64,000 nucleotides of DNA. It comes from an uncultured Alphaproteobacteria bacterium (lineage in GTDB: Bacteria > Pseudomonadota > Alphaproteobacteria > Rhizobiales > Ancalomicrobiaceae). The first letter of the stretch is position 1; each line of letters begins with the position of its first letter. Position numbers and translations under genes: made by a program. The DNA is taken from the NCBI GenBank assembly GCA_937864925.1, contig CALMFH010000236.1:2542-66541 (forward strand), read 5' to 3'. The notes beneath the pieces are model-generated. The model did no database searches. It was not told the origin of the DNA and saw only the letters and a program-made list of their open reading frames with translations. Below are positions 1 through 64,000 of this stretch, piece by piece.

Positions 1-360
1 TCGATCGTGGCGCCGCCCGACGGCCTGATGGCCGACTACATGGCATCGCTCGACCGGCTGATCGCCCGGCCCGAACGTCTGCTGCTGCCGGCGCACGGCA
101 ACGGCATCGCCGAGCCGACCGAGTTCCTCGAGGCGCTGGTGCGTCATCGCAAGGGGCGCGAGGCGGCGGTGCTCGACCGGCTGGCGGCGGGCGACGAGAC
201 CATTCCCGACATGGTACGGGTGGTCTATGCCGAGGTCGATCGCTCGCTGCACGGGGCGGCGGCGCTGTCGATGTTGGCACATGTCGAGGATCTGGTGGGG
301 CGCGGGATCGTCGTCACCGACGGCCGCGTCGATCTTTCGGCGCGCTATCGGCTGGCGTGA
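1..360 (+). CDS. MBL-fold metallo-hydrolase, C-terminal part (5' end outside window)
   Basis: Frame is open from base 1 to the TGA at 358-360. The tail LLLPAHGNGI...LVRHRKGREAAVLDRL resembles the C-terminal half of beta-lactamase-fold hydrolases. Recognised from memory only. Confidence 0.55.
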   Translation, partial: SIVAPPDGLMADYMASLDRLIARPERLLLPAHGNGIAEPTEFLEALVRHRKGREAAVLDRLAAGDETIPDMVRVVYAEVDRSLHGAAALSMLAHVEDLVGRGIVVTDGRVDLSARYRLA

Positions 361-449
361 AACACCAGGGCGAGGAAAGGCGGTTCGCCCGGTCCCGGCG
401 CGCCACGGGATCCGACCGCCCGGTGGATCGGGAGGCGCGCCGGGGGCGT

Positions 450-603
450 CCCTTCTCCCCCTGCGGGAGAAGGTGCCCGAAGGGCGGATGAGGGGTCCGG
501 GCCTCGCCTCGAGCCTCGGCGGTCGTGGTCGATTTCCTGTTGCCGCTTCGCGGCGCCCCCTCATCCGGCCCTTCGGGCCACCTTCCCCCGCGAGGGGGGA
601 AGG
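450..603. repeat. Inverted pair of GC-rich REP-like elements (450-495 and 557-603)
   Basis: cccttctccccctgcgggagaaggtgcccgaagggcggatgagggg matches the reverse complement of cccctcatccggcccttcgggccaccttcccccgcgaggggggaagg. Each copy contains its own short hairpin. A related copy lies at 15754-15806. Confidence 0.7.
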
Positions 604-739
604 AAGATGGGGGGCTGCCGACGGTCGCGCAGGGTCGAAGCTCCGCGTGCATCCGTCCGACAGCGTGGTTTCGAATCCGATGCCTCGGCTCACGCCGCCC
701 CGATTTCCCTCTTCCCCGCCTTGCCGCTATACTCGCGCC

Positions 740-886
740 ATGTCGAAGGCCCTGCCCCGTCCCGTCGTCTACATCGGCACGCCGCTTCTGGTGGCGGCGA
801 CCGGTGTCGCCGTATGGGCGTGGGTGAAGTTCGGCGCCGGCGTGTGGTTCGACACCATCGTCACCGGCTTCTCCGCCTGTCTCTGA
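740..886 (+). CDS. Hypothetical small hydrophobic protein (48 aa)
   Basis: ATG at 740 inside tracked ORF 227..886. MSKALPRPVVYIGTPLLVAATGVAVWAWVKF... has one or two predicted TM helices. It ends 8 nt before tlyA. No homology recognised. Confidence 0.3.
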   Translation: MSKALPRPVVYIGTPLLVAATGVAVWAWVKFGAGVWFDTIVTGFSACL

Positions 887-893
887 CCCTCCC

Positions 894-1634
894 ATGACGC
901 GTGAACGGCTCGATCAGGTGCTGGTGAAGCGCGGCCTCGTCGCGACGCGAGCCCGTGCCGCCGATGCCGTCCGTCGTGGCGAGGTCGCGGTCGACGGCCG
1001 GGTCGAGACCAAACCGGGGGCGCTCGTCGCCGCGACGGCGGCGATCTCGGTCTGTGATCCCGCCTCCGCCTGGGTGTCGCGCGCGGCGCTGAAACTCGTC
1101 GGCGCACTCGACGGCTTCGCCCTCTCGCCCGCGGGCCGCGACTGCCTCGACGTCGGCGCCTCGACCGGCGGTTTCACCCAGGTGTTGTTGGCGCGCGGGG
1201 CGAAGCGGGTCACCGCGATCGACGTCGGCCACGGCCAGCTGGCACCGGTGGTGGCGAACGACCCGCGGGTGGTGGCGATCGAGGGGCTCAACGCCCGTGA
1301 CCTCTGCGCTGCCCACCTCCCTGCCGCGCCCGACTTCGTCGTCGCCGACGTCTCCTTCATCTCGCTGACGCTCGCTCTGCCGCCGGCGCTCGATCTCGCC
1401 GCACCCGGGGCGATCGGCGTCTTCCTGGTCAAGCCGCAGTTCGAGGTCGGCCGCGAGCACGTGGGCAAGGGCGGTATCGTCCGTGACGAAGCGCAGGCGG
1501 CGGCCGCGGTCGAGCGGATCGCGGCGCTCGTCACCGCCCACGGCTGGACACCGATCGGCCGGACTGCGGCGGCGATCGCCGGGAGCGACGGCAATCGCGA
1601 ACACGTGTTGGCCGCGCGCAAGGCCGGCGGCTGA
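894..1634 (+). CDS. tlyA: TlyA-family rRNA (cytidine-2'-O)-methyltransferase
   Basis: S4-like N-terminus (RLDQVLVKRGLVATRARA), SAM motif LDVGASTGGFTQVLL, and a full-length 246-aa ORF. Confidence 0.9.
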   Translation: MTRERLDQVLVKRGLVATRARAADAVRRGEVAVDGRVETKPGALVAATAAISVCDPASAWVSRAALKLVGALDGFALSPAGRDCLDVGASTGGFTQVLLARGAKRVTAIDVGHGQLAPVVANDPRVVAIEGLNARDLCAAHLPAAPDFVVADVSFISLTLALPPALDLAAPGAIGVFLVKPQFEVGREHVGKGGIVRDEAQAAAAVERIAALVTAHGWTPIGRTAAAIAGSDGNREHVLAARKAGG

Positions 1635-3007
1635 TGTCGGATACGGTTTCCGCTCGCAATCGGCGGCGAGTTGCGGCAGAAGCGGCGGCGAATGCCCCGA
1701 GAGGATCCACCTTGAACACCCCTGCCACCGAAACGGTCACCATCACCGACATCGCCCACAAGGGCGACGGCGTCGCCGTGTTCGAGACCGAGGCCGGCGA
1801 GAAGCGCCTGTTCGTCGGCGGAGCGTTGCCGGGCGAGACGGTGCGCGTCTCGATCTCCGGCGAGGGGGTCAACGAACGCGGTCGGATCGAGGAGATCCTG
1901 CACGCCAGCCCCGACCGGGTGGAGCCGGCCTGCCCGGTCTACGACCGTTGCGGCGGCTGTTCGCTGCAGCACTGGAGCGAGCACGCCTATCTCGCCTGGA
2001 AGCGCCACCAGATCCTCGGGGCCTTCCTCGATCGCGGCATCGAGGCCGAGGTCGGCGAATGTGTGGCGACCGGACCGGCGCGCCGACGCCGCGCCGTGAT
2101 CGCGGTGCAGCGACGGACCGGCTCGCCGGTCGCGGGCTTTCGCGAGCGGCTCTCCCACACGGTGGTCGAGGCCGACGGCTGCCTGGTGATCACGCCGCGG
2201 CTGCGCACCGCCCTGCCGAAACTGATCAGGCTCTCGCATCTTCTGAGCTTCGGGGCGAAGGGGGCGATCTTCACGGTACTCGACACCGAGACCGGGCTCG
2301 ATGTCTCGGTCGGCGAGGCGGAACTGCCGCCGGAGCGCCGGCAGCAGGCGATCGCCCTCGCCCTCGATCTCGGCATCGCCCGCTTCTCGATCGGTCGTGA
2401 GATCGTGGTGGAGGCACATCCGCCGGTGATCCGTTTCGGCGGGATCGCGGTGATGCCGCCGCCGGGCGCCTTCATCCAGGCGGTGGCGGCGGCGGAGGAG
2501 GCGATGGCGGCGCCGGTCGAGACGGCGGTCGCCGCGGCGCTGGCCCGCTGGCCGAAGAAGGCCAAGGGGCCGGCGAGGGTCGCCGATCTCTTCGCCGGCT
2601 GCGGCACCTTCGCGCTGCGCCTCGCGCGGCAGGCCCAGGTGCACGCGGTGGAGAACGACAAGGCGGCGCTGGAGGCGTTGTCCTTCGCCGCCCGCCACAC
2701 CCAGGGCATCAAACCGGTGACGATCGAAGTGCGCGACCTCTACCGCCGACCGCTGATGGCCGGGGAACTCGCCGGTTTCGACGCGGTGGTCTTCGATCCG
2801 CCACGCGACGGAGCGGCACCGCAGGTCAAGGAGCTGGCCAAGTCCGCCGTGCCGGTGATCGTCGCGGTGTCGTGCAATCCGGCGACGCTCGCCCGCGACG
2901 CCCGATATCTGGTCGACGCCGGATGGGCCATGGGCCCGGTGACGCCGATCGACCAGTTCCTGTGGTCGCACCACGTCGAGGCGGTGACGGTGTTCACCAA
3001 GGACTGA
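1634..3007 (+). CDS. Class I SAM-dependent RNA (uracil-5) methyltransferase, RumA/TrmA-like
   Basis: TRAM-like N-terminus, Cys cluster CPVYDRCGGCSLQHW, SAM-binding DLFAGCGTFAL, and catalytic VSCNPATLARD. The start overlaps the tlyA stop by 1 nt. Confidence 0.85.
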   Translation: MSDTVSARNRRRVAAEAAANAPRGSTLNTPATETVTITDIAHKGDGVAVFETEAGEKRLFVGGALPGETVRVSISGEGVNERGRIEEILHASPDRVEPACPVYDRCGGCSLQHWSEHAYLAWKRHQILGAFLDRGIEAEVGECVATGPARRRRAVIAVQRRTGSPVAGFRERLSHTVVEADGCLVITPRLRTALPKLIRLSHLLSFGAKGAIFTVLDTETGLDVSVGEAELPPERRQQAIALALDLGIARFSIGREIVVEAHPPVIRFGGIAVMPPPGAFIQAVAAAEEAMAAPVETAVAAALARWPKKAKGPARVADLFAGCGTFALRLARQAQVHAVENDKAALEALSFAARHTQGIKPVTIEVRDLYRRPLMAGELAGFDAVVFDPPRDGAAPQVKELAKSAVPVIVAVSCNPATLARDARYLVDAGWAMGPVTPIDQFLWSHHVEAVTVFTKD

Positions 3008-3008
3008 T

Positions 3009-3131
3009 ACCAGTCTCATGCAATTCCGACTCGTCGGCATTTCATGAGGTCACGGCCCGACCGGCCGACGCCCGTTCGGGCTCGCCTTCGTTCACGAAGT
3101 TTCGAAGGGGTCGAAACTTCGTAAGCTCGGT
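3009..3131 (+). repeat. 124-bp triple-hairpin MITE-like repeat, copy A
   Basis: Aligns over its full length with 51083-51206 (same orientation) and with the reverse complement of 52392-52515. Shared core: cccgaccggccgacgcccgttcgggctcgccttcgttcacgaagtttcga. Lies between convergent genes. Confidence 0.85.
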
Positions 3132-3157
3132 ACGACGGCGGCGAACGTCGGTCGGGA

Positions 3158-3619
3158 TCAGAGCTCCTTCGCTGCGCGCCGCACCTCGCGGTCGAGCGCC
3201 TGGAGGAACGCCTGGCGATCCTTCGGCGCGAAAGGGCGCGGGCCGCCGGTGACCTGACCGGCCGAACGCAGGTCCTCCATCAGGTCGCGCGTGGCGAGCG
3301 CCATGCCGATCGAGGCAGCATCGAAGCTGCGACCATTCGGCGCGATCACCCGGGCCCCGGCCTTCACACAGCGGTCGGCGAGCGGCACGTCGGCGGTCAC
3401 CACCACCGTTCCCCTTCCCGCCCGTTCGGCGATCCAATCGTCGGCGACGTTCGGCCCCTGGGGGACGATGACGCGTTCGACGAGCTCATCTTCCGGTAGA
3501 CGCATCCAGGAATTCGACACGAAGCAAGTCTTCAGACGCAATCTACTGGCGACTCGCAAGATTTCGTCTTTGACGGGGCAGGCGTCGGCGTCGACGTACA
3601 GGATCACGGAAGCGGTCAA
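3158..3619 (-). CDS. yaiI: YaiI/YqxD family protein (DUF188)
   Basis: ILYVDADACPVKDEI N-terminus and an overall 153-aa layout typical of UPF0178. Confidence 0.8.
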   Translation of the reverse strand: MTASVILYVDADACPVKDEILRVASRLRLKTCFVSNSWMRLPEDELVERVIVPQGPNVADDWIAERAGRGTVVVTADVPLADRCVKAGARVIAPNGRSFDAASIGMALATRDLMEDLRSAGQVTGGPRPFAPKDRQAFLQALDREVRRAAKEL

Positions 3620-3799
3620 GATGTTACCCTACGTAATTCATGTCTCGATCTGTTATTCCACGGAAATCACCGCATGTCATTTTTCACGAGAGGAAGCGAT
3701 CGACGTCGGTTCTTCGTTCGACTTCTTCGTGGGGTTTAACACCTCGTCAACCGTGTCGAGGTGAAATTGACAGAAGGGATCGGTTCGCGGGGATATTTC

Positions 3800-5755
3800 A
3801 TGCGGCTCCGTACACGTTTCGCGCTCGGCATCGGTGCCGGGATCACGGTCGCGGTCGCCCTCTGCGTCGGGACCGGCCTGTGGTTCATCGGCGGGCTGAT
3901 CCAGGACGACGTCCAACGCCAGCTCACCTCCGGATCGCGGCAGTTCACCGCCGAGATCTCCACCCAGGCCCAACGGGCGCAGTCGATGACACGGCTGGTG
4001 GCCAACGTCCCGAGTTTCGTCGATGCCTTCGCCCGCCAGGATCGCGAGGCGCTCGCCACCGCCCTGCTGCCGGCCTTCCCGGCGCTCAAGGCCGACGGGT
4101 TCGAACAGTTCCAGTTCCATCTGCCGCCGGCCACCTCGTTCCTCCGGGTGCATGCGCCGAAGAAGTTCGGCGACGACCTCTCCGGATTCCGCAAGACCGT
4201 GGTCGACGCCAACCGCGACCGCAAGGAGGTTCGCGGGCTCGAGGGCGGCGTCGCCGGCATGGGCATCCGCGCGGTCGGCCCGGTGACGAGCGGCGACAGG
4301 CATCTCGGCACGGTGGAGTTCGGCTTCGGCTTCGACAAGGAGTTCGTCAAGGCCTTCACCGAGCGGACCGGGCTCAGACTGGCCCTGTTCGTCGAGGGCA
4401 AAGACGGCGACGGCAAGGCGAAGCACACTCAACTCGCCTCGAGCTTCCCGGCCGATCACGCCTTCCCGGCGGCGATCCTCGACGGTGTCGACGATCATTT
4501 CGAGACCACCACCTTCGAAGACCGCGCCTGGACGATCGCCGGCAAGCCGCTGGTCGATTTCTCGGGCAAGCGCATCGGCACCTTCGTCATGGCGGCCGAC
4601 CGCACCGACCTCGACGCTGCCCGTACCCGGGCGATGGCGATCTTCGGGGCGCTGGCCCTGGCGATGACGGTCGGCGGCATCGCCATGGCGGCGTGGCTGC
4701 AGCACGACGTCGGTCGGCCGCTCGCCGCCCTCACCGCCGCGATGAAGACGATCGGCGAAGGCGGCCACGCCGTCGATCTGCCGGAACCGGGACCGATCGA
4801 CGAGATCGCCGCCATGGTGCACGCGGCCGGTTCGCTCGAAGAAGCGGTGGCGGCTCGCCGCGCCGGTGAGGCGCAGGCGCTCGAGGATGCGGAGCGGCGA
4901 CATCAGCGTGGGCTACGGCGCGAGGATCGCACCCGGAATTTCGGACGGTCGATCGAGAAGCTGCTCGGCGACATGTCGGCGGCGGCCGACCGTATGGAGA
5001 CGACGGCACGCGCGATGAACGAAGTCGCCGAACGGACGGCGTCTCGCTCCGGCGACGCGGCACGCCAAGCGGAGACGACGTCGCGCACCGTCCAGGCGGT
5101 GGCCGCGGCGAGCGAGGAACTGGCGAGTTCGGTGCACGAAGTGCTGCGCCGGGTCGATCGCGCCGCCGAGATCGCCGAACGCGCACTGTCCGAAGCCGAC
5201 GGGACCGACCATGTGGTGCGCAGTCTGGCGGCGAGTGGCGACCGCATCGGCGAGGTGGTCGATCTGATCAACACCATCGCCTCTCAGACCAATCTGCTCG
5301 CTCTCAACGCCACCATCGAAGCGGCGCGGGCCGGCGAGGCGGGGCGCGGTTTCGCCATCGTCGCCACCGAGGTCAAGGCACTGGCCGGCGAGACGACGCG
5401 GGCGACCGAAGCGATCAGCTCGCAGGTCGCCCATATCCAGGGCGAGACGCAGAAGGTGGTCGGCGCGATCGGCTCGATCGGTGCCACCATCCGCGAACTG
5501 ACCGAGATCGCCCGCGACATGGCCGGGGCGATGGGTGATCAGGATCTCGCCACCAAGGAGATCGCACAGAACATCCAGCAGGCCGCCGACGGCACCCGGG
5601 TGGTCTCCACCGGGATCGGCGCGGTCGGCGAGGACGCCGGCCACACCGGTCGGGCGGCGGCGAGCGTACTGACCACCGCTCACGAACTCGCTCAGTTCCG
5701 CACCGCGCTCCATCGCGAGATCGGCGTCTACATCGACGATCTCAAGCAGGTGTGA
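3800..5755 (+). CDS. Methyl-accepting chemotaxis protein with periplasmic Cache-like sensor
   Basis: N-terminal [30 protein letters not shown] Cache-type block, a second TM plus HAMP, and the conserved MCP signalling region [41 protein letters not shown]. The tracked ORF starts at GTG 3761. I prefer ATG 3800. Confidence 0.9.
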
Positions 5756-5781
5756 GCGTTCGACCACGGCGGGCGATCGAA

Positions 5782-5810
5782 GGGCGGCATCGACGATGCC
5801 GCCCTCTTTC
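5782..5810 (+). terminator. Rho-independent terminator after the MCP gene
   Basis: gggcggcatc-gac-gatgccgccc is a perfect 10-bp stem, followed by tctttc. Confidence 0.65.
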
Positions 5811-5817
5811 GGTCCGC

Positions 5818-6036
5818 TCACCCGACGAGATCGGTCCATTCGACCTCGTGGTCGGTGTGTTTCGGCGCCCCGCCGGACTTCTTCACCGCCTCGATCACGT
5901 CGTCGATCGTCAGGTTCGCGGGAACGCCTCGGATCTCGTAGACAACGGCGCCGCCGTTGGTGAGGCCGGCTTCCGCGTTCTTCAACGCCCTGGTCACCGC
6001 GCCCTCGTAGGCGACCTTGACCATGTGAACCGCCAT
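5818..6036 (-). CDS. Hypothetical small protein (72 aa)
   Basis: ATG at 6036 inside tracked ORF 5818..6759. MAVHMVKVAYEGAVTRALKNAEAGLTNGGAVVYEIRGVP... Codon usage looks native. No family recognised. Confidence 0.45.
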   Translation of the reverse strand: MAVHMVKVAYEGAVTRALKNAEAGLTNGGAVVYEIRGVPANLTIDDVIEAVKKSGGAPKHTDHEVEWTDLVG

Positions 6037-6222
6037 GTCTTCAGCCCTTCTGTCACGTTTCGTCGAAGATCGACCATGCGTGGTCGCGAGCCCGACACGG
6101 GTGTCGCCGGGTATCGGTCTCGGGACCGACCTCGCATACCGCGTGCCAACGTCACGCCCGAACATGGCGGGTATCCACGGGACGGGATGACGGTGGCGAT
6201 CGACGCCGCTAGGATCGGGGTC

Positions 6223-6855
6223 ATGCAACTCGCCACGCTCTTCGCCTCGGCCGCGGCCGGATGTCTCTATGTCGTCTCGCCGGGGCCGGCGGTGCTGGCG
6301 CTGGTCGGCATCGGCGCGGCCAAGGGCCGGAAGCCGGCGATCCTCTTCCTCTTCGGCCATCTCTTCGGCGACGTGCTGTGGTGTTCGCTCGCCATCCTGG
6401 CGCTGGTCGGGGCGCACGTCTTCGATCCGCTGCTGTTCGACGTGGTGGCGCTGGCCTGCGGACTCTACCTCGGTCATCTCGGCTGGCGGGCGGTGAACGC
6501 CGCTTCGGCGCACGGTGCCGACGATCTCATCGGTCATCGTCCCTACCGCCGCGGTGTGATGTTCGGCCTCACCAATCCGAAGAGCTATCCGGTGGCGCTC
6601 GCCATGTTCACCGCCCTCTTCACCGGCCAGTCGCAGAACCTCTCCTTCGACGTCATGCCGGCGTTGCTCGCCTCGGCCTTCGTCGGCTTCCTCGCCGGTG
6701 ACGCCATCCTCGCCTGGGTGGTCGGGACTTCGGTCATGCGCCGACTCTACCTCACCCATGCGGTGTGGATCGTGCGCATCACCGGTGGACTCTTCCTGGG
6801 CTTCGCCGCCGCCACCCTGTGGGATGCCCTGCCGCGGCTGTGGGCGCGGACGTGA
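6223..6855 (+). CDS. LysE family amino-acid exporter
   Basis: 210 aa and multi-TM. SPGPAVLALVG and GLTNPKSYPVALAMF motifs are typical of LysE/RhtB translocators. Alternative start at 6187. Confidence 0.8.
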   Translation: MQLATLFASAAAGCLYVVSPGPAVLALVGIGAAKGRKPAILFLFGHLFGDVLWCSLAILALVGAHVFDPLLFDVVALACGLYLGHLGWRAVNAASAHGADDLIGHRPYRRGVMFGLTNPKSYPVALAMFTALFTGQSQNLSFDVMPALLASAFVGFLAGDAILAWVVGTSVMRRLYLTHAVWIVRITGGLFLGFAAATLWDALPRLWART

Positions 6856-6866
6856 GGCGCGACGAC

Positions 6867-7427
6867 ATGGGCGCGGCGGACGACCTCTCCGATGCGGCCA
6901 TCGTCACCGATCGCCTGATCCTGCGGACCCATCGTCCCACCGACCTCGACGCCTACGCGCCGTTGTGGACGGCCACGCCGACGGGGATTTCGTTCACGCC
7001 GGTGCTCGATCGCGAGGGGGCCTGGGCGCGGCTGTTGCGGCTCGTCGGCCACCGGGTGGTCTTCGGTTTCGCCCCCTTCGTCGTCGTCGAGAAGGCGACC
7101 GGGTACATCGTCGGCGAGGTCGGCTTCGCGCGGTTCCGGCGCGGGATCGGGCCGGAGTTCGACGACGTGCCGGAGGCGATGTGGATCGTCGCCCGCGAAA
7201 TGCGGGGCAAGGGCTACGGCGGCGAGGCGATGGCCGCGGCGGTCGGTCGGTTCGACACGCGCTTCCCCGGCGGGCGCAGCGTCTGCATGATCGACCCGGC
7301 CAACACCGTGTCGCTGCGCCTCGCCGAGCGCCTCGGCTTCGGCGCCTTCGGCCGGACGACGCGGCACGGAGTCGACCTGATGCTGTTCGAAAGGCCGTCG
7401 AGTTCGGAGCCCCGAAGGGGACGGTGA
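6867..7427 (+). CDS. GNAT family N-acetyltransferase
   Basis: TDRLILRTHRPTDLDAY N-terminus and an acetyl-CoA pocket-like RGKGYGGEAMAAAV, as in RimJ/RimL-like proteins. Confidence 0.75.
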   Translation: MGAADDLSDAAIVTDRLILRTHRPTDLDAYAPLWTATPTGISFTPVLDREGAWARLLRLVGHRVVFGFAPFVVVEKATGYIVGEVGFARFRRGIGPEFDDVPEAMWIVAREMRGKGYGGEAMAAAVGRFDTRFPGGRSVCMIDPANTVSLRLAERLGFGAFGRTTRHGVDLMLFERPSSSEPRRGR

Positions 7428-7447
7428 GCCCGCGGGGCGAGCGAAAC

Positions 7448-7492
7448 GAAGACCCCGCGCCGGGGAGAACGGCGCGGGGTCTTCTTCTCCTC
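7448..7492. terminator. Strong hairpin between convergent GNAT and ald genes
   Basis: gaagaccccgcgcc-ggggagaac-ggcgcggggtcttc is a 14-bp perfect stem, followed by ttctcctc on the + strand and gtttcg on the - strand. Confidence 0.7.
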
Positions 7493-7506
7493 GAAAGACC
7501 GATCGC

Positions 7507-8625
7507 TCAGGCGGCGAGCGCCTTTGCGGTCGGCAGGAGGTCGTAACCGAGGGCCTCGGCCACGGCGGCGCAGGTGACCCGGCCGGCGTGGACGTTGAGG
7601 CCGTTCGCCAGATGCGGATCCTCGGTGATCGCCCGCCTCCACCCCTTGTCGGCGAGCGCCAGCGTGAAGGGCAGGGTCGCGGCGTTGAGGGCGAAGGTCG
7701 AGGTGCGGGCGACGCCACCGGGCATGTTGGCGACGCAGTAGTGGACGACGCCATCGACGACATAGGTCGGCTTGGAGTGCGTCGTCGGGCGCGACGTCTC
7801 GGTGCAACCGCCCTGGTCGATCGCAACGTCGACGATGACCGAACCGCGCTTCATGGTCTTGAGCATCGGTCTGGTGATGAGCTTCGGTGCGGCGGCGCCG
7901 GGGATCAGCACGGTGCCGATGACGAGGTCGGCGTCGGCGACGAGGTCGGCGATCGCCTCGCGGGTCGAATAGGCGGTCTTCAGACGCGCGCCGAAGCGGG
8001 CGTCGAGGCGGCGCAGGACATCGAGAGAGCGGTCGACCACGGTGACATCGGCGCCCATGCCGAGCGCGATGGTGGTGGCGTGGCTGCCGGAGACGCCGCC
8101 GCCGAGGACCACGACCCGGGCCGGGGCGACGCCGGGGACGCCACCCATCAGGATTCCGCGGCCCTTGCAGGCGTTCTCCAGCGCATGGGCGCCGACCTGC
8201 GCCGCCATGCGGCCGGCGACCTCGGACATCGGGGTCAGGAGCGGCAGGCCGCCGGTCGGCGAGGTCACGGTCTCGTAGGCGATGCAGGTGGCGCCGGAAT
8301 CGACCAGGTCACGGGTCTGCTCCGGATCGGGGGCGAGGTGGAGATAGGTGAAGAGGGTCTGGCCGGCACGGAGCTTCTTGCGCTCGACCGCCAGCGGCTC
8401 CTTGACCTTGACGATCATCTCGGACGAGGCCCAGATCGCATCGGTCTCGTCGGTGATGCGGGCACCGGCCTTGAGATAGTCCTTGTCGGCGATGCCGGCG
8501 CCGCGGCCGGCGCCCTTCTCGACCAGAACCTGATGGCCGTGAGCGACGAGTTCGCGCACCGAAGCCGGAATCAGGCCGACGCGATCCTCGTGATCCTTGA
8601 TCTCCTTGGGCACACCGATGCGCAT
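7507..8625 (-). CDS. ald: Alanine dehydrogenase
   Basis: MRIGVPKEIKDHEDRVGL start, VKVKEP, NAD-binding VVVLGGGVSGSHA, and IDQGGC. A GGAGGAGG RBS lies upstream of ATG 8625. Confidence 0.95.
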   Translation of the reverse strand: MRIGVPKEIKDHEDRVGLIPASVRELVAHGHQVLVEKGAGRGAGIADKDYLKAGARITDETDAIWASSEMIVKVKEPLAVERKKLRAGQTLFTYLHLAPDPEQTRDLVDSGATCIAYETVTSPTGGLPLLTPMSEVAGRMAAQVGAHALENACKGRGILMGGVPGVAPARVVVLGGGVSGSHATTIALGMGADVTVVDRSLDVLRRLDARFGARLKTAYSTREAIADLVADADLVIGTVLIPGAAAPKLITRPMLKTMKRGSVIVDVAIDQGGCTETSRPTTHSKPTYVVDGVVHYCVANMPGGVARTSTFALNAATLPFTLALADKGWRRAITEDPHLANGLNVHAGRVTCAAVAEALGYDLLPTAKALAA

Positions 8626-8786
8626 GGAACGTCCTCCTCCTGGCCGATCGGCGCGAGCCCCACGCCGTCGAACTATGTTCGAATGATGCGGGGCTTCTCG
8701 CGCAATTTCTCGCGAAAGAGGGGTTTTCAAACGTTTCGATCTGGTGATAAATTCGAACTTGTGATCTTTTTGCAGAATTTTCCGTC

Positions 8787-9260
8787 ATGACGTATCCGTC
8801 AACCTCTCTCGACGATCGCGATCGCCAGATCCTCTCCGAGCTGCAGACCGACGGGCGGCTGACCAATGCCGAGTTGGCCGACCGGGTGCATCTGTCGGCC
8901 TCCGCCTGTCTCAGGCGGGTGAACCTGCTGATGGAGAGTGGGCTGGTCGCCGGCACCCATCTGGTACTCGATCAGCAGGAGGCGGGGTTCGAGGGCACGG
9001 CCTACGTGTCGATCACCCTCGACAGCCAGGATCGCGCCCGCCTCGACGCCTTCGAGGCCAAGGTGCGGCACGTCGCCCAGATCCAGGAGTGCTATCTGCT
9101 CGCCGGCCAGTCGGACTACCTGATGCGGGTGATCTTCCGTGACATGGCCGACCTCGAACGTCTGCATTCCGAGGTGCTGACGCGGCTGCCGGGCGTCGTG
9201 CGGGTGCAGTCGCAGCTGACGCTGAGGACGGTGAAGCGGACGACGCGGGTGCCGGTGTGA
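8787..9260 (+). CDS. Lrp/AsnC family transcriptional regulator
   Basis: LDDRDRQILSELQTDGRLTNAELADRVHLSASACLRRV HTH plus a RAM domain. Divergent from ald, which is the classical arrangement. Confidence 0.9.
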   Translation: MTYPSTSLDDRDRQILSELQTDGRLTNAELADRVHLSASACLRRVNLLMESGLVAGTHLVLDQQEAGFEGTAYVSITLDSQDRARLDAFEAKVRHVAQIQECYLLAGQSDYLMRVIFRDMADLERLHSEVLTRLPGVVRVQSQLTLRTVKRTTRVPV

Positions 9261-9330
9261 GTGCGCGAGACTTCGGGACGAGCGCATGCGGCGTCCGTCG
9301 CCCGAGCGGCGGGCGACGGTACCGTCCCGA

Positions 9331-10254
9331 TCACACCCGCTCGAGCCCGAACATGATCTCGAGGTTCTGCACCGCCGCGCCCGACGCCCCCTTGCCGAGG
9401 TTGTCGTACTGGCCGACGAGCAGGGCCTGGGCCGTCGCTTCGTTGCCGAAGACGTGGAGGCGCAGGGTATTGGTGCCGTTGAGGGCGCGCGGGTCGAGGC
9501 TCGCGGCGCCGCCGGCCGGGGCGAAGGGCATCACCTCGACCGCGCCGCGGTCGGCGTAGGTGGCGGCGAGGAGGGCGTGGATCGCGGCGAGGCCGGTCGA
9601 CTTCGCCAGCGTGTCGAGGTGCAGCGGCACCAGGGTCAGCATTCCTTGCGCGAAGTCGCCGACCGCCGGCTGGAACAGCGGCGCGCGGGTGAGCCCGGCG
9701 TAGCGGGTCATCTCGGGGATGTGCTTGTGGGCGAGACCCAGGGCATAGGGCAGGAACGGCACCGGATCGGCCGCCGCCTCGTAGTCCTCGATCATCTTGC
9801 GGCCGCCGCCGGAATAGCCGGAGATGCCGGAGACGGTCAGCGGATGGTCGGCGGCGAGGATGCCGGCCTCGACCAGCGGCCGGACGCAGGCGATGAAGCC
9901 CTGCGGCCAGCAGCCGGGGTTGGCCACCAGCTTGGCGGTGCGGATCTTCGCCGTCTGATCGGCGGCCATCTCGGCGAAGCCGTAGGTCCAGCCTTCGGCG
10001 ACGCGGAAGGCGGTCGAGGCGTCGATCACCCGGGTCGGCGCGTCGCCGATCAGGGCCACGGCCTCGCGGCTGGCGTCGTCGGGCAGGCAGAGGATGGCGA
10101 CGTCCGCGGTTCGGAGCAGCCGCTTGCGCTCCTCCGGGTCCTTGCGCTTCTCCGGGGCGATCGAGATCAGGGTGACGTCGCGGCGCGCGGCGAGACGCTC
10201 GCGGATCTGAAGACCCGTGGTTCCCGCTTCGCCGTCGATGAAGACCGTGGTCAT
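9331..10254 (-). CDS. argC: N-acetyl-gamma-glutamyl-phosphate reductase (short, type 2)
   Basis: [17 protein letters not shown] start, catalytic NPGCWPQG, and SGYSGGGRK. Confidence 0.9.
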
Positions 10255-10470
10255 GGCTCGCTCCGTCACGCCCGCGGGACCGACCCCCGCGCGGACAAGC
10301 CCATACACGGGCGCCGCGCCGCTGTCACGACTGCGGAACGCAGGTCTCGTAGCGGCGCTCAGGGACGCTCCCGCGTTCGAGCGCCGAACCAACGCGAATT
10401 CCGCCTGTACAGCGGGGCGCGAAGAATTCGCATGCGGAAGACCATCGAACATCCGTGATGTTCGATGGTC

Positions 10471-11361
10471 TCACCCGATCTCGATGTCGAGGCCGATGTC
10501 GAGGACGGGGGCGGAGTGGGTGATCCAGCCGCTCGAGATCAGGTCGACGCCGGTTTCGGCGATCGCCTTCACCGTGTCGAGGCCGACGCCGCCGGAGGCC
10601 TCCGTCGCGGCCCGGCCGGCGACGATCTTCACCGCTTGGCGCAGCGTGTCGGGACCCATGTTGTCGAGGAGGACGGCGTCGGGGCGCTCGGTCATCGCTT
10701 CGACCAGTTGATCGAGCCGGTCGACCTCGACCTCGATCTTGACCAGATGGCCAGCGAAGGCGCGGGCGCGGCGGATCGCTTCCGCCACCGAGCCGCAGAC
10801 GGCGATGTGGTTGTCCTTGATCAGGACGGCGTCGTCGAGGCCGAAGCGGTGGTTGGCACCACCGCCGCACTTCACCGCGTATTTCTCGAAGGCGCGCAGA
10901 CCCGGCGTCGTCTTGCGGGTGCAGACGATCTTGGCCTTCGTATGCGCGATCTCGTCGGCGAACATCCGGGTCGCCGAGGCGACACCGGAGAGATGGCCGA
11001 GGAAGTTCAGCGCCACCCGCTCGGCCGAGAGCACGGCGCGGGCCGAGCCTTCGACCCGGGCGATGACGTCGCCGGGGGCGAGGCGGGTGCCGTCGGCGAT
11101 CAGGGTCGAGAAGCGGATCGCCGGATCCATCATCGCCATCGCCCGGCGAGCGAAGTCGATGCCGGCGGAGACGCCGGGCTTGCGCGCCACGAAGGCGGCG
11201 ATCGCCTTGGCGTCGGGGGGAAGCGTCGCCTGGGCGGTGATGTCGCCGGCGCGGCCGAGATCCTCGAGCAATGCCGCCTCGACGGCGCGGTCGACGAGGA
11301 GGCGCGGCAGTTCGGGCAGATAGGCGGGGGCCGGTGTCGTCGGCTTCGAGGCATCGGTCAT
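10471..11361 (-). CDS. nadC: Nicotinate-nucleotide diphosphorylase (carboxylating)
   Basis: [24 protein letters not shown] and [15 protein letters not shown] motifs. The ATG overlaps the nadB stop (ATGA). Confidence 0.93.
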
Positions 11362-12986
11362 GCGGGGACGGTCTCCGGGGTAGCGGACGCGCGCGCCTCT
11401 GCCGACAGGCGGCGGGCTTCGGCGAGCGTCAGATAGGTGCGTTTCGCCTGCGCCGGTTCGGTTTCGGGGAAATCGGCGCGGAAGTGGCCGCCACGACTTT
11501 CGCGGCGCGCCCAAGCGGCGGCGGCGACGAGGCGGGCGGCGATCAGCGAGTTGAGAGTGGCGACGTCGTGGGTGCGGGTCTCGAGCTCGTCGAAGGTGGC
11601 GAGCGCCGACGCCAGGCCGGCGCCGGTGCGCACCACGCCGACGTGGTCGGTCATGGTGCGGCGGATGACGTCGACGATGCCGGCATCCGGCGGGCCGGGC
11701 AGTTCGGCCTCCTCGTCGGCGCGACGCACCGACCAGCGCGCCACCTTCGGCGACGGCATCAGGCCCTGGATGTCCTGGGCGATGCGCGAGCCGAAGACCA
11801 CCGCCTCGAGCAGCGAGTTCGACGCCAGCCGGTTGGCACCGTGGACGCCGGTGGAGGCGACCTCGCCGCAGGCCCACAGGCCGTCGACCGACGTGCGGCC
11901 GTTGGCGTCGGTGAGCACGCCGCCCATGTGGTAGTGCTGCGCCGGGGCGACGGGGATGACGTCGCGGGTCGGATCGATGCCGGCGGAGACGCAGCTCTCC
12001 CACACCGTCGGGAATTTCTGCGGGAAGGCGGCGCCGACGGCGGTGCGGGCGTCGAGGAAAGCGCCGCGTCCTGCCGCAAGTTCGGCATGGATGGCGCGGG
12101 CGACGACGTCACGCGGCGCCAGTTCGCCATCGCCGTGGTAGTCGACCATGAAGCGGCGGCCGTCGCGGTTCACCAGGATGGCGCCCTCGCCGCGCAGCGC
12201 CTCGGTCGCCAGAGGAGCCGGGTCGCGGCCGATGTCGATGGCGGTCGGGTGGAACTGGACGAACTCGGTGTCGGCGAGGATGGCGCCGGCCCGCGCCGCC
12301 ATGGCAAGGCCCTGGCCGTTGGCCTGGGGCGGGTTGGTGGTCACCCGGTAGAGATGGCCGATGCCGCCGGATGCGAGTACCACCGCGTGGGCGGGGAACT
12401 CCACCGTGGTCAGCGCCCGGCCCTCGCTCGGACGCGCGATGACGCCGCGGATCGAGCGGCCGTCGCGGGTCAGGCTCTCGCCGACCCAGCCGGGCAGGAT
12501 GCGGATCGACGGGGTGGCGAGCGCTCGCTCGACCAGCGCCGCCATGATCTCCTGGCCGGCGCGGTCGCCCTTGACGTGGACGATGCGGCGCTCGGAATGC
12601 GCTGCCTCGCGGCCGACGGCCAGCCGCCCGGAAGGGTCGCGATCGAAGGGGACGCCGTAGCCGATCAGATCCTGGATGCGGGCCTCGGCCTCGCGGGTCA
12701 TCAGCCGGGCGACGCGCGCGTCGACGGTGCCGGCGCCGGCTGCGACGGTGTCGGCGAGGTGCTTCTCGGGGGTGTCGCCGGCGCCGACCGCCGCCGCCAT
12801 ACCGCCCTGCGCCCACCACGACGAGCCGCCGCCGCCGAGCGGCGCGGCGGTCAACACGGTGACCGGACGTGGGGCGAGGGTGAGGGCGCAGAAGATGCCG
12901 GCGAGGCCGCCGCCGATGATGACGACGTCGTCGATACCGCCGAAGGAACGCGGCGTGGCGAGATCGTTGAATTCGTTGTGGCCCAT
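11358..12986 (-). CDS. nadB: L-aspartate oxidase
   Basis: FAD fold [18 protein letters not shown], and RESRGGHFR. Start chosen at ATG 12986, which has an upstream GGAGG. Confidence 0.93.
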
Positions 12987-13058
12987 GGCGGCCTCCGTCC
13001 GGCGGGGGCGTCGGGCGCCCGGCACGGGACGGGGCGGTCGAGCCGCCCCGTTCGCCGC

Positions 13059-14180
13059 TCAGTTCTTGAGGTGGATCATGCGCTCGACCGCCCGGCGGGC
13101 GCGAGCCGCGACCTCCGCGTCGACCACCACCTCCTCCTTCATCTCGAGCAGGGCGTCGAGAATCTTCGGCAGGGTGATGCGCTTCATGTGCGGGCAGAGA
13201 TTGCACGGCCGCACGAACTCGACCTGCGGCGCCTCGGAGGCGACGTTGTCGGCCATCGAGCACTCGGTCACCAGCACGACGCGACCGCCGGCCGGGACGT
13301 GCTTGACGAAGTCGATCATCTTGGCGGTCGAGCCGGCGAAGTCGGAGGCGGCGATGACGTCCGGCGGGCACTCCGGATGGGCGATGATCCGCACACTCGG
13401 ATCGGCGTCGCGGTAGGCCTGGAGCTCTTCGCCGGTGAAGCGCTCGTGCACCTCGCAGGAGCCCTTCCAGGTGATGATCTTGACCTTGGAATTGGCCGCC
13501 ACCCAGCGCGCCAGATACTGGTCGGGCAGGCAGATGACGCGATCGACACCGAAGCTCTCGACCACCTCGACGGCGTTCGACGAGGTGCAGGTGATGTCGA
13601 CCTCGGCCTTCACCTCGGCCGAGGTGTTGACATAGGCGACGATCGGCACGCCGGGGAAGCGGCGACGCAGCAGGCGCACGTCTTCCGCCGTGATCGAGGC
13701 GGCGAGCGAGCAGCCGGCCTTGCCGTCGGGGATGAGGACGGTCTTCTCCGGCGACAGCACCTTCGAGGTCTCGGCCATGAAGTGCACGCCGCCCTGGACG
13801 ATGATGTCGGCGTCGGTCTTCTCGGCGAGGCGAGCGAGTTGCAGGCTGTCGCCGACGACATCGGCGACGCAGTGATAGATCTCCGGCGTCATGTAGTTGT
13901 GCGCCAGGATCACGGCGTTGCGGACCTTCTTGAGGTCGTTGATCGCCTTGACGTAGGGGGCGTGGAACGGCCACTCGATCGCCGGGATGACGTGGGCCAC
14001 CTTCTCGTAGAGATGGGCCGTCGCCGCGGCGACCTCGGGCGTGTACTCGAGGCTCGGACGGGGCAGCACGCCGAAGCGCTCGGCGGCGGTCTTCGCCGGC
14101 GCGGCCCTGCGGCGGCGGCGCGGCGCAGCGCGGGCCTCGCCCGTGGGAGCTTCGTTCGTCGCCACCACCATCTCGGTCAT
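13059..14180 (-). CDS. nadA: Quinolinate synthase
   Basis: [18 protein letters not shown] and CxxC-type cluster ligands ([17 protein letters not shown]). First gene of the nadABC operon. Confidence 0.93.
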
Positions 14181-14200
14181 TCCGCTTCTCCTTCCGGCCT

Positions 14201-14219
14201 TATGCTCATATTGAGCATA
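14201..14219. promoter_or_regulatory. Perfect 8-3-8 palindrome TATGCTCA-TAT-TGAGCATA; candidate NadQ operator of nadABC
   Basis: Read directly from the sequence, 21 nt upstream of the nadA start codon. A NadQ-like regulator is encoded at 34276-35307. I could not check the consensus. Confidence 0.6.
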
Positions 14220-14500
14220 TCAGAGGCCCGAAAAAACACCGGGACCATCCGGCGTTCGCCCATCTCACGCGGGCCGAAGGAATATAGGGGGTATGGGGGC
14301 GTTTGAACAGACCCCGTCGTCATACGCTCGTCATCGAATTGCGCATGGCGGCTCCGCGTCCCATCAACGGCGTGAATGGGTTTCTTCGGCTCTTTTCGCT
14401 TTTCCCGGCCACGTGTTCCTGCGTAGATCGGACCGGAGAAATCTCTGCCGCGACCGAGGGTCGCGCCGGGACCGGACGGTCCCGAGGGGGGCATCACACC

Positions 14501-15739
14501 ATGACCGGGCCGTCGAGCGAACAGGGTTCGCGCTTTCCACTCTGGCTGATCGTCGTCTGCGGTTGTCTGATCGCGGCGATCAATTTCGGCCCGCGTTCGT
14601 CGATGGGTTTCTACCTGCGCCCCATCACCATGGAGCACGGCTGGAGCCGCGAGACCTTCTCGCTCGCCATGGCCTGGCAGAACCTGATGTGGGGCGTCGG
14701 CGCCACCTTCCTCGGCGGCTTCGCCGATCGTTACGGCACCGCCAAGACTCTGTCGATCGGCGCGGCGATCTATGCCCTCGGCATCCTCGCCATGGGCTGG
14801 GCGCAGACGCCGCTCGCTTTCCACGGCGCCGGAGTGCTGGTCGGTCTCGGCGTCGCCGGCTCCGCCTTCGGCATCGTCATGGCGGCTTTCGGCCGCGCCG
14901 TGACGCCCGACAAGCGCAGCCTCGTCTTCGGTTTCGCCACCGCTGCCGGATCGTTCGGCCAGTTCCTGTTCTCGCCGCTGACGCAGGGCCTGATCGTCAC
15001 CTTCGGCTGGCACGACAGCCTGACCATCCTGGCGGCCCTGATGGCGGCGATCCCGCTGCTCGCCATTCCGCTGATGGGCAAGCCGCCGGCCAAGATGGTG
15101 CACGGCCACGACCAGTCGATCGGCGAGGCCCTGAGGGAGGCGCTCGGGCATCGCAGCTACCTGCTGCTGGTCTCCGGCTTCTTCGTCTGCGGCTTCCAGA
15201 TCGCCTTCATCACCACCCACTTCCCGGCCTATCTGCAGGATGTCGGGCTCGATCCCAAGTGGGGCGTCACCGCACTGATGCTGATCGGTGTCTTCAACAT
15301 CGTCGGCTCGCTCGGCTCGGGTGTGCTCGGTATGCGGATGCCGAAGCGCTGGCTGCTCAGCTTCATCTACTTCGCCCGCTCGGTCGCCTTCACCCTGTTC
15401 CTCCTGTTCCCGGCGACGCCGATGTCGGTGATGCTCTTCGCCGCGGTGCTCGGGGTGTTGTGGCTGTCGACCGTGCCGCCGACCAACGCGCTGGTGGCGC
15501 TGATGTTCGGCACCCGCTACCTCGCCATGCTCGGTGGCGTGGTGTTCTTCTCCCACCAGGTCGGGTCGTTCCTCGGCGTGTGGCTCGGCGGCTGGCTCTA
15601 CGATCTCAACAGGAGCTACGACCCGGTGTGGTGGATGGGCGTCGCCCTCGGCCTCTTCGCGGCGGTCGTCCACCTGCCGATCCGCGAGGAGCCGGTCGAG
15701 CGGAGCCTGCCTGGAGGCGCGGTCCAGCCGGCCGAGTGA
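14501..15739 (+). CDS. MFS transporter
   Basis: 412 aa with about 12 TM helices. FGPRSSMGFYL and GGFADRYGT are MFS loop motifs. Start ATG 14501 follows GAGGGGGG. Confidence 0.8.
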   Translation: MTGPSSEQGSRFPLWLIVVCGCLIAAINFGPRSSMGFYLRPITMEHGWSRETFSLAMAWQNLMWGVGATFLGGFADRYGTAKTLSIGAAIYALGILAMGWAQTPLAFHGAGVLVGLGVAGSAFGIVMAAFGRAVTPDKRSLVFGFATAAGSFGQFLFSPLTQGLIVTFGWHDSLTILAALMAAIPLLAIPLMGKPPAKMVHGHDQSIGEALREALGHRSYLLLVSGFFVCGFQIAFITTHFPAYLQDVGLDPKWGVTALMLIGVFNIVGSLGSGVLGMRMPKRWLLSFIYFARSVAFTLFLLFPATPMSVMLFAAVLGVLWLSTVPPTNALVALMFGTRYLAMLGGVVFFSHQVGSFLGVWLGGWLYDLNRSYDPVWWMGVALGLFAAVVHLPIREEPVERSLPGGAVQPAE

Positions 15740-15753
15740 GATCGAGGCACGAA

Positions 15754-15882
15754 CCCTCCTCCCCCGCGCGGGGGAAGGTGGCCCGGCGAAGCCGGGTCGG
15801 AGGGAGTCATGGCCTCGAGCGAGGCCGAGATCGGGGTAACCGACTCCGCCCCCGCCCTCCCCCGCAAGGGGGGACGGAGCGG
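15754..15882. repeat. GC-rich REP-like element(s) downstream of the MFS gene and the DsbA-like gene
   Basis: ccctcctcccccgcgcgggggaaggtggcccggcgaagccgggtcggagggag is related to the 450-603 elements. A second imperfect hairpin, ccgcccccgccctcccccgcaaggggggacggagcgg, follows. Confidence 0.6.
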
Positions 15883-15883
15883 C

Positions 15884-16564
15884 TCAGGCGGTCGCCCGCT
15901 CCACCACCTTGTCGACGGCCTCGAACAGGATGCGACTGTCGACACGCACCGCGCCTTCCCCGGTGACGCGCGCCAGGGTCGGCACGCCGCGAGCGCCGAG
16001 GCGGCGCATCAGGTCACGGGCGAAACCGGCACGCTGGTTGAGGGCGTCGATGACGCCCTCGTCCTCGGCGAGGAAGGCGGCGACGGTGTCCTCGTCGATG
16101 CCGGCGCGGCGCAGTATCTCGGCGACCACGATCTCCGAGGTGATGTCGAGCCCGTCGACCCAGCGGGCCGCCTGCAGGGCATGAAGGACGGCGAGTGCCT
16201 TCTCCGGCTCGCGCATCTGCACGGCGGTCAGCGCCAGAGTGGCCGGGCCGCTGTCGATCTTGCCGCCCTCCTGGCCGAGGACCTTGTCGCGATAGGCCTC
16301 GGAGAAGGTCTGGCCGGTCAGCGCCCGGATCTTCTGGTCGTTGTCCCAGGCGTAGGCGGCGAAGTCGGGGGTCATCGGCCGGTCGCCGATGAAGAGGCCC
16401 GAGGCCACCACCTCGAGGCGCACCCCACTCTCCGCCAGCCGCGTCAGCGCCGGCGCCGCGCCCCAACACCAGCCGCAGAGCGGATCGACGATGGCGATCA
16501 GCGTGCCGGAGGCGAGAATGTCGGCGTCCGCGTCGAGGTCGGATGGCGGGAGCATGTCGGTCAT
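15884..16564 (-). CDS. DsbA-family thioredoxin-fold protein
   Basis: Active-site-like DPLCGWCWG near the N-terminus; 226 aa. Confidence 0.75.
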   Translation of the reverse strand: MTDMLPPSDLDADADILASGTLIAIVDPLCGWCWGAAPALTRLAESGVRLEVVASGLFIGDRPMTPDFAAYAWDNDQKIRALTGQTFSEAYRDKVLGQEGGKIDSGPATLALTAVQMREPEKALAVLHALQAARWVDGLDITSEIVVAEILRRAGIDEDTVAAFLAEDEGVIDALNQRAGFARDLMRRLGARGVPTLARVTGEGAVRVDSRILFEAVDKVVERATA

Positions 16565-16652
16565 GATGTCGGTCCTTCCTCGGCCTCGCCGAACGGTGGC
16601 GGGAGCCCGCCGCGCCCGGCCGAACGGTGATCGGCGCAGGAATCGGGCGGCG

Positions 16653-17753
16653 TCAGCCGCACTGGCCGCGATGGCGCAGCGCGTGGTCGGCGAGCACGAT
16701 CGCCATCATCGCTTCCGCCACCGGCACGGCGCGGATGCCGACGCAGGGGTCGTGGCGACCTTTGGTGATCAACTGGGTGTCGCGGCCCTGACGGTCGACG
16801 GTGTGGCGCGGCGTGAGGATCGACGAGGTCGGCTTGACCGCGAAGCGGGCGACGATGGTCTGACCCGAGGAGATGCCGCCGAGGATGCCGCCGGCGTGGT
16901 TCGAACGGAAGTTCGGGCCGTCGTTGCCGGCGAAGATCTCGTCGGCGTTCGCCTCGCCGGTCAGTTCCGCCGTCTCGAAGCCGTCACCGATCTCGACCCC
17001 CTTGACGGCGTTGATCGACATCAGCGCCGCGGCGATGTCCTGGTCGAGCTTGCCGTAGATAGGCGCGCCCCAGCCGGCGGGAACGCCCTCGGCCTGGACC
17101 TCGACCACCGCGCCGATCGACGATCCCGCCTTGCGAATCCCGTCGAGATACTCCTCGAAGCGGGTGACGGCGTCCGGATCCGGACAGAAGAACGGGTTGG
17201 TGTCGACCACCGCCCAGTCCCAGTTGGCCCGGTCGATCGCCTCGACGCCGATCTGCACCACCGCGGCGCGGATCTTAACACCACCGGGGACGAGGGCGTC
17301 GAGCACCTTGCGGGCCACGGCGCCGGCGGCGACGCGCGACGCCGTCTCACGCGCCGAGGAGCGGCCGCCGCCGCGATAGTCGCGGATGCCGTATTTGGCG
17401 TCGTAGGTGAAATCGGCGTGGCCGGGGCGAAACTTGTCGCGGATTTCGCCGTAGTCCTTCGAGCGCTGGTCGGTGTTGCGGATCATCAGCGAGATCGGCG
17501 TACCGGTGGTACGTCGCCCGGCGGTCGTGTCGTCCTCGAAGACGCCGGAGAGGATCTCGACGAGATCGGCCTCGCGGCGCTGGGTGACGAAACGGTTCTG
17601 CCCCGGCTTGCGGCGATCGAGATCGGCCTGGATGTCGGCTTCCGAGAGGGCGATGCCGGGCGGACAGCCGTCGACGACGGCACCGATCGCCGGTCCGTGG
17701 CTCTCGCCCCAGGTGGTGACACGGAAGAGATGGCCGAAGGTGTTGTGCGACAT
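16653..17753 (-). CDS. aroC: Chorismate synthase
   Basis: [33 protein letters not shown] and RHDPCV signatures. Confidence 0.95.
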
Positions 17754-17821
17754 GGACGGTCCCCGGATCGAGCCCTCGATCTAGGGGATCGTCCGGGCGC
17801 GGTCAAATCGGCCGGAACGCC

Positions 17822-18643
17822 TCACGCCAGTGTCTGCTTCAGGAAATGCAGCGTGCGGCTCCAGGCCAGGGCCGCGTCTTCGGCGTCATAGCGGGCGCCG
17901 GTCGGATTGGCGAAGGCATGATCGGCGTCGTACCAGTAGACCGTGAGCCGATCGGCCTTGCCGGCCTGCTTCATCGCCGCTTCGAACCCGGCGACCATCG
18001 TTCCGTCGATCGACTTGTCGAGGGTGCCGAAGTGGCCGATCACCGGACCGGCGAGCGCCTTCAACTGATCGGCCGACTTCTTGACGTTGCCGTAGTAGAT
18101 GACGGTGGCGTCGACGGGCACGGCGAGCGAGGCGTTGAGCGACCAGCCGCCACCGAAACACCAGCCGCAGGTGGCGACCTTGCCGGTGGAGCGCTCGTGG
18201 CGGCGGGCCCACTGTACCGCCGCGACCATCGCCTGGGTCGCCCATTCGGGATCGAGCGCCTGCATCAGCGCCTTGGCTTCCTCGGCATTGGCGGCGACCT
18301 TGCCGAAGAGATCGACGGCGATGGCGACGTAGCCTTCCTTGGCGAGCTCGGCGGCGACCGACTTGATCTGGTCGTTGAGGCCCCACCACTCATGGACGAG
18401 AATCACCGCCGGCCCCTTGGGTTGGGCGGGAAGAGCGACGGCGAGGTTCAGGGTGCGGTCGCGCGTCGTCGGGATGGTCACCATGTCGACACGGGCGGCC
18501 GAGGCCTGCGCCAGTGCCGGATCGGCGAGGATGGCGGCGATGGGCAGCGCGGCGAGGCCGGCGAGGAAGGCGCGTCTGTCGGCCTCAGGCACGACGATCG
18601 GCGGCAGATCGCTCTTGGTCCCACATCCGTCCAGAGTGCACAT
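17822..18643 (-). CDS. Dienelactone hydrolase family protein (Tat-exported?)
   Basis: RRAFLAGLAALPIAA twin-arginine-like signal, HEWWGLN, and a GWCFGGG nucleophile elbow. The tracked ORF extends to 18730. Confidence 0.8.
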   Translation of the reverse strand: MCTLDGCGTKSDLPPIVVPEADRRAFLAGLAALPIAAILADPALAQASAARVDMVTIPTTRDRTLNLAVALPAQPKGPAVILVHEWWGLNDQIKSVAAELAKEGYVAIAVDLFGKVAANAEEAKALMQALDPEWATQAMVAAVQWARRHERSTGKVATCGWCFGGGWSLNASLAVPVDATVIYYGNVKKSADQLKALAGPVIGHFGTLDKSIDGTMVAGFEAAMKQAGKADRLTVYWYDADHAFANPTGARYDAEDAALAWSRTLHFLKQTLA

Positions 18644-18764
18644 CCCGTCTCTCCCGATGGTCTTCGCGGATCCTCTGTCGATCCGTCTCGTTGGTGTCGC
18701 GTGTCCGGCGCGAAGGCTTCCCCGTCGCACGCCACGACATCGGGAAAACCCTCATGCGTCCCTA

Positions 18765-19358
18765 CTATAACCATGCCCCGCGGGCGTCCTGCCAGCGGAA
18801 TATGCGGTCCTGTGGAACGTAGTATACGGCCAGCGCGGGATCGCGATTGTTCTCGATGGCGAGGCGCAACGCGCGGAAGGTGCCGCCGTGCGAGACGATC
18901 ACCATGTCGCCCGTCGTGGTCGCCCACCAACGGGCGACGCGAGCGCAGAGCATGACGTAACTCTCGCCCTGCGGTGGCTGGTAGTGCCACTTGTCGTGGC
19001 GCAGACCGGCCATGGCGGCGGGATCGGCGGCCTCGATCTCGGCATGGGTCATGCCCTCGAAGATGCCGTAGCCGACCTCGCGCAGATCGGGTTCGAGCTC
19101 GTGGTCGGTGGCGGCGAGCCCGACGGCGCGGCGCACCCGCTCCATCGTCTCGCGGGCGCGAGAGAGCGGGCTCGAAACCCAGCGAAAGGCCGCGGGATCG
19201 AGGCCGGCATCGGCGAAATGAGCGGCGAGTGCGGCGCCGTTGGCCTCGGCCTGGGCGCGACCGGTGGCGTTCAAGGGAATGTCCTGCGCCCCCTGCAGGC
19301 GCCCGGCGACGTTCCAATCGGTCAGGCCGTGGCGGATGTGATAGATCGTGCGGGTCAC
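18765..19358 (-). CDS. Histidine phosphatase (phosphoglycerate mutase) family protein
   Basis: IYHIRHGLTDWN catalytic RHG motif and VSHGGT. Confidence 0.85.
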   Translation of the reverse strand: MTRTIYHIRHGLTDWNVAGRLQGAQDIPLNATGRAQAEANGAALAAHFADAGLDPAAFRWVSSPLSRARETMERVRRAVGLAATDHELEPDLREVGYGIFEGMTHAEIEAADPAAMAGLRHDKWHYQPPQGESYVMLCARVARWWATTTGDMVIVSHGGTFRALRLAIENNRDPALAVYYVPQDRIFRWQDARGAWL

Positions 19359-19416
19359 CGGCCGAACCTCGAAACGCGGAGCGTCGGGAGGGTCTTAGCC
19401 GAGGGAGGGGACGATC

Positions 19417-19857
19417 TCAACCGTGGTCGTCCGAGGCGGCAGCCTCACGTCGTTTGCGCTCGACCACTTCATCGAGATAGGCGCGGCCCTCGGCGGTGAT
19501 GAAGCGATAGTCGCCCCAGCCGAGATCGGGCATGCCCTCGGCGATCCACTCGGCGACGACACCCTCGACGATCTCCTCGGGCGTGTCTGCCCCGTAATGG
19601 ACGGGGCCGTCGAGGTGCCCCGCACGGCTGTACATCTCCCAGTGCTCCGGCCGGGCGCCGATCGCGGCCAGCGCCGCGACGCCACGGCGAACATAGGCGA
19701 CGAGGTCGTCGCCCTCGAGGCCGAAGCTGCGGCGACCGTCGGAGACGATCGAGGCGAGGTTCACGCCGATCTCGTCGTCGATCACCTCGTGGACGTAGCC
19801 TGCTACGTAATCGTCCATGGTTCCGCCGTCGAGGCGGCTGCGCAGTTCGTTCTTCAT
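19417..19857 (-). CDS. Hypothetical acidic 146-aa protein; candidate immunity partner
   Basis: ATG 19857-19855 overlaps the TGA 19856-19854 of the upstream gene. The protein is Asp/Glu-rich. No family recognised. Confidence 0.6.
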   Translation of the reverse strand: MKNELRSRLDGGTMDDYVAGYVHEVIDDEIGVNLASIVSDGRRSFGLEGDDLVAYVRRGVAALAAIGARPEHWEMYSRAGHLDGPVHYGADTPEEIVEGVVAEWIAEGMPDLGWGDYRFITAEGRAYLDEVVERKRREAAASDDHG

Positions 19858-20684
19858 TTCAGGTGGACCTTGTTGATACGCCACGACGAGAAGAACCAAT
19901 CGTCGGCAAAGTCGATCGTCGGTCCATTACTATTGCTCCATCTTACGCCGAAACGGGCGCCGTCCGAACGCAAGAACGACCGGCCGTTGTAACTCGCAGG
20001 CGATTGGACCTCGCGTGCTCCGACGAGAAGTTCGCTGAGTATGCGGTCGAAGCTCACTCGATCAACGGTCTCAATACCCCGCCCCGCGCCAGGTTCTCTC
20101 CAGCCCAGACGCAAGCCACCTAGTGCCAGACACTGTGCCGTATCGAGCGGCGCCAGGTAACCCCCACCCAGTTCCATCAGACGGGCTTCGGCTTCGCTGC
20201 GACGTGCCTCGGCTGCGGCGATCTCGCCTTCCACGGTCTCGGTCAGGCTGGCGCGCGGCCGCCAAGTCGGATCGATCTCACGGACGGCGGCCTCCGCTGC
20301 CCGCGCCTGCGCGGTAGTGACCTCGAGTCGAACCGCTTGGCCCGGTGTGACCTCGACTTCCCGACCTCCGACCCGCACTGTCGGCGTCTGCCGGCGGTTC
20401 GGGCCGCCGATCAGATCGATCAGTGCCTCGGCGAAGTCATCACCAGCGGGTTCGTCGACTATGGTGTCTTCACCAGTCGGATCCCCGCCGGTCCATTGGC
20501 CTCCGTCAGGGTTGCCGGCCGGGACTCGGGGCTGATCCGGCGAATACTTGCGATAGAGGTATTGGAACCGCAGGAAGCGCAGTTCGACGCCGAGGCCGAG
20601 CACCTCGGAGAACAACCGCCTCCTCGCCCGCTCGGCGTCTTCGCTTCTCGATAGTTGCGATGTGTCGAGCGTCTCGTGGTCCAT
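19854..20684 (-). CDS. Hypothetical 276-aa protein with polymorphic-toxin-like architecture
   Basis: This is the real C-terminal part of tracked ORF 19854..21947; the rest of that ORF is the antisense shadow of fabI. It carries a KYSPDQPRVPAGNPDGGQWTGG linker and an Ala/Glu-rich middle. The C-terminal ~100 aa lie in visibly lower-GC DNA. Confidence 0.6.
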   Translation of the reverse strand: MDHETLDTSQLSRSEDAERARRRLFSEVLGLGVELRFLRFQYLYRKYSPDQPRVPAGNPDGGQWTGGDPTGEDTIVDEPAGDDFAEALIDLIGGPNRRQTPTVRVGGREVEVTPGQAVRLEVTTAQARAAEAAVREIDPTWRPRASLTETVEGEIAAAEARRSEAEARLMELGGGYLAPLDTAQCLALGGLRLGWREPGAGRGIETVDRVSFDRILSELLVGAREVQSPASYNGRSFLRSDGARFGVRWSNSNGPTIDFADDWFFSSWRINKVHLK

Positions 20685-20772
20685 CGTTCGATGGCTCGGA
20701 GAATAGCGGCTGCGCGGACACCGAACCGAAGTCCCGGGATATCCTCGCTCATGAGGCCTGCCCAAACACAAC

Positions 20773-20800
20773 GGGCGCCTCCGGTTCCCCGGAGACGCCC
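20773..20800 (-). terminator. Hairpin terminator after fabI
   Basis: gggcgcctccgg-ttcc-ccggagacgccc is a 12-bp stem with one mismatch. On the - strand it is followed by gttgtgtttggg. Confidence 0.55.
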
Positions 20801-20833
20801 GTCGAAATCCCTCGCGATGGCCGTCGCCCGATC

Positions 20834-21652
20834 TCAGTCCTTGACCACCGAGATGTCCGGGGCGTCGACCGCCTTCATGCCGACGACGTGGTAGCCCGCG
20901 TCGACGTGGTGGATCTCGCCGGAGACGCCGCGGCCGAGGTCGGAGAGGAGGTAGAGCGCCGAGGCGCCGACCTCCTCGATCGACACGGTGCGCTTCAGCG
21001 GCGCGTTGTACTCGTTCCACTTCAGAATGTAGCGGAAGTCGCCGATGCCGGAGGCGGCGAGCGTCTTGATCGGGCCGGCGGAGATGGCGTTGACACGGAT
21101 ACCCTTGGAGCCGAGGTCGACGGCGAGATAGCGCACCGACGCTTCCAGGGCGGCCTTGGCGACGCCCATGACGTTGTAGTGCGGCATCACCTTCTCGGCG
21201 CCGTAGTAGGTCAGCGTGATCATCGAGCCGCCATCGGTCATCAGCTTCTCGGCGCGCTGGGCGACCGCCGTGAAGGAGTAGACCGAGATGTTCATGGTGC
21301 GGTCGAAGTTCTCCGCCGTGGTGTCGACGTAGCGGCCGGTGAGCTGGTCCTTGTCGGAGAAGGCGATGGCGTGGACGAGGAAATCGATCTTGCCCCAGAC
21401 CCGCTCGACTTCGGCGAAGACGGCATCGATCGAGGCGGCGTCGGTGACGTCGCAGTGGCCGGCGACGATGCCTCCGAGTTCGGCGGCGAGCGGCTCGACC
21501 CGCTTCTTCAGCGCGTCGCCCTGGTAGGTCAGCGCCACTTCCGCGCCGGCTTCGCGCACCGCCTTGGCGATGCCCCAGGCGATCGAGCGGTTGTTGGCGA
21601 CGCCCATCACGAGGCCACGCTTGCCGGCCATCAGGCCCTTGGTGTCGGCCAT
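20834..21652 (-). CDS. fabI: Enoyl-[acyl-carrier-protein] reductase (NADH)
   Basis: GKRGLVMGVANNRSIAWGIA, YYGAEKVMPHYNVMGVAKAALE (Tyr/Lys pair), and ISAGPIKTLAASG. Confidence 0.95.
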   Translation of the reverse strand: MADTKGLMAGKRGLVMGVANNRSIAWGIAKAVREAGAEVALTYQGDALKKRVEPLAAELGGIVAGHCDVTDAASIDAVFAEVERVWGKIDFLVHAIAFSDKDQLTGRYVDTTAENFDRTMNISVYSFTAVAQRAEKLMTDGGSMITLTYYGAEKVMPHYNVMGVAKAALEASVRYLAVDLGSKGIRVNAISAGPIKTLAASGIGDFRYILKWNEYNAPLKRTVSIEEVGASALYLLSDLGRGVSGEIHHVDAGYHVVGMKAVDAPDISVVKD

Positions 21653-21846
21653 GGAAAATGCCCTTTTGTCGTCTTTCGAGGTCGGCGGGTTCTATGGCAC
21701 GGACACGGGCGCCCCCGCAAGCGGGCGACACCGGCGGGACCCGCGGGAATGCGTGGTTTCGACGCGCGGACGACTCGGTCGGCCCGCCGAACCATGGCCA
21801 TGATCGGCCGTCAGGCTGATCGCAATACGAATCGGGGGATGAGAGG

Positions 21847-22107
21847 ATGACACCGCGATCGACCCTGCCGAGACGTGCCGCCGCGGTCGCCTTCGCGGTG
21901 ATCACCGGCCTCCTCACCGTCGGCGAAGGACGAGCTGCCAGCGTCAAGGCCGGGATCAGCTCGCCGCTGCGCGCCGGTCAGCAGCCGGGTTGCCGCTGGG
22001 TCCAGGGGGCGGCGAAGACCATCCGCGTCTGCGACGCCAACAAGGTCTGCCGCACCCAGACGGTGCCGGCGCAACGCATCTGGGCCTGCGGCACGGTGCG
22101 CGACTGA
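21847..22107 (+). CDS. Hypothetical small secreted protein (86 aa, 4 Cys)
   Basis: Signal peptide RRAAAVAFAVITGLLTVGEGRAAS; the mature part has CRW...C...C...C. A GGGGGA RBS lies upstream. Confidence 0.5.
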   Translation: MTPRSTLPRRAAAVAFAVITGLLTVGEGRAASVKAGISSPLRAGQQPGCRWVQGAAKTIRVCDANKVCRTQTVPAQRIWACGTVRD

Positions 22108-22125
22108 ACCGGCCGGCGCGCATCC

Positions 22126-22848
22126 TCAGAAGAGATCCATCTGCCCGTCGCCGGGTTTCCGCGCCGCCGCCGGGCGCGGGATCGGTGATCGTGGCGCCGG
22201 TTTCGGCCGGGGACTCGCACGGCGCTCGGCACTGGTCGGCAGCGGCGTGGCGGTGAACAGGTCGGGGGGTGCCGGAACCAGAAGCTTCGCCGCCGCCTTG
22301 GCGTCGACATGGGCCGTGTCGAGCCAGTCGGCGAAGTGCTCGGGCGGGATCACTGCCGGCATCCGATCGTGGATCGGCGCCACCACTTCGTTGGCCGGGA
22401 CGGTGAGGATGGCAGCGGTGTCGACCTCGGAACCGTCGGCGCCGGCCCAGGTCTCGGTCAGGCCGGCGAAGGCGACGAGGTGGCCGTCGGTGGGGGCCAC
22501 GAAGAAAGGCCGTTTCGGTCCCGCCCCTTCCGAGCGCCACTCGTAGAAGCCGTTGGCCGGCACGAGGCAGCGGCCGTGGCGCATGGCGCCGCGGAACGAG
22601 GGTTTCTCGGCGGCGGTCTCGGCGCGGGCGTTGATCAGCAGCGAGAACTCGCGCGGATCCTTGACCCAGCTCGGTACGAAGCCCCAGCGCACCAGCAGGA
22701 AGCGCCGCGCCCCCTCCCGGATCGCCACGACGCCGATCGGCTCGGTCGGACGGATGTCGTCGCGCGGCGGGAAGTTGGGCAGATCGAGGAAGGCGAAGAG
22801 GCGACGAACCTCCTCGGGCGTGGCGGTGAGGGCGAAACGACCACACAT
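22126..22848 (-). CDS. SOS response-associated peptidase (SRAP/YedK, DUF159)
   Basis: Starts MCGRF (catalytic Cys2), has WGFVPSW, and PANGFYEW. Confidence 0.9.
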   Translation of the reverse strand: MCGRFALTATPEEVRRLFAFLDLPNFPPRDDIRPTEPIGVVAIREGARRFLLVRWGFVPSWVKDPREFSLLINARAETAAEKPSFRGAMRHGRCLVPANGFYEWRSEGAGPKRPFFVAPTDGHLVAFAGLTETWAGADGSEVDTAAILTVPANEVVAPIHDRMPAVIPPEHFADWLDTAHVDAKAAAKLLVPAPPDLFTATPLPTSAERRASPRPKPAPRSPIPRPAAARKPGDGQMDLF

Positions 22849-22948
22849 CGTGAACGTCCTTCGCGCACAGCCGACGGCGGCGGCGCTCCAGGGTAAGCAA
22901 ATCGTAACGGCCGCCATACTACGCTGGCCGGTACGAGTGTGAAATCAG

Positions 22949-23482
22949 GTGGATGAGATGGGCAGGGCGGAACACGACACGGCGCTCGCGGACCGATTGC
23001 GGCCCGAGGCGCTGGCCGCCGCCAACATCAACCCGGTGACCCGGCTCGCCACCGATTATCTGAACCACTTCAACAACGTGGTCATGCTGCTCGAGCTCGT
23101 GCCGGACATGCCGGACATGGCCGAGGAGGTACTCGCCTGGACGCCGGCGAGCTACGAGGACTATTTCCGCGCCTCCCACTTCCGCGAACGCGATCTCGCC
23201 ATCGCCGCCTATCGGGCTTCCGATCCGGCGATCCGCGACGAGTTCGATGCGGCGGTCACCCATCTCGACTGCACCATGGCCGAAGCCATGCAGTTGGTGG
23301 AACAGAACGACCCCGCCGACCCGGTGATCGGACATCGCATCCGCGACATCCTCGACGGCCGGCTGAAGCCGGGCATCGCCGCGGCGAGCGCCATCGTCAA
23401 CGGTGCGCCGGTCCTGCATTCGCCGGTCCACGACCCGAGCGAATCGGAGGCTCAGGCCGCGGTCGACGAACTCTTCCCCTGA
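22949..23482 (+). CDS. Conserved hypothetical protein
   Basis: 177-aa ORF with native codon bias. NPVTRLATDYLNHFNNVVMLLELVPDMPDM block. No function recognised. The start (GTG 22949 or ATG 22958) is uncertain. Confidence 0.6.
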   Translation: MDEMGRAEHDTALADRLRPEALAAANINPVTRLATDYLNHFNNVVMLLELVPDMPDMAEEVLAWTPASYEDYFRASHFRERDLAIAAYRASDPAIRDEFDAAVTHLDCTMAEAMQLVEQNDPADPVIGHRIRDILDGRLKPGIAAASAIVNGAPVLHSPVHDPSESEAQAAVDELFP

Positions 23483-23490
23483 TCCCGGCC

Positions 23491-23940
23491 ATGACGACGC
23501 CGAACGACGCGACCACCGAACGGCTCCTCCTCGGGGTCAGCGTCTGCATCTTCCGCGCCGACGAGGTGCTGCTGATCGAGCGCGGCAAGGCGCCCGGTAT
23601 CGGTCTGTGGGCGCCGGTCGGCGGCGGTATCGAGCCGGGAGAGACGGCGGAGGCCGCGGCATTGCGGGAGGTCGCCGAAGAGGTCGCGGTCGAGATCGCC
23701 CTGATCGGGCGCGTCGGCACCCGCGAGATCGTACCGGAGGTCGTGTCCGACACGGGGCCGCAGCGGATCCTGCTCGAGGTCTTCGCGGCGCGCTGGCTGG
23801 CGGGGGAGCCGACGGCCGGCTCCGACGCAAGGGCGGCCCGCTTCGTGCCGCTCGACCGACTCGCGGCGCTGCCGGCGATGCCGGGCGTGGTGCCGTGGAT
23901 CATGGCGGCGCGACGTCTCTTCGATGGCGTGGGGCGGTGA
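23491..23940 (+). CDS. NUDIX hydrolase
   Basis: Nudix box GGGIEPGETAEAAALREVAEEVAV. Confidence 0.88.
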   Translation: MTTPNDATTERLLLGVSVCIFRADEVLLIERGKAPGIGLWAPVGGGIEPGETAEAAALREVAEEVAVEIALIGRVGTREIVPEVVSDTGPQRILLEVFAARWLAGEPTAGSDARAARFVPLDRLAALPAMPGVVPWIMAARRLFDGVGR

Positions 23941-23998
23941 AGATCTGCTATCGCTCTCGGCAGTGAGGGCGCGACTGCGGCGGCGGGCGGCGGAACGG

Positions 23999-24433
23999 AT
24001 GAGGCGGACGGAGAGGAACGACACGGGATCGCGGACCCGCGGGCGATCGGTCGCCGCGCGACTGTTCGCCGTCGTGGTCGTGGCGGCGGTCGGCGTCGCA
24101 CCGATCACGGCGCGCGCCCAGGAGACGGCTCCTTACGACGACCATCTGATGCGTCTGGCCGAGATCCTCGGAGCGCTGCACCACCTCCGCCCGCTGTGCG
24201 GCGCGGCCGACGAGGCGCAGACCTGGCGCGATCAGATGGCCGCGTTGGTGGAGGCCGAGCAGCCCTCCCCGGAGCGTGCGAAGCGGCTCGTCGACCGCTT
24301 CAACCACGCCTATCGCGGCCTCGCCGAGACTCACCGCACCTGCACCGACACGGCGCGGGCACTGATCACGCGCTACACGGCGGAAGGGGCGGCACTCGCG
24401 CAGGAGGTGGTGACGCGCTGGGGCCGGTCGTGA
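23999..24433 (+). CDS. TIGR02301 family protein (periplasmic, alphaproteobacterial)
   Basis: Signal peptide, then APYDDHLMRLAEILGALHHLRPLCG...RDQM...RFNHAYRGLAETHRTC, as I remember for TIGR02301. The tracked ORF starts at 23924. Confidence 0.7.
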   Translation: MRRTERNDTGSRTRGRSVAARLFAVVVVAAVGVAPITARAQETAPYDDHLMRLAEILGALHHLRPLCGAADEAQTWRDQMAALVEAEQPSPERAKRLVDRFNHAYRGLAETHRTCTDTARALITRYTAEGAALAQEVVTRWGRS

Positions 24434-24606
24434 CGCCGGCGAAGTCGTCGTGTTTTCGACCGCGTCGTTAACCATCGGACAACGATTTTTAACGTCTGTT
24501 AACATTGTTCCCCGCCGCATGGGGTATCGGGCGGCCGATCGTGCTAACGGTGGTGTCCGGGACGGTGGGGCCGAAGGTCGGCCCCGCGCAGGACGCCGAG
24601 ACCGGA

Positions 24607-24867
24607 ATGCTCGACGAGACACTGATCCACGAACTCGACCGGACGGTCGCCGACCAGAAGCGCGCCGCCTACGAGATGATCGCCGACGCCATGGCCGACG
24701 CCGAGGCGGAGGGAATCGAGCACGCCATCGTCTCCCAGGCCGCCCTCTTCGCCGTCTTCACCGACATGGTCGCGACCTGGGGCGAGGCCGCCGTCGCCGA
24801 ACTCGCCGAGCGACTGCCGCAGCGCCTGATCGCCGGCGAATTCACGCTCGATCGCCGGCTGCAGTGA
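24607..24867 (+). CDS. Hypothetical small protein (86 aa)
   Basis: ATG 24607 inside tracked ORF 24505..24867. Acidic and helical: MLDETLIHELDRTVADQKRAAYEMIADAMADAEAEG. Confidence 0.45.
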   Translation: MLDETLIHELDRTVADQKRAAYEMIADAMADAEAEGIEHAIVSQAALFAVFTDMVATWGEAAVAELAERLPQRLIAGEFTLDRRLQ

Positions 24868-24889
24868 CGACGCTCCGGCGCCGGTCCGA

Positions 24890-25516
24890 TCAGGTGACGA
24901 GAAGCCGACCGACCATCGCGACACCGAAGACGATCAGCAGGCCACCGGCGAAGCGGTTGACCTGATACAGCGTGTCGTCGGTCATGCGATCGCGCAGCAT
25001 CGCCACCAGCGCCGACACCGAGAACCACCACGAGGTCGCACCCGCCGCCACGCCGAGGACGAAGACACCGGCGCCGAGCCAGTCGCCCTGGTGCGGCGCG
25101 AGATCGCCGAGGGAGCCGAAGAGGGCGAGGAAGGCGATCACCGTCGCCGGATTGGTGATGGTCATGCCGAAGGTGGCGACGGTGGTGGAGAGGAGCGAGG
25201 CCGGCTCGGGCGAATTCTCGGCGAGATGGGGGTGGGCGTTGGCGATCCTCAGGCCGAAGATCACCAGAAAGAGGCCGCCGATCGCCTGGAGCCAAGTGGA
25301 ATGACCCTCGACGAAGCCGAAGACGGCGGTGACGCCATAGGCGGCGACGGCCGAGAAGAAGGTATCGGCAGTGGCGGCGCCGAGGCCGGCGGCGAGGCCG
25401 GAGAAGAAGCCGCCGCGGAAGGCTCGCTGGACGCACAGGATGTTGACCGGCCCGACGGGCGCGGAGAAGACGATGCCGACACCGATGCCGGTGATCAGGA
25501 GCCAGACGTCGATCAC
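24890..25516 (-). CDS. LysE family translocator
   Basis: GTG 25516 is preceded by GGGAGGGG. SAPVGPVNILCVQRA and MTITNPATVIAFLALF motifs; 208 aa. Confidence 0.8.
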   Translation of the reverse strand: MIDVWLLITGIGVGIVFSAPVGPVNILCVQRAFRGGFFSGLAAGLGAATADTFFSAVAAYGVTAVFGFVEGHSTWLQAIGGLFLVIFGLRIANAHPHLAENSPEPASLLSTTVATFGMTITNPATVIAFLALFGSLGDLAPHQGDWLGAGVFVLGVAAGATSWWFSVSALVAMLRDRMTDDTLYQVNRFAGGLLIVFGVAMVGRLLVT

Positions 25517-25679
25517 TTCCCCTCCCCCGGACGCTCGACGGTGACGGATCGCGAAAGATCGTCGCGAGGCCCTTCCATCCGGACGGTACGGCGATAACAT
25601 GCCGGCCGCGCCCGCGGCGGGCGCACGGAGCCCGGTGATGGCCGAACACGCAAGTCCGCTCGACAGTCCCTGGGATGCG

Positions 25680-26351
25680 ATGGTTACGCGGGGCACCCGG
25701 TCGCTGGCAAGAGGTGCGGTGGTCGCGTTCGCCCTCGTCGTGGCGGCCGGTCCGCTCGGCGCCGCACCGTCGGATCCGCCCAAGAAGGTCGGCACCGAGC
25801 GCATCGTCGTCGACCCGAAGCCGTCGACTCCGGCGGTGGCCCCGCCGGCGGCGACCCCCTCGCCCGGCCAGCCGGCGAGCGGCGCGGCCGCGGAGATCCA
25901 CAAGGGCGACGACGGCCTGCCGCCGGCCGTCGCCAAGATGCGCAAGCGCCTGCTCGACGCGGCCTATTCCGGCGATCTGCAACGCCTGAAGGTGGTGATG
26001 CAGTCGAACGAGATGCCGCCGGTGTTCTCGATCAACGAGATCGGCGACCCGATCGAATACCTCAAGGCGCAGTCGGGCGACGGCGCCGGGCTGGAACTGC
26101 TCGCCATCCTCACCGACGTGCTGGAGGGCAGCTGGACGCGGATCAAGCCGGGCACGCCGCAGGAGATGTACGTCTGGCCGGCCTTCGTCGCAGTTCCACC
26201 CGACAGTCTGACACCGGATCAGTTGGTCGAGATCTACAAGATCGTCACCTCCTCCGACTTCGAGGAGATGAAGGTGGTGGGCAAATACACCTTCTACACC
26301 GTCGGCATCGGCCCGGACGGTACTTGGCACTGGTTCAAGCTGGCCGACTGA
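25680..26351 (+). CDS. Hypothetical exported protein
   Basis: Signal-like RSLARGAVVAFALVVAAGPLGAAPS, a Pro-rich linker, then a globular C-terminus. No family recognised. Confidence 0.55.
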   Translation: MVTRGTRSLARGAVVAFALVVAAGPLGAAPSDPPKKVGTERIVVDPKPSTPAVAPPAATPSPGQPASGAAAEIHKGDDGLPPAVAKMRKRLLDAAYSGDLQRLKVVMQSNEMPPVFSINEIGDPIEYLKAQSGDGAGLELLAILTDVLEGSWTRIKPGTPQEMYVWPAFVAVPPDSLTPDQLVEIYKIVTSSDFEEMKVVGKYTFYTVGIGPDGTWHWFKLAD

Positions 26352-26482
26352 GACCCCTTGCCGGCCATCGCCGGCCTCCCCATGTCCGCCGGGTGATCCG
26401 GCGGGCAAGTGCCCAGGATGGAGGCGTGACAGCGCCTTTGCGGCGGGTCACCATCGCGAACGATGCAGGGAGGCTCGGGGCA

Positions 26483-27352
26483 ATGGCGGGTGGTGTGGTG
26501 GTTCGGGGCGATCGGGGCGTCATCGAGGTCGGCGGGCCGGAGGCGGCGCGGTTCCTCCACGGGCTGGTCACCGCCACGGTGAAGTCGCTCGCTCCCGGCG
26601 CGGCGAGCTTCGGGGCGCTGCTCACCCCGCAGGGCAAGATCCTCTTCGACTTCTTCCTGGTGAAGACCGACGACGGTTTTCTGATCGAGATCGCGCGGGC
26701 GTCGATCCCCGACTTCCTCAAGCGGCTGACCTTCTATCGCCTGCGCGCCGCGGTGACGCTCGCCGACCGCTCGGCCGACTTCACCGTCGCCTATACCTTC
26801 GGTGACGCGGCCGTGCCGGCGGGCGGGCTCGCCTTCGCCGATCCGCGGCTCCCGGGCCTCGCCACCCATGTGCTCGCCCCGGCCGGCACGAGCAGCCCGG
26901 CCGCAACCGCCTCGCTGCACGACTGGCACGCCCACCGCATCGCCCTCGGCGTGCCGGAGAGCGGCCTCGACTTCCCGCTCGGCGACACCTTCCCGCACGA
27001 CGCCGACATGGACGATCTCGCCGGCGTCGACTTCAAGAAGGGATGCTTCATCGGCCAGGAGGTGGTGTCGCGGATGAAGCATCGCGGCACGGCGAGGAAG
27101 CGCATCATCGTCGCGCGGGCGCTCGAGGCGCGGCCGGCGTGGCCGGATGCGGGAACCGAGATCACCTGCGGCGAGAAGATCCTCGGCACGCTGGGCTCGT
27201 CGGCCGACGGTCTGGCGCTGGCGCTGGTGCGCCTCGACCGAGCGAAGGAGGCGATCGACATGGGCGACGCGATCGAGGTCGGCGGGGTCACGGTGGCGCT
27301 GGAGCTGCCGGAGTTCGCGACATTCGGGTGGCCGGAGACGGCGGAGGGGTGA
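26483..27352 (+). CDS. ygfZ: YgfZ/CAF17 folate-binding Fe-S cluster repair protein
   Basis: GPEAARFLHGLVT, LTPQGKILFDF, and the diagnostic KGCFIGQEVVSRMKHRG. Confidence 0.88.
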   Translation: MAGGVVVRGDRGVIEVGGPEAARFLHGLVTATVKSLAPGAASFGALLTPQGKILFDFFLVKTDDGFLIEIARASIPDFLKRLTFYRLRAAVTLADRSADFTVAYTFGDAAVPAGGLAFADPRLPGLATHVLAPAGTSSPAATASLHDWHAHRIALGVPESGLDFPLGDTFPHDADMDDLAGVDFKKGCFIGQEVVSRMKHRGTARKRIIVARALEARPAWPDAGTEITCGEKILGTLGSSADGLALALVRLDRAKEAIDMGDAIEVGGVTVALELPEFATFGWPETAEG

Positions 27353-27426
27353 GGCGTCGCGCCACGCTTCGTTAGGGGGCATCCGCCACACTGGAGCGCC
27401 GATGATTCCCGCGTGAGATCCGCCCC

Positions 27427-28089
27427 TTGGAAACCGACCTCTACCTGCCGGTCAAACGCCATCTCGAGGCCCTAGGCTTCACGGTGAAGGGCGAGGTGCG
27501 GGGCTGCGATCTGGTGGCGCTGTCCGGGACGGATCCCGAAATCGTCGTGATCGGCGAGCTGAAGCGGACCTTCACGCTCGAGCTGGTGTTGCAGGCGGTG
27601 GAACGCACCGCGGCCTGCGACGAGGTCTGGCTCGCCATCGCCGCATCGAAGAGGGGACGCGGCCGGGAGAGCGACGCCCGGGTGAAGAAGCTCTGCCGCT
27701 TCCTCGGCTTCGGCCTCCTCGTCGTGCTGCCGGCCGGCGGCGTCGAGGTGGTGGTCGAGCCGGCGCCGTGGAAGCCGCGGCGCGACGCAAAGCGTCGGTC
27801 GCGGCTGGTCGAGGAACATCGTCGTCGCAGCGGCGATCCCAATCTCGGCGGATCGACGCGGACGCCGCAGATGACCGCCTATCGCCAGCAGGCCCTGTCA
27901 ATCGCGAACGCCCTCGCAGACACCCGAGGGCGACCACGAGACCTGCGTACTCTCGCACCCGACGCCGCCAAGATCCTGCAGGCGAACGTCTACGGCTGGT
28001 TCGAACGGGTGGAGCGCGGCGTCTATGGGCTGACCGCCGTCGGGCGCGACGCGCTCACCACCTGGGCCGGCCACCTGCCGCCGCCGTAG
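27427..28089 (+). CDS. DUF2161 family putative PD-(D/E)XK-type phosphodiesterase
   Basis: GCDLVAL...VVIGELK fits a D...ExK nuclease core. C-terminal winged-helix-like region. TTG start as tracked. Confidence 0.7.
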   Translation: METDLYLPVKRHLEALGFTVKGEVRGCDLVALSGTDPEIVVIGELKRTFTLELVLQAVERTAACDEVWLAIAASKRGRGRESDARVKKLCRFLGFGLLVVLPAGGVEVVVEPAPWKPRRDAKRRSRLVEEHRRRSGDPNLGGSTRTPQMTAYRQQALSIANALADTRGRPRDLRTLAPDAAKILQANVYGWFERVERGVYGLTAVGRDALTTWAGHLPPP

Positions 28090-28233
28090 GACGGCTGACC
28101 GCCTCGAAACCGCCTTCCCCCTTGCCCCGCCCCGCCCCCACATGCGACAGACCCCGCGTGCCTCGCGCGCGCCCCGATCGCCCGTGAACCCGGCCGGGGC
28201 GCGTGATCATTTTCCCCATTCGCCGGCCGCCCC

Positions 28234-29853
<1,620 letters not shown>

Positions 29854-29883
29854 GCGGCGATCCACACGGAGCGACGTGATCCA

Positions 29884-29904
29884 CCACCCGAGTTCATCGG
29901 GTGG
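29884..29904. terminator. Hairpin between the convergent ABC-F gene and the small ORF/sqr unit
   Basis: ccacccga-gttca-tcgggtgg is an 8-bp perfect stem. There is no clear U-tract on either strand. Confidence 0.3.
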
Positions 29905-29956
29905 CGGGTCTCGCGATTCGGAGCGACGGGCGGTGATCTCCCCGCCGCCACTCCCC

Positions 29957-30115
29957 TCAATGATGCGAATTCCGCATCAACCTGATCATCTTCAGATTGA
30001 TCACCCCGAAGCGGAAGAGCTGCCAGGGTAGGAACTTGCGCATGAAGCAGGTCAGCCTGGTCGGCTTGGGCGGATAGTAGGCCTGCTGGTAGGGCTCTTT
30101 GTTGGTGGCGGTCAT
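29957..30115 (-). CDS. Untracked 52-aa ORF downstream of sqr (hydrophobic/basic C-terminus)
   Basis: I translated it by hand: MTATNKEPYQQAYYPPKPTRLTCFMRKFLPWQLFRFGVINLKMIRLMRNSHH. GGGGGAGAA lies 7 nt upstream of the ATG, which is 48 nt after the sqr stop. Below the 60-aa track cutoff. Confidence 0.45.
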   Translation of the reverse strand: MTATNKEPYQQAYYPPKPTRLTCFMRKFLPWQLFRFGVINLKMIRLMRNSHH

Positions 30116-30163
30116 GATGCGTTTCTCCCCCGTGCTCTGGTCTCGTCGTCGCTTTCTCGTCGG

Positions 30164-31648
30164 TCAATCCGGCAGCAGCGACCAGCCGGGGCGCATCTTG
30201 GCCTGATAGATGAAGGTGTAGTGGAGCATCGCCTTCATCCAGTGACCGGCGAGACCGATCTCGCCGAAGGTCAGCGACAGATCACGTCCGTACATCGGGT
30301 ACTTCTCGTAGTCCGGCACGACGGGGAAGACGGTCATCGTCGCCGCCGAGCCGGTGAACATGTTGCGGCCGGTCGAGGCGACGCAGGCCGCGCCCATCTT
30401 GGCCATCGAGGCGTGACGGGTCGGGGCGGGGGCGCCGTCGAGCATTTCCAGGATCGACGAGGTCACCGCGATCGCCATGGCTGCCGAGGGCATGCCGGTG
30501 CGCGGCGGGGCCGGATTGATCGGCGTGCCGTTGGGGCTCGACATCGGCTTGGAGATCAGATGCGGCGGCGCGAAGGCGATGCCGACGGCGAAGAGGTTGC
30601 CATAGCTCGGGTTCTGATAGGTCGAGGGCCAGTCCTTGGCCGACCACTCCGCATAGGGGCGCGGCGTGTAGTCGGCATCGACCTTCATGAAGCCGGAAGG
30701 CGCGAAGATCTTCGCCGTGATGTCCTCGCCGGCCTTGTCGAAGGCCTTCAAGCCGACGCCGGCGAAGGGCGGGATCAGCATGGCGAAGTCGAAGCCGAGC
30801 TCGTTCTTGGTGCCGTCGAGCAGTTCGTAGTGGATCTTGCCGGCCTCGACCTTGTTGACCGCGGCGCGGGTGATCCACTCGATGCCGCGTTCGACCATCA
30901 GGCTCTCGGCGAAGACCTTGCCGTTGGTGATGTAGCCGCCGCGTTCGATGTGGACACCGCCCATACCGAAGTCGCCGAGCTCGTATTCGTTGGAGATCCA
31001 CACCAGCCGCGCCTTGTCGCGGACGCCGGCGTCACGCAGCACGTGCTCGACGTTGTAGATGTATTCGAAGGCCGCGCCCTGGCAGGTGCAGGTGCCGTGG
31101 CCGGTGCCGATGACGATGGTCTTGTCCTCGCCGCGACGCATCGCCTCGATGGTCGCCTGGAGCTTGTGGTTCGCCTCCAGCGCATGTGAGGCGGTGCAGA
31201 CCGACACGGTGTGGCCGTGGTCGGGGCCGAGGCCTTCGGTGGCGCCGAAGTTCAGCTTCGGACCGGTCGAATTGATCAGGTAGTCGTAAGGGATCCTGGC
31301 GGTCTGGCCGGCCTTGTCGGCGCTGGTGTATTCGACCACCACGTGCGGCGAGGGATCCTCGGCACTGCCTTCCGGATGGATCGACAGCGCCTTGGCCTGA
31401 TGGAAGGGAACGCCGATCCGCTTGTAGAGCGGGGCGAGCTCGAAGGTCACCTGGTCCTCGTTCATCTGGCCGACGCCGACCCAGATGTTCGACGGAACCC
31501 AGTTCCACTTGGCGTTGGGCGAGATGACCACGACCTCGTAGGGCGTCCTGGTCTTGCGGCGGCCGCGCACGAGATAGCGCGCGGCGGTGTGGCCGGAGAT
31601 ACCCGCGCCGAGAATGACGATCTGCTTCTTCCCGCCCTGCGTAGCCAT
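30164..31648 (-). CDS. sqr: NAD(P)/FAD-dependent oxidoreductase, sulfide:quinone oxidoreductase-like
   Basis: VILGAGISGHTAA FAD fold, conserved Cys contexts (VSVCTASHA, GTCTCQGAAFEY), and a long amphipathic C-terminus. The subtype cannot be assigned by eye. Confidence 0.75.
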   Translation of the reverse strand: MATQGGKKQIVILGAGISGHTAARYLVRGRRKTRTPYEVVVISPNAKWNWVPSNIWVGVGQMNEDQVTFELAPLYKRIGVPFHQAKALSIHPEGSAEDPSPHVVVEYTSADKAGQTARIPYDYLINSTGPKLNFGATEGLGPDHGHTVSVCTASHALEANHKLQATIEAMRRGEDKTIVIGTGHGTCTCQGAAFEYIYNVEHVLRDAGVRDKARLVWISNEYELGDFGMGGVHIERGGYITNGKVFAESLMVERGIEWITRAAVNKVEAGKIHYELLDGTKNELGFDFAMLIPPFAGVGLKAFDKAGEDITAKIFAPSGFMKVDADYTPRPYAEWSAKDWPSTYQNPSYGNLFAVGIAFAPPHLISKPMSSPNGTPINPAPPRTGMPSAAMAIAVTSSILEMLDGAPAPTRHASMAKMGAACVASTGRNMFTGSAATMTVFPVVPDYEKYPMYGRDLSLTFGEIGLAGHWMKAMLHYTFIYQAKMRPGWSLLPD

Positions 31649-31926
31649 GTGCCCGCCTCCCCCCCAAACAGGGGTTCCGCATCCCCGAGAGGACGGGGGT
31701 GCTCACCAATGTCGATGCAAATTTATATTCCGATATTTCGATATGAAAATACCGATTGTTCCGAGGATCTTCGGCCTTTTCGGGAGACCATCGCAAACTC
31801 GGCGGCGAGCGGCGGGGTCGGCCGGCGGCGATCGCCGGATCGGCGCGTCGCACGATTTCGTGTGTAGTCTCCGCCTGTAACGAATCGCCGTCGCCCTACG
31901 TATCGTGAGGGCAAGGAGGTTCCATC

Positions 31927-32360
31927 ATGTATCGCAAAGACCCGACCCGCATCGCGGCACTGACGCCGGAGCAGTATCGCGTCACTCAGCAGAACGGCAC
32001 CGAGTATCCCGGCACCGGCGAACATCTGCGGAATTTCGCCCCCGGGCTCTATGTCGACATCGTCTCGGGTGAACCGCTGTTCGTCTCGACCGACAAGTTC
32101 GAGTCGCATTGCGGCTGGCCGAGCTTCTCGAAGCCGGTCGAGCCGGCCAATGTCGCCGAACTCGACGACACCACCCACGGCATGGTGCGCACCGAGGTGC
32201 GCTCGCGCCATGGCGACAGCCATCTCGGCCATGTCTTCCCCGACGGGCCGCGTGAGCGCGGGGGCTTACGTTACTGCATCAACTCCGCGGCGCTGCGCTT
32301 CGTCCCCAGGGCGGAGATGGAACAAGAAGGCTACGGCGCCTTTCTCGATCAGGTGGAGGG

Positions 32361-32364
<4 letters not shown>
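31927..32364 (+). CDS. msrB: Peptide-methionine (R)-S-oxide reductase
   Basis: [14 protein letters not shown] and RYCINS motifs. Confidence 0.95.
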
Positions 32365-32873
<509 letters not shown>

Positions 32874-33011
32874 TCGATCCCTCCAGGCGGCACCGGCGTG
32901 GCGCCGGGGACACATCGGGCGACGGCCGCCTCGGTGGGTGAGGCCCCTTACTCGCCGCCGCGTCCTGCGTTATCTCGATCTTCGCCCGTCTTGCGCGGAG
33001 AATCGCCCGAT

Positions 33012-33626
33012 ATGCCCCCTCGCCCCCCCGCCCCGCCGCGCGCCTGGCAACGGATGCTCTCCGGGCGGCGGCTCGATCTGCTCGATCCGTCGCCGCTCGA
33101 CGTCGAGATCGGTGACATCGCCCACGGCCTCGCCCGCGTCGCCCGCTGGAACGGCCAGACGATCGGCGATCACGCCTTCTCGGTCGCGCAACACAGCGTC
33201 CTGGTCGAAGAGTTGGCGCTCCGGCTGGAGCCCATCCTGGCGCCGAAGTGGCGGCTCGCCGTGCTGCTGCACGATGCGCCGGAATACGTCATCGGCGACA
33301 TGATCTCACCGTTCAAGGCGGTGGTCGGCGGTGGCTACAAGGTGGTCGAGCATCGGCTGGAGACCGCCATCCACCTGCGCTTCGGCCTGCCGGCCACCAT
33401 CCCGGCGATGATCCGCACGCTGACCAAGCGGGCCGATCACGTCTCGGCCTATTTCGAGGCGGTCGAGCTCGCCGGATTCGAGCGCGGCGAAGCGGAGCGG
33501 ATCTTCGGCCGGCCGAAGGGCTTCCCCGAGCGGCTCGGTCTCACTCCCTGGCCGATCGCAGAGGCGCAGGCCCGCTTCCTCGAGCGCTTCCATGATCTCG
33601 ATGCCCAGGTGCGGGCCGCGGCGTGA
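33012..33626 (+). CDS. HD-domain hydrolase (YfbR-like)
   Basis: H...HD...D pattern: SVAQHS, LLHDAPEYVIGDM, ADHVSAYFE. Confidence 0.75.
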   Translation: MPPRPPAPPRAWQRMLSGRRLDLLDPSPLDVEIGDIAHGLARVARWNGQTIGDHAFSVAQHSVLVEELALRLEPILAPKWRLAVLLHDAPEYVIGDMISPFKAVVGGGYKVVEHRLETAIHLRFGLPATIPAMIRTLTKRADHVSAYFEAVELAGFERGEAERIFGRPKGFPERLGLTPWPIAEAQARFLERFHDLDAQVRAAA

Positions 33627-33751
33627 CCGGAGCACGGGAGGTCGACGAGAGCGCGGCGCCTTCCCCCGCCTCGGCCCGCCATGTTTCGGGCGCGATGACG
33701 TGCGAGCGACGGCGCGCTAGATTTCACCGTCCCTTCGACCCGGAACCCCGC

Positions 33752-34279
33752 ATGTCCAGCCTCCACGTCTGTTCGCTGTCGCGCCTCCACGAGACCGTCG
33801 AGCGGATCGGCGCCTCGCATGTCGCCACCCTGATCAACGCCGGCACACCGGTCGCCCGGCCACCGTCGATCCGGGCGGAGAACCATCTCTTCCTCGGCTT
33901 CAACGACATCGTCGAACCGATGGATGGGATGGTGCCGGTCACTTCGGCGCAGGTCGCCCGCCTCCTCGACTTCGTCGCCACCTGGGATCGGGCGCGGCCG
34001 ATGGTGGTGCACTGCTGGGCCGGTATCTCGCGCTCGACCGCCGGCGCCTATGTTGCCGCCTGCGCCCTCATGCCCGGCATCGACGAGGAGCGGATCGCGC
34101 GAGAGTTGAGGTCGCGGGCGCCGTCGGCGACGCCGAACGGGCGGGTGGTGGCGCTCGCCGATGCGCTTCTCGGCCGCGACGGCCGAATGGTGGCGGCGAT
34201 CCGCGCCATCGGCCGCGGTGCCGATGCCTTCGAGGGACGACCCTTCACCCTGCCGCTGGAGCGGGAGGCCTGGGGATGA
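33752..34279 (+). CDS. Cys-based (tyrosine/dual-specificity-like) phosphatase family protein
   Basis: P-loop HCWAGISRS (CX5R); about 175 aa. The stop overlaps the next gene's ATG. Confidence 0.7.
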   Translation: MSSLHVCSLSRLHETVERIGASHVATLINAGTPVARPPSIRAENHLFLGFNDIVEPMDGMVPVTSAQVARLLDFVATWDRARPMVVHCWAGISRSTAGAYVAACALMPGIDEERIARELRSRAPSATPNGRVVALADALLGRDGRMVAAIRAIGRGADAFEGRPFTLPLEREAWG

Positions 34280-35307
34280 GCGAGGCGCGCGGCAGCGGGC
34301 TCGAAATCGGCCTCAACGCGGCGATCGTCGCGGTGAAGGGCGACGTGCCGATGATCCTCACCGTCGGCGGCGGTGACGACGAGGCGCTGCCCTTCGGCCC
34401 GTTCGACCCGGTGCGGCATCGCACGCTCGAGATCGGCCTGCGCTCCTGGGTGGAGGCGCAGACGGCGCTCAGGCTCGGCTATGTCGAGCAGCTCTACACC
34501 TTCGGTGATCGCGGACGATACGCCCGCGGCGGCGGTCGCGGCGGCGGCGACGTCGGACCACACGTGGTCTCGGTCGGCTATCTGGCGCTGACCCGCGTCG
34601 CCGGGCGCGGCGAGGGCGGCGAGGAAGCGATGACCGCCTCGCAGGAGGCGTTGGCGCGGGCCGGCGCCACCTTCCGTCCGTGGTACGATCATTTCCCCTG
34701 GGAAGACTGGCGGCGCGGCCGACCGGCGATGGTCGACGAGGCGATCCTGCCGGCGTTGCGCGCCTGGGTGGCGGAGGCGCCGGAGGATGCCGATCCGGCA
34801 CGCGCGCTCGGCCGGGCGGAGCGGCTCAGGCTGTTCTTCGGCACCGAAGGCGCGCCCTTCGACGAGGAGAAGGTGCTGGAACGCTACGAATTGCTCTACG
34901 AGGCCGGATTGGTGGAGGAGGCGCGGCGCGACCGACGGGCGTCGGGGCGGCCCGTGCACGGCAATCCGCTCGCCGGACTCGGGCGGCCGATGCGTTTCGA
35001 CCACCGCCGCATCCTGGCGACGGCGATCTCACGGCTGAGGGCCAAGCTCAAGTATCGCCCGGTGGTGTTCGAGCTGATGCCGGAGAGCTTCACCCTGACC
35101 GAACTCCAACGCACCGTCGAGGCGATCTCGGGCCGCCATCTGCACAAGCAGAACTTCCGCCGGCTGGTGGAGACCGCGGCGCTGGTGGAGGCGACCGGCG
35201 AGACCTCTCTCGCCACCGGCGGACGGCCGGCGAGCCTCTACCGCTTCCGCCGCGAGGTGCTGAGCGAGCGCCCGGCGCCCGGGTTGCGGCTGGGCACGCG
35301 CGGGTGA
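34276..35307 (+). CDS. nadQ: NadQ-type NAD biosynthesis regulator (Nudix-like N-domain plus C-terminal wHTH, COG4111-like)
   Basis: Nudix-fold-like N-terminal half without a canonical Nudix box. C-terminal FTLTELQRTVEAISGRHLHKQNFRRLV...GGRPASLYRF is winged-helix-like. The assignment is from memory of the family. Confidence 0.6.
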   Translation: MSEARGSGLEIGLNAAIVAVKGDVPMILTVGGGDDEALPFGPFDPVRHRTLEIGLRSWVEAQTALRLGYVEQLYTFGDRGRYARGGGRGGGDVGPHVVSVGYLALTRVAGRGEGGEEAMTASQEALARAGATFRPWYDHFPWEDWRRGRPAMVDEAILPALRAWVAEAPEDADPARALGRAERLRLFFGTEGAPFDEEKVLERYELLYEAGLVEEARRDRRASGRPVHGNPLAGLGRPMRFDHRRILATAISRLRAKLKYRPVVFELMPESFTLTELQRTVEAISGRHLHKQNFRRLVETAALVEATGETSLATGGRPASLYRFRREVLSERPAPGLRLGTRG

Positions 35308-35339
35308 CCCTCGCGGACGTCGGCGTTTCGATCGCCGTC

Positions 35340-36206
35340 TCAGGCCTTCTTCACCGGACCGAGGCTCGCGGGGGCCGGAATGTCCGCGGGAACGAAGAAG
35401 TCGGGAGCGAGCGGCTTCGACGGATCGACGCGGTAACGGTCGAAGTCGGTGACGCCTTCGGCGGCGAGGAAGGTGTCGTCGATGAGGAAGTTGCCGGTGA
35501 AGCTGCGGGCCGGCTTGGTCAGCACCGCGTGGGCGGCGTCGGCCATGATCTCCGGGGTGCGGCTCATCGACATCAGGCCGGCGCCGACGACGAACTCGAT
35601 CGCCGAGGTGGCGATGGCGGTGCGCGGCCACAGGGCGTTGACGGCGATGCCCTTGGGGCGGAACTCGCCGGAGAGCCCGAGCACGCACATGCTCATGCCG
35701 TACTTGGCGATCGAATAGGCGGTGTGGGGGGCGAACCAGTGTTCCTTCATGTCGAGCGGCGGCGACAGCATCAGCACGTGCGGATTGTCGCTCTTCGCCA
35801 GAAACGGCGCGGCGTGTTTGGTGACCATGAAGGTGCCGCGGGTGTTGACCCCCATCATCAGGTCGAAGTGCTTCATCTCGGTGGCGGTCGTGTCGGTCAG
35901 CCGGATCGCCGAGGCGTTGTTGACGACGATGTCGAGGCGGCCGAAATGTGCCATCGTCGTCTCGAGGGCACGCACCACCGACTCTTCGTCGCGGACGTCG
36001 ACCACCAACGGCAGGGCCTCGCCGCCGGCGGCGCGGATCGCCTCCGCCGCGGTGTGGATGGTGCCGGGCAGCTTCGGGTGCGGCGTGTCGGTCTTGGCGG
36101 CGACGACGACGCGGGCGCCGTCGCGGGCGGCGCGCAGCGCAATGGCGAGGCCGATCCCGCGGGTGGCGCCGGTGACGAAGAGAGTGCGTCCCTGGAGAGT
36201 GGTCAT
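35340..36206 (-). CDS. SDR family oxidoreductase (HSDL2-like)
   Basis: TGATRGIGLAIA, NNASA, YSIAKYG. Start ATG 36206 lies inside tracked ORF 35340..36458. Confidence 0.85.
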   Translation of the reverse strand: MTTLQGRTLFVTGATRGIGLAIALRAARDGARVVVAAKTDTPHPKLPGTIHTAAEAIRAAGGEALPLVVDVRDEESVVRALETTMAHFGRLDIVVNNASAIRLTDTTATEMKHFDLMMGVNTRGTFMVTKHAAPFLAKSDNPHVLMLSPPLDMKEHWFAPHTAYSIAKYGMSMCVLGLSGEFRPKGIAVNALWPRTAIATSAIEFVVGAGLMSMSRTPEIMADAAHAVLTKPARSFTGNFLIDDTFLAAEGVTDFDRYRVDPSKPLAPDFFVPADIPAPASLGPVKKA

Positions 36207-36318
36207 TCGGCTTCCGTTCAGGTCGAGTGTGATACCGAGTATGGTCATGAGGTTAACGTATACGTCCACCTCGCGCCAGGGGCGATGCGCCGGCGCCGGG
36301 GACGGGAGAAGCGGAAAG

Positions 36319-36480
36319 ATGGTTCGAACCCTGGTCGTCGCCCTCTTCGTGTCGATCTTCGCCGCCACGACGGTCGCCGAGGCGCAATACCGGCCGCCGA
36401 CACCACCGCAGCGACCGCCGTGGAAGGACGTCTGTTGCGGCGGACCGTGTTGCGTCAAGCCGCGCCTACCGGGCCGTTGA
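36319..36480 (+). CDS. Secreted Pro/Cys-rich mini-protein (53-aa precursor)
   Basis: ATG 36319 follows GGGAGAAGCGGAAAG. Signal peptide MVRTLVVALFVSIFAATTVAEA, then QYRPPTPPQRPPWKDVCCGGPCCVKPRLPGR. This is the tail of tracked ORF 35722..36480. Confidence 0.5.
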   Translation: MVRTLVVALFVSIFAATTVAEAQYRPPTPPQRPPWKDVCCGGPCCVKPRLPGR

Positions 36481-36490
36481 GGGGGAACGC

Positions 36491-37096
36491 GTGACCGACG
36501 ACGAGGGGGGCGACACGGCGGCGGCGGGACGCGCCGTCACCCGAGGGGGGGGCGGCGCGGCATGGTTTCGCATCGGTGCGATCGTGCTGATGGCCGTCGG
36601 GGGTTGGGCGTGGGGGGCGTGGGAGCACTTCGTCGCCGCGCCACGGATCCGCGACGTCGCCCGCGTCACCTACACACTCGACCTGATCGATCGCTTCGAC
36701 GACACCGAGGCTCACAAGGTCTATGTCCAGCTCGCCACCGACATGAAGCCGTGGTGGGACCAGATCGAGGATCTGCAGCGCCGTATCCAGGCCACGCCGG
36801 GCGACGAGGCGCGCGAGGCGCTGATCACCGAGCGCGACGCCTCGCTCCTCACCTTCATCAAAGACCGTGATCTGGCGCCGCGGATCGATCTCCTGATCCT
36901 CGCCTTCGACGAGTTCGTGCGCTGCCTCGACACCGCGGTCTGCGATCAGGAGGTGCTCGACAAGGCGATCGGAATCGACGTCAAACGGATCTACCGCACC
37001 TTCCGGCCCTACATCCTGATGCGGCGCTCCAACGGCGGCGCCGACGCGACCTACGGTAAGGACCTCGAAGACCTGTTCTTCCGCGTCCTGGGGTGA
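36491..37096 (+). CDS. Membrane-anchored protein, DUF4760-like C-terminal domain
   Basis: GTG start 10 nt after the peptide gene. One TM (WFRIGAIVLMAVGGWAWGAW). The tail LILAFDEFVRCLD...RIYRTFRPYILMRR...DLEDLF resembles my memory of DUF4760. Confidence 0.55.
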   Translation: MTDDEGGDTAAAGRAVTRGGGGAAWFRIGAIVLMAVGGWAWGAWEHFVAAPRIRDVARVTYTLDLIDRFDDTEAHKVYVQLATDMKPWWDQIEDLQRRIQATPGDEAREALITERDASLLTFIKDRDLAPRIDLLILAFDEFVRCLDTAVCDQEVLDKAIGIDVKRIYRTFRPYILMRRSNGGADATYGKDLEDLFFRVLG

Positions 37097-37123
37097 CCGG
37101 CGACGACGGGAGACGGGGCGGCA

Positions 37124-37501
37124 TCACGCCGCCAGGGGGTAGGGCACGACCAGATGTTCGGCCGGAATGCCCCATTGCACCGACAAGCGGTGGATCATGT
37201 CGACGGTGAGAGCCTGCTTGCGCCGCAGCACCTCCGATGCACGGGATCGCGAACCGAAGAGGAAGGCGAGATCGCTCTGCTCGCGGCCCGAGTTCTCCAT
37301 ATGGGCGCGGATGAGATCGACGGGATCGGGGGCGGTGATCGCATGGTGGCGGTTCTCATCGGCTTCGATCAGATCGGCGAGCACGTCGAAGCGATCGGCC
37401 TCGGCACTGCCCGGCACCGGCGGGTTTGCGAAATAGGCGTCCACCGCGCCGATCGCCCAAGCGAGATCCGCGTCGTCGCGAATGGGTCGGATGTTCCGCA
37501 T
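37124..37501 (-). CDS. higA: HigA-family antitoxin (HTH)
   Basis: 125 aa. C-terminal HTH SDLAFLFGSRSRASEVLRRKQALTVDMIHRLSVQWGIPAEHL parallels E. coli HigA. The ATG shares 1 nt with the higB stop. Confidence 0.8.
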   Translation of the reverse strand: MRNIRPIRDDADLAWAIGAVDAYFANPPVPGSAEADRFDVLADLIEADENRHHAITAPDPVDLIRAHMENSGREQSDLAFLFGSRSRASEVLRRKQALTVDMIHRLSVQWGIPAEHLVVPYPLAA

Positions 37502-37827
37502 CACACCGTCTCCGCATCGATCTCGTCGTAGTCCGCGTGGGTCCCCGCGAACTTCACCAGCACACGCCCGTAGGCGTAGGCGACATGGACGACGAAGCGG
37601 TACGTGTTGCCGCCGATGTCGAAGATCACTCTGTAGTCGCCGACGAAGTCGACGTCGGCCCCGAACATCGCCTTGATGTCGGCGGGTCCGCTCCAGTTCG
37701 CACGGCTCGCCACGACACACCACGCCCGAAGCGGCGTCTCGGCCCACGGATGGCGGGCCCAGAAGGCCTTCAGCGTGGACTTGGCGATGATCTGCACATC
37801 GGCAATACGTTCCCATTTCGGGAACAT
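37501..37827 (-). CDS. higB: HigB-family toxin (mRNA interferase)
   Basis: IIAKSTLKAFW...GNTYRFVVHVAYAYGRVLVKFAGTHADYD is typical of the HigB_toxin family. Homologues start at the position of GTG 37797, so that is a likely alternative start. Confidence 0.8.
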   Translation of the reverse strand: MFPKWERIADVQIIAKSTLKAFWARHPWAETPLRAWCVVASRANWSGPADIKAMFGADVDFVGDYRVIFDIGGNTYRFVVHVAYAYGRVLVKFAGTHADYDEIDAETV

Positions 37828-37875
37828 ATCGAGTCGAAACCCTCCGGTTCGACCGATGACGGCCTTCTCCTCTCC

Positions 37876-38643
37876 TCACTTCTTCTTGCCCATGAAGGCG
37901 GCGAAGGCGGCGGCGGCTTCGGGAGAGGCGAGGCGGCGGGCGAATTCCTTGGCCTCGACCGCGATGCGGGTCAGCACGTCCTCACGGGTGGTGACGTGGC
38001 CGGAACGCAGCAGCCGGCGGGCGGCGGCGAGCGCCTGACGCGGCTTGGCGGCGAGCGCCTCGGCCGCCGCCATCGTCGCCGGCTCGACCTCGTCGGCGCC
38101 GACCACCCGGTTGACCATGCCGACCGCCGCGGCGCGGCTCGCGTCGAAGCCGTTGCCGAGGCAGAGCAGCTCGAAGGCGAGCGGATGTCCCATCAGGCGG
38201 GGCGCGAGCAGGCTCGAACCGCCCTCGGGGACGAGGCCGAGATCGAGGAAAGGCGTGCGGAACAGCGACCGGTCGGAGGCGTAGACGAGATCGGCGTGGA
38301 ACAGCGCGGTGGTGCCGATGCCGATCGCCAGACCATCGACGCCGCAGACGAGCGGCTTGTCGAGGCTCGCCAACGCCACGAGAAAGTCGATCACCTGCAG
38401 TCCGAGCTTGCCGGTCGCGGCCGCGGCGGCGAATTCGGCGACGTCGTTGCCCGAGGAGAAGGCGCCGGGTACGCCGAGCAACACGTGAACGGCCACAACC
38501 TCGTCCGCCTCACCTGCCTGCAACGCCGCGGTCATCGCCTCGTACATGCCGGAGGTGAGGGCGTTCTTCTTGTCCGGCCGATTCATGCGGACGACGTTCA
38601 CCGCGCCGGCGCGGGTGACGGAGATGAGATCGGAGGTGGTCAT
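37876..38643 (-). CDS. Enoyl-CoA hydratase/isomerase family protein
   Basis: Crotonase fold: NRPDKKNALT, GAFSSGNDV, CGVDGLAIGIGTT. Confidence 0.88.
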   Translation of the reverse strand: MTTSDLISVTRAGAVNVVRMNRPDKKNALTSGMYEAMTAALQAGEADEVVAVHVLLGVPGAFSSGNDVAEFAAAAATGKLGLQVIDFLVALASLDKPLVCGVDGLAIGIGTTALFHADLVYASDRSLFRTPFLDLGLVPEGGSSLLAPRLMGHPLAFELLCLGNGFDASRAAAVGMVNRVVGADEVEPATMAAAEALAAKPRQALAAARRLLRSGHVTTREDVLTRIAVEAKEFARRLASPEAAAAFAAFMGKKK

Positions 38644-38881
38644 GGTCGTCTCGGCTCCCGGGTTCGACGTGATGGCTCACCTATACGGCAGTCTTCGCTC
38701 GTATCGGGGCGCGTTCCGCACCTTCGTGCGGTTCGGCGCACTCTAGGCACAGCGACCCCACGCCCGCAACACCGACGTACGCGCCGATCGGTCGCCGCCC
38801 CTTGTCTCGCGCCACGAAAGACGCCAAGGAGAACCGCGACGACGGCCGGCGACGGGCAGCGGGTCGCGCGACGAGGGGATC

Positions 38882-39868
38882 ATGGCGGTTCGCGGAACGC
38901 GAGACGAGCGGGAACGGGAGGCGGCGATCGCGGCGGCGGTCACGGCGCTCTCGGCCGGCCGGCTCGTCGGTCTGCCGACCGAGACGGTCTATGGCCTCGG
39001 CGCCGACGCCGACGACGGCCGGGCCGTCGCCGCGATCTACGCCGCCAAGGGCCGGCCGAGCTTCAATCCGTTGATCGCCCACGTGCCGGATCTCGCGACG
39101 GCGGAGCGGCACGGTGTCTTCGACGACCGCGCCCGGGCGTTGGCGCGGGCGTTCTGGCCGGGCCCCCTGACCCTCGTCGTGGCGAAGCGACCCGACAGCC
39201 CGATCTCCGACCTCGCTTCGGCCGGGCTCGACACCATCGGGCTGCGGGTACCGGCGAACGCGGTGACGCGGGAGATCCTCGCGCGCTTCGGTCGGCCGGT
39301 CGCCGCCCCTTCCGCCAATCGCTCGGGTCGGGTCAGCCCGACCCGCGCCGCGGACGTGGTGGAGGAGTTGGGTGCGGCGGTCGCCGAGGTGATCGACGAC
39401 GGGCCGACCCCGGTCGGGGTGGAATCGACCATCGTCGCGGTGCTCGACGGGCGCGCACGTCTGCTCAGGCCGGGCGGGGTGCCGCGTGAGGCGATCGAGG
39501 CGATCCTCGGCGAGACCCTCGTCGACGAACCGCCGCCGGTCGACGACGCAGCGCCGCTCGCCCCCGGTATGCTCGCCTCGCACTACGCCCCCCGCGCACG
39601 GGTGCGACTCGAGGCGACCACGGTCGCGCCGGGCGAGGCGGTGATCAGCTTCGGCCCCGATCGGCCGGCGGGCGCGGAACACGCCGCGGTGGTCTTCGAT
39701 CTGTCGCCGACCGGCGATCTCGCCGAAGCGGCGGCCAATCTCTTCCGCGCCCTGCGCGACCTCGACGCCTCCGGCGCGACCACCATCGCGGTGGCCCCGA
39801 TCCCGGCAGAGGGGCTCGGCGAGGCGATCGTCGACCGCCTGAGACGGGCCGCGGCCCCGCGACCGTGA
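38882..39868 (+). CDS. tsaC: L-threonylcarbamoyladenylate synthase (YrdC plus Sua5 domains)
   Basis: GLPTETVYGLGADA, KGRPSFNPLI, SANRSG, plus a Sua5-type C-terminal domain. Confidence 0.9.
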   Translation: MAVRGTRDEREREAAIAAAVTALSAGRLVGLPTETVYGLGADADDGRAVAAIYAAKGRPSFNPLIAHVPDLATAERHGVFDDRARALARAFWPGPLTLVVAKRPDSPISDLASAGLDTIGLRVPANAVTREILARFGRPVAAPSANRSGRVSPTRAADVVEELGAAVAEVIDDGPTPVGVESTIVAVLDGRARLLRPGGVPREAIEAILGETLVDEPPPVDDAAPLAPGMLASHYAPRARVRLEATTVAPGEAVISFGPDRPAGAEHAAVVFDLSPTGDLAEAAANLFRALRDLDASGATTIAVAPIPAEGLGEAIVDRLRRAAAPRP

Positions 39869-40171
39869 CAGGCCCGACGTGACGCCATCGCGGCCGAGCC
39901 ATGCTCCGAGCGCAGAACCGGTTCGGCTGCCGCGCGACGAAGGTATGACTGCGACTTCGATTTCCATCGCGGTTCGGGGGTGACGAGCGGGCCATGATCC
40001 GTCATCGTAGCGGCGTGGTCCGACCGGGTGGCGACGAGGGTGTCTTCGTTCACCACCGGATCGGGAACCGACGGAATGCCGGAGAGCCCGACGACGAACG
40101 GGCCGGGCGACCCTGAGTGCCACGAGCGCGGGCGCGCGAGAACGCCAAGCTCGGCGGGAGGACGTTTCGGA

Positions 40172-41101
40172 ATGTCGACACTGCTGATCCACCATCCCGC
40201 CTGCCTCGGGCATGCGACCCCTCTCGGTCACCCCGAACGGGCCGATCGGATCCGCGTCGTCGACCGCATCCTGGAGCACGAACGCTTCCAGGCGCTGGAG
40301 CGCGAGGCGGCGAGCCGCGGCACCCGTGAGATGGTCGAACTCGGCCATCCCGGCAGCTATTTCGACGAGATCGCCGCCTGTGTGCCGAGCGAAGGGCTCA
40401 CCCGCCTCGACGACGACACGACCATGTCGCCGGGTTCGCTCGAAGCGGCGCTCCGGGCGGTGGGTGGCGCCTGCCAGGCGGTCGACGAGGTGTTCGAGAA
40501 GAAGGTCAAGAACGCCTTCTGCATCGTCCGCCCGCCGGGCCACCACGCCGAATCGAAGCGGGCGATGGGTTTCTGCCTGTTCAACAATGCGGCGATCGCG
40601 GCGAAATGGGCGCGGGAGAAACACGGCGCCGAGCGCGTCGTGGTGATGGACTTCGACGTCCACCACGGCAACGGCACCCAGGACATCTTCTGGAACGATC
40701 CGAACCTGATGTACGCCTCGACCCACCAGATGCCGTTCTATCCGGGCACGGGTGAGGTCGGCGAGACGGGGGTGGCCAACAACATCGTCAACGCGCCCTT
40801 GTGGGCGGGGGCGGGTGGCGCCGACTTCCGCGAGGCGATGGACATCGCCGTGCTGCCGCGCATCGAAGATTTCCGGCCGGACATGATCATCATCTCCGCC
40901 GGTTTCGACGCTCACACCCGCGACCCGATGAGCCAGATCAATCTGGTCGAGACCGACTTCGCCTGGGCGACGTCGCGCCTGATGGACATCGCCGACCGGC
41001 GCTGCGGCAGCCGCATCGTCTCGGTGTTGGAGGGCGGCTACGACCTCGAGGGCCTCGCCCGCTCGGTCGCGGCGCACGTGATGACGTTGATGAAGAGCTG
41101 A
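40172..41101 (+). CDS. Histone deacetylase family protein (AcuC/AphA-like)
   Basis: [37 protein letters not shown]. Confidence 0.9.
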
Positions 41102-41152
41102 TCGGCGCATCTCACGCTTGTGCGGGGGGATGGCCATCGCCATCCTCCGTCG

Positions 41153-42388
41153 ATGTCTGTGACGCGACCCTCATCGATGCGGCTGGTGCCGCTCCTCGCC
41201 CTCGGCCAGATCTTCGGTTGGGGCACGACCTATTACATGCCCTCGGTGCTGGCGCCGGCGCTCACCCGCGATCTCGGGCTCGACCCGACCGGAATCTACC
41301 TCGGCGTCACCATCATGGTGGCGATCGGCGGACTCGCGGCGCCGACGGCCGGGCGCCTCCTCGATGCCCACGGCGCGGCGCGGTTCATGCCGCTGGCGCC
41401 GCTCGCCATCGGGTGCGGCCATCTCCTGGTCGCGGCGGCCCCGTCGCCGACCACCTGGTATCTCGCCTGGATCCTGCACGGCATCGCCATGCCTTTCGGG
41501 CTGACCCTCGCCGCGACGACCTTCCTCACCCGCCTGTCTGCCGCCGACGCGAGGCGGACGATCGGCATCATGACGCTGCTCGTCGGCTTCGCACCTTCCG
41601 CCTTCTGGCCGCTCACCGCCCTGTTGGAAGCCTGGTTCGACTGGCGTGGGACGCTCGTCTGCTACGGGCTGCTCGAGCTCGCCGTGTTGTTGCCGCTGCA
41701 GATCCGCCTCGGGCGGGCATGGTCGGATCGCGGGCCGGCGCCGGCGGTCGACGCCGCCACGCACTCGTCCGTCGACTCGGAGGCACCGACCGCGCCCATG
41801 CTCACCGGCGCGACCCGGACGATCGCGATCACCGCGATGGTGGTCGCCTTCACCGCCCAGGGCTTCGCCTCCTGGGGGCTGCCGCTCCACGTCATCCGGC
41901 TGTTCGAGGATCTCGGCCTCGATCACGCCACCGCGGTGACCGTCGCAGCGGCGAGTGGGGCTGCGACGATCGGCGCGCGGACCCTCGAGGTGATCTTCGG
42001 CCACCGGCTGCACCCGTTGACCACCACCGGGCTCGCCATCATGGTCCTCTCGCCGATGCTGGCGTTGCTCGGCTCGCCGCTCGATCCGCTGATGAGCGCC
42101 TGGATCTTCATCGTGGTGTGGAGCGGCGCCAACGGCATCCTGGCGGTGCTGCGCATGACGCTGCCGCTGTCGCTGTTCGGTGCTGCCGCCTACGGCACGC
42201 TGGTCGGACGGATGAGCCTGCCGCAGAACCTGGTCTTCGCCGCCTCGCCGGCGATCTTCGCCGTGACGATGGACCGCAGCGGCCCGATGGCGGCGCTGTG
42301 GCTCGCCATCGTCGCGTCGCTGACGGCATTGGTCGCCGCCGTCATCCTGCAGCGGATCGCCCGCCCGGCGCGGAACCGGCCCCATTGA
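41153..42388 (+). CDS. MFS transporter
   Basis: About 410 aa with 12 predicted TM helices. The tracked ORF starts at GTG 41120. Confidence 0.75.
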
Positions 42389-42444
42389 CAGCGACGGCGG
42401 CTCGGTGCCTCCTCGGGGCCGCGATCCGATCCGAGAGACGACCC

Positions 42445-42699
42445 GTGACCGAAACCCCCGCCGACATCGCCGCTCTGCCGTTCGAGAAAGCGTTGGCCGA
42501 ACTCGAAGCCATCGTCCAGAAACTCGAACGCGGCGATGTCGCCCTCGACGAATCGATCGCCGCCTACGAGCGTGGCGAGGCACTCAAGGCGCACTGCCAG
42601 AAGCTCCTGACGGCGGCAGAGGCGCGGGTGGAGAAGATCCGCCTCACCGCCGAAGGCCGGCCACAAGGGGTGGAACCACTCGACCTCGAGCGCAATTGA
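42445..42699 (+). CDS. xseB: Exodeoxyribonuclease VII small subunit
   Basis: GTG 42445. [32 protein letters not shown] is the XseB signature. Sits just upstream of dxs. Confidence 0.88.
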
Positions 42700-42888
42700 G
42701 CGCGGTATTTCACTACCGCTCCATTCCTCGGTTCGGCCTCCGACCGCGAAACGGTGATTTGCAGCGCGACCTCGCGTCATATATTCGGGAACGTGGCGTG
42801 GGCTTCACCCTGACCGCGCCGGGTCGGACGATGTCGTCGCCCGATCGTATCGCCGGGTCGGGCGGCCTCGTCGCTCCGACCGTATCGC

Positions 42889-44820
42889 GTGAGTGGTCCG
42901 TTGCCCGTTCCGACCCCCCTTCTCGACAGCGTCAAGGTCCCGGAAGACCTCCGGCGGCTTCCCGATTCGGCGCTGCGCCAGCTCGCCGACGAACTCAGAG
43001 CGGAGACCATCGATGCGGTGTCGGTGACCGGAGGCCATCTCGGCGCCGGCCTCGGGGTGGTCGAGCTCACCGTCGCGCTGCACCGGGTGTTCGACACGCC
43101 GCGCGACGTGCTGATCTGGGACGTCGGCCACCAGAGCTATCCGCACAAGATCCTCACCGGCCGGCGCGACCGCATCCGCACGCTGCGCCAACCCGGCGGC
43201 CTTTCCGGCTTCACCAAGCGCGACGAGAGCATCTACGACCCCTTCGGCACCGCTCATTCCTCGACCTCGATCTCGGCGGCGCTGGGATTCGCCACGGCGC
43301 GCGATCTCGACGGGGCGACCCACAACGTGGTGGCGGTGATCGGTGACGGGTCGATGTCGGCGGGCATGGCCTACGAGGCGATGAACAACGCCGGGGCCAA
43401 AGGGTCGCGGCTGATCGTCGTGCTCAACGACAACGACATGTCGATCGCTCCACCGACCGGAGCGATGAGCGCCTATCTGGCGCGCCTCGTCTCGTCACGC
43501 ACCTTCATGCACCTGCGTGACATCGGCAAGCAGATCTCCCGGCGTCTGCCGAAGTTCATGGAGATCGGCGCCAAGCGGGCCGAGGAATACGCCCGCGGCA
43601 TGGCGATGGGCGGCACCCTTTTCGAGGAACTCGGCTTCTATTACGTCGGGCCGATCGACGGACACAATCTCGATCACCTCCTCCCGGTTCTGCGCAACGT
43701 GCGCGACGCCAAGGAAGGGCCGATCCTGGTCCATGTCGTCACCCAGAAGGGCAAGGGTTATGGCCCGGCGGAAGCCGCGCCCGACAAGTACCACGGCGTC
43801 AACCGCTTCGACGTCGTCACCGGCAAGCAGGCCAAGCCCAAGGGCAACGCACCGTCCTACACCAGGGTCTTCGCCGATACGCTGACCGCGGAGGCTTCGC
43901 GCGACGACAAGATCCTCGGCATCACCGCCGCCATGCCCGCCGGGACCGGCCTCGACGTCTTCGGCAGGGCGTTCCCGAAGCGGGTGTTCGACGTCGGTAT
44001 CGCCGAGCAGCACGCGGTGACCTTCGCCGCGGGTCTGGCGGCAGCCGGCTACAAGCCGTTCTGCGCCATCTACTCGACCTTCCTGCAGCGTGGCTTCGAT
44101 CAGGTGGCGCACGACGTGGCGCTGCAGAAGCTTCCCGTCCGCTTCCCCATCGACCGCGCCGGCTTCGTCGGCGCCGACGGGGCGACACATGCCGGCGCCT
44201 ACGACCTCGCCTTCCTCGGCTGCCTGCCGAACTTCGTCATCATGGCGCCGGCCGACGAAGCCGAACTCGTCCACATGGTGGCGACCTCGGTCGCCATCGA
44301 CGACCGGCCCTCCGCCTTCCGCTTCCCACGCGGGGAAGGGGTCGGCTGCGACCTGCCGGAGCGCGGCATCCCGCTCGAGATCGGCCGTGGACGCATCCTG
44401 CGCGAGGGAAGCAAGGTGGCGATCCTCTCCCTCGGCACGCGGCTCGCCGCGAGCCTCGGTGCGGCCGAGACGCTCGATGCCCACGGGCTCTCCACCACCG
44501 TCGCCGACGCACGCTTCATGAAGCCCCTCGACCGCGACCTGGTGCGCCGTCTGGCGCGTGAACACGAAGTGCTGGTCACGGTGGAAGAAGGTTCGGTCGG
44601 CGGCTTCGGCAGCCACGTCCTCCACGCACTCGCCGAAGACGGCCTGCTCGACGGTGGTCTCAAGCTGCGGACCTTGACGATGCCCGACGCCTTCCTCGAC
44701 CACGGAGACCAGGAGGCGACGATGGCCGCGATCGGGCTCGACGCCACAGGCATCGTGCGGCGGGTCTTCGAGGCCCTCGGACGGCCGGACGTCACCGCCG
44801 AGCCGGTTCGGTGGGCGTGA
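42889..44820 (+). CDS. dxs: 1-deoxy-D-xylulose-5-phosphate synthase
   Basis: [33 protein letters not shown], and the ThDP motif [18 protein letters not shown]. Confidence 0.96.
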
Positions 44821-44840
44821 GGCGGAGCGGAGATCGCGCG

Positions 44841-45455
44841 ATGAGCCTCGGGTCCCTGCGAGTGGTGCTGTGGGTGCTGATCGTCGCCATCGCCGGCGGG
44901 CTCGGGACCTATGTGGTGCTTCGCGAGCCGGCTGCCCCGCGTTCGGAGAGCAGCCTGCTGAAGCCGATGGTCGGCATCGGCGGGCCGTTCGCGTTGCTCG
45001 ACCAGAAGCGGCGCCCGTTCACCGACAAGGACCTCGAAGGCCGTCCGACGGCGATGTTCTTCGGCTACACCTTCTGCCCCGACGTCTGTCCGACGACCCT
45101 GCTCGAGGCGACCGCCTGGATGAGGGAACTGGGCAAGGACGCCGACCGGCTACGCGTCGTCTTCGTCTCGGTCGATCCGGAACGCGACACGCCGGAGAAG
45201 CTCGACGGCTACCTCGCCTCCTTCGACGAGCGCTTCCTCGGTCTCTCCGGGTCGCGTGAGGAGACCGACCGCATCGTCAAGGCCTACCGGGTGTTCGCCC
45301 GCAAGGTCGAGGGCAAGGGCGGCGACTACACCATGGACCACACCGCCTCGGTCTATCTGCTCGATCCGCAGGGTCGTTTCGTCGGCGCGATCAACTTCCA
45401 GGAGCCGACCGACAAGGCGATGATCAAGATCCGCCAGTTGCTGGCGAAGAGCTGA
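44841..45455 (+). CDS. SCO family copper chaperone/thiol-disulfide protein
   Basis: TM anchor, FGYTFCPDVCPTTL (CxxxC), and MDHTASVYLLD (His ligand). Confidence 0.88.
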   Translation: MSLGSLRVVLWVLIVAIAGGLGTYVVLREPAAPRSESSLLKPMVGIGGPFALLDQKRRPFTDKDLEGRPTAMFFGYTFCPDVCPTTLLEATAWMRELGKDADRLRVVFVSVDPERDTPEKLDGYLASFDERFLGLSGSREETDRIVKAYRVFARKVEGKGGDYTMDHTASVYLLDPQGRFVGAINFQEPTDKAMIKIRQLLAKS

Positions 45456-45518
45456 CCCGCTCCCGTTGTGACGGGCGAGGCGCGGCTCGTCCACTCGCCA
45501 CGATCGACCCCGCCGGAC

Positions 45519-46298
45519 TCACCGGCCGTAGCTCGCCACGACGCGGCGATCGACCTCGTCGAGGAAGGCGCGGATGCGGCGGGCATTGCGGCCGAAGTCG
45601 TGGGTGCCCCAGCGAATCGACGAGCGCAGGTCGATGCGGCTACCCGACGGTTCGGGCAGGACGCGGACGACGACGTCGTCCTCGAAGCCGAAGATCAGGG
45701 TGCGGGCCACCGCCTCGATGCGACCGCGCTCGCCGTCGCCGGCGGGCTGGACCATCTCGGTGACCGTCCAACCCTCTTCTTCGACCAGCCGGCGGGTGAC
45801 GAAGAACAGCAGATCGGAACCGACCGAATAGCGTCGGGTGACGATCTCCGGCCAGGAGATGCGGATGCGGGCGCGTTCCTCCGGAGAGGGCGAACGGGCG
45901 GAGTTCAGCCGGCCGGCGCGCAGGATGGCGGCCTCACGATAGAGCGGCGGATCGACCACGTCGGTGGAGACGTCGGTGACCTTGGGGAAATCCATCCATT
46001 CCACCGCCAGATAGGCCACCGGCGAGAGCGCCAGCACCGCCCAGAGCGCGCCGATCGCCGCGTCGCGTCCGCCGAAACGGCCGTCGTGCCAGACGAGAAC
46101 CGCGGCGATGGCCGCCAGGATCAGCGCCACGGCGGCGAAGCCGAAGGCGAAGCCGACGAGCACCAGCGCCTGTTCGGTCGGCATCAGGCCGGAGCGATGG
46201 GCGATGGTGACGATGATCAGCACCGGCACCGCGAAGGCGCCGAGCCACCGGCTCCAACCGGCGATTCGGGAACGGCGCTCGAGCGGGCGAAGCAGCAT
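45519..46298 (-). CDS. DUF1499 domain-containing membrane protein
   Basis: Two N-terminal TM helices. The C-terminal ...VLPEPSGSRIDLRSSIRWGTHDFGRNARRIRAFL resembles DUF1499. Confidence 0.65.
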   Translation of the reverse strand: MLLRPLERRSRIAGWSRWLGAFAVPVLIIVTIAHRSGLMPTEQALVLVGFAFGFAAVALILAAIAAVLVWHDGRFGGRDAAIGALWAVLALSPVAYLAVEWMDFPKVTDVSTDVVDPPLYREAAILRAGRLNSARSPSPEERARIRISWPEIVTRRYSVGSDLLFFVTRRLVEEEGWTVTEMVQPAGDGERGRIEAVARTLIFGFEDDVVVRVLPEPSGSRIDLRSSIRWGTHDFGRNARRIRAFLDEVDRRVVASYGR

Positions 46299-46513
46299 GG
46301 CGATCCGGGAAGACGGGGGCGACGAAGACGGTTCCGGCGCGAGGTCACGTCCCGTCCGGCCACCCTCCTCCCTTAACACGTCCGCGGGAGGGGGGCGAGA
46401 GAGGCCGTCGAGCCGAACGGGGCGAGGCCCTCGCCTTTGACGTCGCCGCCGAAACCGGGCATGACGGCGTCCGAACGACCGGGCGCCCGATGCGCCGGCG
46501 ACGAGGACGAACG

Positions 46514-46795
46514 ATGACCGAGACCCCCGAAACCGAGATCGACACCCCCGCGGCCGCGACCGTCGACACCCCGCCCGACCGCCTCGCCGCCGACGCCGAC
46601 AGCCCGTTCTTCTCGGCCGAGATCCTGCAGCGTGGCGTCGGCGTGCGCTTCAAGGGGGTGGAGAAGTTCAACGTCGAAGAATACTGCGTCTCCGAGGGCT
46701 GGGTCCGCGTTCCGGTCGGCAAGGGCGTCGACCGCCGTGGCAGGCCGCTGCTGATCAAGCTGACCGGCGACGTCGAGGTGTGGTTCAAGGAGTGA
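46514..46795 (+). CDS. DUF3297 family protein
   Basis: PPDRLAADADSPFFSAEILQRGVGVRFKGVEKFNVEEYCVSEGWVRV matches my memory of DUF3297. Confidence 0.7.
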   Translation: MTETPETEIDTPAAATVDTPPDRLAADADSPFFSAEILQRGVGVRFKGVEKFNVEEYCVSEGWVRVPVGKGVDRRGRPLLIKLTGDVEVWFKE

Positions 46796-46947
46796 CGACC
46801 GGGCCGGCGCGACGACGGCGTTCGGCACAGGCTCTCGCAGCTCGTGCATTTTGAAATGTCACTTCGCTTGGTCGGTGGAGCGGCTTGTCGCAGCGGCATG
46901 GGCTCTCTAGGGTCGTCGGTCCGATCGATCGAATTCGGAGTGCTCTC

Positions 46948-47532
46948 ATGATCCGCAGCCTCTTCGCCGCCACCGTTCTCGCCTGCTCGACCCTCGCCGG
47001 GACCGCGTCCGCCCAGGATGGCGGAGCGAACGCCGCCGACCTCGCCAAGGCACGCGGCGCGATCAAGGGGCTGGCGGAAAACCTGCGGCCGACGCTGGTG
47101 AACGCGATGAAGGCGGGTGGCCCGGTCGCAGCGATCGAGGCCTGCCAGGGGGCGGCACCCGGGATCGCCGCCGACCAGTCCACCGCGCACGGCGTCACCG
47201 TCGGCCGCACCGCGCTCCTGGTACGCAATCCCGCCAATGCGCCGGATGCGTGGGAGCGCAAGGTGCTGGAGAGCTTCGCGGCGAAGATCGAAGCCGGCGC
47301 GGCCCCCGACACCGTCGACTTCGGCGAAGTGGTCGAAGAAGGTGGCCGCAAGACCTTCCGCTACATGAAGGCGATTCCGATGGCGGCCGAGCCCTGCATG
47401 CTCTGTCACGGCACCGAGCTGAAGCCCGAGATCGCGGCGGAGATCACCAAGCGCTATCCGCAGGACAAGGCGGTCGGCTTCACCCCGGGCAAGCTGCGCG
47501 GCGCCTTCACGGTGAAGCTGTCGGCGAACTGA
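46948..47532 (+). CDS. DUF3365 domain-containing haem-c protein (Tll0287-like)
   Basis: Signal peptide, a single CMLCHG haem-c site, and a GKLRGAFTV tail. Confidence 0.7.
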   Translation: MIRSLFAATVLACSTLAGTASAQDGGANAADLAKARGAIKGLAENLRPTLVNAMKAGGPVAAIEACQGAAPGIAADQSTAHGVTVGRTALLVRNPANAPDAWERKVLESFAAKIEAGAAPDTVDFGEVVEEGGRKTFRYMKAIPMAAEPCMLCHGTELKPEIAAEITKRYPQDKAVGFTPGKLRGAFTVKLSAN

Positions 47533-47557
47533 TCGCCGCGACCCGAACCGAGACGAC

Positions 47558-47583
47558 GAAGGGGCGCCCATCGGCGCCCCTTC
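47558..47583. terminator. Hairpin between convergent genes
   Basis: gaaggggcgcc-catc-ggcgccccttc is an 11-bp perfect stem. There is no strong U-tract. Confidence 0.5.
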
Positions 47584-47626
47584 GCATGTCTACGAGCCGC
47601 TCGGCACTCGCCGGCGCAAGGGGAGT

Positions 47627-49255
47627 TCACACCCCCGGCAGCTTGTAGTCCTTGAAGCGCTCGCGCAGCGTCATCTTCTGGATCTTGCCGGTGGCGGTGT
47701 GGGGGATCTCCTCGATGAACACCACGTCGTCGGGCATCCACCACTTGGCGATCCTGCCCTCGTAGTGGGCGAGGATCTCGTCGCGGGTCGGCGTCCTGCC
47801 GGCCTTGGGTACGATCACCAGGAGCGGGCGTTCGTCCCACTTGGGATGGTGGACGCCGATCACCGCCGCCTCCATCACGTCGGGGTGGGAGATCGCCAGA
47901 TTCTCCAGGTCGATGGTGGAGATCCACTCGCCGCCCGACTTGATCACGTCCTTGGAGCGGTCGGTGATCTGCATGTAGCCGTCGGCGTCGATGGTGGCGA
48001 CGTCGCCGGTGTCGAAGAAGCCGTCGGGGTCGAAGGCGTCCTTGCCCATGCCCTTGAAGTAGCCGCCGGCGATCGCCGGACCGCGCACCTTCAAACGACC
48101 GAAGGCGCGGCCGTCCTGCGGGCGCTCGTTGCCGGCATCGTCGGTGATCTTCATCTCGACACCGAAGGGCGGTACGCCCTGCTTGACCTGGAGATCGAGC
48201 CGGCCCTCGATGTCGAGGCTGGCGGTCTCGGGCTTCAGGCCGCACAGGGTGCCGAGGGGGCTCATCTCGGTCATGCCCCAGGCGTGGGCGACGCGGACGT
48301 CGTAGGTCTTCTCGAACTTCTCGGTGATGGCCCGCGGGCAGGCGGCGCCGCCGATCACCACCCGCTTCAGATGCGACAGGCGGAGGTTCTTCGATTCCAT
48401 GTGCTGGAGCAGCATCAGCCAGACCGTCGGCACCGCGGCGGTGATGCTGACCTTGCCGACCTCGAGCGTCTCGTAGATCGCCGGACCGTCGAGCCTGGCG
48501 CCGGGCAGCACCAGCGCGGCGCCGGTCAGCGGAGCGGTGAAGGCGATCGACCAGCAGTTGGCGTGAAACATCGGCACCACGGGCATGATCACGTCCCGAC
48601 AGGACGGGCCGATCATGTCGGGGGTGGCGGCCTGCCAAGCGTGGATGACATTGGAGCGATGCGAATAGACCACGCCCTTGGGATTGCCGGTGGTGCCGGA
48701 GGTGTAGCAGAGGCCGGCGGCGGTGTTCTCGTCGAAGCTCTTCCAGGCGAAGTCGTCGTCGGCTTCGGCCAGCCAGCTTTCGTAGTCGACGGCATTCTTC
48801 AACGTCGTCGCCGGCATGTGGGCGGCATCGGTGAGCACGATCACCTGCTCGAGCGTCGGCATGTGGCCGATCAGCTTCTCGATCACCGGCAGGAAGGTCA
48901 GATCGACGAACAGCAGCCGATCCTCGGCGTCGTTGACGATCCAGGCGATCTGTTCGTGGAAGAGGCGCGGATTGACCGTGTGGTAGATGGCGCCGAGACC
49001 GAGCAGACCGTACCACACCTCCATGTGACGCCAAGTGTTCCAGGCCAGTGTCGCGACTCGGTCGCCGAGACGGATGCCGTGCTTCTCCAGGCGCTTGGCG
49101 CACTGCAGGGAGCGGCGGCGCAGGGTGGCGTAGTCGGTGGTGTGGAGCGGCCCCTCGACGGAACGGGTGAGGATGGTGCGCTTCGGGTGCTGAGCCGCGG
49201 CGTGATCGAGAATCTTCGTGCAGAGAAGCGGCCAATCCATCATCGATCCGAGCAT
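47627..49255 (-). CDS. Long-chain fatty acid--CoA ligase (AMP-dependent synthetase)
   Basis: AMP motif [18 protein letters not shown]-like AWGMTEMSP, and [31 protein letters not shown]. Start ATG 49255 follows GGAAGGAG. Confidence 0.9.
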
Positions 49256-49708
49256 GACATTCTCCTTCCTCCGTCGGACGACCCGTCCGAAGCGGAGCGA
49301 CTTCGACCCGTTGATGGAGCATTCTTCGATCCGAACCGGATCGCTGTCCAGGGGGCGCGGCGGCATTCTCCACGCCGGCGCCGTGGCGAAACCGGCGAGT
49401 CCGGCGACCGGTCGCCGGGGTCGCGGCGGCCCCGTGGCCCGGCCGGATGTATGATGCAAATATGACACGCTGGGCGGAATTCCCCGGAAAACTGTCAAAC
49501 CGTCATCTCGGCGCGTTGCTCGAGATCTGGTCGATTGCTCGAGAACGGAGCAAAATTCGATCGTCGGCCGTGTGACAACACGAAGACGCCGCAATCGGGA
49601 AGCATATCAAGGGTCGGAAGGCGAGCGACGTCTTCCGACGATGAGGTTTTCCGGCGAGCGTAGATACGGACGACTTCTCGGGGAGAGAAAGGCGACAGGG
49701 GTTCCAAG

Positions 49709-49876
49709 ATGTCCGAAGACAAGAACACCAACCGGCAGTTCACTCAGGAATCGCAGCCGCGCGCCCAGGACACGCTCGACGCGCAGTACAAGTCGATCGG
49801 CATCTCCGCCGTATCCGCTGCCGCCAGTGCCATGAAGGGCCCGAAGGTCAAGGCCCCCTCCGAACAGTGGAGCTGA
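49709..49876 (+). CDS. Untracked 55-aa hydrophilic ORF
   Basis: I translated it by hand: MSEDKNTNRQFTQESQPRAQDTLDAQYKSIGISAVSAAASAMKGPKVKAPSEQWS. It has a high-GC3 native codon pattern and is followed by a strong hairpin. Below the track cutoff. Confidence 0.45.
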   Translation: MSEDKNTNRQFTQESQPRAQDTLDAQYKSIGISAVSAAASAMKGPKVKAPSEQWS

Positions 49877-49924
49877 GCCTCGGCCGGCCCCGAAGGTCCG
49901 ATCACCGAGTGCAGGAACGAGCGA

Positions 49925-49960
49925 CGCCGCGGATCCGGCGATCCGCGGCGATGACGTTTC
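49925..49960 (+). terminator. Hairpin after the 55-aa ORF
   Basis: cgccgcggatc-cggc-gatccgcggcg is an 11-bp perfect stem, followed by atgacgtttc. Confidence 0.5.
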
Positions 49961-50112
49961 GATGTCGGCGACGGATCGTCGCCATGACACGCGAAGCACC
50001 GGGGCCGTCGGCACGACCGTCGGCATGACCGTCGACCGCCACGCGCGGACGCGGTAACGGTGGGTGTGCGCCGCCGGACCGGCGCGCCGCTCCTCATCGC
50101 CGGACCGCCACC

Positions 50113-51081
50113 ATGCTCACCATCCACGGCCTCGTCGACAGCGCACTGATCACCGCGGCGATCTCGAACGCGATGCCGCCGGAAGGGCCGGCGGTGTGGT
50201 TCGATCTCATCGAGCCGACGGCGGACGAGGATGCCGACGTCGAGAAGATGCTCGGCGTCGCGGTGCCTACCCGTGCCGAGATGGAAGAGATCGAGGCGTC
50301 GAGCCGGCTCTACGCCGAAGACGGCGCGCTCTACATGACCGCCCTGGTCCAGGTTCTCTCCGACACCGCCGCTCCCCGGCTGACGCCGATCACCTTCATC
50401 CTGGTCGGCAACCGGCTGGCGACGGTGCGTTACGACGCGCCCAAGTCCTTCGACCTCTTCCGCACGCGGGCCGAACGTCCCGGTTTCGGGCTCGTCGACG
50501 GCCGCGGGGTATTGCTCGGACTGCTCGAGACGATCGTCGATCGCCTCGCCGACTCGCTGGAGCGGGTGGGCGGCGAGATCGACACGCTGTCGATGGCGGT
50601 GTTCCGGTCACGCCGGGAACGAGAGAAGGGGCTCGAGGAGGCGATCACCACGGTCGGCCGGCTCGGCGGAGCGGTGTCGCGCGCCGAGGAGAGCATCGTC
50701 TCGCTGGCGCGGATGTTCCACTTCCTCGCCGAACACGGCGGCCGCGACCGGCTCGACCCGGATGGGCGGGCGCGGTTGATCACCCTGGATCACGACATCC
50801 GCTCGCTCGCCGAGCACTCGAAGTCGCTCGACGCCAAGGTCAACTTCGTGATGTCGGCGACCCTCGGTCTGGTCGGGCTGGAGCAGAACACCATCGTCAA
50901 GATCTTCTCGATCCTCGCGGTGGTGTTCATGCCGCCGACGCTGATCGCCTCGATCTACGGCATGAACTTCCATGCCATGCCGGAACTCGACAAGCCCTGG
51001 GGCTATCCGATGGCGCTCGGCCTGATGGTCGCGTCCGTGTCGGTGACCTTCGCGGTGTTCAAGTGGAAGCGGTGGCTGTGA
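50113..51081 (+). CDS. corA: CorA family magnesium/cobalt transporter
   Basis: YGMNF (GMN) motif before the last TM; 322 aa. Confidence 0.9.
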   Translation: MLTIHGLVDSALITAAISNAMPPEGPAVWFDLIEPTADEDADVEKMLGVAVPTRAEMEEIEASSRLYAEDGALYMTALVQVLSDTAAPRLTPITFILVGNRLATVRYDAPKSFDLFRTRAERPGFGLVDGRGVLLGLLETIVDRLADSLERVGGEIDTLSMAVFRSRREREKGLEEAITTVGRLGGAVSRAEESIVSLARMFHFLAEHGGRDRLDPDGRARLITLDHDIRSLAEHSKSLDAKVNFVMSATLGLVGLEQNTIVKIFSILAVVFMPPTLIASIYGMNFHAMPELDKPWGYPMALGLMVASVSVTFAVFKWKRWL

Positions 51082-51082
51082 G

Positions 51083-51206
51083 ACCGGGCTGATGAAATTC
51101 GGACTCGTCCGAACTTCACGAGCGTTACGACCCGACCGGCCGACGCCCGTTCGGGCTCGCCTTCGTTCACGAAGTTTCGAACGGGTCGAAACTTCGTGAA
51201 CTCGGT
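51083..51206 (+). repeat. 124-bp triple-hairpin MITE-like repeat, copy B
   Basis: Starts 2 nt after the corA TGA. Contains a perfect 15-bp stem ttcacgaagtttcga-acggg-tcgaaacttcgtgaa. Near-identical to copies A and C. Confidence 0.9.
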
Positions 51207-51223
51207 ATGAGACGTGGCACGGC

Positions 51224-51865
51224 TCACGGATAGAGCCGCGTCTTCTCCCAGGGTCGCCCCGGCGCTTCCCGCGTGAACTCGATGCGGTCGTGGAGGCGGA
51301 AGGGGCGGTCGTGCCAGAACTCGATCGCCGACGGCACCACCCGGAAACCGGACCAATGGGGCGGCCGCGGCACCTCGCCGAGGGCGTGTTTCAATCCGTA
51401 TTCGGCGACCGCCTTCTCCAGTGCGAAACGGCTCTCCAGTGGGCGCGACTGTTTCGACGCCCAGGCGCCGATGCGGCTCGCCCGCGCCCGTGAGGCGAAA
51501 TAGGCGTCGGCGTCGGCATCGCCGACCACCTCGACGAGGCCGCGGATGCGCACCTGCCGGCGCAGCGACTTCCAATGGAAGAGCAACGCCGCCTTGCGGC
51601 TCGTCAGCAGCTCGACGCCCTTCTTGCTCTCGAAGTTGGTGTAGAAGACGAAACCCGCCTCGTCGAAGCCCTTCAGCAGCACCATACGCACGTCCGGAAG
51701 CCCGGTCTCGTCGACCGAAGCGACCGCCATGGCGTTGGGATCGTTGGGTTCCTTCGCTTCGGCGTCGCGTAGCCACTGCGAAAACAACCGGAACGGCTCC
51801 TCGGCGCCGGAAAAGTCACCCGACATTAACTCGGGTGGCGGATTCTGTGTGAACTGGTCGGTCAT
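51224..51865 (-). CDS. pdxH: Pyridoxamine 5'-phosphate oxidase
   Basis: [46 protein letters not shown]. The real part of tracked ORF 51224..52597. Confidence 0.93.
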
Positions 51866-51871
51866 CGTCTT

Positions 51872-52390
51872 GTGGAGGGTACCTTGGCCGGTCCTGGAAG
51901 CGCATCCTATACCGCGCTCGGCGCAGCGCGCCAGACGAGGCGTCCGCAGAGCCGACCGGCGGTGATCGCGACCCTCGTCGGTGTCGCGACGATGCTCGCC
52001 GGCTGTTCCACCGTCATGATGCCGCTCTCCGGCTGGACCTCGTCGCAGAGCGGTCCGCCGGCCGACGAGATCATCACCGGGTCGATCCGCAAGCCGAACG
52101 AGGCCCCTCCCGACGGCGACGGCGAGGTGATCCGCCGTGCGGTCGAGACGGCGACGCGGTCCGCCGGTGCGGCGAAACTCGTATGGAACAATGCGGCGAC
52201 CGGTAACTCCGGCACCATCTCCGACATCGTCGAGGCCAAGGCGCGCAACGGCGCCCCCTGCCGCGACTTCGCCACCACGCTCTCCACCATCGAGGGCGTC
52301 GCGCTCTATCGCGGACGCATCTGTCAGGGCTATCTCGGCCCGTGGGATCTGGTGGAGTTCGCCCCGACCGGCGAGAAACCGGCCGGCTGA
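51872..52390 (+). CDS. RT0821/Lpp0805-family surface lipoprotein (17-kDa antigen-like)
   Basis: Lipobox MLAGC. C-terminal [16 protein letters not shown]...[10 protein letters not shown]...[13 protein letters not shown]. The start is uncertain (GTG 51872 as tracked, or GTG 51962). Confidence 0.7.
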
Positions 52391-52391
52391 G

Positions 52392-52515
52392 ACCGAGTTC
52401 ACGAAGGTTCGACCCCTTCGAAACTTCGTGAACGAAGGCGAGCCCGAACGGGCGTCGGCCGGTCGGGCCGTAACGCTCACGAAATTCGGACGAGTCCGAA
52501 TTTCATGAGCCCGGT
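52392..52515 (-). repeat. 124-bp triple-hairpin MITE-like repeat, copy C (inverted)
   Basis: Its reverse complement aligns with copy B end to end with a handful of substitutions. Starts 2 nt after the lipoprotein TGA. Confidence 0.9.
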
Positions 52516-52703
52516 ATGAGACGTGGTCCGTCGCATCCGTCGGATCGCGTCCGTGACCGTATCTCGCGTTTTCCTCTGGCGTTCGCCGACGAACCACACC
52601 ACATGTGGGGCGACGATGACCAGGCTCGACGGATTCGGCGCACGCCCCGCGCTTCGGGGAAGAGACGGCGAGGACCCGAGCGAGGCCAGACGAGGTAGTT
52701 TCG

Positions 52704-53636
52704 ATGCGCGATCCCTACGACGTGCTCGGCGTCGCACGCTCGGCCGGCGCCGACGACATCAAGAAGGCGTTCCGCCGCCTCGCCAAGAAGTATCACCCCG
52801 ACCAGAACAAGGACGACCCGCGGGCCAAGGAGGCTTTCGCGGAGGTCAATGCCGCCTACGAGATCCTCGGCGATGCGCCCAAGAAGGCGCAGTTCGACCG
52901 GGGTGAGATCGACGCCGAGGGAAAACCGAAGTTCACCGGCTTCGGCGGCGGCCATGGGTTCGACTTCCGCTCCGGCGGTGGGCGTACCGGCGGCCGCGGC
53001 GGCGGCGAGTTCGACGATTTCCTCACCGACATCCTCGGGCAGGCCTTCGGCGGCGGGCGCGGCGGTTTTCGCGGCGGCGGCGGCGGGCGCTCCGGTGCCA
53101 CGGGCGGCATGGGGGGTGGTGCGAGCGCCGGCGCCCGGGCGCGCGGCGAGGACGTCGAGGTCACCGCCCACGTCTCGCTCGAAGAGGTGGCGCGCGGCGA
53201 CAAGGTCCGTGTCGAACTGCCGACCGGTCGCACCCTCGAAGTGGCGTTGCCGGAAGGGGTCACCGACCGACAGCAGATCCGGCTGAAGGGCCAGGGCCAA
53301 TCGGGTCCCGGCGGGGCGGGCGACGCGATCGTCACCGTCGCCTTCACGCGCCATCCGCTGTTCCACGTCGACGTCCACGATCTCGAGGGCGACGCGCCGG
53401 TGTCGCTCGACGAGGCGGTTCTCGGCGGGCGGATCCGGGTGGAGACGCTCGAAGGCGCGGTCGAACTGACCCTGCCGGCCGGCACCACCGGGTCCAAGGC
53501 TCTGCGTCTCAAGGGCAAGGGCCTGCCGACCAAGGCGGGCGGCCGCGGCAACCTCTACGTCAAGCCGCGCATCGTCCTGCCGGAGGGCGGCGACGCCGAG
53601 CTCGAGGCGTTCCTGAGGGCACGCAAGAAGCGCTGA
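52704..53636 (+). CDS. DnaJ-class co-chaperone without zinc finger (CbpA-like)
   Basis: J domain DPYDVLGV...[16 protein letters not shown], a Gly-rich linker, and a DnaJ C-terminal beta domains. No CxxCxGxG repeats. Confidence 0.88.
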
Positions 53637-53723
53637 GGTCGGCCCGTCTCATGGCGAACCCATGGGCTCCCGACCCGTCCGCTCGGCGGGTCGAGTGCAG
53701 GGTCGGCCGTCACCGGGCCGGCA

Positions 53724-54683
53724 TCATCCCGGCGCCGCGTCCTCGCCGGTCCCCAGTACCTCCTTCAGCACCCTGGTCACCGGAAGGTGGCCGACGAGGT
53801 CGGTGTTGGTGTGGTGCCAGGCGTCGGGAACCACCACGTCGGGCGGGGCGTCGCGGCGAGTGGCGAAACTGCCGATCAGGTCCCAACGGCCGACGATCTC
53901 GGTGACCTGCCGGCAGGAGCGCGGCATCTGGTGGCGCGACGAGATCGAGACGATGTGTACCGTCTCGCCGATGTGATCGGAGCGGACGCGGTCCTCACGC
54001 TGGAGCGCGTGGAGCGCCTCGCCGACCACCATGTTGCCCTTGGAATGGGCGACGATCAGATCGAACCGGGCGCGTTCGTCGCGCAGCAGCGCCAGGACGA
54101 CGTCGGCATCGCGTTCGGCGACCACCGGGTCGGCCCCGCCGGCGTTCGGGTCGGTGGCAGCGGCGCGAACCCAGTCGAGCGAGCGGTCGAGCCGCCCCCA
54201 CAGGTCGTGCAGCGTGGTGAGGCCGGTGAGCCACAGGAAACCACCGGTCGCCTCGGTGACGAGATCGGCGAGGCCGTAGCCCGAAACCACCGCCGCCACC
54301 GGCGCGCCGATCGCGTCGGCGACGTTGCGGGCGAAGGCGGCGGTGCCGAGCGCCGAGGAGCCGACACCGGCCACCGTCAGGGTCGAGATCTCCTCACCCC
54401 CGGCGTCGAAGAAGGATTCGATCGTCGAACAGACGATGAGCCCCCCGCCGCCGCCGGGGGGAACGATCAGGATCGTCCCCTCCCCCGCCTTGGCCGGCGA
54501 CAGGTCGGCGGCTTCCTCGCGGGTGACGACGCGCACGTCGTAGAACAGTGCGTCGAGCAGGATGTTGCGACGGCGCAGCGCCTCGAGGAAGGCATCGCCG
54601 CTCGGCTTGGAGAACAGCCGCCAGGGCAGCGCCATGGCGCGGGAGAACTGTTCGAGGCCGGCGGAAAAGGGATCGTCTGGCAT
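53724..54683 (-). CDS. Hypothetical alpha/beta-hydrolase-like protein
   Basis: LIVAHSKGNMVVGEAL resembles a nucleophile elbow (A-H-S-x-G). No family recognised with confidence. Alternative start 54716. Lies about 30-60 nt downstream of acr3 on the same strand. Confidence 0.5.
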   Translation of the reverse strand: MPDDPFSAGLEQFSRAMALPWRLFSKPSGDAFLEALRRRNILLDALFYDVRVVTREEAADLSPAKAGEGTILIVPPGGGGGLIVCSTIESFFDAGGEEISTLTVAGVGSSALGTAAFARNVADAIGAPVAAVVSGYGLADLVTEATGGFLWLTGLTTLHDLWGRLDRSLDWVRAAATDPNAGGADPVVAERDADVVLALLRDERARFDLIVAHSKGNMVVGEALHALQREDRVRSDHIGETVHIVSISSRHQMPRSCRQVTEIVGRWDLIGSFATRRDAPPDVVVPDAWHHTNTDLVGHLPVTRVLKEVLGTGEDAAPG

Positions 54684-54744
54684 CGCTCGATCGACCTCGT
54701 CTGACGCGGCGATCATAGCGGTATGCCGAGCGAACCACCACCGC

Positions 54745-55794
54745 TCATGCGGCGGGCGGCGTGGTCTTCGCCACACCGGCCTCGTACCAGCCGGCGCTGC
54801 GCTCGACGATCCACACCACCGACAGCATCACCGGCACCTCGATCAGCACCCCGACCACGGTGGCCAGCGCCGCTCCCGATTCGAAGCCGAACAGCGAGAT
54901 CGCCGCGGCGACCGCCAGTTCGAAGAAGTTGGAGGCGCCGATCAGGGCCGAGGGGCCGGCGACACAGTGCGCCTCGCCGGAGAGCCGGTTGAGCAGATAG
55001 GCGAGGCCGGCGTTGAAATAGACCTGGAGGAGAATCGGCACGGCGAGGAGGGCGATCACCAACGGCTGAGCCAGGATGGCACCGCCCTGGAAGCCGAAGA
55101 GCAGCACCAACGTGGCGAGCAGCGCCACCAGTGACCAGGGCTGCAGGTGGGTGAGGAGCCGGGCGAGTGCCGCCTCGCCGCCGGTCGCCAACACCCGCCG
55201 GCGCCAAACTTGAGCGACGATCACCGGTACGACGATGTAGAGCACCACCGACAGCACCAGCGTGTCCCACGGCACGGTGATGGCCGAGAGCCCGAGCAAC
55301 AGGCCGACGATCGGGGCGAAGGCGACGACCATCACGGTGTCGTTGAGGGCGACCTGGGTCAGGGTGAAATGAGGCTCGCCCTTCACCAGGTTCGACCAGA
55401 CGAAGACCATCGCGGTGCAGGGCGCGGCGGCGAGCAGGATGAGGCCGGCGACATAGCCGTCGATCTGATCGGCAGGGAGATAGGGGCGGAACAGCGTCTG
55501 GACGAAGATCCAGGCGAAGAGCGCCATGGAGAAGGGTTTCACCGCCCAGTTGACCAGCAGTGTCACGCCGATGCCGCGCCAATGCTCGCCGACGCGGGCG
55601 AGCGCGGCGAAATCGATGCGGATCAACATCGGTACGATCATCGCCCAGATCAACAGGGCGACCGGCAGGTTGACCCTGGCGATCTCGGCCGCCCCGATGG
55701 CGCGGAAGGCGGCGGGCAGGAAATGGCCGAGAGCGATGCCCGCCACCATGCACAGGCCGACCCACAGGGTCAGGAACCGTTCGAAGACCGACAT
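54745..55794 (-). CDS. acr3: ACR3 family arsenite efflux transporter
   Basis: MSVFERFLTLWV start, 10-TM layout, and the conserved AAAPCTAMVFVW Cys-containing block. Confidence 0.92.
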   Translation of the reverse strand: MSVFERFLTLWVGLCMVAGIALGHFLPAAFRAIGAAEIARVNLPVALLIWAMIVPMLIRIDFAALARVGEHWRGIGVTLLVNWAVKPFSMALFAWIFVQTLFRPYLPADQIDGYVAGLILLAAAPCTAMVFVWSNLVKGEPHFTLTQVALNDTVMVVAFAPIVGLLLGLSAITVPWDTLVLSVVLYIVVPVIVAQVWRRRVLATGGEAALARLLTHLQPWSLVALLATLVLLFGFQGGAILAQPLVIALLAVPILLQVYFNAGLAYLLNRLSGEAHCVAGPSALIGASNFFELAVAAAISLFGFESGAALATVVGVLIEVPVMLSVVWIVERSAGWYEAGVAKTTPPAA

Positions 55795-55820
55795 CGCGAC
55801 TGCCTTTCGGTTCGGCGGGA

Positions 55821-56243
55821 TCAGAGAACGCGCTTGCCGGAGGCGTCGACGACCTGCTCGCCGTCTTCCTTGGCGAAGGCACCCTTCTGGGCGGGCAGGA
55901 GATCGAGTACCGCTTCCGAGGGGCGGCAGAGCTTGGCGCCCTTGTCGGAGACGACGATCGGCCGGTTCATCAGGATCGGGTGGGCGAGGATGGCGTCGAT
56001 CAGTTCGGCGTCGGTCTTCTTCGGATCGTCGAGGCCGAGTTCGGCGTAGGGCGTGCCCTTCTCGCGCAGGATCGAGCGCACCGGTACGCCCATCTTGGCG
56101 ATCAGCGCCTCGAGCTCGGCCCGGTTCGGCGGGGTCTTCAGGTAGAGCACCACCTTCGGGGTGACGCCGGCGTTCTCGATCAGGCCGAGGACGTTGCGCG
56201 AGGTGCCGCAGGCGGGGTTGTGGTAGATCGTCACGTCGGACAT
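55821..56243 (-). CDS. arsC: Arsenate reductase (glutaredoxin-coupled ArsC)
   Basis: IYHNPACGTSRN catalytic Cys context and ILMNRPIV. Confidence 0.9.
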   Translation of the reverse strand: MSDVTIYHNPACGTSRNVLGLIENAGVTPKVVLYLKTPPNRAELEALIAKMGVPVRSILREKGTPYAELGLDDPKKTDAELIDAILAHPILMNRPIVVSDKGAKLCRPSEAVLDLLPAQKGAFAKEDGEQVVDASGKRVL

Positions 56244-56256
56244 GCGGGGCTCCAGG

Positions 56257-56778
56257 TCAGTTGGGCCGGGTCGAGGTGGCGCCCTCGGTGCGACCGATGG
56301 CGTCGATCTCGCGCTTCAGCGCCATGCGATCGAGAGACGTCACGGGCAGAGCGAGAAACAGCGAGATCCGGCGCTGCAAGTGCTTGAAGGCGGTGACGAA
56401 AGCCCGTTCGACTTCGATCGGGGTTCCGACCACCGCGGCCGGGTCCTCGATGCCCCAATGGGCCGTCATCGGCTGTCCCGGCCACACCGGGCAGACTTCG
56501 CCGGCAGCGTTGTCGCAGACGGTGAAGACGAAGTCCAACGCCGGAGCGGCCGGCCCGCCGAACTCGTCCCAGAACTTGGAGCGGAAGCCCTCGGTCGGGT
56601 AGCCGAAGGAGGCGAGAACCTTCAGCGCCATCGGGTGGACCTCGCCGCGCGGGGTCGAGCCGGCCGAATGGGCACGAAAAGTACCGGTACCGTCCTTCGC
56701 CAGGATCGATTCGGCAAGAATCGAGCGCGCGGAATTTCCGGTGCAGAGAAACAGAACTTCGTAGGGCGGTCTCGTCAT
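56257..56778 (-). CDS. arsC: Arsenate reductase, LMW-PTP type
   Basis: P-loop LFLCTGNSARS, plus TVCDNAAGEVCP with the downstream Cys pair. ATGA overlap with arsR. Confidence 0.88.
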   Translation of the reverse strand: MTRPPYEVLFLCTGNSARSILAESILAKDGTGTFRAHSAGSTPRGEVHPMALKVLASFGYPTEGFRSKFWDEFGGPAAPALDFVFTVCDNAAGEVCPVWPGQPMTAHWGIEDPAAVVGTPIEVERAFVTAFKHLQRRISLFLALPVTSLDRMALKREIDAIGRTEGATSTRPN

Positions 56779-57128
56779 CCGAACACCTCGGGCTCTTCCC
56801 CCGAGCGCGCCGACTCGACGCGGCTCGGCATACACAGTTCCGGGCGACCGCCGCAGCAGTCGGCGAGGAGTGCGGCGGTCACCGCGTCGAGACGGGCCGG
56901 CACGGCGCGATAGACGACGAACCGGCCACGCCGGTCGGCGGCGACCAGGCCGGCGCGGGCGAGCACGGCGAGATGGCTCGACAGGGTGTTGGGCGGGATG
57001 GCGAGATCGCGCGCCAGATCGCCGGCCGGAACGCCGTTCGGCTCGGCCGCAACCAGCCGGCGGAACACGGCGAGCCGCGTCGCCTGCGCCAGCGCCGAGA
57101 GCGCCATGATGATCTCGCTCGATTCCAT
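56775..57128 (-). CDS. arsR: ArsR/SmtB family metalloregulator
   Basis: HTH LSALAQATRLAVFRRL...PAGDLARDLAIPPNTLSSHLAVLARAGLV and a C-terminal Cys cluster DCCGGRPELC. Confidence 0.9.
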   Translation of the reverse strand: MESSEIIMALSALAQATRLAVFRRLVAAEPNGVPAGDLARDLAIPPNTLSSHLAVLARAGLVAADRRGRFVVYRAVPARLDAVTAALLADCCGGRPELCMPSRVESARSGEEPEVFG

Positions 57129-57197
57129 GTTTCTGGAAATATAGAATTATGAGCCGGTCGGCAAGGGGCGACCGAGACGAATCGGGTCGCCGACGTC

Positions 57198-57239
57198 GAA
57201 ACGTCACGGGCGCCTCGATCGAACGAGGCGCCCGTGACG
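57198..57239 (-). terminator. Strong terminator hairpin between the 57290-58300 gene and arsR
   Basis: cgtcacgggcgcctcg-atcgaa-cgaggcgcccgtgacg is a 16-bp perfect stem, followed on the - strand by tttcg. Confidence 0.65.
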
Positions 57240-57289
57240 GGAGCGGTACGGAGGGAGCGTGGCGCGCACGGGGGTGGCGCGCCGGGACC

Positions 57290-58300
57290 TCAGGGGCCCA
57301 TCTCCTTCGCCTCTTCGACGGCGGTCTTCGGCTTCGGCTCGGGATCGGGCTCGTCGCCGAGTACCGCACGGAAGCGAGCGAGGATGCCCTCGGCGGAGCG
57401 ACGCGCATAGCCGATTTCCGGCACCTGCGGCTGAGCCCAGACGGTGGTGCGCGGGCTCGCGGCGGCCAAGCGGGCTTCGGGTACCGGCGGCAGCAACGGC
57501 CGACCGGCGACGCGGGTGCGGGCGACGTCGCGATCACCGTAGGCGGCGACGGCGGACTGGGTCACCACCCGGCCGGGGCCGGTGCGGGTCATGGCGACGA
57601 CGATCCGGCCTTCCTCGAGCGCACGATCCGGCGCGGCGAGGGCGAGACGGGGCAGTGTCTCGGTCGACTGCGGTGCGATCAGCGACGTCACGGTGACCAG
57701 CGGCGGCCAACCCTCCTGTGACGGAGGCACGGTGGCGAGTGTCGGCTTGATCAGAAGATCGCGATCGGTGGTGCGTCCGAGCGGCTGGGGGGAGAGCAGG
57801 CGATCGCCCTTGCCGGAGCGGTTGACCGTCGGGGCGACCTCGACCGGCACCACCGACGGCCGCTTGGCACCGGGGACGGCGCCGGTCACGTCGGGATCGA
57901 CGACGTCGCGCGGGATCCGTTTCGGCTCGTGGCGGGGCGCGAGATCGTTCTCCGCCACGACGATCGGCGCCGGCGCGGCCTCCGCCGGCGCGGGGGAAGC
58001 GCCGGCGGAGGACTGCGGGGCGGGCGCGGGCAGGACCGCGGCCAGACGGTCGCCGCGGGGGGAGGCGGCGACCGGCGACGCAGCGGCGATCAGGGCGCTG
58101 CGTTGATCTCTCAGGGTGTCGAATTCGGCCATCCAGCCGGATGCGTCACGCACCGTCCAACGGACGGGCGTTTCGGTCGGCGGGGTGTGCCCGACGACGG
58201 CGACGGCGACGAGGCCGAGAAGAAGGACGGGGGCCGCCCGCAGACGCGGGAGGAGACCGGCCCGTCTGACCGCGCGACGGCGGCTCAGCTCATTCGGCAT
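57290..58300 (-). CDS. Hypothetical membrane-anchored Pro/Ala-rich protein
   Basis: N-terminal Arg-rich segment plus TM (APVLLLGLVAVAVVG), low-complexity Pro/Ala stretches, and an NRSGKGDRL motif. No family recognised. Confidence 0.5.
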   Translation of the reverse strand: MPNELSRRRAVRRAGLLPRLRAAPVLLLGLVAVAVVGHTPPTETPVRWTVRDASGWMAEFDTLRDQRSALIAAASPVAASPRGDRLAAVLPAPAPQSSAGASPAPAEAAPAPIVVAENDLAPRHEPKRIPRDVVDPDVTGAVPGAKRPSVVPVEVAPTVNRSGKGDRLLSPQPLGRTTDRDLLIKPTLATVPPSQEGWPPLVTVTSLIAPQSTETLPRLALAAPDRALEEGRIVVAMTRTGPGRVVTQSAVAAYGDRDVARTRVAGRPLLPPVPEARLAAASPRTTVWAQPQVPEIGYARRSAEGILARFRAVLGDEPDPEPKPKTAVEEAKEMGP

Positions 58301-58521
58301 GACTCGATACGAACTCCGAACCAGCGGGGCACACCGACGGCATTGCCGATGGGCAACGTCGCTGACGTGGTTTCCCGGACGCTTCGATGATCGCCGAGTA
58401 ACCTCGAGAAAAGGTTAAACCACGACGAGACTCGTCGAATTTCGCGGATTTCCGCGGTTCGTGGCGCACCGTCGGCGAGGGTGTGGCGAAAACATGGTGA
58501 ACGGCGGCGGTGCGATCGCGC

Positions 58522-59490
58522 TCAGAGCGGGCGCGCCAGACGGGCTTCGAGCTCGGCGTCGAGGCGGGCAATGGCGCCGAAAGGACCGTGCGCGGTGGCA
58601 AGGGCGGCGGCGACATCGACGCGAACCAGGCCACGGACGCCGAAGCGCACCTTGATCGCGTCCTCGACCCAGTGCCGCGCCTGGGCGGCGCGGCGGGCGA
58701 CGAGACGGCCGGCGTCGGCGAGATGGGCGCGATGACCGGCGACCGCGGCCGCGAGATCGGCGAGCCCCACCCCGCTCGCCGCCGACACCAGCACGACGGG
58801 TGCGATCCAGGCGCCGGGTTCGTGGTCGGCGAGGGTGAGGGCCCCGGCGACGTCGGCCATGGCGCGCCGCGCCGGCTCGCCCATGTCGGCCTTGGTGACG
58901 CAGACGACGTCGGGCAGCTCCATGACGCCGGCCTTCATGAACTGCAGGCTGTCGCCGGAGCCGGGCTGGATGCAGAGCAGCACCGTATCGGCGACGAAGG
59001 CGATGTCACCCTCCGACTGGCCGATCCCGACGCTCTCCACCACCACCAGGTCGTAGACGGCGCGCATCGTCACGATCGCCGCCACCGCATGATCGGAGAG
59101 GCCGCCGAGACGATCGCGTGCCGCCATCGAGCGGACGAAGACGCCCTGGTCGTCGGGGTCGGTCCGGAGCCGGGTACGGTCGCCGAGGAGGGCGCCACCG
59201 GTGAAACGCGACGAGGGGTCGACGGCGACGACACCGACGGTGCGGCCGGACCGGCGGGCTTCGGTGATGAGCGCGTTGGTCAGTGTCGACTTGCCCACCC
59301 CCGGCGGACCGGTGAGGCCGAGGACGTCGCCTCGTCCGTCGGCGGCGCAGGCATCGAGCAGACGGGCGAGCTCGGCCGAGCCGTGGGCGATCTCGATCAC
59401 CGAGAGGGCGCGCGCCAACGCCGGTTTGCCGCCGGCGCGGATCTGGTCGAGGGTCGGAACGACGGTCCTGATCATGTCCCCTGATCGCAC
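58522..59490 (-). CDS. meaB: Methylmalonyl-CoA mutase-associated GTPase MeaB/ArgK
   Basis: P-loop GPPGVGKSTL, VAVDPSS, ESVGIGQSE, TKAD. Confidence 0.9.
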   Translation of the reverse strand: MRSGDMIRTVVPTLDQIRAGGKPALARALSVIEIAHGSAELARLLDACAADGRGDVLGLTGPPGVGKSTLTNALITEARRSGRTVGVVAVDPSSRFTGGALLGDRTRLRTDPDDQGVFVRSMAARDRLGGLSDHAVAAIVTMRAVYDLVVVESVGIGQSEGDIAFVADTVLLCIQPGSGDSLQFMKAGVMELPDVVCVTKADMGEPARRAMADVAGALTLADHEPGAWIAPVVLVSAASGVGLADLAAAVAGHRAHLADAGRLVARRAAQARHWVEDAIKVRFGVRGLVRVDVAAALATAHGPFGAIARLDAELEARLARPL

Positions 59491-59551
59491 GGCGGGACGC
59501 CGAGGTGAAGGGGGCGGGCTCGAGACGTTCGGGTCAGGCGCGGCAACCTCT

Positions 59552-60721
59552 TCACGAGCCGAGCGTGGCGGCGGCGAGAGCGGGGTCGCGATGCGGCACC
59601 GGCTCGGTGCTGCGCCTGTCGTGGCGGTTCATGATCCAGCGGCGTGCCGGCTCTTCGACGGCGACATGGACGAGGCAGGCGACACCGAGAGCCACCGCCG
59701 TGGAGACGGCGAAGAACACCACCGGATGGGCGGTGAGCGCGCCGTGAAGGAAGTGCTTGTCGATGGTGCGGGCGTAGTAGTCGACCGGCACGTGGAAGAG
59801 GTAGAGCGCGAAAGAGGCCTTGCCGAGGAAGACGAGGCGCGGGTCGGCGAGGATGCCGCCGCGCTCGCTCCCACCGTAGAGGATCAACGGCACCCAGAGA
59901 ATGGCGGTGCCGCCGCCGTGCAGCGCCTCCTGAGGCAGGTGGTGATGCAGCAGCACCAGACCGAGCGCGGCGACCCCGGCGGCAGCCAGCAGGGTGTGGC
60001 GATCGGACGGGGCCCTCCCCTCGCGCCACAGGGCGAGAAGCGCCACGCCGAGCACGAACTCGCCCAGCCGACCGATCGGGAAATAGCGGATGAAGTCGGC
60101 GGCCGCTTCCGTCGCCGCGGTGGGTGCCATGAGGTCGCCGCCACCGGCCTGCCGCCAGATCAGGGCATGGACGATCCACACCGCGAACTGGAAGACGACG
60201 GCGACGAAGATCGCCGCCCCCGGCCGCCGGAAGGCCGGCGCCACCAGGAAGGGGAAGAGGGCGTAGAAGAACACCTCGGTGGAGATCGACCAGGCCGGAT
60301 AGTTGATCACCGTCGCCACGCCGGGGATCCACGCCTGTAGCGCCAACGGTGTGGCGATCGCGGCGAGGACGCGGTCGAGGGTGACGCCGTGGCGCATCAG
60401 GTCGGCGGCGAAGAACGGCAGGAAGGCGAGGATCGCCAGGAGATGGACCGGCCAGATGCGGGCCAGGCGCGCCACCCGGTAGCGGCGCAACTCGTGGCGC
60501 GGAAAGGTGCCGGCGCTCTCATAGTTGTAGGCGAGGATGAAGCCGGAGAGGACGAAGAAGAAGCTGACGCCGGCAAAGCCGAGATCGAGCCCGGTCGGCA
60601 CCGGAATACCCGGTAGGTAGGAGCGCCAGTAGTGATAGACGAGCACCAGCGCCGCCGCGAAGAAGCGCAGTGACGTCAACTCGTCGAGACTTCTCACCCC
60701 GTGAACACCCGGCGCGCTCAT
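59552..60721 (-). CDS. Acyltransferase family 3 membrane protein
   Basis: SLRFFAAALVLVYH and GVSFFFVLSGF motifs, with about 10 TM helices. Confidence 0.85.
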   Translation of the reverse strand: MSAPGVHGVRSLDELTSLRFFAAALVLVYHYWRSYLPGIPVPTGLDLGFAGVSFFFVLSGFILAYNYESAGTFPRHELRRYRVARLARIWPVHLLAILAFLPFFAADLMRHGVTLDRVLAAIATPLALQAWIPGVATVINYPAWSISTEVFFYALFPFLVAPAFRRPGAAIFVAVVFQFAVWIVHALIWRQAGGGDLMAPTAATEAAADFIRYFPIGRLGEFVLGVALLALWREGRAPSDRHTLLAAAGVAALGLVLLHHHLPQEALHGGGTAILWVPLILYGGSERGGILADPRLVFLGKASFALYLFHVPVDYYARTIDKHFLHGALTAHPVVFFAVSTAVALGVACLVHVAVEEPARRWIMNRHDRRSTEPVPHRDPALAAATLGS

Positions 60722-60837
60722 CGCCCTCCGCCCCGCTCACCACGCGACCGTGATCGCCCGGCCGCCTCCCGAGAGCCGCGAGGATCGCACGAAAGCGCCG
60801 GAACCGTTCGATTTCCGGAGATCGTGGTGAATGCGGC

Positions 60838-61746
60838 TCAACCCGCCGAGGCCACCGCCCACCAGTCCGCCGGCAGCTTCGCGACGGCGGCGCCGGCGGC
60901 GGCGGAGTCGGAGAAGATCGCGAAGCAGGTGGCGCCGGAGCCCGACATGCGGGCGAGGCGGCAGCCGGGCGCGGCGCCGAGGCGGGCGAGCACCTCGCCG
61001 ATGACCGGCGCGACGTGAATCGCCGGCGGCTCGAGGTCGTTGCGGGTGGTGGCGAGCCAGTCGACGAGATGATCGGCGTCGCGGAAGCGCGGCGGGAGCT
61101 CGGGCATCGGCGGGTTGTCGCGGTTCGCGAGCGCCCGGAACACCGCAGGCGTCGCCACCGACACACCGGGGTTCACCAGCACCATCGGCAGTGTCGGCAG
61201 GCCGGCGAAGAGGTCGATCGTCTCGCCGATGCCGCGCGCCCGCAGCGGTCGCCCGTGGACGCACATCGGCAGGTCGGCACCGAGCGGCAGGGCGATCTCG
61301 GCGAGGCGGGCGATCGGCAGATCGAGCCGCCACAGCCGGTTCAGGAGCCGCAGCGTCGCGGCGGCGTCGGAGGAGCCGCCGCCGATGCCGGAGGCGATCG
61401 GCAGGGCCTTCTCCAGCGTCAGCGCCAACGGGCGGCGCGGGCGGGCGAGGCGGCGGGCCTCGGCATCCAGGAGCCGCGCGGCACGCAGCACCAGATTGTC
61501 GGGACCGGTGTCGAGCCCGGCGGCGAAACGGCCGGTGATCGCGAGCTCGATCGGCACCGGTTCATCGCTCGTCGACGCCTCGCCCTGCGGACGGGCGTCG
61601 ACGCGGTCGGCGGCGACGCCGTGGACGACCAGCGTGTCGAGGAGGTGGTAGCCGTCGGCGCGACGTCCGGCGACGTGCAGCGCCAGATTGATCTTGGCCG
61701 GCGCCGCTTCGCTCGACGGTCCGACCGTGGCGGCGACTCCGACCAT
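60838..61746 (-). CDS. ispE: 4-(cytidine 5'-diphospho)-2-C-methyl-D-erythritol kinase
   Basis: APAKINLALHV and the GHMP motif PIASGIGGGSSDAAA. Confidence 0.93.
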   Translation of the reverse strand: MVGVAATVGPSSEAAPAKINLALHVAGRRADGYHLLDTLVVHGVAADRVDARPQGEASTSDEPVPIELAITGRFAAGLDTGPDNLVLRAARLLDAEARRLARPRRPLALTLEKALPIASGIGGGSSDAAATLRLLNRLWRLDLPIARLAEIALPLGADLPMCVHGRPLRARGIGETIDLFAGLPTLPMVLVNPGVSVATPAVFRALANRDNPPMPELPPRFRDADHLVDWLATTRNDLEPPAIHVAPVIGEVLARLGAAPGCRLARMSGSGATCFAIFSDSAAAGAAVAKLPADWWAVASAG

Positions 61747-61756
61747 GGTCCGACGC

Positions 61757-63643
61757 TCACTCGGCCTTCGGCGGCGCTTCGCCGGTCGGAGCGGGCGGGG
61801 GCGCCTCCTGCGGCTTCGCCTCGGCGGGTGCGGCTTCCGGGGGCTTCACATCGCCGGTGGAGGTCGACGGGCGAGCTGCGGCTTCCGCCTCGGATGCAGC
61901 GGCTGCGGGTTTCGCGGCGGTCTCGACCGCTCCGGACGTCGGAGCACCTTGACCGGCGGCGCGCAGGGCACCGGTGGTGTCCGCGAGCTTCTTCTCGATC
62001 TTCGGTACCTCTTCGGCCTCGGGCTTCATGTCGAGGGCATGGCGCCACTGGAAGGTCGCCTCGAGCGTGCGGCCGACCTCGCGATAGGCGTCGCCGAGGT
62101 GGTCGTTGATCACCGGATCGTCGGGACGCAGCAGGATCGCCCGTTCCAGTTCCTTCACCGCTTCGTCGAAGCGGCCGAGCTTGTAGTAGGCCCAGCCGAG
62201 ACTGTCGACGATGTAGCCGTCGTCGGACTTCAGGTCGACCGCCTTCCGCACCAGCGCCAGACCCTTGTCGAGGTTCTGGCCCATGTCGATCCAGGAATAG
62301 CCGAGGTAGTTGAGCACGTGCGGCTCGTCGGGCTGCAGCTTCAGCGCCTCGTCGAAATCGGCTTCCGCCTTCGGCCATTGCTTGGTGCGCTCGTGGGCGA
62401 TACCGCGGTAGTAGAACAGCTGCCAGTCGCTCTTCGTCGGCTTTTCGATCTGGGCGATGGCGCGCGTATAGATCTCGGCGGCTTCGGCGAACTTCTTGTC
62501 GGCACGCAGAACGTCGCCGAGTGCCTGGATGGCGTCGAGATCCTTCGGAGTGCGCTCGACCACCGCCCTGAGGTGTTTCGACGCCTCCTCGTAGTTCTGG
62601 GTGACGGTGTGGTAGCGGCCGATCTGGATGTCGGCGAGCGGCCTCAACTTCGATCCGGAGGGAACTCGGTCGAGCAGCGCGATCGCCTTGTCGTACTGCT
62701 TCATCTGGCCCTGCAGACCGGCGAGCGCGATGGTCGGCAGTTCGGCGTTCGGGGTCAGCCACAGCGCCAGCTGCAGGTACATCGCGGCGAAATCTTCGCC
62801 GCCGTCGCGCCCCATGGCCGAGCCGAGGCCGTAGAGGAACTCGGCGGCACCGGCCTGCGGCGTGGAGATGATCGGAGCCGGGATCGCGCCGGATTCGATC
62901 TCGGCCTTGAGCCCCTCGATCACCGGATGATCGGGAAGGGTCTTCTCGAACTCGGCGATGACGGCGAGGGCTTCGGTCGTCTTCTTCTGACGGGCGAGGA
63001 AGCGGATCTGCGATTCCACGACGCGTAGCGCCCGCTTGTCGGCGCCGTAGGCCGCCGTCATGCGCTCGGCGCCTTCCGCCTTGCGCCCGCCCATGTCGGC
63101 TATCAGCGCACCATGGAATCCCTTGAACACGGAATACCAGTCGAGGCCGGTGACCTTGTCGACCGTCTTCAGCGCTCCGGCGGTGTCCTTGACCCCGGCC
63201 TGAGCCCATCCGGAGAGGATCGCCACGGTGAGATCGGAGAGCGGGCGGGGCGCGGTCTGCTGCAACTGGGCACGCGCCTTCTCCCACTGCCCGCGCTTGA
63301 GGGCATCGACGCCGAGGACGAGACGGGCGAGCGAATGGCCCTTGTCACGGGCGACGATGCTCTCGGCGACCGGGATCGCGTCCTTGATGCGGCCGTCGGC
63401 GATCAGCAGTTGGAACGCCCGCTCGATCAGCACCGGATTGCCGGGATCGAGGGCGAGCGCGGTCTGGAAATAGGCGGCGGCGGCGGCGATGTCGCGCGCG
63501 GACCCCGCGAAACGGCCGGCGAGGTAGTTGCCGGCGAGCGTCGGCGGCGTGAAGACCGAAAGCAGATCGACCATCGGTTTGGCGATGGCCACCCCGGCAC
63601 TCGACAGGCCGGCGAGGAGGGTCGCGGCGAAGAGAAGGCGCAT
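61757..63643 (-). CDS. Tetratricopeptide-repeat protein (periplasmic), conserved partner of ispE
   Basis: Signal peptide MRLLFAATLLAGLSSAGVAIA and many TPR-like repeats (YLGYSWIDMG, AYYKLGRFDEAV). Ala/Pro-rich tail. The tracked ORF extends to 63919. Confidence 0.8.
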   Translation of the reverse strand: MRLLFAATLLAGLSSAGVAIAKPMVDLLSVFTPPTLAGNYLAGRFAGSARDIAAAAAYFQTALALDPGNPVLIERAFQLLIADGRIKDAIPVAESIVARDKGHSLARLVLGVDALKRGQWEKARAQLQQTAPRPLSDLTVAILSGWAQAGVKDTAGALKTVDKVTGLDWYSVFKGFHGALIADMGGRKAEGAERMTAAYGADKRALRVVESQIRFLARQKKTTEALAVIAEFEKTLPDHPVIEGLKAEIESGAIPAPIISTPQAGAAEFLYGLGSAMGRDGGEDFAAMYLQLALWLTPNAELPTIALAGLQGQMKQYDKAIALLDRVPSGSKLRPLADIQIGRYHTVTQNYEEASKHLRAVVERTPKDLDAIQALGDVLRADKKFAEAAEIYTRAIAQIEKPTKSDWQLFYYRGIAHERTKQWPKAEADFDEALKLQPDEPHVLNYLGYSWIDMGQNLDKGLALVRKAVDLKSDDGYIVDSLGWAYYKLGRFDEAVKELERAILLRPDDPVINDHLGDAYREVGRTLEATFQWRHALDMKPEAEEVPKIEKKLADTTGALRAAGQGAPTSGAVETAAKPAAAASEAEAAARPSTSTGDVKPPEAAPAEAKPQEAPPPAPTGEAPPKAE

Positions 63644-64000
63644 GCCGGTACGACGATCGGCGGCCTTCCTCGTTCGGGCGGGCGACGAGGGGTCGCGGCG
63701 GCAATTCTCGAAGTCACGGTCCATACGCGGGAAGCTCCCAGGGTCTCGGCGCGGACGTTCGGCCGAACACCCGATCCTCGGTTCAGGCGAGGCCGCCCGA
63801 GGGCGGGACGCGAAGCCGTTCGATCTCGTCGATCGGCCGGCGTGCGGCTCCGCGAGAGACACGACCCAGCGACGGCCTCCGGCTCCTCCGACGCCGTCGG
63901 AGCGATCCGAACGAACCAATCGATCGAACGCCGGCAGAATGGCGGGTTTGTGTCCGCTTGTGAAGGCTCTTCCGCCGAGGCGATTTCGGGGTCTCGGTTC

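Follow-up and report, generated by a model that had tools for sequence, protein, structure and literature searches.

Why does a translationally coupled pair of genes lie between fabI and a histidine-phosphatase gene in a high-GC alphaproteobacterium, and what might it do there? A first-pass annotation of the 64-kb stretch of DNA analyzed here (the window) had tentatively read the pair as a polymorphic toxin with its immunity protein. The analysis arrives at much the same reading, to which we give a probability of roughly 0.7: the pair would be a solitary polymorphic toxin-immunity cassette, drawn from a swappable family and stranded between two housekeeping genes. This reading draws on the variable C-terminus of the first protein, the recurrence of that C-terminus in CdiA-type and portal proteins, the co-variation of the partner, empty sites in related genomes and the lack of homology to housekeeping families.

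The two minus-strand open reading frames are present as annotated. The toxin gene (19854..20684; 276 aa and stop, from ORF and translation) encodes a protein whose N-terminal module is conserved and whose predicted C-terminal toxin domain varies, and the putative cognate immunity gene (19417..19857; 146 aa and stop) is translationally coupled to it through an ATGA stop/start overlap (19854..19857, minus strand) that can be read directly in the sequence. The inserted interval, from the fabI stop to the start of the histidine-phosphatase gene, measures 1,475 bp (19359..20833). Its upstream limit is the fabI 3' hairpin (20769..20804, minus strand), already proposed as a terminator and real by its 16-bp stem and its stability (dG -38.3 kcal/mol; z -4.4 versus shuffles); a simple terminator scan left it uncalled because of its weak T-run. 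The 8-nt sequence TGAGATCG at the fabI stop (20829..20836, minus strand) recurs at the stop of the immunity gene (19412-19419) as direct repeat family D4 with a spacing of 1417 nt, and may be an insertion microhomology, or chance. No promoter-like site was found upstream of the toxin gene by a scan that is weak for a high-GC alphaproteobacterium. As annotated, the toxin carries no Sec or Tat signal: its translated N-terminus is charged and hydrophilic, and has no signal-peptide-like stretch.

Nothing around the pair resembles a delivery apparatus. Queries with CdiA, portal, MuF, terminase and GTA structural proteins matched the gene pair alone in the 64-kb window, in agreement with the earlier statement that it holds no carrier gene. 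The window contains no portal, protease, MuF, terminase, capsid or GTA tail gene, no second copy of the module, no cdiB or cdiA by the CdiA query, and no GTA structural gene of the kind found in the colinear g2-g15 cluster of RcGTA type. Delivery in this organism would therefore rely on an element outside the view of the window, in which the pair sits between fabI and the phosphatase gene and not in a prophage head-morphogenesis module near portal and terminase genes.

Neither protein had a match in Pfam, NCBIfam or PHROGs; no homology to a housekeeping family was found for either in Pfam or NCBIfam, and the same three databases gave no MuF domain (PF04233, PF06152 or related) in the 276-aa protein, which likewise lacks a TPS domain, FHA repeats and a VENN motif. 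The toxin has 573 homologues, the majority of which match residues ~23-179 alone, the conserved N-terminus and variable C-terminus that had been proposed. The conserved part is a module of ~175 aa made of a helix, a QPRVPAG..GGQW motif, a disordered spacer and a helical hairpin (AlphaFold model of the whole protein, mean pLDDT 84). The amphipathic helix (residues 8-46; 20547..20663, minus strand) is modelled as one long helix with pLDDT ~90 and is kept in many free-standing relatives, whose alignments begin at query residues 7-23, as well as in a second copy 3' of the capsid gene at locus L080. The invariant linear motif K-Y-S-P-D-Q-P-R-V-P-A-G-N-P-D-G-G-Q-W-T (residues 46-65; 20490..20549, minus strand) is defined by alignment, with Q51, G57, G62 and W64 invariant in 116 sequences, and is modelled as disordered (pLDDT ~50-57). 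The structured second half (residues 101-172; 20169..20384, minus strand) forms a beta-hairpin, a helix, a DPxWRP loop and a further helix (pLDDT 93-97); in the same 116 sequences W141 is invariant and P139, P143, E152 and G153 are nearly so, and this half gave 67 tblastn matches in the fetched loci. The similarity breakpoint between paralogues falls just past it, with 82-98% identity in the module against 45-50% in the C-terminus for paralogues on one contig. In fusion proteins the QPRVPAG..GGQW motif sits C-terminal to portal, MuF or S78 protease domains, which supports the earlier association of the PAGNPDGGQW linker with phage-MuF-type toxins; the motif is probably a mark of proteins bound for phage-type heads. 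A tblastn search of 50,697 isolated phage genomes gave no match to the module, and PHROGs gave none either.

The C-terminal domain (~95 aa, residues 180-276; 19857..20147, minus strand; low G+C) had been tentatively taken for the toxic part, and its distribution argues for this. It occurs in 127 cluster representatives, almost always at the extreme C-terminus; the representatives include CdiA-type proteins, with TPS, Fil_haemagg_2, DUF637 and PT-VENN domains, and one portal protein, with a Phage_portal domain. Conserved residues are T206, R239, D241, R248, S250, T256 and H274, and the copy in the window retains all conserved residues of both module and toxin domain. The structure check suggested with the first-pass annotation yielded no significant relative in the PDB for either protein: the toxin domain is modelled as an alpha/beta fold with pLDDT >90, yet Foldseek with the full-length model gave no match at E <= 0.001 in PDB and BFVD, a profile search against PDB sequences gave chance-level matches, and Pfam on 35 toxin-domain sequences returned noise alone. 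The DGxxFGxR sequence resembles the Ntox7 motif published by Zhang et al. (2012; 'DGx+xhR'-type, as in Ntox7- or Ntox20-type BECR toxins) but is offset, in a comparison of motifs by description only. Judging by the size of the domain, a topology of helix plus beta-meander and the conserved residues R/D/R/S/T/H, the chances appear evenly balanced that the toxin is a nuclease, likely a small metal-independent RNase. Other proteins continue the module with different C-termini, among them a MafB19-type deaminase (12 of 116 members), a CdiA-CT RNase A, an ADP-ribosyltransferase and a frequent Cys/His-rich type, and the 46 non-redundant module ORFs fall into nine C-terminus clusters. Comparison at the sequence level thus establishes a modular, variable architecture and a predicted toxin domain common to CdiA proteins.

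The 146-aa protein behaves as the matching partner of this domain. It is strongly acidic, as noted before (~30 D/E versus 15 K/R by translation count), and belongs to a family of at least 190 members without a Pfam model. Its homologues lie directly downstream of the toxin domain at L002, L003, L008, L040, L078, L079, L080 and the CdiA orphan locus L168 (hmmsearch E 2e-46 at the last), and none was found at the loci with other C-termini among those examined. An ATGA overlap or a gap of <=80 bp is also present in L003, L079, L080, L078 and L168. Over the whole family, a common downstream ORF family was found for 104 of 119 pairs with the same C-terminus and for 0 of 622 pairs with different ones, the joint swapping that the first-pass annotation had suggested looking for. 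Such strict toxin-immunity co-variation, even across delivery systems, marks the 146-aa protein as the predicted cognate immunity protein. Its model (pLDDT 87) had no Foldseek match in the PDB at E <= 0.001; the best fold match is 2O5H (Imm-NMB0513, DUF596), non-significant at E 0.45 and TM 0.36-0.42. The immunity profile search against PDB sequences gave chance-level matches, and Pfam on 65 immunity sequences noise alone.

The relatives are found in a setting that narrows the question of delivery. In a sample of 10 loci picked solely for long surrounding sequence, seven were RcGTA-type clusters, one was a prophage and two were lone; the clusters run in the order terminase, portal, S78, capsid, g6 to g15 and GTA_TIM, and colinearity with such a cluster extends to at least 25 of 75 IMG/VR loci. 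Nine of ten long module-bearing ORFs are portal fusions, and the tenth (L068) is a true MuF protein with the motif and an ADP-ribosyltransferase. Free-standing module proteins are encoded between head genes in RcGTA-type clusters and prophages of Hyphomicrobiales. Phyllobacterium bourgognense (L163) and Rhodopseudomonas sp. NSM (L162) are two strains that carry cassettes of this family. The first-pass annotation had left the delivery route open; this stands for the window itself, which holds no carrier, but the placement of relatives within GTA or prophage head modules makes the route less open than it first seemed. The pair belongs to a large toxin-immunity family for which neither Pfam nor PHROGs has a model. 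The module of this family is fused to, or encoded beside, GTA head-interior proteins. Held against the description of polymorphic toxins by Zhang et al. (2012), the family has a conserved N-terminal region with exchangeable C-terminal domains, a downstream co-varying immunity gene and a toxin domain reused in other delivery systems; a linked delivery apparatus is lacking in the window and present for most relatives, in GTA or prophage head modules.

How the cassette came to this junction can be followed in composition and synteny. The DNA of the toxin domain (19857-20147) has a GC of 0.584, within the lowest 1.3% of 300-bp segments of the 64 kb (mean 0.69, sd 0.037); of the other low-GC runs, the two largest (3400-3800 and 8500-8800) fall between genes, and isolated low segments also occur at 14151, 31701 and 49451. 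GC3 is 0.64 in the C-terminal domain and 0.70 in the whole toxin gene, against 0.85-0.95 in the fabI, phosphatase, DLH and aroC genes. A compositional break had been claimed for the pair. It holds for the toxin gene and is confined to it, whereas the gene for the 146-aa partner is near-native (GC3 0.84), which rules out a break over both genes. Comparison of the fabI-phosphatase interval across relatives, as the first-pass annotation had suggested, revealed a junction that is otherwise tight: the phosphatase gene starts ~10-360 bp from fabI in 74 of 80 FabI-anchored Hyphomicrobiales loci, and neither toxin nor immunity gene was present at the junction in any of the 80. Conservation of the pair across the order with native composition, which would have spoken against a foreign cassette, was thus not observed. 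The insert is common to the window and one Siculibacillus MAG only, and Siculibacillus lacustris has at the same site a decayed remnant only, beside an IS element; the cassette is therefore dispensable. An enlarged fabI-phosphatase gap in Mongoliimonas (L134) was considered as a second cassette and rejected, since it holds a phosphatase paralogue and a Uma2-like ORF and no toxin. Judging from these empty sites, the cassette is a lineage-specific insertion of ~1.4 kb. It is a horizontally acquired, small insert.

Both genes are under purifying selection, as dN/dS against the copy in the Siculibacillus MAG is 0.43 for the toxin gene and 0.16 for the immunity gene. The stronger constraint on the latter leaves room for a different account, possible though clearly less probable than the main one: the cassette may be kept mainly for immunity, its toxin undelivered, while the 146-aa protein guards against the same toxin when neighbors deliver it by GTA, prophage or CdiA system. 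The cassette is indeed alone, with no carrier in the window, dN/dS reaches 0.61 in the first 100 codons of the toxin gene, and an incoming toxin is plausible, since CdiA and portal fusions deploy this domain elsewhere. Several immunity paralogues lie on one MAG contig (QOF14_5196, 5201 and 5202), and the decay of the site in S. lacustris would fit as well. A toxin kept only as a leftover is harder to square with its intact ORF and full set of invariant module and toxin residues, with dN/dS values below 1 in the module second half (0.23) and the toxin domain (0.31), and with the preserved translational coupling.

Arrays of module-toxin-immunity units downstream of portal and protease fusions, some with carrier-gene fragments, raise a further and rather improbable account, that of a silent reservoir. 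The module would then be a homology arm for recombination onto the 3' end of a portal or protease gene, as in orphan cdiA-CT and rhs-CT modules. The carrier fragments (at L163, which has an S78 protease fusion, an S78 protease fragment joined to RNase A; at L078, capsid 3' fragments) and the paralogues with homogenized modules and divergent C-termini are what such exchange might leave behind. The free-standing forms, however, have their own start codon and the conserved N-terminal helix and are not simply a carrier fragment; the invariant positions of the module are retained at the protein level despite 30-40% identity, which argues for a protein function beyond DNA homology; and no possible recipient gene lies anywhere near the copy in the window. 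That the pair is instead an intracellular type II toxin-antitoxin system, acting in addiction or abortive infection with no delivery, is very unlikely. A two-gene, translationally coupled, compositionally foreign chromosomal insert could be so described, and certain domains of polymorphic toxins are found in TA systems as well (Zhang et al., 2012, PMC3482391), but here the toxin gene comes first and carries a 175-aa module common to portal, protease and MuF fusions, its toxin domain stands at the tip of secreted CdiA proteins, and Pfam and NCBIfam detected neither a DNA-binding domain nor a TA family in the partner. An ordinary native housekeeping pair, for which the synteny in one related MAG and the native GC3 of the partner might speak, is ruled out by the empty sites in 80 related genomes, with the foreign composition of the toxin gene and the variable C-terminus common to CdiA also against it.

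For the stranded toxin-immunity cassette, a chain of events can be proposed. The cassette inserted at the tight junction in the Siculibacillus lineage, and the 146-aa protein would bind and neutralize the toxin inside the producer. The module would direct the toxin into the procapsid of a GTA or phage whose genes lie elsewhere in the genome. Inside this procapsid the toxin would be set free, perhaps by the prohead protease, and later be ejected with the DNA into recipients, harming those without the immunity gene. Taken jointly, procapsid targeting, release, ejection with DNA and harm to non-immune recipients are given slightly less than even odds. No virion proteome supports the packaging of module proteins. 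RcGTA delivers DNA to the periplasm, from where a co-ejected toxin would still have to find a way through the inner membrane. More tentative still is the general proposal that RcGTA-type GTAs of Hyphomicrobiales and related prophages load toxins by means of the module and co-inject them with DNA, so that their particles would be harmless only to immune kin; the toxin might be fused to portal or prohead protease, or be supplied in trans as a free-standing protein like the one in the window.

It has long been a puzzle why alphaproteobacteria keep GTAs, given that a cell dies in producing them. If toxins are packaged, GTAs would take part in inter-strain conflict and kin recognition; if loading into heads is the rule, they would not only exchange genes but also act as weapons or gatekeepers that discriminate kin, and lone chromosomal cassettes like that of the window would be trans-acting cargo for the GTA of the genome. 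No description of GTA-borne polymorphic toxins was found in the literature searched, a search with most subscription journals outside its scope. Independently of packaging, the comparison defines a new predicted toxin domain common to CdiA proteins, its putative immunity family and a conserved linear motif, QPRVPAG..GGQW. Within the window, the pair amounts to a small insert that was acquired horizontally and can be dispensed with.

Among known systems, the MuF toxins of temperate phages come close. Their packaging into the capsid is hypothesized and unproven (Zhang et al., 2012, PMC3482391; Jamet et al., 2017, PMC5576092; Bxa/Apk2, PMC11699363). Like the module family, they place variable C-terminal toxins on a conserved N-terminal part associated with the head, with a small immunity ORF behind, and their genes, like those of its relatives, lie next to the portal gene in the head-morphogenesis or packaging module. 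In contrast, the protein of the window has no MuF domain and lies outside any phage region, the carrier in the module family is mostly a portal or S78 prohead protease, the free-standing forms have no carrier at all, and the hosts differ, RcGTA-type clusters of Hyphomicrobiales as opposed to inducible prophages of Firmicutes and Bacteroidota. The 'polyvalent proteins' likewise join effector domains to portal or MuF domains, with PBECR RNase, 2H and InPase domains predicted to be injected with DNA (Iyer et al., 2017, PMC5512222). In that work, however, they are read as anti-host-defense effectors of infecting phages, and it describes no cognate immunity genes, polymorphic cassette arrays or GTA clusters, nor the module.

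CdiA-CT/CdiI systems (type Vb) have toxin and immunity families identical to those of the pair, which at L168 follow DUF637 and PT-VENN with the same stop/start overlap; the window shares these families only, and none of the TPS domain, FHA repeats, VENN motif, cdiB or cdiA. Orphan cdiA-CT/cdiI and rhs-CT/rhsI arrays resemble the module arrays in their displaced tandem units downstream, some of which keep a conserved upstream piece, whereas free-standing module units carry the complete module with its own start and N-terminal helix. Type II TA systems differ from the pair, which matches no TA or DNA-binding family and whose toxin carries the 175-aa head-associated module. Internal proteins of phage T4 have an N-terminal procapsid signal, are processed by the prohead protease and are injected with the DNA. 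Their capsid-targeting signal is ~10 residues long, and they are anti-restriction factors without immunity partners. They have no sequence relationship to the module family, and serve as the working model for its free-standing form.

Two minus-strand genes lie between fabI (20834-21652), which has a strong hairpin on its 3' side (20769-20804; dG -38.3 kcal/mol, z -4.4), and a histidine-phosphatase gene (18765-19358). They encode proteins of 276 aa (19854-20684) and 146 aa (19417-19857), both read from the ORF and its translation, and overlap in an ATGA at 19854-19857, which confirms at 19417-20684 the arrangement described in the first-pass annotation. The compositional break noted there is seen in the final 97 codons of the larger gene (GC 0.584, GC3 0.64, neighbours' GC3 0.85-0.95; equally GC-poor 300-bp windows make up 1.3% of the 64 kb) but not for the smaller gene, whose GC3 of 0.84 is close to native, so that the break is confined to the larger one. 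Leaving aside isolated lows at 14151, 31701 and 49451, the two largest further low-GC runs, at 3400-3800 and at 8500-8800, fall in divergent intergenic regions, one between DUF188-like and chemoreceptor genes and the other between alanine dehydrogenase and Lrp/AsnC regulator genes. Neither protein matches any family in Pfam, NCBIfam or PHROGs, including any housekeeping family, homology to which had been named beforehand as evidence against a toxin. The 64 kb hold no carrier gene, as had been noted (portal, MuF, terminase, CdiA and gene transfer agent (GTA) genes are all absent), and no second copy of the N-terminal part of the larger protein.

Genome comparison identifies the pair as an insertion at the fabI-phosphatase junction. 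At the FabI-anchored loci of 80 Hyphomicrobiales genomes neither gene is present (0/80), so that the conservation across relatives that would have spoken against an acquired cassette was not found; in 74 of them about 10-360 bp separate fabI from the start of the phosphatase gene, and the gap in the window is 1,475 bp. The pair is small, dispensable and horizontally acquired. The window FabI is 91% identical to that of Siculibacillus lacustris, and a copy of the pair with 93% identity occurs in a Siculibacillus MAG; on both counts the window belongs to the Hyphomicrobiales family Ancalomicrobiaceae. Compared with this MAG, dN/dS is 0.43 for the 276-aa gene and 0.16 for the 146-aa gene (fabI 0.03, phosphatase 0.18), indicating that both are under purifying selection. 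The corresponding dS is 0.08-0.17 for the cassette and 0.19 for fabI, both well below the 0.60 of the phosphatase gene (18765-19358 against L002:11328-11921, 82% nucleotide identity), a contrast that hints at recent cassette exchange or recombination at the junction. In S. lacustris SA-279 (L082:6817-7931), divergence from the window starts just past the fabI stop, in low-GC DNA (0.33-0.68); the insertion site contains a decayed fragment of the N-terminal part, AVREIEPKWRPRAYLYEGV (L082:7395-7517), followed at the contig end by an IS256-type transposase N-terminus, and resembles a cassette that is decaying or has been turned over. The 8-nt minus-strand sequence TGAGATCG spans the fabI stop codon (20829-20836) and is repeated at the stop of the 146-aa gene (19412-19419); the copies, 1,417 nt apart, bracket the insert and may represent insertion microhomology or coincidence. 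A 1.4-kb gap in Mongoliimonas terrestris (L134:6820-8190) was rejected as a second cassette: it holds a phosphatase paralogue and an opposite-strand Uma2-like endonuclease ORF.

A word-indexed protein search retrieved 573 homologues of the 276-aa protein, most of which align in pairwise comparison over residues about 23-179 only and diverge thereafter, while ~25 reach residue 276. In an alignment of 116 sequences this N-terminal module has the consensus KYxPDQPRVPAGNPDGGQWT ... TPAQxARL ... RVRExDPxWRPxPS..ETVEGxI ... ARLxEL, with Q51, G57, G62, W64 and W141 invariant. Members end instead in a MafB19-type deaminase (12 of 116), a CdiA-CT RNase A or an ADP-ribosyltransferase domain, as expected from the variable C-terminus that had been proposed, and a Cys/His-rich C-terminus is a common type. 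For two same-contig paralogues, identity is 82-98% across the module and 45-50% beyond it. The AlphaFold2 model (mean pLDDT 84) contains a helix (residues 8-46), a disordered stretch with the invariant motif (47-100), a confident hairpin-helix-loop-helix (101-172) and a confident alpha/beta domain (204-275).

Residues 174-276, used as query in an exhaustive HMMER search, recovered this C-terminal domain in 127 cluster representatives, in nearly all of them at the protein end; the carriers are between about 90 and 3,539 aa long. Six of the nine longer carriers scanned have CdiA-type features (TPS, Fil_haemagg_2, DUF637, PT-VENN), two have no recognised domain, and the remaining one is a Phage_portal protein (E 3.6e-87). 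P0133 (577 aa, repeats of 'GWREPGRGDGVHS') was discarded as a false positive with nine short low-complexity matches to residues 186-208. The domain, for which no relative was found among Pfam families, PDB sequences, or PDB and BFVD folds, is predicted from its distribution to be a genuine polymorphic-toxin domain. Our best guess is a small nuclease, given its size, its helix-plus-beta-meander topology, its conserved positions (T206, R239, D241, R248, S250, T256, H274) and general knowledge of CdiA-CT domains.

For the 146-aa protein the predicted role is that of cognate immunity protein. Searching with its sequence alone yielded only four relatives, and a profile search at least 190 members, 110-135 aa long, of a family for which Pfam has no model. 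A homologue lies directly downstream of the toxin domain at all fetched carrier loci (L002, L003, L008, L040, L078, L079, L080), often with the same stop/start overlap, and none was found at the fetched loci with other C-termini. Among 46 non-redundant module ORFs in nine C-terminus clusters, a downstream ORF family was common to 104 of 119 same-C-terminus pairs versus 0 of 622 different-C-terminus pairs; the pairs are non-independent and the Fisher p-value is descriptive. Most telling is a contact-dependent growth inhibition (CDI) locus, in which an orphan CdiA-CT with the window's toxin domain is followed by an overlapping uncalled ORF (L168) that matches the immunity profile (E 2e-46) and shares 37% identity with the 146-aa protein. 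Both results bear out the coupled partner suggested earlier. The structure model of the 146-aa protein, though confident (pLDDT 87), has no significant structural relative; the top match, to the known immunity protein 2O5H, has an E value of only 0.45.

In IMG/VR, 195 module relatives are spread over 75 loci, frequently as 2-4 copies on one strand, and at least 25 of these loci are colinear with an RcGTA-type cluster; 50,697 isolated phage genomes gave no match. Nine of ten long ORFs with the motif 500-700 residues past the start are Phage_portal fusions, one with an RNase A-type toxin end, and the tenth joins MuF to an ADP-ribosyltransferase. Ten genomic contexts were examined, with a large contig as sole criterion. 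Seven (L078, L080, L162, L163, L164, L166, L167) are clusters bordered by host genes that we take, from Pfam family names and the gene order of RcGTA, to be of RcGTA type: terminase, portal, S78 protease, capsid, connector, HCP, tail completion, major tail, TAC, DUF2460, BR0599, NlpC/P60 and GTA_TIM. Here the cassette sits behind portal, behind capsid, or between g13 and g14. One context is a prophage with repressor, terminase and portal (L165), and two, in Terrirubrum (L079) and in the window, are lone chromosomal copies. In Phyllobacterium bourgognense (L163:3829-6913) module and toxin extend the S78 prohead protease gene to 524 aa; the next ORF (361 aa) joins an S78 fragment to a CdiA-CT RNase A domain and looks like a displaced cassette retaining part of its carrier gene.

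Several further features accompany these arrays. One or two opposite-strand trypsin-like serine protease genes adjoin toxin cassettes in the capsid-g6 interval of L078, L080, L162, L164 and L166. Short ORFs with weak Phage_capsid matches (L078:13036-13158, 14549-14665) among toxin-immunity units 3' of the capsid gene suggest that its 3' end has been displaced repeatedly. DUF2019 (PF09450) proteins recur in the arrays behind unassigned 209-275-aa ORFs (L162:15153-16990, L165:15465-15836) and are probably another immunity family, partner of another toxin type, and the prophage bearing module-toxin cassettes also has an opposite-strand T6SS_Tle1-like lipase gene (L165:19549-20742).

Taken at the level of homology, the pair belongs to a polymorphic family of toxin-immunity cassettes, having its toxin domain and immunity protein in common with CDI and its module in common with proteins from the head interior of GTAs and prophages; the exchangeable C-terminus, co-varying partner and insertion support the original toxin-immunity reading. 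Because the portal C-terminus, prohead protease and MuF are all inside the procapsid, our proposal is that the module directs the toxin into the head, where the invariant, disordered QPR..GGQW motif would serve for docking or processing. From there the toxin would leave along with the DNA, and free-standing proteins like that of the window would be loaded in trans, into a particle whose genes lie elsewhere. To these steps jointly we tentatively assign a probability of about 0.45. RcGTA delivers its DNA to the periplasm, from which competence proteins import it; a toxin ejected together with the DNA would have to cross the inner membrane by a route of its own. Speculatively, the module's structured second half might serve as the entry part, by analogy with CdiA-CT entry domains. 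The rivals are partly compatible with each other. It is possible, though rather unlikely, that the cassette is stranded and retained for immunity, and doubtful that it is a silent recombination reservoir. An intracellular toxin-antitoxin pair is improbable.

We found no published description of the module, the toxin domain or its immunity family, of toxin fusion to portal or prohead protease in GTA clusters, or of free-standing forms within them; nothing relevant on GTA-borne toxins was found either, in a search with most subscription journals outside its scope, so that absence is not proof. Effector domains fused to portal domains have been noted previously (PMC5512222). The value of the pair lies in the family that it reveals and in a connection of polymorphic toxins with gene transfer agents that can be put to the test. 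The window protein is not a CdiA, and the nearest described system is that of the MuF polymorphic toxins, from which it differs by lacking the defining MuF domain.
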